This document shows, one piece after another, positions 1 through 16,416 of a stretch of 16,416 nt of DNA. The DNA lies in NCBI GenBank assembly GCA_005223125.1, contig NJBH01000055.1:1-16416 (forward strand), in the 5' to 3' direction. This DNA is from Promethearchaeota archaeon Loki_b32. GTDB lineage: Archaea > Asgardarchaeota > Lokiarchaeia > Sigyniarchaeales > SOKP01. Numbering within the stretch: the first letter of the stretch is position 1; each line of letters opens with the position of its first letter. A model generated the notes under the pieces. The model was given only the letters and a program-made list of their open reading frames with translations. It ran no database searches and had not been told where the DNA came from. The position numbers were made by a program, and so were the translations under genes.

Positions 1-256
1 TTCCACATTCATCTAATAATAAAAATTCCTCTTCTGTTATAATCAGAAATAAGAAAAAATAAAGTTTGAGTATATAAATTATAAAATCAACTGTAACATT
101 ATCAATAGGATTCCAAATTCCCTCATATAAATATATTTGGAAAATTATTCATTCTTGAGTCAGCCTAAATAATGAGATTATAATATTTTAGTATAAACTT
201 TTTTTAATTATCTTATCCATTTTACATTATTAAAAAGGAAAATAATGATGAATTAA

Positions 257-1636
257 ATGAGTTTTAGAACAGAAAAAGATGTTTTAGGAGAGATAGAAGT
301 TCCTAGTAATGTTTATTGGGGTATAAATACTCAAAGGGCAATAAAGAATTTTCAAATAAGTGGAAAGACATTCCCTCAAGTATTTATCACCGCATTAGCC
401 CAGCTTAAAAAGGCGTGTTTATTAGCTAATATGGGGTTGGACTTAATTAATAAAGATAACGGGAATGCTGTACTTCAAGCGATAAATGAAATTTTAAAGG
501 AAAACAAACATCTTGATCAATTCCCAATAGATATCTTTCAAACTGGATCAGGAACTCAAACAAATATGAATATGAATGAAGTGTTAGCGAATCGAGCAAA
601 TGAAATCTTAGGACATCCAAGAGGTAAAAAGTATCCTGTACACCCTAATGATCATGTAAATAAAAGCCAATCATCTAATGATGTGATTCCTAGCACAATG
701 CATATCTCTGCTTTACATATGATTCAAAAATTATTTCCGACATTAGAAAAGTTAATAGAACATCTGGATAATAAAATTAAAGATTTTAAAGACATTGTTA
801 AAGTAGGGAGGACACATCTGCAAGACGCCGTTCCTATACCATTATCTCTAGAATTTGAAGTATATAAGAAACAAATTAAAACAAACTTAGAAAGATTAAA
901 AAATGCTTATGATGAATTATATTATATTCCAATTGGGGGAACTGCATTAGGAACAGGTTTAAATGCGCATAAAGATTTTGCTAAACTTACAGTTTCTCAC
1001 CTCTCGAAAATTACTGACTTACCTTTTAAAGTTAATCCTGTGAAAGCAGAAGGCATTGCTTCCCATAATACAATAGTTAATCTTAGTGGAAATCTCAGGT
1101 TATTAGCCCTTTCATTATTGAAGATGGCTAATGATATACGTTTGATGGGGAGTGGACCACGAGCGGGATTATCTGAATTAATATTACCCCAAAATGAGCC
1201 TGGATCTTCAATAATGCCAGGTAAAATAAATCCCACCCAATCTGAAGCATTAATTCAAGTATGTCTTCAGGTTATTGGAAATGATTCTGTAGTTTCATTT
1301 GGAGAGGCATATGGTAGTATATTAGATTTGAATGTATGTAAACCTATTATGATAATTAATTTACTTGAATCAATTGAAATACTAATTGGAGGTATCAATT
1401 CATTTATAGACAATTGCTTGTCTGGATTAAAAGCTAACATTGAACAAATTAATAAAAATTTAGAGCGAATGCTAATGATTGTTACAAATTTAACTCCTAT
1501 CATAGGTTATGATAAATGTTCTGAAATAGCTCAACGCGCATATAAAGAAGGAAAGAGTTGTAGGGCAGTTATTAAAGATATGGGATTAAAAATAGATAAT
1601 TTGGATGAGTTATTAGACCCAAAAAAAATGGTTTGA
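257..1636 (+). CDS. fumC: Fumarate hydratase class II (fumarase/aspartase superfamily)
   Basis: 459 aa ORF with FQTGSGTQTNMNMNEV, HPNDHVNKSQSSND, KVGRTHLQDAVP and the GSSIMPGKINP signature. Confidence 0.95.
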   Translation: MSFRTEKDVLGEIEVPSNVYWGINTQRAIKNFQISGKTFPQVFITALAQLKKACLLANMGLDLINKDNGNAVLQAINEILKENKHLDQFPIDIFQTGSGTQTNMNMNEVLANRANEILGHPRGKKYPVHPNDHVNKSQSSNDVIPSTMHISALHMIQKLFPTLEKLIEHLDNKIKDFKDIVKVGRTHLQDAVPIPLSLEFEVYKKQIKTNLERLKNAYDELYYIPIGGTALGTGLNAHKDFAKLTVSHLSKITDLPFKVNPVKAEGIASHNTIVNLSGNLRLLALSLLKMANDIRLMGSGPRAGLSELILPQNEPGSSIMPGKINPTQSEALIQVCLQVIGNDSVVSFGEAYGSILDLNVCKPIMIINLLESIEILIGGINSFIDNCLSGLKANIEQINKNLERMLMIVTNLTPIIGYDKCSEIAQRAYKEGKSCRAVIKDMGLKIDNLDELLDPKKMV

Positions 1637-1652
1637 ATATTGAGGTAAAAAT

Positions 1653-2708
1653 ATGACAACAGAGGTAAAAACTTTAGAAGATGTACGCAATATTGCTAGA
1701 GAAAAACTAAAAGGAATATGTGGAGTCTACAAAGATTGTGATGGAGATCCACGTAGACTTTGCCAAGGACAAGGCTATGGAAGATCTCTTGGTATTGGAG
1801 GAATTGGAAGTGGTGCCAGTTTTAATAATAATTTCTTAGCCCTAAGAAAATATAATTTGAAAATGAAATTAATTAATAAAGATTTTACATCTGATACTAA
1901 ATATAATTTCTTTGGGAAAGAATTATCCATGCCAATAATGGCTGCGAGTGTGGCAGGTGTTAATAGCTTTGGTGGAGATAAGGTTATAACAGAAGAAGAA
2001 TTTTGTCGTTCTGTAGTTCTTGGCTGTAGAGATGCAGAAACAATTGGGTGGAGAGGGGATACTTATACTTATTCATTTGAAAATTCTTATGGACTTAATG
2101 CTATTGCTGAAGCGGGAGGTTGGGGAGTCAAAATTGTGAAACCAAGAGACCAAGGAACAATAATGAAATTTTTTAATAAAGCTGAAGAAGTTAGATGTGT
2201 TTCTGTTGGTATAGATGTAGATGGTTGTGGTTCATATGCAATGGCTATGCATAATAAACCAGTTTTCAAAAAATCAATTGAAGAAATTAAGGAATTAATT
2301 TCTTCTACAAATCTTCCAGTAATTATTAAAGGGATAATGTGCGTTGAAGATGCTTTAATAGCAAAAGAAGCAGGAGCAGCAGCTATCGTTGTATCAAATC
2401 ATGGGGGAAGAGTTTTAGATCATACTCCTGGAACAGCTGAAGTTTTATCTAGAATTGTAGAAGAAACTAAAGGAAAGATTAAAATTATCGTTGATGGAGG
2501 TATCCGGACGGGATATGATGTGTTAAAAATGCTTGCACTTGGGGCTGAATCAGTTCTGATTGGTCGAGACATTATTCGGGCTTCAGTCGGAGCAGGAATT
2601 AAAGGCGTCCAGATACATATGGAATATATGCAAAAGACTTTGGCAAAGGCAATGAAAATGACGAATTGTAAGTCTTTAGAAGAAGTAACTTCAGATATTT
2701 TAGTTTAA
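1653..2708 (+). CDS. FMN-dependent alpha-hydroxy-acid oxidase/dehydrogenase (lactate/glycolate oxidase family) with N-terminal Cys motif
   Basis: Catalytic SNHGGR motif, PVIIKGI and DGGIRTGYDVLKMLALGA FMN motifs. Starts 16 nt after the fumC stop, with SD-like GAGGT at 1642-1646, so probably co-transcribed. Confidence 0.9.
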   Translation: MTTEVKTLEDVRNIAREKLKGICGVYKDCDGDPRRLCQGQGYGRSLGIGGIGSGASFNNNFLALRKYNLKMKLINKDFTSDTKYNFFGKELSMPIMAASVAGVNSFGGDKVITEEEFCRSVVLGCRDAETIGWRGDTYTYSFENSYGLNAIAEAGGWGVKIVKPRDQGTIMKFFNKAEEVRCVSVGIDVDGCGSYAMAMHNKPVFKKSIEEIKELISSTNLPVIIKGIMCVEDALIAKEAGAAAIVVSNHGGRVLDHTPGTAEVLSRIVEETKGKIKIIVDGGIRTGYDVLKMLALGAESVLIGRDIIRASVGAGIKGVQIHMEYMQKTLAKAMKMTNCKSLEEVTSDILV

Positions 2709-2742
2709 ACAATAATTGTTTTATATGAAAAATATAATGTTT

Positions 2743-2811
2743 TCCCAGCACCCTTGCAAGGCAGTCATTATGTACCTATCCTTTATGCACATAAATCATT
2801 CTTTTCTGGGA
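2743..2811 (-). promoter_or_regulatory. Eukaryote-type SECIS element in the 3' UTR of the selenoprotein gene
   Basis: Minus-strand RNA reads UCCCAG-AAAAGA-AUGAU-UUAUGUGC-AUAAAGGAUAG-GUACAUAA-UGAC-UGCCUUGCAAGGGUG-CUGGGA. This gives helix I (UCCCAG/CUGGGA), an AUGAU/UGAC core with tandem G.A pairs, an 8-bp helix II and an apical loop containing AAA. It begins 6 nt after the TAG. Folded by eye. Confidence 0.85.
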
Positions 2812-2817
2812 TAAAGA

Positions 2818-3333
2818 CTATAAATATTTGTTTATTGCTTCAATTATCAATTCTATTGATGGTCTATCTTCTTTTGTACCAATATATTGCCAAACTACAT
2901 GTCCTCCTTTATTGATGAGAAACTTAGAAGGTATTGCATGGCTTATTTGCAATTCATCATGCCCAGCACTTTTTCTGTCCAAGAAGACATGATAAGCTTT
3001 ACTTAATCTTCCAGCACGATCAGTGATAAATTGTATTTTAAAATTATTCTTATATTTCATCTTTATTAACTTATCAGGGAGATCTATAGCAATTGCAATT
3101 AGTTTAATATTTAATTCTTTTAATTTTGATAAATTTTCAGTCAAGTATGCAAGATGTCTTTTACAGTGGATTCACCAACTTCCTCTGAAAAAATCAAGTA
3201 AAACTCCATTATATTTTTCTAATAATCTAATTAAATTAACCTTATCGCCATCAATATCTTCTGTGTCAATCATTGGAGCTTTAGTACCTAATTGTAAACC
3301 TTTATTCGGAGTTGAAATATGTAAGTCGGTCAT
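2818..3333 (-). CDS. Peroxiredoxin-like (AhpC/TSA, thioredoxin-fold) selenoprotein, 171 aa, Sec at codon 54 (TGA at 3172-3174) in a UxxC motif
   Basis: Manual translation from ATG 3333: MTDLHISTPNKGLQLGTKAPMIDTEDIDGDKVNLIRLLEKYNGVLLDFFRGSW-U-IHCKRHLAYLTENLSKLKELNIKLIAIAID...AIPSKFLINKGGHVVWQYIG. It runs in frame into the supplied 2818..3144 ORF, and the TGA sits at the first Cys position of the FxRGxWCxxC motif. Confidence 0.9.
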
Positions 3334-3481
3334 AAATGAATTATTAATTTTTAATAATTTAAAGAATTAGTTTTTAGATCATAATTTTTAATTCATTCTT
3401 AGGAATCATAAGTTTTATATTTTAATGGGATGTAATATCAAATTAATTAGTAATAAAGTCCTTTTATAAAGATGCTTAAAT

Positions 3482-5464
3482 ATGAAGGATATCTCTAAAT
3501 TTATTGATGATGTACTAAATGAAGTTAGTGGAAAATATGCCTTTGATTGGGTATCGAAGATATCGCAATATAATCGAGTTGTAGGGTCCCAAGATTATCA
3601 TGAAATTATAGAAAGAGTAATGAAAGAATTGGTATCTTATGGTTTAGATGAGATTAAACTCCATAAATACCCTGCAGATGGAAAGACTAAAACATGGGAA
3701 TGGATAGTAACTCAAAGTTGGGAGATTACATCAGGGGAATTAAGCTTAATAGAGCCAAAAAAAGAAATCTTATGTCGATTTCAGGATATTCCTATGTGTG
3801 TTTTAGGAAGATCAAAGGGTTGTGATTTGACCGCAGAGTTAATAGACGTTGGGAAAGGTGTTAAAGAAGAAGAATTTGAAGGATTAGATGTTGAAGGTAA
3901 AATTATTTTAATAGAAGCTCCAAGAATCATAGTTCCTACATTATATGCAGAAAAAGGAGCATTAGGAGTTATAGTATATCCCAGTTCAGTTCGAGCGGGA
4001 GGTAACAAAGGCATGACTATTTATAATAGGTTTCCTGCTATAGCTGAAGATTTAGAAAAAACAACTTTTGGTTTTAGTATTACTTTTGAGCAAGGATTGT
4101 ACTTAAAAGAATTGTTAAAAAAGGGACCTGTTAAGCTATATGCTAAGATTGACGCTAAAATTTATGATGGAGAATTAGAAGTAATTTCTGCCGCTATTCG
4201 AGGGACAGAAAAACCTCATGAAGAGATTATTCTAACAGCGCATATTTGTCACCCTGCTGCGGGAGTAAACGATAATGCTAGTGGATCCGCAGGATTGTTA
4301 GAATTAGCACGTTCACTTACAGCACTCATAAAGCAAAACATATTGCAACCCCCTAAACGGACAATAAGATTTCTTTGGGTTCCTGAGTTTCATGGAACAT
4401 TTCCTTGGGTTAAGGAACACGAACATATTGTTAAGAATGCACTTTTTAACATTAATTTAGATATGATAGGGGAACACCCCTTAAAAATTGGGAATCCCTG
4501 TTATATTTGTCTTGGACCTTATTCAAGACCTTCAATTTTAAATGATATAATTCAATATTTCACGAGGATAATAGCAGATCACCCTAAGGGTGTAGCAATA
4601 AATGGCACACAAATGCAGATGCGATATCGGATAGTTCCCTATTCAGGTGGGAGCGATCATGGTGTATTTGTAGCGCGACCTATAGGCATTCCTGGTATTA
4701 TGATTGGACATGAAGATCCCTTTTGGCATAGTTCCCTTGACACAATAGAAAAGTGTGATTCTACAGAATTAAAGCGTGTAATTGCTATTGCTCTTTGCAC
4801 TAGTTATATCTTTTCAATACAAAATAAGGATACTTTAATATCTATATGGCCAATTATAGAAGGAATTTTTTACCAGCGACTTGGTAAAGCAAAAGAAATG
4901 ATACTCTCTCTTTATAACAAACTCAATCAAGAAACTACAACATCTTTAATTTCAAAAGATGAAATTACTTTAATGGGAAAAACTCTAATAAATACATTTG
5001 TCAATTATGAAAAATCCATATTGGATTCAGTAAAACAACTTGATTCATTATCACCAATAATTGAAGAGTTATTTTTTGAAAAAGTTAAAGAATTAGAAGA
5101 ATTAAAGAAAAATCTTTTCTCTTACTGGAATAAATTATGTAAACATGCGTCTATTGACATTAATCTTATTGAAGAACCAGATCATTTTAAACAAAAATGG
5201 GTTTTAAATTTTGTAGGGAGAAGGAATTTGAAATATTTTATACCAATTCTACTCTCAAGTGTGTATGAGAAGTTCAAAGTTCCAGAACCACCAGATGTTT
5301 GGGGAGGTGATGCCCAAGAAATGATAAATTTTATAGGATTATCTTTAAGTCTTAAGGAGATCTGTGCTATATTAACTTTAGAGTTTCAACATTTATTTTA
5401 TCCAAGTATAGTTCTTAATTTTGCGAAATTATTAGAAGAAAATGGCTTTATGAAAAAAGCTTAA
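3482..5464 (+). CDS. M28-family metallopeptidase with PA domain (DUF4910-like) and helical C-terminal extension
   Basis: TAHICH, GVNDNASG, WVPE, INLDMIG, GGSDH and WHSSLDT motifs, plus a PA-like insert (DVGKG...DVEGKIILI...GALGVIVY). Confidence 0.8.
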   Translation: MKDISKFIDDVLNEVSGKYAFDWVSKISQYNRVVGSQDYHEIIERVMKELVSYGLDEIKLHKYPADGKTKTWEWIVTQSWEITSGELSLIEPKKEILCRFQDIPMCVLGRSKGCDLTAELIDVGKGVKEEEFEGLDVEGKIILIEAPRIIVPTLYAEKGALGVIVYPSSVRAGGNKGMTIYNRFPAIAEDLEKTTFGFSITFEQGLYLKELLKKGPVKLYAKIDAKIYDGELEVISAAIRGTEKPHEEIILTAHICHPAAGVNDNASGSAGLLELARSLTALIKQNILQPPKRTIRFLWVPEFHGTFPWVKEHEHIVKNALFNINLDMIGEHPLKIGNPCYICLGPYSRPSILNDIIQYFTRIIADHPKGVAINGTQMQMRYRIVPYSGGSDHGVFVARPIGIPGIMIGHEDPFWHSSLDTIEKCDSTELKRVIAIALCTSYIFSIQNKDTLISIWPIIEGIFYQRLGKAKEMILSLYNKLNQETTTSLISKDEITLMGKTLINTFVNYEKSILDSVKQLDSLSPIIEELFFEKVKELEELKKNLFSYWNKLCKHASIDINLIEEPDHFKQKWVLNFVGRRNLKYFIPILLSSVYEKFKVPEPPDVWGGDAQEMINFIGLSLSLKEICAILTLEFQHLFYPSIVLNFAKLLEENGFMKKA

Positions 5465-5583
5465 TAAAGCCATGTAATTAAGTCTTTATCTATCTTTTAT
5501 TAATGATTTAAAAGCCTAAGAGTTAAATATCAACTTCATTTACTTTTAGGTAAATTTAAGATTTCACAAATTTGGAATTGAAA

Positions 5584-6846
5584 ATGAATAGAGAAATTAA
5601 AAATTGTGAGACGCCAGATATTTTTGTATGTGAGGATTATATAGAAGAAGAACCTAAACTCTGCGAGCTTGATAATTCTAAAACTTATAAAGGATTAGTT
5701 GGAATATACGTTGATAAAAGCCTGATTACTTATATTGGTGGAATAAAAGGAGAATTATATTATCGGGGTTATCCTTTACACAATTTAGTTGAAAATTCAT
5801 CTTTTGAAGAAGTTGCGTATCTTCTAATTTATGGTAAGTTACCAACTAGATCAGAATTAGATTCTTTTAAAGATGAATTAATTAAGGAACGAAACATACC
5901 AGACAACATTTTATCAATTTTAAAGAGTTTTCCAAGAAATACAACAAGAATTGAATTATTAAGAACCTCAATATCAGCATTATCTCTTTATGATCCTGAC
6001 GATTATGACTTTTCTGAAGAAGCTAATATAAGAAAAGGATTAAGAATAATTGCTAAGATTCCAACGGTTTTAGCTTTTTCTCATAGGATTCAAGGTAATT
6101 TACCTTTAATTGAGCCTTCTGAAGAACTCTCTCATGCATGTAATTATTATTATATGATGACAGGAGAGGTACCTAATAATGAATTTACTCGATTTTTTGA
6201 TAAAATATTGATATGTCATATGGATCACTCAATAAATAGTAGTACTTTTTCTTGTCGGGTTACTGTATCTACATTGTCAGATATTTATAGTGGAATAACT
6301 AGTGCTATTGGAACACTTCGAGGACCTCTTCATGGAGGAGCTAATGAAAGAGTGATAAACTTAATGTTAGGTGAAATAAAGAAAAAAGAAAATATTATTC
6401 CATGGGCTAAAAATAAGCTTGAAAAAAAAGAGAAAATTATGGGTTTTGGACATCGCGTGTATAAAACATGGGACCCCCGTGCTAAAATATTACGAGAAAT
6501 ATCAAGAACATTATGGAATAATCCTGATATTATAGAAAAGATACCAGATATCGAACATGAAGAGCATAAAGGTGAAATTGATAATATATTCGAAATGACT
6601 GAAATACTTGCTGAATATATGATTAAAACTAAAAATATTTATCCAAACGTAGATCTGTATTCCGCTGGGGCTTTACATGCATTAGGTGTACCCACAGCTT
6701 TATTTACACCCCTGTTTGCTGCTTCGCGTTGTGCAGGCTGGGTTGCTCATGCTATAGAGCAATTTTCGGATAATAAACTTATAAGGCCACGACTCCGATA
6801 TATTGGTGAATTAGATAAAAACTATATCAAAATTGCTGAGAGATAA
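5584..6846 (+). CDS. Citrate synthase (archaeal/Gram-positive type); 2-methylcitrate synthase not excluded
   Basis: KGL, GELYYRGY, HMDHSINSSTF, GPLHGGANE, MGFGHRVYK, DPRA, YPNVD and IRPR motifs. ATG 5584 is preferred over TTG 5572, but the start is uncertain. Confidence 0.92.
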   Translation: MNREIKNCETPDIFVCEDYIEEEPKLCELDNSKTYKGLVGIYVDKSLITYIGGIKGELYYRGYPLHNLVENSSFEEVAYLLIYGKLPTRSELDSFKDELIKERNIPDNILSILKSFPRNTTRIELLRTSISALSLYDPDDYDFSEEANIRKGLRIIAKIPTVLAFSHRIQGNLPLIEPSEELSHACNYYYMMTGEVPNNEFTRFFDKILICHMDHSINSSTFSCRVTVSTLSDIYSGITSAIGTLRGPLHGGANERVINLMLGEIKKKENIIPWAKNKLEKKEKIMGFGHRVYKTWDPRAKILREISRTLWNNPDIIEKIPDIEHEEHKGEIDNIFEMTEILAEYMIKTKNIYPNVDLYSAGALHALGVPTALFTPLFAASRCAGWVAHAIEQFSDNKLIRPRLRYIGELDKNYIKIAER

Positions 6847-6849
6847 GTA

Positions 6850-9528
6850 GTGAAAAATATAGATGAGTTAGAAATTAAATCAAGAGTTAAAGAAACATTA
6901 GACTCGAAATTAGGAGAAATTTCAATTTTTAACATTCAAAAATTAAGAGATTTAGATTTAGGAGATCCAAATAAATTACCATATTCTCATAGAATTTTAC
7001 TTGAAAATCTTTTACGAAATTTAGACGGTAAACGCGTTAAAATAGATCATCTTCTTTCGATTTGTCAATGGGATTGTAAAAGTACAATTATGAGTGAAAT
7101 ACCATATATCCCCTCAAGAGTATTACTTCAAGATTTTACGGGAGTACCTTCTGTAGTAGATTTAGCAGCTTTAAGATCAGCTATGAAGAGAGCCGGTAGA
7201 GATCCATCCAAAATCAATCCCAAAATTCCAGTAGATTTAGTTATCGATCATTCTATACAAGTAGATTATTATGGAACTAAAGATGCTATTAAGTTAAACG
7301 AAAAAAAGGAAATGGAACGTAATCGAGAACGTTATACTCTCTTGAAATGGGCACAAGAAATATTTCAAAATTTTAGAGTGGTTCCTACTAGTCGAGGAAT
7401 TTGTCATCAAATAAATTTAGAATACCTAGCTTCAGTTGTTCACATTCAAGATATAAATGGTGAATTAATTGGATTTCCTGATACTTTAGTTGGAACTGAT
7501 TCTCATACCACGATGATAAATGGTTTAGCAGTATTAGGGTGGGGTGTAGGAGGCATTGAAGCTGAAGCAGTTATCTTAGGACAACCTTACTATATGAATA
7601 TTCCCAAAGTTGTAGGTGCAAAACTAATAGGGGAAGTCAAAGAAGGAATAACCGCAACTGATATAGTATTACATATTACACAAATTCTTAGAAAACATGG
7701 AGTTGTTGGTAAATTTGTAGAATTTTATGGTCCTAGTTTAAATAAGTTATGTCTTGCAGATAGAGCAACCATTGCAAACATGTCTCCTGAATATGGCGCT
7801 ACAATGGGATTTTTCCCTATTACTGATGAGACATTAAAGTATTTGAGAGATAGTGGAAGAAAAGAAGACCGTGTGGATTTTGTGGAACAATATGCTAAAA
7901 AAGTCGGACTTTTTTATAATGACAACGCCCCAACACCTGATTATAGTGAAAATATAGAAATAAATCTAAATGAGGTTGAAACTAACTTAGCTGGTCCAAA
8001 ACGACCTCAGGATCGAATTCCACTAAGTAAAATGAAGAATACTTTTACTGATCATATGAAATCTGTATTTAATAAAAATGATGAACTTGAAAAAATATCT
8101 GATGGAAAAAATTTAAGTCATGGTTCAATTGTAATTGCTGCTATTACATCCTGTACTAATACTTCAAATCCATCTGTAATGATTGGAGCTGGACTTTTAG
8201 CGAGGAATGCTGTTAAAAAAGGCCTAAAAGTCAAAAACTATGTTAAAACTAGTTTTGCGCCAGGATCTCGGGTTGTAATAGATTATATAAATGATGCTGG
8301 ATTGATGCCCTATTTAGAAGAATTAGGCTTTAATTTAGTAGGTTATGGTTGTACAACATGTATAGGAAATAGTGGTCCTTTAAATGAAGATTTTGTTCAA
8401 GAGATTGAAACTAAAGATTTAATTGCTGCAGCTGTCTTAAGTGGTAATCGAAATTTTGAAGGGCGAATAAGTCCCTATGTGAAGGCAAATTATTTAGCTT
8501 CTCCACCTTTAGTTGTCGCCTTTGCTTTAGCAGGTACCGTTGCAATTAATATGGAACAAGATCCATTAGGTTTTAGTCCAGATGGGTCTCCTGTTTATTT
8601 AAAAGAAATATGGCCAAGTTCTAAAGAAATTGCTGATTTAAGTGAGAAATATGTGTTACCAAAATTATTTCGTAAGGAATATGGAGAAATCTTCAAAGGT
8701 TGGGACTTGTGGAATGATCTCAAACCTCCAAAGAAGGAAATTTATCATTGGGAAGAAGACTCAACATATATTAGAGAACCACCTTTTTTTAAAGATTTTC
8801 GATTAGAGTTACCCCTTTTAGAAGATATAAGGGGGTCAAGAGTTTTAGCCTTATTAGGAGACTCGGTTACGACTGATCATATATCACCTGCAGGTGCAAT
8901 ACCAGAAGATATGCCTGCTGGGAAATATTTGATCTCAAAAGAAATAGAAGTGAATGATTTTAATTCTTTTGGTTCAAGACGAGGAAACCATGAAGTTATG
9001 ATGCGTGGAACATTTGGAAACATTAGAATAAGAAATAAATTAGTTAATAATGAAGGGGGATGGACTAGAAACTTTCTATCTGATGAAATTGTTCCTTTAT
9101 ATGATGCAGCTCAGGATTATATTTCAAATGAAGTTCTTTTAATTGCTCTGGCCGGTAAAGATTATGGTATGGGAAGTTCTCGAGACTGGGCTGCGAAAGG
9201 TACGCAACTTTTAGGCGTTAAAGCAGTCATTGCTGAATCTTTTGAACGTATTCATAGAAATAATTTAGTAGGCATGGGAGTATTACCATTACAATTCAAA
9301 AAAGGTGATACTCCAGAAACTTTAGGATTAGATGGAACTGAAACTTATAGTATTATGGGAATTAAAGACATAACTCCTTTCTCTGAGCTTAAAATTATTG
9401 CTAAAAGTAAAAATGGTAAAGAAATCATTTTTAATACAATAGCACGTCTAGATAGCAACGTTGATATAGAATATTATCAAAATGGTGGCATCTTGCATAC
9501 AGTTTTACGAAAAATGTTAGAAGAATAA
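6850..9528 (+). CDS. acnA: Aconitate hydratase A (AcnA/IRP1 family)
   Basis: 892 aa with LQDFTGVP, DLVIDHS, GTDSHT, the [4Fe-4S] Cys motifs AAITSCTNTSN and GYGCTTCIGNSG, TTDHISPAG and GSSRDWAAKG. GTG start lies 3 nt after the citrate synthase stop. Confidence 0.96.
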   Translation: MKNIDELEIKSRVKETLDSKLGEISIFNIQKLRDLDLGDPNKLPYSHRILLENLLRNLDGKRVKIDHLLSICQWDCKSTIMSEIPYIPSRVLLQDFTGVPSVVDLAALRSAMKRAGRDPSKINPKIPVDLVIDHSIQVDYYGTKDAIKLNEKKEMERNRERYTLLKWAQEIFQNFRVVPTSRGICHQINLEYLASVVHIQDINGELIGFPDTLVGTDSHTTMINGLAVLGWGVGGIEAEAVILGQPYYMNIPKVVGAKLIGEVKEGITATDIVLHITQILRKHGVVGKFVEFYGPSLNKLCLADRATIANMSPEYGATMGFFPITDETLKYLRDSGRKEDRVDFVEQYAKKVGLFYNDNAPTPDYSENIEINLNEVETNLAGPKRPQDRIPLSKMKNTFTDHMKSVFNKNDELEKISDGKNLSHGSIVIAAITSCTNTSNPSVMIGAGLLARNAVKKGLKVKNYVKTSFAPGSRVVIDYINDAGLMPYLEELGFNLVGYGCTTCIGNSGPLNEDFVQEIETKDLIAAAVLSGNRNFEGRISPYVKANYLASPPLVVAFALAGTVAINMEQDPLGFSPDGSPVYLKEIWPSSKEIADLSEKYVLPKLFRKEYGEIFKGWDLWNDLKPPKKEIYHWEEDSTYIREPPFFKDFRLELPLLEDIRGSRVLALLGDSVTTDHISPAGAIPEDMPAGKYLISKEIEVNDFNSFGSRRGNHEVMMRGTFGNIRIRNKLVNNEGGWTRNFLSDEIVPLYDAAQDYISNEVLLIALAGKDYGMGSSRDWAAKGTQLLGVKAVIAESFERIHRNNLVGMGVLPLQFKKGDTPETLGLDGTETYSIMGIKDITPFSELKIIAKSKNGKEIIFNTIARLDSNVDIEYYQNGGILHTVLRKMLEE

Positions 9529-9541
9529 AAACATAGAATTC

Positions 9542-9558
9542 TCTTATTTTTTATTTTT
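9542..9558 (+). terminator. Possible archaeal oligo-T terminator after acnA
   Basis: TCTTATTTTTTATTTTT shortly after the acnA stop. The AT-rich background lowers specificity. Confidence 0.35.
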
Positions 9559-9617
9559 AGGCTCTTCGATCTTTGCTAAAAATTGAATTTTCAGCTTATT
9601 TTCTCCTTTCTAATCGC

Positions 9618-9630
9618 AAACGTTTAAAAA
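9618..9630 (+). promoter_or_regulatory. Possible BRE/TATA promoter for the gelsolin-like gene pair
   Basis: AAACGTTTAAAAA about 45 nt upstream of ATG 9676, resembling an archaeal purine-rich BRE followed by a TTTAAA box. Confidence 0.35.
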
Positions 9631-9675
9631 CAAATTCTTTAACTATTTTGTTATAAGGTATAAAGATGAAGAAAA

Positions 9676-11298
9676 ATGGTTGAAAGTGTTATTAAAACCT
9701 TCAAGTTAAATTATGACGGAACTTTTGATGAGATAGCTTATGAAAACATTAAAGATGTTTTTACTATTGTTAATATCTTAGCTATCTATATCCAAAAAAT
9801 AAAAACAATGTATATTTGGATAGGACGAAATGCAACTCAAGCTTTAAAAAACCATGTAGCCCGAATTCGGGTAATATTGAAAGAAGAGTTCCCTCAGTTT
9901 AGAATTATTAGAAATATTACTTTTGATATGAGATCTGAGACATATGATTTCTTCAAGAACTTAAATATTACTAAAGAGGAATTATATGAAGTTATCAATT
10001 ATCAAGAAAAAACAGTACTTCCAGTGTTAGAGAAAATTGATGAATTAAAAGAGAAATCCGAAAAATCTATAGAATCTAAACAATATAAGAGCGCAATTGA
10101 ATTATTGAAGGAAATAATTGGATTAGCAGAAAAAATACAAGATGATGCTCTTGTAACAGAACAAAAAAGGTTAATATCAAAGTTAACTGAAAAATTTGAG
10201 AATCATCAGATTGTCTCTGAAATTGAACAGGAAACAGATAGAGTTGAAAAAGAATATATCGAGTTAATTAAAGCTAAAAGGATATTAAATGCTCATGAGT
10301 TTGTCGAAGCCTTCATAAAAAAATATGAAACGGTTTATGATCTATCACTAATACCAAGTGCTAAAGAATTAATATTAAAAGAAAAAAAGAAGTGGAACGC
10401 AGAACAAGAAAAAATAATAAACGATCTTTCAATATTGGAAAAAAATTTTAAATTATCTTTAGAAAACTTGGATATTTCAGAAGCAACTGAGATTTATGAA
10501 AAAGCAATGAATCTATTTTCTAATTTAATTGGAGAAAAAATTAAGAATAAATGGAAAGGATTTAGTAATAACATCCAAGAAGCAAAAAATAAATTGGAAT
10601 TTATAAAAAAATTCGATTCTTTTTCTGGAAAAATAAAAAATTTGAAGGAAACACATCAATACAACGAATTAAAATCAAAAATTGAGAATTTAATAAAACA
10701 AGTTGAACAATTAGATCTTCCGGAGTATCGTGGTAAATTAGATATGTTAAATAAAGAAGTCGATTCTGTTGAAGAGTCATATAATAGGATATTAGAAGAA
10801 ATAAGACATTTAGAAGAACAAATAATTGATAATCAAAAAAATAACCAATTTGAAAAAAATCTAAGAGACTGTAAGAAAATCGTCGAATTAGGTAAATCAA
10901 TAAATAAATCTGAATTAATCAAAAATTATACAACTATTTTGGAGCAAACTAAGGAGCAAATCAAAAACAGAAAAGAGTTTGAAGAAAAACAAATATTCTT
11001 GAAAGAAGAACTCACTAAATTAGAAAAAAGATTCACATCATCTATTAAAACCATGAAGATTAAAAATATCAACGAAATTCTTGAAAAAGGAGAGGAATTC
11101 CTTAATGAGCTAGTAGATGATGAAATTAAGGAGAAATGGGATAACTTTAAGGCCAAATCTCATTCTGCTAAGCAATTATTAGAAAAGGTAGAAATGTTAA
11201 GTAAAAATGGAATGGATGCTCTAAATAAAGGCTCTAGTCCGGATTCTCTAAATTTTTTTGAACAAATAATACATCAATTACAAGAATATAAAAGTTAG
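9676..11298 (+). CDS. Gelsolin-like domain protein with C-terminal alpha-helical repeat/coiled-coil region
   Basis: Residues ~1-98 have the gelsolin pattern (hydrophobic strand, MYIWIGRNAT, long helix, strand, SETYDFF). Residues ~115-540 are K/E-rich, with about seven helical units. Confidence 0.7.
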   Translation: MVESVIKTFKLNYDGTFDEIAYENIKDVFTIVNILAIYIQKIKTMYIWIGRNATQALKNHVARIRVILKEEFPQFRIIRNITFDMRSETYDFFKNLNITKEELYEVINYQEKTVLPVLEKIDELKEKSEKSIESKQYKSAIELLKEIIGLAEKIQDDALVTEQKRLISKLTEKFENHQIVSEIEQETDRVEKEYIELIKAKRILNAHEFVEAFIKKYETVYDLSLIPSAKELILKEKKKWNAEQEKIINDLSILEKNFKLSLENLDISEATEIYEKAMNLFSNLIGEKIKNKWKGFSNNIQEAKNKLEFIKKFDSFSGKIKNLKETHQYNELKSKIENLIKQVEQLDLPEYRGKLDMLNKEVDSVEESYNRILEEIRHLEEQIIDNQKNNQFEKNLRDCKKIVELGKSINKSELIKNYTTILEQTKEQIKNRKEFEEKQIFLKEELTKLEKRFTSSIKTMKIKNINEILEKGEEFLNELVDDEIKEKWDNFKAKSHSAKQLLEKVEMLSKNGMDALNKGSSPDSLNFFEQIIHQLQEYKS

Positions 11299-11316
11299 AT
11301 AATAGGAGTGAAAATA

Positions 11317-12315
11317 ATGACAGAAGAACAATCAGAAGAAACTGGGGTACAAAAAGAGAAAGAAGAAAAAAGAAAAATAAGAGTAGTTGAGCAAATTGAT
11401 GATCGTCTGGCTATTCAAGGTCAAGCATACATGAAAGGCCAATTAAAAGAAGCCGTATCTCTTGCTTATGAAATAATTGAATTAGCTAAACCTGAAGGAA
11501 TGAAATCGTTTATTAAAGAACAAGAGGAATTAATCGCCAGAATTAAGAAGATATTAAAAGAAAAGGAAGAAAGAGAAAGAGTAAGAATTAGAGTTGAACA
11601 AGAAAAATTAAGGCTTGAGAGAATTAAGAAATTAAAGATAGAGTTAAGTCAACTGGAAAGGGAGTTTAATATAGCTCTAAAGAAAGAAGACTTTCTGAAC
11701 ACTGAAGAAGTATTAGAAAATGCCAAGAATCTGCTCACTAAGCTTGATGATGAGAAATTAAAAACAAAATGGGAGGAACTTAAGAATCGAGCTGTAAAAA
11801 CGAAAATTAAAAAAGAATTAATAGTAAAAGCAGAGAAATTAATAGAAGAGAGTATCGATTTAAAAGAAAAATACCTCTTTGATGACCTAAAATTAAAATT
11901 AACAGATTTATTAGAACAGCTAAAAGATAATGAAATTGACGATTATTATAAAGAAATCAAAGCAATACAGTCAGATATTTTAAATGCTGAAAAAACCTAT
12001 TCAAAAACTGTAGAAAAAATTGAGGGATTAGTGAAGAAGGTTGGCAATTTTCAAGATGAGAAGAAATACAAAAATGCAATCTCAAATTGTGAAGAACTTA
12101 TTCAACATGCTGAATCAATAAAAAAAATTGATTTGGTTGAAGTTTATTCAAAACTTTTAATAAATCTCCAAGAAGACCTTAAATTTGAAGAACTTAAAGA
12201 TTCAGTACGGAAACTAAATGAGGAAAGTTTATTTTTATTGAGAAAAGGCGAAATTATTGCTTCCCTTGATAAATTCAAAATTATTCAAAAATCTTTGAAA
12301 CAATATAAAAAATAA
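11317..12315 (+). CDS. Alpha-helical repeat protein, paralog of the C-terminal region of the upstream gene
   Basis: Collinear similarity to the upstream protein (see findings). ATG 11317 is preferred over GTG 11308 because SD-like GGAGTG (11305-11310) lies 6 nt upstream. Confidence 0.75.
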   Translation: MTEEQSEETGVQKEKEEKRKIRVVEQIDDRLAIQGQAYMKGQLKEAVSLAYEIIELAKPEGMKSFIKEQEELIARIKKILKEKEERERVRIRVEQEKLRLERIKKLKIELSQLEREFNIALKKEDFLNTEEVLENAKNLLTKLDDEKLKTKWEELKNRAVKTKIKKELIVKAEKLIEESIDLKEKYLFDDLKLKLTDLLEQLKDNEIDDYYKEIKAIQSDILNAEKTYSKTVEKIEGLVKKVGNFQDEKKYKNAISNCEELIQHAESIKKIDLVEVYSKLLINLQEDLKFEELKDSVRKLNEESLFLLRKGEIIASLDKFKIIQKSLKQYKK

Positions 12316-12333
12316 TCCTAAATTTTCTTGAAA

Positions 12334-13116
12334 TTATACTAACTGTCCATAAATGACTTCTGTTTTATATTCAAATTTAATTAATCCATTTTGTTGATGC
12401 TTTTCATAAAGCTTCTTTAAATCAATCATCATATCATTAAAAGTTGGATGCCCCTCTAAGGGTATGTAGGAAGTAGAAAATAATCGACCCTTTAAATCAT
12501 TATAATCAAAGATTTGATAATTATCAAACTTCTTATACTTATATTTCCTATCTGTTTCACTTTCTCCAAAAAATTTATCAAAATCTAGCTTAATCTTTTC
12601 GATAGCTTTATAATCGGTTCCATACTTCAAGAGAAACTTTTCATATTCTTTTAAAAATTCATTATTCACCTTTTCTCGGCGATTCCAAATTAAAAGAACC
12701 CATCCTTCAGGTTTGAGAATTCTTAAAAACTCAATTCTCGTTTTTTCTAAATCAAACCAATGAAATGCTTGACCTGCCGTAATTATATCAACACTGCTCG
12801 AATTAATTAAACTATTTTCTGCTGAACCTTCAAGACTAACAAAATTTGAATATTTACTCAATTGAGTTTCTCCAGCATTTCTCATATCAATATTTGGTTC
12901 AATTCCATAGACATGATTACCTTCCTTTAAAAAAAGTTCGCTGAGGATACCTGTACCTGATCCGATATCAGCAATTACAGAATCACTTGATAAAATTTGT
13001 TTTTCTTTTAAGAATGAAATGATCTCCTGTGGATAACTAGGTCTATATTTAATGTAATTTTCTACTCTTGTAGAAAAACGTTTTTTTGGATCATGTTTAA
13101 ACTTTTTATCAAACAT
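12334..13116 (-). CDS. Class I SAM-dependent methyltransferase (Tmt1/Crg1-like motifs)
   Basis: ADIGSGTG motif I, GIEPN, DIITAGQAFHWFD, RILKPEG and N-terminal YIKYRPSYP. Confidence 0.88.
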   Translation of the reverse strand: MFDKKFKHDPKKRFSTRVENYIKYRPSYPQEIISFLKEKQILSSDSVIADIGSGTGILSELFLKEGNHVYGIEPNIDMRNAGETQLSKYSNFVSLEGSAENSLINSSSVDIITAGQAFHWFDLEKTRIEFLRILKPEGWVLLIWNRREKVNNEFLKEYEKFLLKYGTDYKAIEKIKLDFDKFFGESETDRKYKYKKFDNYQIFDYNDLKGRLFSTSYIPLEGHPTFNDMMIDLKKLYEKHQQNGLIKFEYKTEVIYGQLV

Positions 13117-13162
13117 TAAATTGATAAATATAAAAAAAGTAAAATAAATTTGTAATATTTCA

Positions 13163-15088
13163 TTAAGCGTGTTTTTGTTTAATAAGAGTTAACTTCCCGC
13201 CAGCCATTAATTCTTTTAAGCCTTGATCACTTAGAGAATGGGTCAGCTCGATATCTATATTTTTTGTTGTGTTTTTTAATGAAACTTTGCCAGTTTTAAT
13301 AGTAGTTAAATCAATCTCAAATTGATCTCCAGCATCAATTTTATTATAATCTTCTTTATTTACAAAGGTAAGAGGTACTATCCCAAAATTTAATAAATTA
13401 GCTAAATGAATACGTGCAAAACTTTTTACTATTACAGCTTTGATTCCGAGATATTTAGGTGCTATTGCGGCATGTTCACGACTTGACCCTTGTCCATAAT
13501 TCTCGCCTCCTACAATAAATCCCCCTCCCTTTTCAAGAGATCTATCATGAAAGGATTCATCAACTACATTGAAGACAAATTTGCTGATCTCAGGAATATT
13601 ACTCCTGAATGGCAATATTTTAGCTCCAGCGGGCAAAATGTGATCTGTTGTTATATCATCCTCAACTTTTAGAAGAGCTTCTCCTTCTAATTTATTAGGT
13701 AAAGGATTAAATTCTGGTAAAGGCTTAATATTTGGACCTCTGACAATTTCTATATTTTTAGCCTCTTCAGGGGGTAATGGTGGCACTATCAAGTTATCAT
13801 TGACATTAAACATTTTAGGCATTTCTAATTTGGGTAATTTACCATACTTTCTTGGATCTGTAATTTTTCCTTCAATAGCAGCTATAGCTGCGGTTTCAGG
13901 ACTCACCAAGTAAGCGTTAGCACTTTTAGTACCTGATCTTCCAAGGAAGTTTCTATTGAAAGTTCTTAAAGAAACAGCATCACTTTTAGGTGCTAACCCT
14001 TGACCTAAACAAGGTCCACAGGCATTTTCTAATATCCTTGCCCCAGCTTTTACTAAATAACCCATTTCACCGGATTCTATCATGTGATCTACTACTTGTC
14101 GAGAACCAGGAGATACAGTTAAAACCGTATTTAGGTTTACAGTTTTCCCTTTTAACATGTTTGCAGCTATTTTGAGATCTCTTAACGATGAATTAGTACA
14201 ACTCCCGATGCAAACTTGATCTACATTTAATCCTTCTAATTCTTTAACAGTTTTAACATTGCCAGGACTATGAGGTTCAGCTATCAATGGTTCTAATTCA
14301 CTTAAATTAATTTCGATCGTTTCATCATATTCAGCATCATCGTCAGGTTCTAATTGAATCCATTGATCTCCTCTTTCTTGAGCTTCTAAAAATTCTTTAG
14401 TAATCTCATCAGAAGGAAAGATTGATGTGGTTGCTCCAGTTTCAGTTCCCATATTTGTTATTGTTCCTCTTTCTGGAACAGTTAATGTTTTTATTCCTGG
14501 GCCAACATATTCTAAAACTTTATTGACTGCTCCCTTCACTCCTATTCTTCTTAAAACCTCTAATATTACATCTTTAGCAGATACAAAATCTGGAAGTTTT
14601 CCTGTAATATACACTTTAACAACTTTTGGCATTTTAAGACGGAATGATTCACCCGCCATTGCAGCTGCAACATCGAGACCTCCTGCTCCAATTGAAATTG
14701 ACCCTACACCTCCTCCAGTAGGAGTATGACTATCACTACCTAATAATGTTCTACCGGGGCGAGCAAACCTTTCAAGATGAACTTGATGACAAATACCATT
14801 TCCGGGTCGAGAGAAATATAAACCATATTTTGCTGCGATACTTTGAAGATAACGATGGTCATCGGGGTTCTTAAAGTCAGTTTGTAATGTGTTATGATCA
14901 ACATAGCTTACTGATAATTCAGTTTGAACTCGTGAAACTCCCATTGCTTCAAATTGCAAATAAGCCATGGTGCCTGTGGCGTCTTGTGTTAACGTCTGGT
15001 CTATTTTAATCGCAATATCAGTACCTTTTTCTATGTTTCCTTCAACTAAATGTTGTTCTATTATTTTTTCAGTTAAAGTTTTTCCCAT
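13163..15088 (-). CDS. Short (~640 aa) single-chain aconitate hydratase, putative 'Aquifex-type' aconitase family
   Basis: QDATGT, YVDHN, GICHQVH, GSDSHT, Cys ligands IGSCTNSS and ACGPCLG, TTDHI and GSSREHAA. ATG 15088 is preferred over TTG 15097. Confidence 0.92.
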   Translation of the reverse strand: MGKTLTEKIIEQHLVEGNIEKGTDIAIKIDQTLTQDATGTMAYLQFEAMGVSRVQTELSVSYVDHNTLQTDFKNPDDHRYLQSIAAKYGLYFSRPGNGICHQVHLERFARPGRTLLGSDSHTPTGGGVGSISIGAGGLDVAAAMAGESFRLKMPKVVKVYITGKLPDFVSAKDVILEVLRRIGVKGAVNKVLEYVGPGIKTLTVPERGTITNMGTETGATTSIFPSDEITKEFLEAQERGDQWIQLEPDDDAEYDETIEINLSELEPLIAEPHSPGNVKTVKELEGLNVDQVCIGSCTNSSLRDLKIAANMLKGKTVNLNTVLTVSPGSRQVVDHMIESGEMGYLVKAGARILENACGPCLGQGLAPKSDAVSLRTFNRNFLGRSGTKSANAYLVSPETAAIAAIEGKITDPRKYGKLPKLEMPKMFNVNDNLIVPPLPPEEAKNIEIVRGPNIKPLPEFNPLPNKLEGEALLKVEDDITTDHILPAGAKILPFRSNIPEISKFVFNVVDESFHDRSLEKGGGFIVGGENYGQGSSREHAAIAPKYLGIKAVIVKSFARIHLANLLNFGIVPLTFVNKEDYNKIDAGDQFEIDLTTIKTGKVSLKNTTKNIDIELTHSLSDQGLKELMAGGKLTLIKQKHA

Positions 15089-15290
15089 TTTTTTCAACTA
15101 TATTTTTAATTATAACATTTCTGGATAAAATAGATACTAAAGTAATTAAAATTGAAATCTTATTAAAATTTACTTTTAGAATCTTCCCATTTTTATCCCT
15201 ATTAACGGCTTTCTAATTAATTAGGTTTAACTATTTAAATTTTGAATGATTTTCCAAATTAAATTTCTTTTCTTTTAAGAGATAATTAAA

Positions 15291-15821
15291 ATGAGAGAAG
15301 ATTTAGAACCCCTTACGAAAGAGGAATTATTAGATTATATCGAAGATCTCTCCAAAAACTGGCTTGCAATCGATGGTACTTGGTTTCAAGCTGTTGAGAA
15401 GGAATACGGTCTCGAAAAGGCTATAGAACTTGATGTTGAACAGTGGAAAAGATTTACTGTTATTGAAGCTAAACGAATAATGAATAGATTTAAAATTCCA
15501 GAAAATGGGGGAATCACTGCTTTAATGAAGGCTTTAACATTCAGATTATACGCAAATATAAATAAACAGGAAGTTCTCGAGGTTTCGGAAAATAGATGTG
15601 TATTCAGAATGAATGATTGTCGAGTACAATCTGCGAGAAAACACAGAGGGCTCCCAGACTTTCCCTGTAAACAAGTAGGTATACAAGAATATAGTTTATT
15701 TGCTAAAACAATAGATCCTCGTATAGAAACAAAGTGTATTGCGTGTCCTCCAGACAATCACCCTGATAATTACTGGTGTGCCTGGGAATTTACCCTAATG
15801 GATAATACAAATCTCGAATGA
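15291..15821 (+). CDS. DUF6125-like Cys-rich protein (possibly V4R-like ligand/metal-binding fold)
   Basis: DGTWFQAVE, CRVQSARKHRGLPDFPCK and CIACPPDNHPDNYWCAWEF match my recollection of this family. Not checked by search. Confidence 0.7.
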   Translation: MREDLEPLTKEELLDYIEDLSKNWLAIDGTWFQAVEKEYGLEKAIELDVEQWKRFTVIEAKRIMNRFKIPENGGITALMKALTFRLYANINKQEVLEVSENRCVFRMNDCRVQSARKHRGLPDFPCKQVGIQEYSLFAKTIDPRIETKCIACPPDNHPDNYWCAWEFTLMDNTNLE

Positions 15822-16000
15822 CGTTTTCATTAAATACGTAAAAAATGCTGTAAACTGTCTTAAAACTAGTGTTATATAAAGTTTAAAAAGTTAATTAACT
15901 TAAAACTACTATAATAAGCTTAAAATTTAAAAGATTTGAATATTTAACAAAAATATCAAGTATAATTAAAATTTAGAAAATAAAGAAAAATTGATGTTAA

Positions 16001-16416
16001 ATGTCTGAAGAAAATATTAGAGGCCAAATCAGTGCCAAAGAAGATGAAATAACAAGAATTGAAGAAGATGCATCTAAGAGAGAAGCATCTGCTGAGAAAG
16101 AAATTGAAGAAGAGTTTGATCCTAAAATTGAGGAAGCACAAGTAAAATTAGATGAAGAAGAAAAATTAAGGGATGAAGCTATTGAAAAAGCAGCAGAATG
16201 GACTGGTAAAAAGAAAGAAAAAATCGCTGCTGCTAAAGATGCGAATAAAATGCATAATACTTTAAAAAGTGATAAAGAGAAAGCATTAAATGGAAAATTG
16301 AAAGAAATCGAAAGTGAAAAGAAAGGTAAAATAAAAGAAATCCAAGGAGAAATTAAAGCTTTACAAAAACAAATAGCAGCTATAGAAAAAGCTAAAGCAA
16401 AAGAAGCTGCTGGAGA
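16001..16416 (+). CDS. Hypothetical coiled-coil protein, truncated at the window end (absent from the ORF track)
   Basis: Open frame from ATG 16001 to the window end: MSEENIRGQISAKEDEITRIEEDASKREASAEKEIEEEFDPKIEEAQVKLDEEEKLRDEAIEKAAEWTGKKKEKIAAAKDANKMHNTLKSDKEKALNGKLKEIESEKKGKIKEIQGEIKALQKQIAAIEKAKAKEAAG... Confidence 0.85.
   Translation, partial: MSEENIRGQISAKEDEITRIEEDASKREASAEKEIEEEFDPKIEEAQVKLDEEEKLRDEAIEKAAEWTGKKKEKIAAAKDANKMHNTLKSDKEKALNGKLKEIESEKKGKIKEIQGEIKALQKQIAAIEKAKAKEAAG

Follow-up and report, generated by a model that had tools for sequence, protein, structure and literature searches.

The DNA window analyzed here is a stretch of 16,416 nucleotides from the genome of Promethearchaeota archaeon Loki_b32 (assembly GCA_005223125.1, contig NJBH01000055.1), and positions given without a contig label refer to it. 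When the minus strand was read over 2600-4200, an open reading frame running from 3333 to 2818 was found to be broken only at a TGA (3174-3172). Translation of that codon as selenocysteine (Sec, U) yields a 171-aa Prx-like (PrxL) protein, which starts at ATG 3333, ends at a TAG stop (2820-2818), and matches the Pfam families AhpC-TSA (6e-19) and Redoxin (4.5e-11). The in-frame UGA is codon 54 and takes the first Cys position of the CxxC box, giving the redox box W-U-I-H-C (U54-x-x-C57). The gene converges with that of an FMN-dependent dehydrogenase on the plus strand (1653-2708), and the 109-nt spacer between the two (2709-2817) is filled nearly whole by the RNA element at 2743-2811 of the minus strand, which is the subject of this study. 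There is no T5 run after the dehydrogenase gene on the plus strand before the complement of the element, and antisense read-through is therefore possible.

Homologs of PrxL are present in 89 of 151 genomes of the order. Essentially every full-length homolog contains one to three in-frame TGA codons, and in nearly all of the 100-plus homologs a TGA stands at the redox-box position. No full-length homolog without a TGA was found in the order, where the sole TGA-less match was a fragment of 98 aa from which the redox box is missing. The orthologous loci belong to Promethearchaeota/Promethearchaeia MAGs; in the NCBI taxonomy Promethearchaeia, as Lokiarchaeia are now called there, is a class of Archaea within the kingdom Promethearchaeati. 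Standard gene-calling programs report two ORFs, of 53 and 108 aa, in place of the one gene, as though the gene were a pseudogene or translation ended at codon 54, and the UGA might also be read as a residue other than Sec, in which cases the hairpin behind the gene would be irrelevant to coding. Such explanations are, however, very improbable because the frame remains open and conserved to either side of the TGA (in six relatives the identity over residues 1-171 is 80-89%, and in a seventh it is 81% over residues 1-142), the TGA coincides exactly with the first residue of the redox box, and the genome encodes a complete Sec machinery. Moreover, the protein has already been catalogued as a selenoprotein, letter for letter with X at the Sec position, as Lokiarchaeia_GCA_005223125_U_3 in the supplement to Huang, Xiao, and Zhang (2024, PMC11227280), in which the genome is labelled Lokiarchaeia and two other PrxL paralogs of the same genome adjoin the entry.

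The Sec machinery of the genome includes SepSecS (486 bits), a PSTK-like gene, a SelB/EFsec candidate situated 5 kb from SepSecS (C57:33846-34880), and two SelD genes, each with an in-frame TGA. BLAST with the tRNA-Sec of the closest relative located a tRNA-Sec gene with the anticodon UCA in the loop CUUCAAA; it lies at C57:28507-28655(-), and SepSecS follows 83 nt downstream. Set against a congeneric tRNA-Sec of 89 nt, the gene contains two insertions of ~25-30 nt, in the regions of the D arm and the T arm, which are probably introns. These two insertions explain why neither the Rfam model RF01852, with none over its cut-off in this genome, nor ARAGORN detected the gene, whereas the Rfam tRNA-Sec model finds matches in 15 of 21 relatives.

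The element begins 6 nt after the TAG with helix I, formed by UCCCAG (2811-2806) and CUGGGA (2748-2743). The 5' internal loop AAAAGA (2805-2800), whose GA just before AUGA is nearly invariant across elements (alignments A2 and A3), leads into the 5' side of the SECIS core (2799-2795), composed of AUGA, located 18 nt after the stop and 373 nt downstream of the UGA, and of U2795, which is the N of the UGAN/NGAN quartet. Helix II pairs UUAUGUGC (2794-2787) with GUACAUAA (2775-2768) over 8 bp including one G.U (G2788.U2774), and encloses the 11-nt apical loop AUAAAGGAUAG (2786-2776), which has A at four of its first five positions and AG at its end. The 3' side of the core follows at 2767-2764 (U2767 as the N, G2766, A2765, and C2764), and between this and the 3' strand of helix I a mini-hairpin, GCCUU-GCA-AGGGU (2762-2750), appears as a third arm in both the minimum free energy (MFE) and the centroid fold. 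RNAfold likewise returns helices I and II in both of these folds. Just 3' of the element lies a U5 run (2732-2728), likely an archaeal oligo-U terminator. The first-pass annotation of this DNA had placed helix I 6 nt after the TAG and had described AUGAU opposite UGAC, an 8-bp helix II with one G.U, and an 11-nt loop containing AAA, with the core about 370 nt downstream of the UGA, and every one of these coordinates was borne out by our reading, measurement, and folding. Its two-helix anatomy was nevertheless incomplete, as the third arm was overlooked.

ATGA is invariant in all ten elements of this genome that were compared, and among 33 elements the A, G, and A of the AUGA are invariant and the T nearly so; on the 3' side of the core, the A and C are invariant and the G nearly so (A in two). 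In the apical loop of the same 33 elements, positions 3-5 (AAA) and the final G do not vary.

Could such a structure be merely a chance hairpin in an AT-rich intergenic spacer? The folding energy is ordinary when compared with that of shuffled sequences (z = -0.83, with 42 of 200 shuffles at least as stable), and because it is not unusual, the case against chance rests on comparison. A scan of the whole genome (4.13 Mb, 29.9% GC) with a loose descriptor gave 50 hits; about 40 of these are unrelated, which by itself would favor chance, and ten have an A-rich loop ending in AG. All ten of the latter start ~20 nt or less from, or overlap, the stop codon of an ORF with an in-frame TGA, and these ORFs encode three PrxL proteins, HdrA, two VhuD-like proteins, two copies of a small protein with adjacent Sec residues ("UU"), an 81-aa product, and a 116-aa product. 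A 46-nt core covariance model (R1) gave 11 hits genome-wide at 37-55 bits, against noise below 23 bits, and the eleventh lies behind a third UU paralog, again an ORF with an in-frame TGA. Another covariance model (R3) was built from 31 elements located behind non-orthologous genes of this and other genomes, and its training set contained neither the element in the window nor its seven orthologs. Although blind to them, R3 scored 2735-2815(-) at 73.0 bits, with an E-value of 5.7e-16 in the 16.4-kb window with filters off, where the runner-up reached 11 bits; in the genome-wide search the E-value of the element was 1.4e-13. In all 28 loci of relatives that were searched, an element lies directly 3' of PrxL on the same strand (R1 scores of 32.6-47.9 bits). 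Given this blind recognition and the retention of the element, with compensatory changes, in all orthologs, a chance origin is hardly conceivable.

The compensatory changes were counted in a model-based alignment of 39 elements, which are mostly from PrxL genes. It replaced MAFFT, which had wrongly matched elements from different genes and had shifted helix I from its proper columns. Changes on both sides were found at all six pairs of helix I, which is 95.5% paired, and at all nine pairs of helix II when the position next to its eight covarying pairs is included, and 90.7% of cells overall are paired, compared with 39-54% when the partners are slid; these figures err on the generous side, since the alignment had been fitted to the model and the elements share common descent. 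Covariation, which the first-pass annotation had named as a check, is seen in both helices. In 20 of the 39 elements a non-standard combination occupies the first "pair" of helix II, as expected for the N.N of the UGAN/NGAN quartet. In the element of the window, the nine stem positions 2795-2787/2775-2767 include one mismatch, U2795.U2767, and the one G.U. Because the first position is the N.N of the quartet, the "8 bp" of the first-pass annotation and the "9 bp" of Mariotti et al. (2016, PMC4989117) describe the same stem.

Equal presence behind Cys orthologs would have spoken against a role in Sec decoding. No match above 11 bits was obtained for two distant homologs of the Cys type, which come from other families in the phylum, so the expected absence holds as far as these go, but the Sec-versus-Cys comparison is thin because there are no Cys orthologs within the order. 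The better control is the genome-wide search, in which the strong hits are confined to UGA-containing genes.

These features can be set against the published classes of SECIS. In Mariotti et al. (PMC4989117), lokiSECIS elements are described from PrxL, VhuU, and HdrA-VhuD genes as lying close behind the stop codon, with AUGA just before a 9-bp stem and GA just after it, and with an 11-nt apical loop that favors A in its first five positions and closes with an ultraconserved G, in most cases after an A. The Asgard type I eSECIS-like model of Huang et al., which generalizes lokiSECIS and is the major form for prxL, allows a stem of 7-15 bp with at most two mismatches, a loop of 8-20 nt, and GA or AA after the stem (PMC11227280). 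The element in the window shows every feature so published, including the PrxL host gene and the Lokiarchaeia host: its position in the 3' UTR, the AUGA and GA flanks, the sizes of stem and loop, the loop composition, and the Asgard genome encoding Sec machinery all agree, as does the score with model R3. As far as those descriptions extend, nothing essential differs, the loop starting with AUAAA rather than AAAAA and the first stem position being U.U. We therefore consider, with high confidence, that 2743-2811(-) is the SECIS of the PrxL selenoprotein gene at 3333-2818(-) and a typical lokiSECIS, or Asgard type I eSECIS-like element in the terms of Huang et al. The appeal of the first-pass annotation to the lokiarchaeal precedent of Mariotti et al. 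was correct (PMC4989117).

With the eukaryotic type I SECIS the element shares the 3'-UTR position, helix I, the internal loop, the AUGA_GA quartet, helix II, and the unpaired apical adenosines. It differs from the eukaryotic form, which is read by SBP2, in that no SBP2-like protein was found in this genome, in having an extra hairpin on the 3' strand of the internal loop, and in the length of helix II, which is 8-9 here against ~11-13 bp there. The first-pass annotation was right in calling helix II shorter than the eukaryotic one, but nine positions including the N.N pair are the norm for lokiSECIS, not an oddity; similarly, it located the element correctly in the 3' UTR but overstated the surprise of finding it behind a prokaryotic gene, as 3'-UTR SECIS are normal for archaea. 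No match to the Rfam SECIS families was obtained with cmscan, either in the window at the gathering score or in 2600-3400 at E <= 10, and this agrees with the statement of Mariotti et al. (PMC4989117) that Loki genes escape the standard SECIS tools. The SECIS of methanogens is similar in its 3'-UTR location and in having a kink-turn-like core presumed to be read without SBP2, and methanogen VhuD variants carry AUGA and GAC as the present element does, according to the same paper (PMC4989117). Unlike the methanogen type, the element has no GAA/A bulge and no G-C clamps, and its upper stem is long and AU-rich rather than short and G/C-rich. A bacterial SECIS was ruled out since no hairpin is found in the coding sequence directly 3' of the UGA, the 76 nt from the UGA onward having an MFE of -5.1 kcal/mol (z = +1.0). 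The element is thus distinct from both the bacterial and the methanogen types, as had been claimed.

Several other loci of the genome were noted in the course of these searches. Three paralogous small proteins with adjacent Sec-Sec (HADUUAD/SGCUUEK) are encoded at C24:226455-227234 (-) and C32:57481-57527 (+), each with its own lokiSECIS 8 nt after the stop. Two further lokiSECIS, scored at 63-66 bits by R3, lie at C70:14667-14748 (+), behind the 81-aa ORF, which has a hydrophobic N-terminal stretch and the motif NEGG-U-AC, and at C11:35649-35726 (+), behind the 116-aa ORF with DDDDCF-U-HRIYG; both ORFs are outside the five widespread Asgard selenoprotein families. Weaker R3 matches were obtained at C41:17218-17299 (+) (34.9 bits), with a 10-bp helix II, behind a VhuU-like small ORF (FDCULSCAAH) that follows a NiFe-hydrogenase large subunit, and, as a doubtful case, at C22:33567-33646 (-) (32.8 bits), behind an ORF with one TGA. 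The SelD/SPS genes are arranged in tandem at C16:9888-12420 (+), and right after the second stop there is no more than a weak 14-bit core match, which fits the published divergent (type II) SPS lokiSECIS.

The third arm deserves separate consideration. A counterpart of the hairpin at 2762-2750 is present in 11 of 12 MFE folds of the elements of this genome, and the arm is common to all the folded selenoprotein families with type I elements there, with the mini-hairpin found also at C3:11740-11760, C36:18985-19005, C50:19350-19370, and C24:226460-226485. Its sequence varies by gene family, as CCUU/AGGG, CCC/GGG, UGG/CCA, or AUAGGA/UCCUAU. In the 39 mostly PrxL elements the arm hardly varies in its CC/GG core and is paired in 86.6% of cells, while changes on both sides occur at only three of five pairs, in few sequences. 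A test against shuffles of the 22 nt that follow the GA in the elements of this genome gave a combined p of ~2e-7, a value to be read with the dependence among paralogs and the overlap of the segment with helix I in mind. At the level of predicted secondary structure, the third arm would turn the element into a three-way junction. Kink-turns elaborated into three-way junctions have reportedly been named k-junctions by the Lilley laboratory. In a k-junction the non-bulged strand carries the third helix at a point between the G.A pairs and the C helix, and the arm at 2762-2750 is placed in the same way, a likeness of secondary-structure topology only. The main texts of the two papers that define the class, in the parts available, describe the core, the upper stem, the loop, and a generic lower stem and do not mention a side hairpin (PMC4989117, PMC11227280), and our literature search found no paper joining SECIS with a three-way junction for Asgard archaea. 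It is a tentative idea, and one we think more likely wrong than right, that the side hairpin is a functional third arm, making the Asgard SECIS k-junction-like, serving as a determinant for its reader, and being lost toward the two-helix eukaryotic SECIS.

In 35 of the 39 elements a run of T5 or longer follows helix I at a distance of no more than 40 nt, whereas such a run occurs in 20% of random 45-nt windows of the genome. The U5 run behind the present element would be in keeping with oligo-U termination as in archaea, the 3' UTR being short and closing right behind the SECIS; a scan for bacterial-type terminators found none, and such a scan is irrelevant to archaea. The same U runs might, however, suggest that the element is a conserved 3'-UTR structure with another job, such as termination, stability, or regulation through a kink-turn that binds L7Ae, and that recoding is directed otherwise. 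L7Ae does bind kink-turns in archaeal mRNAs (reference 33 of PMC11881835), and a lokiarchaeal SECIS was not functional when placed in Methanococcus maripaludis (Peiter and Rother, 2025, PMC11881835), although the failure may simply mean that the heterologous host lacks the reader. Such another job seems quite unlikely, considering that the element is found genome-wide only behind ORFs with an in-frame TGA, belonging to at least seven unrelated protein families, that no alternative signal was found and the region past the UGA is without a hairpin, and that the invariant AUGA/GA core and A-rich loop are specifically SECIS features.

If the element is indeed the SECIS of PrxL, its action can be envisaged as follows. 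The mRNA would end at the U run 2732-2728, which would leave the element within a 3' UTR of ~90 nt. Judging from the sequence signature, AUGA(U) and (U)GA would supply the quartet of tandem sheared G.A/A.G pairs in a kink-turn between helices I and II. A recognition factor, for which EFsec itself or a small L7Ae-family protein is a candidate, would bind this core together with the A-rich loop at the apex and probably also with the side hairpin. That factor would bring EFsec with Sec-tRNA(UCA) to the ribosome with the UGA at 3174-3172 in its A site, and the UxxC redox center would be produced. A point against the scheme is that, besides the missing SBP2-like protein, PF01248 (L7Ae) matches in the genome only in two small ORFs of 125 and 129 aa; the two L7Ae-family proteins are located at C25:11265-11501 and C3:31621-31899. 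The absence of SBP2 has been reported before (Mariotti et al., 2016, PMC4989117; PMC11881835), and the first-pass annotation had left the reading protein open, as does the literature, which in the same sources names none. According to the literature, Sec insertion has not been demonstrated experimentally for any lokiSECIS, and the class is a bioinformatic construct.

Because the class was published in 2016 and the protein was catalogued in 2024, in a genome whose selenoproteome is thereby in print, the present element represents a correct rediscovery and no new kind of thing; its exact sequence string was not found in the supplements to Huang et al. that were searched, Table S4 aside (PMC11227280). 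The RNA class to which it belongs links archaeal and eukaryotic selenocysteine decoding and is of biological importance for that reason. The locus offers a clean example of the class, in which helix I, core, helix II, loop, third arm, and terminator are contained within 90 nt, and an element so delimited could be used as a substrate for finding the Asgard SECIS-binding factor.

Follow-up and report, generated by a model that had tools for sequence, protein, structure and literature searches.

What is encoded on the minus strand at positions 2818–3333 of the stretch of Lokiarchaeia DNA analysed here (the window, 16,416 nt), where the ORF caller returned only the 108-amino-acid, TTG-started C-terminal part of a gene, hereafter prxL? 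In the same frame, an ATG at 3333 is followed by 53 codons and a single TGA (3174–3172, codon 54), after which the frame is open to a TAG at 2820–2818, as the original prediction had proposed. The read-through product is 171 amino acids long and carries the sequence FRGSW-U-IHC. In the most probable reading, to which we assign a probability of about 0.9, prxL encodes an intact one-Sec U-x-x-C selenoprotein of the Lokiarchaeia PrxL family, with Sec insertion directed by a SECIS element, and the protein is likely a cytosolic redox-maintenance enzyme. Truncation by annotation pipelines had also been foreseen, and public calls of PrxL genes are indeed either fragments of 108–117 amino acids (including a 117-amino-acid NCBI protein) or full-length ‘WW’ misreadings produced with code 4. 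Gene calls at NCBI, JGI and ENA still cut PrxL genes short or give Trp for Sec, which hides the active site.

The complete protein matched the Pfam family AhpC-TSA (PF00578; residues 16–148, E 6e-19, above cut-off) as well as Redoxin. No NCBIfam cut-off was reached; the best match there was the disulfide oxidoreductase ResA (56.9 bits against a cut-off of 170), which was also the best sequence match in the PDB. The AlphaFold model (pLDDT 92.5) displayed a thioredoxin fold with a Prx-type N-terminal extension and insertion, in which U54 sits at the start of a helix (residues 55–66), and the nearest solved structures were BCP/PrxQ and AhpE peroxiredoxins (TM 0.77–0.81, with 0.81 to Sulfolobus Bcp4). 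Although the fold is common to both, true peroxiredoxins own a PxxxT/SxxC motif and a catalytic Arg that are absent from PrxL: in the alignment with Aeropyrum PrxQ, the counterparts of R50, U54 and P135 are Pro, Ser and Arg. The invariant Pro135 is matched in the ResA cis-Pro loop by Pro, and in the AKRAVF stretch of PrxQ by an Arg that we take to be the catalytic Arg of peroxiredoxins. Because Pro135 occupies this position, the sequence classes PrxL as Prx-like, with a thioredoxin-type CxxC box and Pro at the cis-Pro position, and not as a true peroxiredoxin, a point on which the original prediction is corrected. The CxxC box and cis-Pro position are common to PrxL and ResA. The ResA/TlpA families have an N-terminal membrane anchor or signal, whereas no hydrophobic N-terminal segment, signal peptide or membrane anchor was seen on inspection of the PrxL sequence, which also scores far below the ResA cut-off. 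U54 and C57 (codon 3165–3163) are the sole chalcogen residues, with no Cys outside the redox box.

Since the Prx signature is absent, P135 lies at the cis-Pro position and no chalcogen residue other than U54 and C57 is present, we infer a cycle in which selenol/thiol-disulfide exchange proceeds via a Se–S bond, and the most likely role of PrxL is that of a selenol/thiol-disulfide oxidoreductase in the cytosol. The Sec54 selenolate, positioned where the active-site helix starts, would attack a disulfide of the substrate or perhaps a peroxide; Cys57 would resolve the intermediate, giving a Se–S bond, and this bond would be re-reduced by a thioredoxin-reductase-like or other low-potential partner. 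Two TrxR-like genes were found in the host genome, just under the curated cut-off. The main rival to this reading leaves recoding untouched and differs in activity alone: the same selenoprotein might act mainly in peroxide reduction, in which H2O2 or organic hydroperoxides would oxidise Sec54 directly, with no need for the Prx triad, and Cys57 would again be the resolving residue. Selenolates react fast with peroxides, the AhpC-TSA match and the peroxiredoxin structures nearest to the model point the same way, and Arg50 and Arg157, both invariant in a 51-row family alignment, might replace the Prx Arg. Since true peroxiredoxins head the structural matches, the fold by itself does not discriminate between an oxidoreductase and a peroxidase. 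The replacement of all three signature residues (Arg50 for Pro, Sec54 for Thr/Ser and Pro135 for the catalytic Arg) and the preference of sequence searches for ResA nevertheless weigh against a peroxidase, which we consider the less probable main function. Mariotti et al. (2016; PMC4989117) described the PrxL family as never experimentally characterized.

The oxidoreductase proposed here most likely acts in redox maintenance in the cytosol and is expressed from a monocistronic gene, given that neither a signal peptide nor a membrane anchor is seen in the sequence and given the orientation of the neighbouring genes, a convergent FMN-dependent dehydrogenase on one side and a divergent M28 peptidase on the other. 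Orthologs retain the fumC/FMN-dehydrogenase/gltA neighbourhood, often without the M28 peptidase, and no functional link to PrxL was found among the gene neighbours in the window or around the orthologs.

That codon 54 specifies Sec is indicated by its conservation. This column was TGA in all 53 Asgard homologs extracted, at identities down to ~38%, and was invariant in the 51-row alignment, while column 57 was Cys in 43 of these homologs and TGA in the other 10. Of 161 genomes of the class that were searched, 91 gave PrxL matches, and each match covering the active site carries one to three TGA codons. Among distant homologs, retrieved by searching 1.8 billion representatives with a profile, column 54 was Cys in 148 of 160 aligned stretches and columns 54/57 formed CxxC in 145 of them; Cys or TGA at this residue was what the original prediction had led us to look for. 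Against eight orthologous sequences, which are free of indels and not all independent, pN/pS was 0.16–0.37 upstream of the TGA and 0.13–0.17 downstream. The upstream 53-codon part is therefore coding and under purifying selection, and this result together with the TGA shared by all 53 homologs argues that the TGA is not there by chance. If the TGA were instead a genuine stop or came from a sequencing error, prxL would be a pseudogene or would encode a protein of 108–117 amino acids starting past the TGA, which is all that the truncated public annotations show; such a fragment would be devoid of Sec54, with which the redox box begins, and neither the selection on an indel-free upstream part nor the covarying SECIS element 3′ of the gene fits this very improbable reading. 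An independent contig from a sediment run covers the region gap-free, with no sign of the sequencing error against which the prediction had cautioned. Both pseudogene and sequencing error were rejected on the conservation of the TGA in homologs from many genomes. The W at this position in full-length database homologs might suggest genetic code 4 or a similar code, in which TGA would mean Trp or some other residue throughout the organism. This reading has a negligible probability and is refuted by the stop-codon counts, since TGA closes 288 of 2076 long ORFs genome-wide and these contain 9426 TGG codons, so that the code is standard; moreover, fumC and the DUF6125 gene both terminate in TGA, column 54 holds Cys and not Trp in distant homologs, and the UCA-anticodon tRNA of the host has a tRNA-Sec fold. 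The initial claim of local recoding, with TGA an ordinary stop in those two genes, is thus borne out.

The host genome encodes three PrxL proteins: besides the one in the window there are two on contig C3, a UxxC and a UxxU form arranged in tandem, and the window protein is ~50% identical to them. In a quick tree (midpoint-rooted, no bootstrap, no outgroup) the window gene fell in a clade of its own with an SH-aLRT of 99, and members of this clade at ≥ 80% identity (i.e. at least 80%) were present in 8 of 54 genus genomes searched.

A SECIS element, not mentioned in the original prediction, lies directly behind prxL (2799–2764, minus strand) and was recognised by pattern, covariation, RNAalifold and a covariance model. 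Its AUGA (2799–2796) begins 18 nt 3′ of the prxL stop and is followed by an 8-bp helix (2794–2787 with 2775–2768) that closes an 11-nt, A-rich loop (2786–2776) containing AAA and ending in AG; after the helix comes GAC (2766–2764). These are the defining features of a lokiSECIS (AUGA, GA, a 9-position stem and an 11-nt A-rich loop ending in G). The lokiSECIS pattern had 17 matches in the host genome versus 3–6 in shuffled sequences; every one of the three PrxL genes is among these matches, along with three loci of the vhuD/hdrA type and a few small selenoprotein candidates. The pattern was also found 3′ of 50 of the 53 PrxL homologs. Across these 50 loci the upper helix was 94.5% paired, with compensatory changes at all eight pairs, and RNAalifold recovered it unprompted. 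A covariance model built from the PrxL elements gave one site in the window, itself a member of the training set, and seven sites in the genome, including vhuD and vhuU elements outside the training set. An Rfam scan of the prxL 3′ region matched no SECIS family. Single-sequence folding of the 3′ UTR yielded a z-score of −0.31, which is uninformative, and the SECIS call is therefore based on motif and covariation rather than on stability. The gene in the window displays the following Asgard PrxL features: an AhpC/TSA domain, a UxxC box with no other Cys, a lokiSECIS near the stop and a Sec-using host.

The position of the element relative to the coding sequence varies within the family. In the clade of the window gene the entire SECIS lies in the UTR, unlike in most C3-type paralogs (L007–L031), where the 5′ arm of the basal helix (see below) falls within the coding sequence and encodes a conserved C-terminal Asn-Pro; in some of these paralogs the AUGA core itself provides the stop codon. 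Behind a two-Sec homolog (L067, genome G113) AGGA replaces AUGA in an otherwise normal element, and two homologs of family f2 (L028 and L030) showed no pattern match within 300 nt. One prxL ortholog (L006:1501–2013, genome G013) is truncated by a frameshift near codon 140, with its SECIS intact.

Machinery for Sec synthesis and insertion, a check suggested with the original prediction, was detected in the host genome. SepSecS scored over its cut-off, EFSec at its cut-off and a PSTK-like kinase under its curated cut-off (E 6e-40), and two SelD genes in tandem contain one TGA each. A tRNA-Sec gene lies beside sepSecS (contig C57, 28655–28506, minus strand; L037), its D loop interrupted by an intron of ~30 nt and its T loop by one of ~31 nt. 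Once spliced in silico, it has a 9-bp acceptor stem, a 7-bp D stem, a UCA anticodon, a long variable arm and a 4-bp T stem. Searches with Rfam RF01852 and ARAGORN missed this gene because it is interrupted by two introns (relaxed ARAGORN output was noise); a BLAST search that used intron-less tRNA-Sec sequences from relatives recovered it. A tRNA-Sec match over the Rfam cut-off was present in 19 of 30 genus relatives, and neither intron occurred in the eight genus relatives inspected; a T-loop intron is the only tRNA-Sec intron reported by Mariotti et al. (2016; PMC4989117). Huang et al. (2024; PMC11227280) count as Sec-utilising those Asgard archaea that have at least three machinery genes and a selenoprotein, and the host, with SepSecS, EFSec, the PSTK-like kinase, two SelD and tRNA-Sec, is one of them; among named relatives, the closest to the host are Promethearchaeota. 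In the proposed mechanism, Sec-tRNA would be made by the action of SerRS, PSTK, SelD and SepSecS, and the SECIS would direct EFSec and Sec-tRNA-Sec to UGA 54, yielding the 171-amino-acid protein.

The PrxL protein of the window, its family and its SECIS type are already known, and the gene itself is not novel, since the literature already lists an identical 171-amino-acid sequence, with X at position 54, among Prx-like selenoproteins (entry Lokiarchaeia_GCA_005223125_U_3 in Supplementary data 2 of PMC11227280, Supplementary file 79; compared by eye, with no sequence difference). Entry U_2 of the same assembly in that supplement matches the UxxU paralog on contig C3, and the N-terminal HISTPNKG motif of the window clade occurs in eight of its entries; the main text of the paper contains no separate discussion of the window paralog. 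Huang, Xiao and Zhang (2024; PMC11227280) reported that 43% of the Asgard archaea that use Sec have Prx-like selenoproteins, accompanied in most cases by type I elements, and PrxL containing either a single Sec or two, together with a lokiSECIS, had been described in Lokiarchaeota by Mariotti et al. (2016; PMC4989117). As in the window gene, the PrxL.2 (one Sec) and PrxL.1 (two Sec) proteins of the latter study have a U-x-x-C box, no outside Cys and a lokiSECIS near the stop; in the quick tree the window gene belongs to a clade separate from that of the contig C3 pair. The lokiSECIS of Mariotti et al. (2016) corresponds to what Huang et al. (2024) call the Asgard type I eSECIS-like element, and the element in the window matches both in its AUGA, its stem of nine positions, its A-rich 11-nt loop with AG at the end, and its GA; it differs from the published lokiSECIS in the second base of the loop, which is U (AUAAA), and from its published text description in the arrangement of two further helices.

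These helices turn the element into a three-way junction. A side hairpin of 4–5 bp with a U-GCAA loop (2763–2749, minus strand) lies between the 3′ half of the core and a basal helix (2811–2806 paired with 2748–2743, minus strand) that closes the junction. The side hairpin was present in the single-sequence fold and was found behind nearly all sampled PrxL genes as well as several other selenoprotein genes of the host genome. It was 87% paired, with compensatory changes at only two of five pairs, and the basal helix was 74% paired in an alignment that is imperfectly registered. RNAalifold predicted the upper helix and neither of these two, which therefore rely on the named-structure count, the shuffle control of which ignores the relatedness of the sequences; both are less well supported than the upper helix. 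The side hairpin and three-way junction are the sole feature that we did not find in published text on Asgard SECIS elements: the text, figures aside, of PMC4989117 and PMC11227280 does not contain them, and a literature search for SECIS and three-way junction returned nothing on Asgard. We tentatively propose, at a little under even odds, that the Asgard SECIS, rather than being a two-helix K-turn hairpin, forms a conserved three-way RNA (k-junction-like) whose side hairpin, with its G-Y-R loop, is needed for Sec insertion. The side hairpin could be a docking site for EFSec or for a factor replacing SBP2, and it offers a concrete mutational target for how a eukaryote-like SECIS works without SBP2.

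Other loci of the host genome also combine in-frame TGA codons with SECIS elements. On contig C24 (~227218 and ~226519, minus strand) two tandem paralogs, each with a lokiSECIS behind it, read through adjacent TGA codons in D-U-U-A-D and G-C-U-U-E-K motifs and apparently fall outside the seven selenoprotein families of Huang et al. (2024). An 81-amino-acid ORF on contig C70 (~14430–14750, plus strand; L085), with a hydrophobic N-terminal stretch, a GG-U-AC motif and a three-way SECIS (45.8 bits), is a candidate small membrane selenoprotein. Another candidate small selenoprotein is encoded on contig C11 (~35370–35730, plus strand; L083) by a small ORF with a hydrophobic stretch, an acidic linker and a C-F-U motif, after which come 41 sense codons and a SECIS of 48.6 bits. 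Within the window, positions 257–15097 contain a metabolic cluster with fumC, the FMN-dependent dehydrogenase, the M28 peptidase, a citrate synthase-like gene and two different aconitase-like genes, one per strand, the last three being judged by sequence only. Two adjacent long, Lys/Glu-rich ORFs (540 and 335 amino acids; 9676–12315, plus strand) probably encode helical-repeat or coiled-coil proteins.

Follow-up and report, generated by a model that had tools for sequence, protein, structure and literature searches.

Genes A and B make up a real, conserved, and previously undescribed two-gene unit that belongs with the Asgard gelsolin-domain proteins already known; what the unit does we can only infer. 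The pair was found in the window, a 16.4-kb stretch that represents one whole contig of a 4.1-Mb MAG of a Loki-type Asgard archaeon. The anatomy of the unit, namely the paralogy of the two genes, the gelsolin fold of the head of A, the predicted chain of helical bundles, the adjacency of the genes, their joint presence or absence, and the single origin of the headless lineage, is in our judgment very probably correct. The best explanation overall is that the operon encodes a rod scaffold linked to actin, a reading to which we give a little under an even chance. The first-pass annotation of the window knew of no described system that matches the pair, and the literature search likewise found no paper on it.

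Organization and distribution of the gene pair

The features of the locus are listed in Table 1. The start of B was placed at ATG 11317 because the homologs of B begin at the equivalent methionine; GTG 11308 is another possible start. With the ATG start, the distance of 18 nt between the genes given by the first-pass annotation was borne out. The promoter-like elements TTTAAAAA (9623–9630) and TTATAA (9651–9656) were noticed upstream of A by eye only, and this intergenic region is the probable promoter of the A-B unit. A two-gene operon is the best explanation of the arrangement. The neighboring genes, which include TCA-cycle genes and genes for an M28 peptidase and a methyltransferase, provided no functional context.

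Table 1. Features of the A-B locus, with positions counted from the first letter of the window.
Feature	Position	Strand	Description
Intergenic region 5' of A	9529–9675	+	147 nt, AT-rich; starts after the aconitase gene; probable two-gene promoter
Gene A	9676–11298	+	ORF; 540 aa; gelsolin head and rod; stop TAG 11296–11298
Head of A	9676–9975	+	Residues 1–100; gelsolin-homology domain
First rod module of A	9976–10203	+	Residues 101–176; aligns with the N-terminal module of B
Rod modules 2–7 of A	10204–11295	+	Residues 177–540
Spacer between A and B	11299–11316	+	18 nt; SD-like GGAGTG 11305–11310, 6 nt 5' of the ATG of B
Gene B	11317–12315	+	ORF; 332 aa; headless rod paralog
Conserved first module of B	11377–11592	+	Residues 21–92

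Orthologs of A, with a fixed length of 540 aa, and orthologs of B, 317–337 aa long, were present in many MAGs of Lokiarchaeia/Promethearchaeota, and in at least 10 MAGs the two carry neighboring NCBI locus tags. When A was used as the query of an exhaustive search, 178 relatives of 80–1417 aa, both headed and headless, were retrieved. Among 151 Asgard genomes, matches to the rod were obtained in 17 of the 25 genomes of the GTDB family to which the strain belongs and in both genomes of a sister family from the same order; outside this order, only weak matches were observed, mostly to the head alone.

The expectation that the pair would prove to be conserved was confirmed by the synteny analysis: a headed gene with a headless gene directly behind it on the same strand was found at 17 further loci and in two genomes of the same genus. 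The headed-headless loci span four genera of the family, and the gaps between the two genes elsewhere range from -8 to +127 nt, often being 0–2 nt. The lengths of the two partners vary strongly from locus to locus (among others, 540/332, 737/328, 350/378, 434/597, 302/670, 567/806, 643/686, and 775/695 aa for the headed and the headless protein, respectively). Departures from the two-gene arrangement were also recorded. The sister family includes headed proteins (775–914 aa; loci L032 and L033) that have no headless neighbor, and at locus L024 two headed genes follow one another in tandem; in addition, there is a solitary paralog of ~180 aa. At the locus recovered from L. ossiferum (L031), the headed protein has 867 aa and another type of tail, showed no match to the rod, and has no partner.

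Five genomes of the family that were without A were also without B. Comparison of two genomes of one genus demonstrated the same for a single locus: in G150 the gene order is M28 peptidase-A-B-methyltransferase, and in G049 the M28 peptidase gene adjoins the methyltransferase gene, with no A or B anywhere in the genome. This two-gene indel within a genus, together with the joint absence, indicates that the pair was gained or lost as a unit.

Paralogy of A and B

In the first-pass annotation, B had been read by eye as matching A module by module. A composition-adjusted BLASTP search aligned A110–449 with B19–303 (25% identity, E 1e-14), and the alignment contained all of the segment pairs listed there. 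The C-termini, which had been noted as similar as well, were aligned by hhalign (A495–540 with B291–332), and the HMM-HMM comparison of the two ortholog sets proposed as a check gave a probability of 99.94% and an E-value of 7.9e-37. In the profile-profile alignment, residues 4–332 of B were collinear with residues 98–540 of A except for two deletions, approximately A181–243 and A433–494. The AF2 models, in which A has seven short helices and B has five, agree with the earlier statement that B is devoid of the head and of two modules.

Since both proteins are rich in K, E, L, and I, shuffled controls were run. The real score was 61.2 bits, compared with 16.4 ± 2.2 (maximum 23.5) for residue shuffles, 17.6 ± 2.6 (maximum 28.1) for shuffles of 7-residue blocks, and 16.9 for the reversed sequence; the similarity thus withstood the correction for composition.

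In the tree of the first rod module, 34 of the 35 headless proteins grouped together (SH-aLRT 90), in accordance with the old duplication suggested in the first-pass annotation. When the headed and headless labels were mapped on this tree, two changes were counted, compared with 28 when the labels were shuffled. The deep branching of the tree is weak because the alignment is short (76 columns). The B-type N-terminal module was common to headless proteins of every length class. The headless lineage was shown to have a single origin and to be essentially one clade.

Gelsolin head and helical rod

In the AF2 model of A, which was built on an alignment of 56 sequences (mean pLDDT 88.7), residues 1–96 form an alpha/beta domain. 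The first-pass annotation had called this region gelsolin-like, and the structural search upheld that description: the top Foldseek match was Thor ProGel (7c2f_B; TM-target 0.81, rmsd 2.6 Å, 90 columns), followed by dozens of fragmin, gelsolin, villin, and adseverin domains. Among the Foldseek matches listed, the non-gelsolin ones were three weak whole-chain matches to helical repeats (7rdr_A, 7dhg_C, and 5a7d_C). The head is predicted to have the gelsolin-type alpha/beta fold, with a central sheet packed on a long helix.

At the sequence level, a profile of twelve diverse heads matched 7c2f_B over its full length (E 3.4e-5), as well as Loki 2DGel (E 1.1e-4) and adseverin (E 6e-4), and the single head sequence of A gave a weak match to solved gelsolin domains (E 0.17). 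Of the solved structures, ProGel matched the head profile best, and it has a single gelsolin/cofilin-type fold like that of the head of A (7C2F chain B; Akil et al., 2020, PMC7444086); however, it is a stand-alone protein of ~90 aa, whereas A carries a 430-residue rod, and the identity is ~20%. No match of A to the Pfam Gelsolin model was found at E ≤ 1, and none of the 56 scanned members of the A/B family matched it at E ≤ 0.01. The label “hypothetical protein” of these genes is explained by the divergence of the head from that model, and censuses based on domain models may miss A because its head escapes the model.

The head is the most conserved part of A (consensus fraction 0.84). The motif YIWIG occupies residues 46–50 of the head, and the acidic residues of type I/II calcium sites seemed, in the first-pass annotation, to be missing. 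Such a near-invariant head suggests a highly conserved ligand, for which actin is the obvious candidate, and four actin-family genes are present in the same genome (best score 440.9 bits). The head of A most likely binds the organism's own actin (Lokiactin). A fold of this type is no guarantee of actin binding: Sec23 has a gelsolin-like domain for which no binding to actin is known (PMC7444086).

Behind the head of A extends a rod of ~430 residues in which, according to the AF2 model, long helices (34–47 residues) strictly alternate with short ones (16–19 residues) seven times. Owing to this alternation, each bundle would combine the last part of one long helix, the short helix after it, and the first part of the long helix that comes next. 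The rod is predicted as a chain of three-helix bundles of ~62 residues that share long connecting helices, with seven bundles in A and five in B. The model of B (mean pLDDT 90.0) has a 60-residue helix (residues 63–122) at the site of the missing module. As A and B each fold confidently alone in AF2, a partner is not needed for burial of the core.

Internal duplication in the rod of A is clear from profile comparisons of its modules: hhalign aligned module 3 with module 6 with a probability of 99.4% (E 6e-22) and module 1 with module 5 with a probability of 80.6%. The 737-aa orthologs of A contain one additional block of ~197 aa, equal to three modules. The first rod module is better conserved (0.70) than the other modules of A (0.55–0.62), and the first module of B has the highest conservation within B (0.73) and accounts for 10 of the 17 columns that are invariant in the alignment of the B family.

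The exhaustive structural search showed that the modules B104–164 and B230–290 superpose on complete three-helix bundles with an rmsd of 1.0–1.6 Å; MIT domains and bundles designed de novo are among the structures that match single modules. Just one solved chain covered most of the rod of B at moderate rmsd, namely 3r6n_B, a plakin fragment with four spectrin repeats (Z 9.5, 268 residues, rmsd 9.5 Å). These matches describe the architecture of the rod and not its homology, since the Z values lie within the range that helical repeats reach by chance.

Searches of Pfam returned nothing significant for A, for B, for the family sets (n = 56 and n = 38), or for eight long relatives of 983–1417 aa, and thus gave no support to a link with small-GTPase regulators. 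Nothing of use came from the ESM Atlas, in which the matches were unnamed clusters with a best score of 0.88. The Foldseek matches of B to the TPR proteins LGN and Rap were only local (rmsd ~25–45 Å) and were not accepted as an assignment of the global fold; Pfam TPR_2 matches occurred in 4 of 56 and 4 of 38 family members. A WH2-like motif considered by eye in the N-terminus of B was discarded because its spacing does not fit.

Possible role of the pair and comparison with known systems

The tight coupling of the two genes, the retained gene order, the joint loss, and the combination of conserved end modules with variable middles fit chains that meet via their end modules. In the mechanism proposed here, A and B would be made together and would associate via their best conserved parts, the first and the last rod modules, with the variable middle of the rod serving as a spacer. 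Such a scaffold would bring the gelsolin heads onto actin filaments and might in this way tether them, cross-link them, or locally sever or cap them. Actin binding, contact between A and B, and the scaffold role are all putative, and a hetero-oligomeric scaffold of A and B linked to actin appears possible, although we would rather bet against it than for it. Matched partner lengths were looked for across the loci as a sign of lateral pairing and were not found; the unmatched lengths (e.g., 737/328, 302/670, and 775/695) make pairing along the full length of the chains unlikely. A filament formed by A and B, raised in the first-pass annotation together with a heteromeric rod, found no support. 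Several points speak against a complex of the two proteins: tandem paralogs may stay adjacent for other reasons, each chain folds alone, headed proteins without a partner occur in the sister family, and headed genes occur in tandem at locus L024.

Three other explanations of the pair were considered, each of which we regard as unlikely. B may act as a competitor or decoy that takes the site of the A rod, either on the side of the filament or on another anchor, without bringing a head, and so tunes the recruitment of heads. B keeps the first and last rod modules and has no head, which fits this role, and the unmatched partner lengths suit competition better than a fixed heterodimer. In addition, Akil et al. 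proposed an actin side-binding element in the extension of the Thor gelsolin+X protein (PMC7444086). However, the tight translational coupling (gaps of 0–18 nt) suggests near-fixed co-production of the two proteins, which is poorly suited to titration, and the clades formed by the first modules of A and B have long been distinct, so their binding specificities have probably diverged.

A second, similarly improbable explanation is that A and B work independently. Their adjacency would then be a relic of tandem duplication, and B would serve in its own right as a rod or scaffold with no connection to A or to actin. The ability of both chains to fold alone, the identity that has fallen to 25%, the lineages with the headed gene alone, and the solitary paralog would all be consistent with independence. 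What argues against it is that four genera have kept the gene order, strand, and near-zero spacing even though the lengths changed greatly, and that the two genes are present or absent jointly, with a clean two-gene indel between genomes of the same genus.

The rod could also be an MIT-like array of bundles that recruits helical motifs, such as ESCRT-III-type tails, to the ligand of the head, with actin secondary or even irrelevant, but we consider this very unlikely. Single rod modules do resemble MIT domains (VPS4, katanin p60, MITD1, and the tandem MIT of calpain-7) in being three-helical and of the same size (rmsd 1.4–1.6 Å): katanin p60 (5lb7_B) superposes on a module with an rmsd of 1.4 Å over 67 residues, MITD1 (4a5x_B) and VPS4A (2jq9) also superpose, and A264–312 gave a weak Pfam MIT match (E 0.0012). 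That match, however, scores 19.3 bits, below the cut-off of 30 bits, and the model is matched at E ≤ 0.01 by just 2 of the 56 members; Z values of 9–10 can arise by chance between helical bundles, bundles designed de novo give matches that are just as good, the bundles of the rod are fused through shared helices, unlike MIT domains, and no ESCRT genes were found in the gene neighborhood.

With respect to the preferred reading, an actin-linked scaffold, the closest functional analogy is provided by spectrin and alpha-actinin. In spectrin, the chains are paralogous, and only the beta chain has an actin-binding domain. In A, as in spectrin, alpha-actinin, and plakin, a putative actin-binding head would sit on a rod whose predicted three-helix bundles are connected through continuous helices. 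Nevertheless, this is an analogy and not membership: the spectrin repeat has ~106 residues, compared with ~62 in the rods of A and B, no Pfam spectrin repeat match was found in A, B, or the family sets (n = 56 and n = 38), and the head of spectrin-type rods is formed by CH domains and not by a gelsolin domain. A further proposal, which we hold to be possible but rather improbable, is that Lokiarchaeia have their own spectrin/alpha-actinin-like system, in which headed and headless chains of mini-bundles, joined by the conserved end modules, cross-link or tether Lokiactin with spacers of lineage-specific length. If this is true, the combination of an actin-binding head with a rod of three-helix repeats, distributed over headed and headless paralogs, would either predate eukaryotes or have an origin independent of them.

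To our knowledge, Asgard actin is thought to be regulated only by profilins and gelsolins, and we know of no Asgard actin cross-linker, spacer, or tether identified so far. The A-B operon is a concrete, cloneable candidate for this missing class. Loki-type cells in culture crawl and build protrusions filled with actin (PMC13716822). Pairing of the two chains on actin would make them a prokaryotic counterpart of the spectrin/alpha-actinin principle; otherwise, they still belong to a large, undescribed, lineage-specific family of helical-repeat proteins with an unusual mini-bundle rod.

Among the described Asgard proteins, A shares its general plan with 1DGelX/GelX, which have one gelsolin domain at the N-terminus and, behind it, an extension X of non-gelsolin type. 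Two 1DGelX proteins were counted in MK-D1 and three in GC14_75, both Lokiarchaeota (PMC9433394). Proteins with gelsolin domains from Asgard archaea bind actin and regulate it in vitro; Thor_GelX severs actin in vitro in a calcium-independent manner (PMC7444086). The X of Thor_GelX and of B35_GelX from L. ossiferum was described as a predicted coiled-coil (PMC7444086) or as disordered with a long linker (bioRxiv 10.1101/2025.11.30.690169). By contrast, the X of A is predicted as an ordered chain of seven bundles (pLDDT ~90), a distinction drawn from the published descriptions of GelX only. The papers on 1DGelX/GelX mention no headless partner gene (PMC7444086; PMC9433394; bioRxiv 10.1101/2025.11.30.690169). 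The genome that carries A and B also contains other gelsolin+X ORFs, of 362 aa and 297 aa, the X of which is unrelated to the rod of A. Inspected by eye, the 362-aa ORF has a long low-complexity linker and looks closer to the published description of GelX.

Variation in the layout of the headed and headless genes

In some headed proteins, a second first module, of the B type, is present in cis immediately behind the protein's own first module. At locus L026, which encodes one of them, the downstream partner lacks the B-type first module that its headed neighbour carries. This arrangement may point to A-type and B-type first modules working side by side. At one locus, L024, the order of headed and headless genes is replaced by a tandem of two head-bearing genes.

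In the genus of locus L004, the headed and headless partners share 43% identity across 627 residues, which is far above the value for the window pair A and B (25%); the two partners resemble each other as much as orthologs from different genera do. Since they are far more alike than the window pair, their sequences suggest gene conversion or a parallel expansion of modules between the two tandem partners.

Neighbourhood of the A-B pair

The A-B locus is a rearrangement hot spot. The citrate synthase gene and the 892-aa aconitase gene separate the M28 peptidase gene from A in the window genome only. In G150, a genome of the same genus, the peptidase gene directly adjoins A, and in G049, also of this genus, it directly adjoins the methyltransferase gene. 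In the window, the pair is flanked by two aconitase-family genes, which lie on opposite strands and are only ~25% identical.

Other gelsolin-domain proteins and a solitary paralog

The genome that contains the window encodes two further gelsolin-domain proteins, with C-terminal extensions unlike that of A. In the longer one, a long low-complexity linker is followed by a small helix-rich segment at the C-terminus, and by eye this protein looks closer to the published GelX layout than gene A does.

A third, solitary paralog of ~180 aa, whose similarity is confined to the first two rod modules of A (residues 116-244), was present in nine genomes of the window's family (eight of genus g4, and G150); none was found in the window's own genome. 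On the first-module tree, headless proteins of comparable shortness (114-243 aa) formed a subclade within the headless clade.

Coordinates of the rod-family, gelsolin-domain and flanking genes
Feature	Location	Strand	Length (aa)
Headed, extra B-type first module	L026 3986-5689
Headed, extra B-type first module	P0241; P0249; P0256
Downstream partner	L026 5736-8156		806
Head-bearing tandem	L024 108-2324; 2339-4420
Headed partner	L004 (G144:C8) 3792-6119		775
Headless partner	L004 1677-3764		695
Citrate synthase and aconitase genes	window 5572-9528
Flanking aconitase-family gene	window 6850-9528		892
Flanking aconitase-family gene	window 13163-15097		644
Gelsolin-domain protein	L036 2732-3820 (G000:C10)	-	362
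Gelsolin-domain protein	L037 2134-3027 (G000:C18)	+	297
Solitary paralog (examples; others exist)	G150:C199:2743-3201; G099:C1:64221-64652; G121:C7:10994-11380		~180
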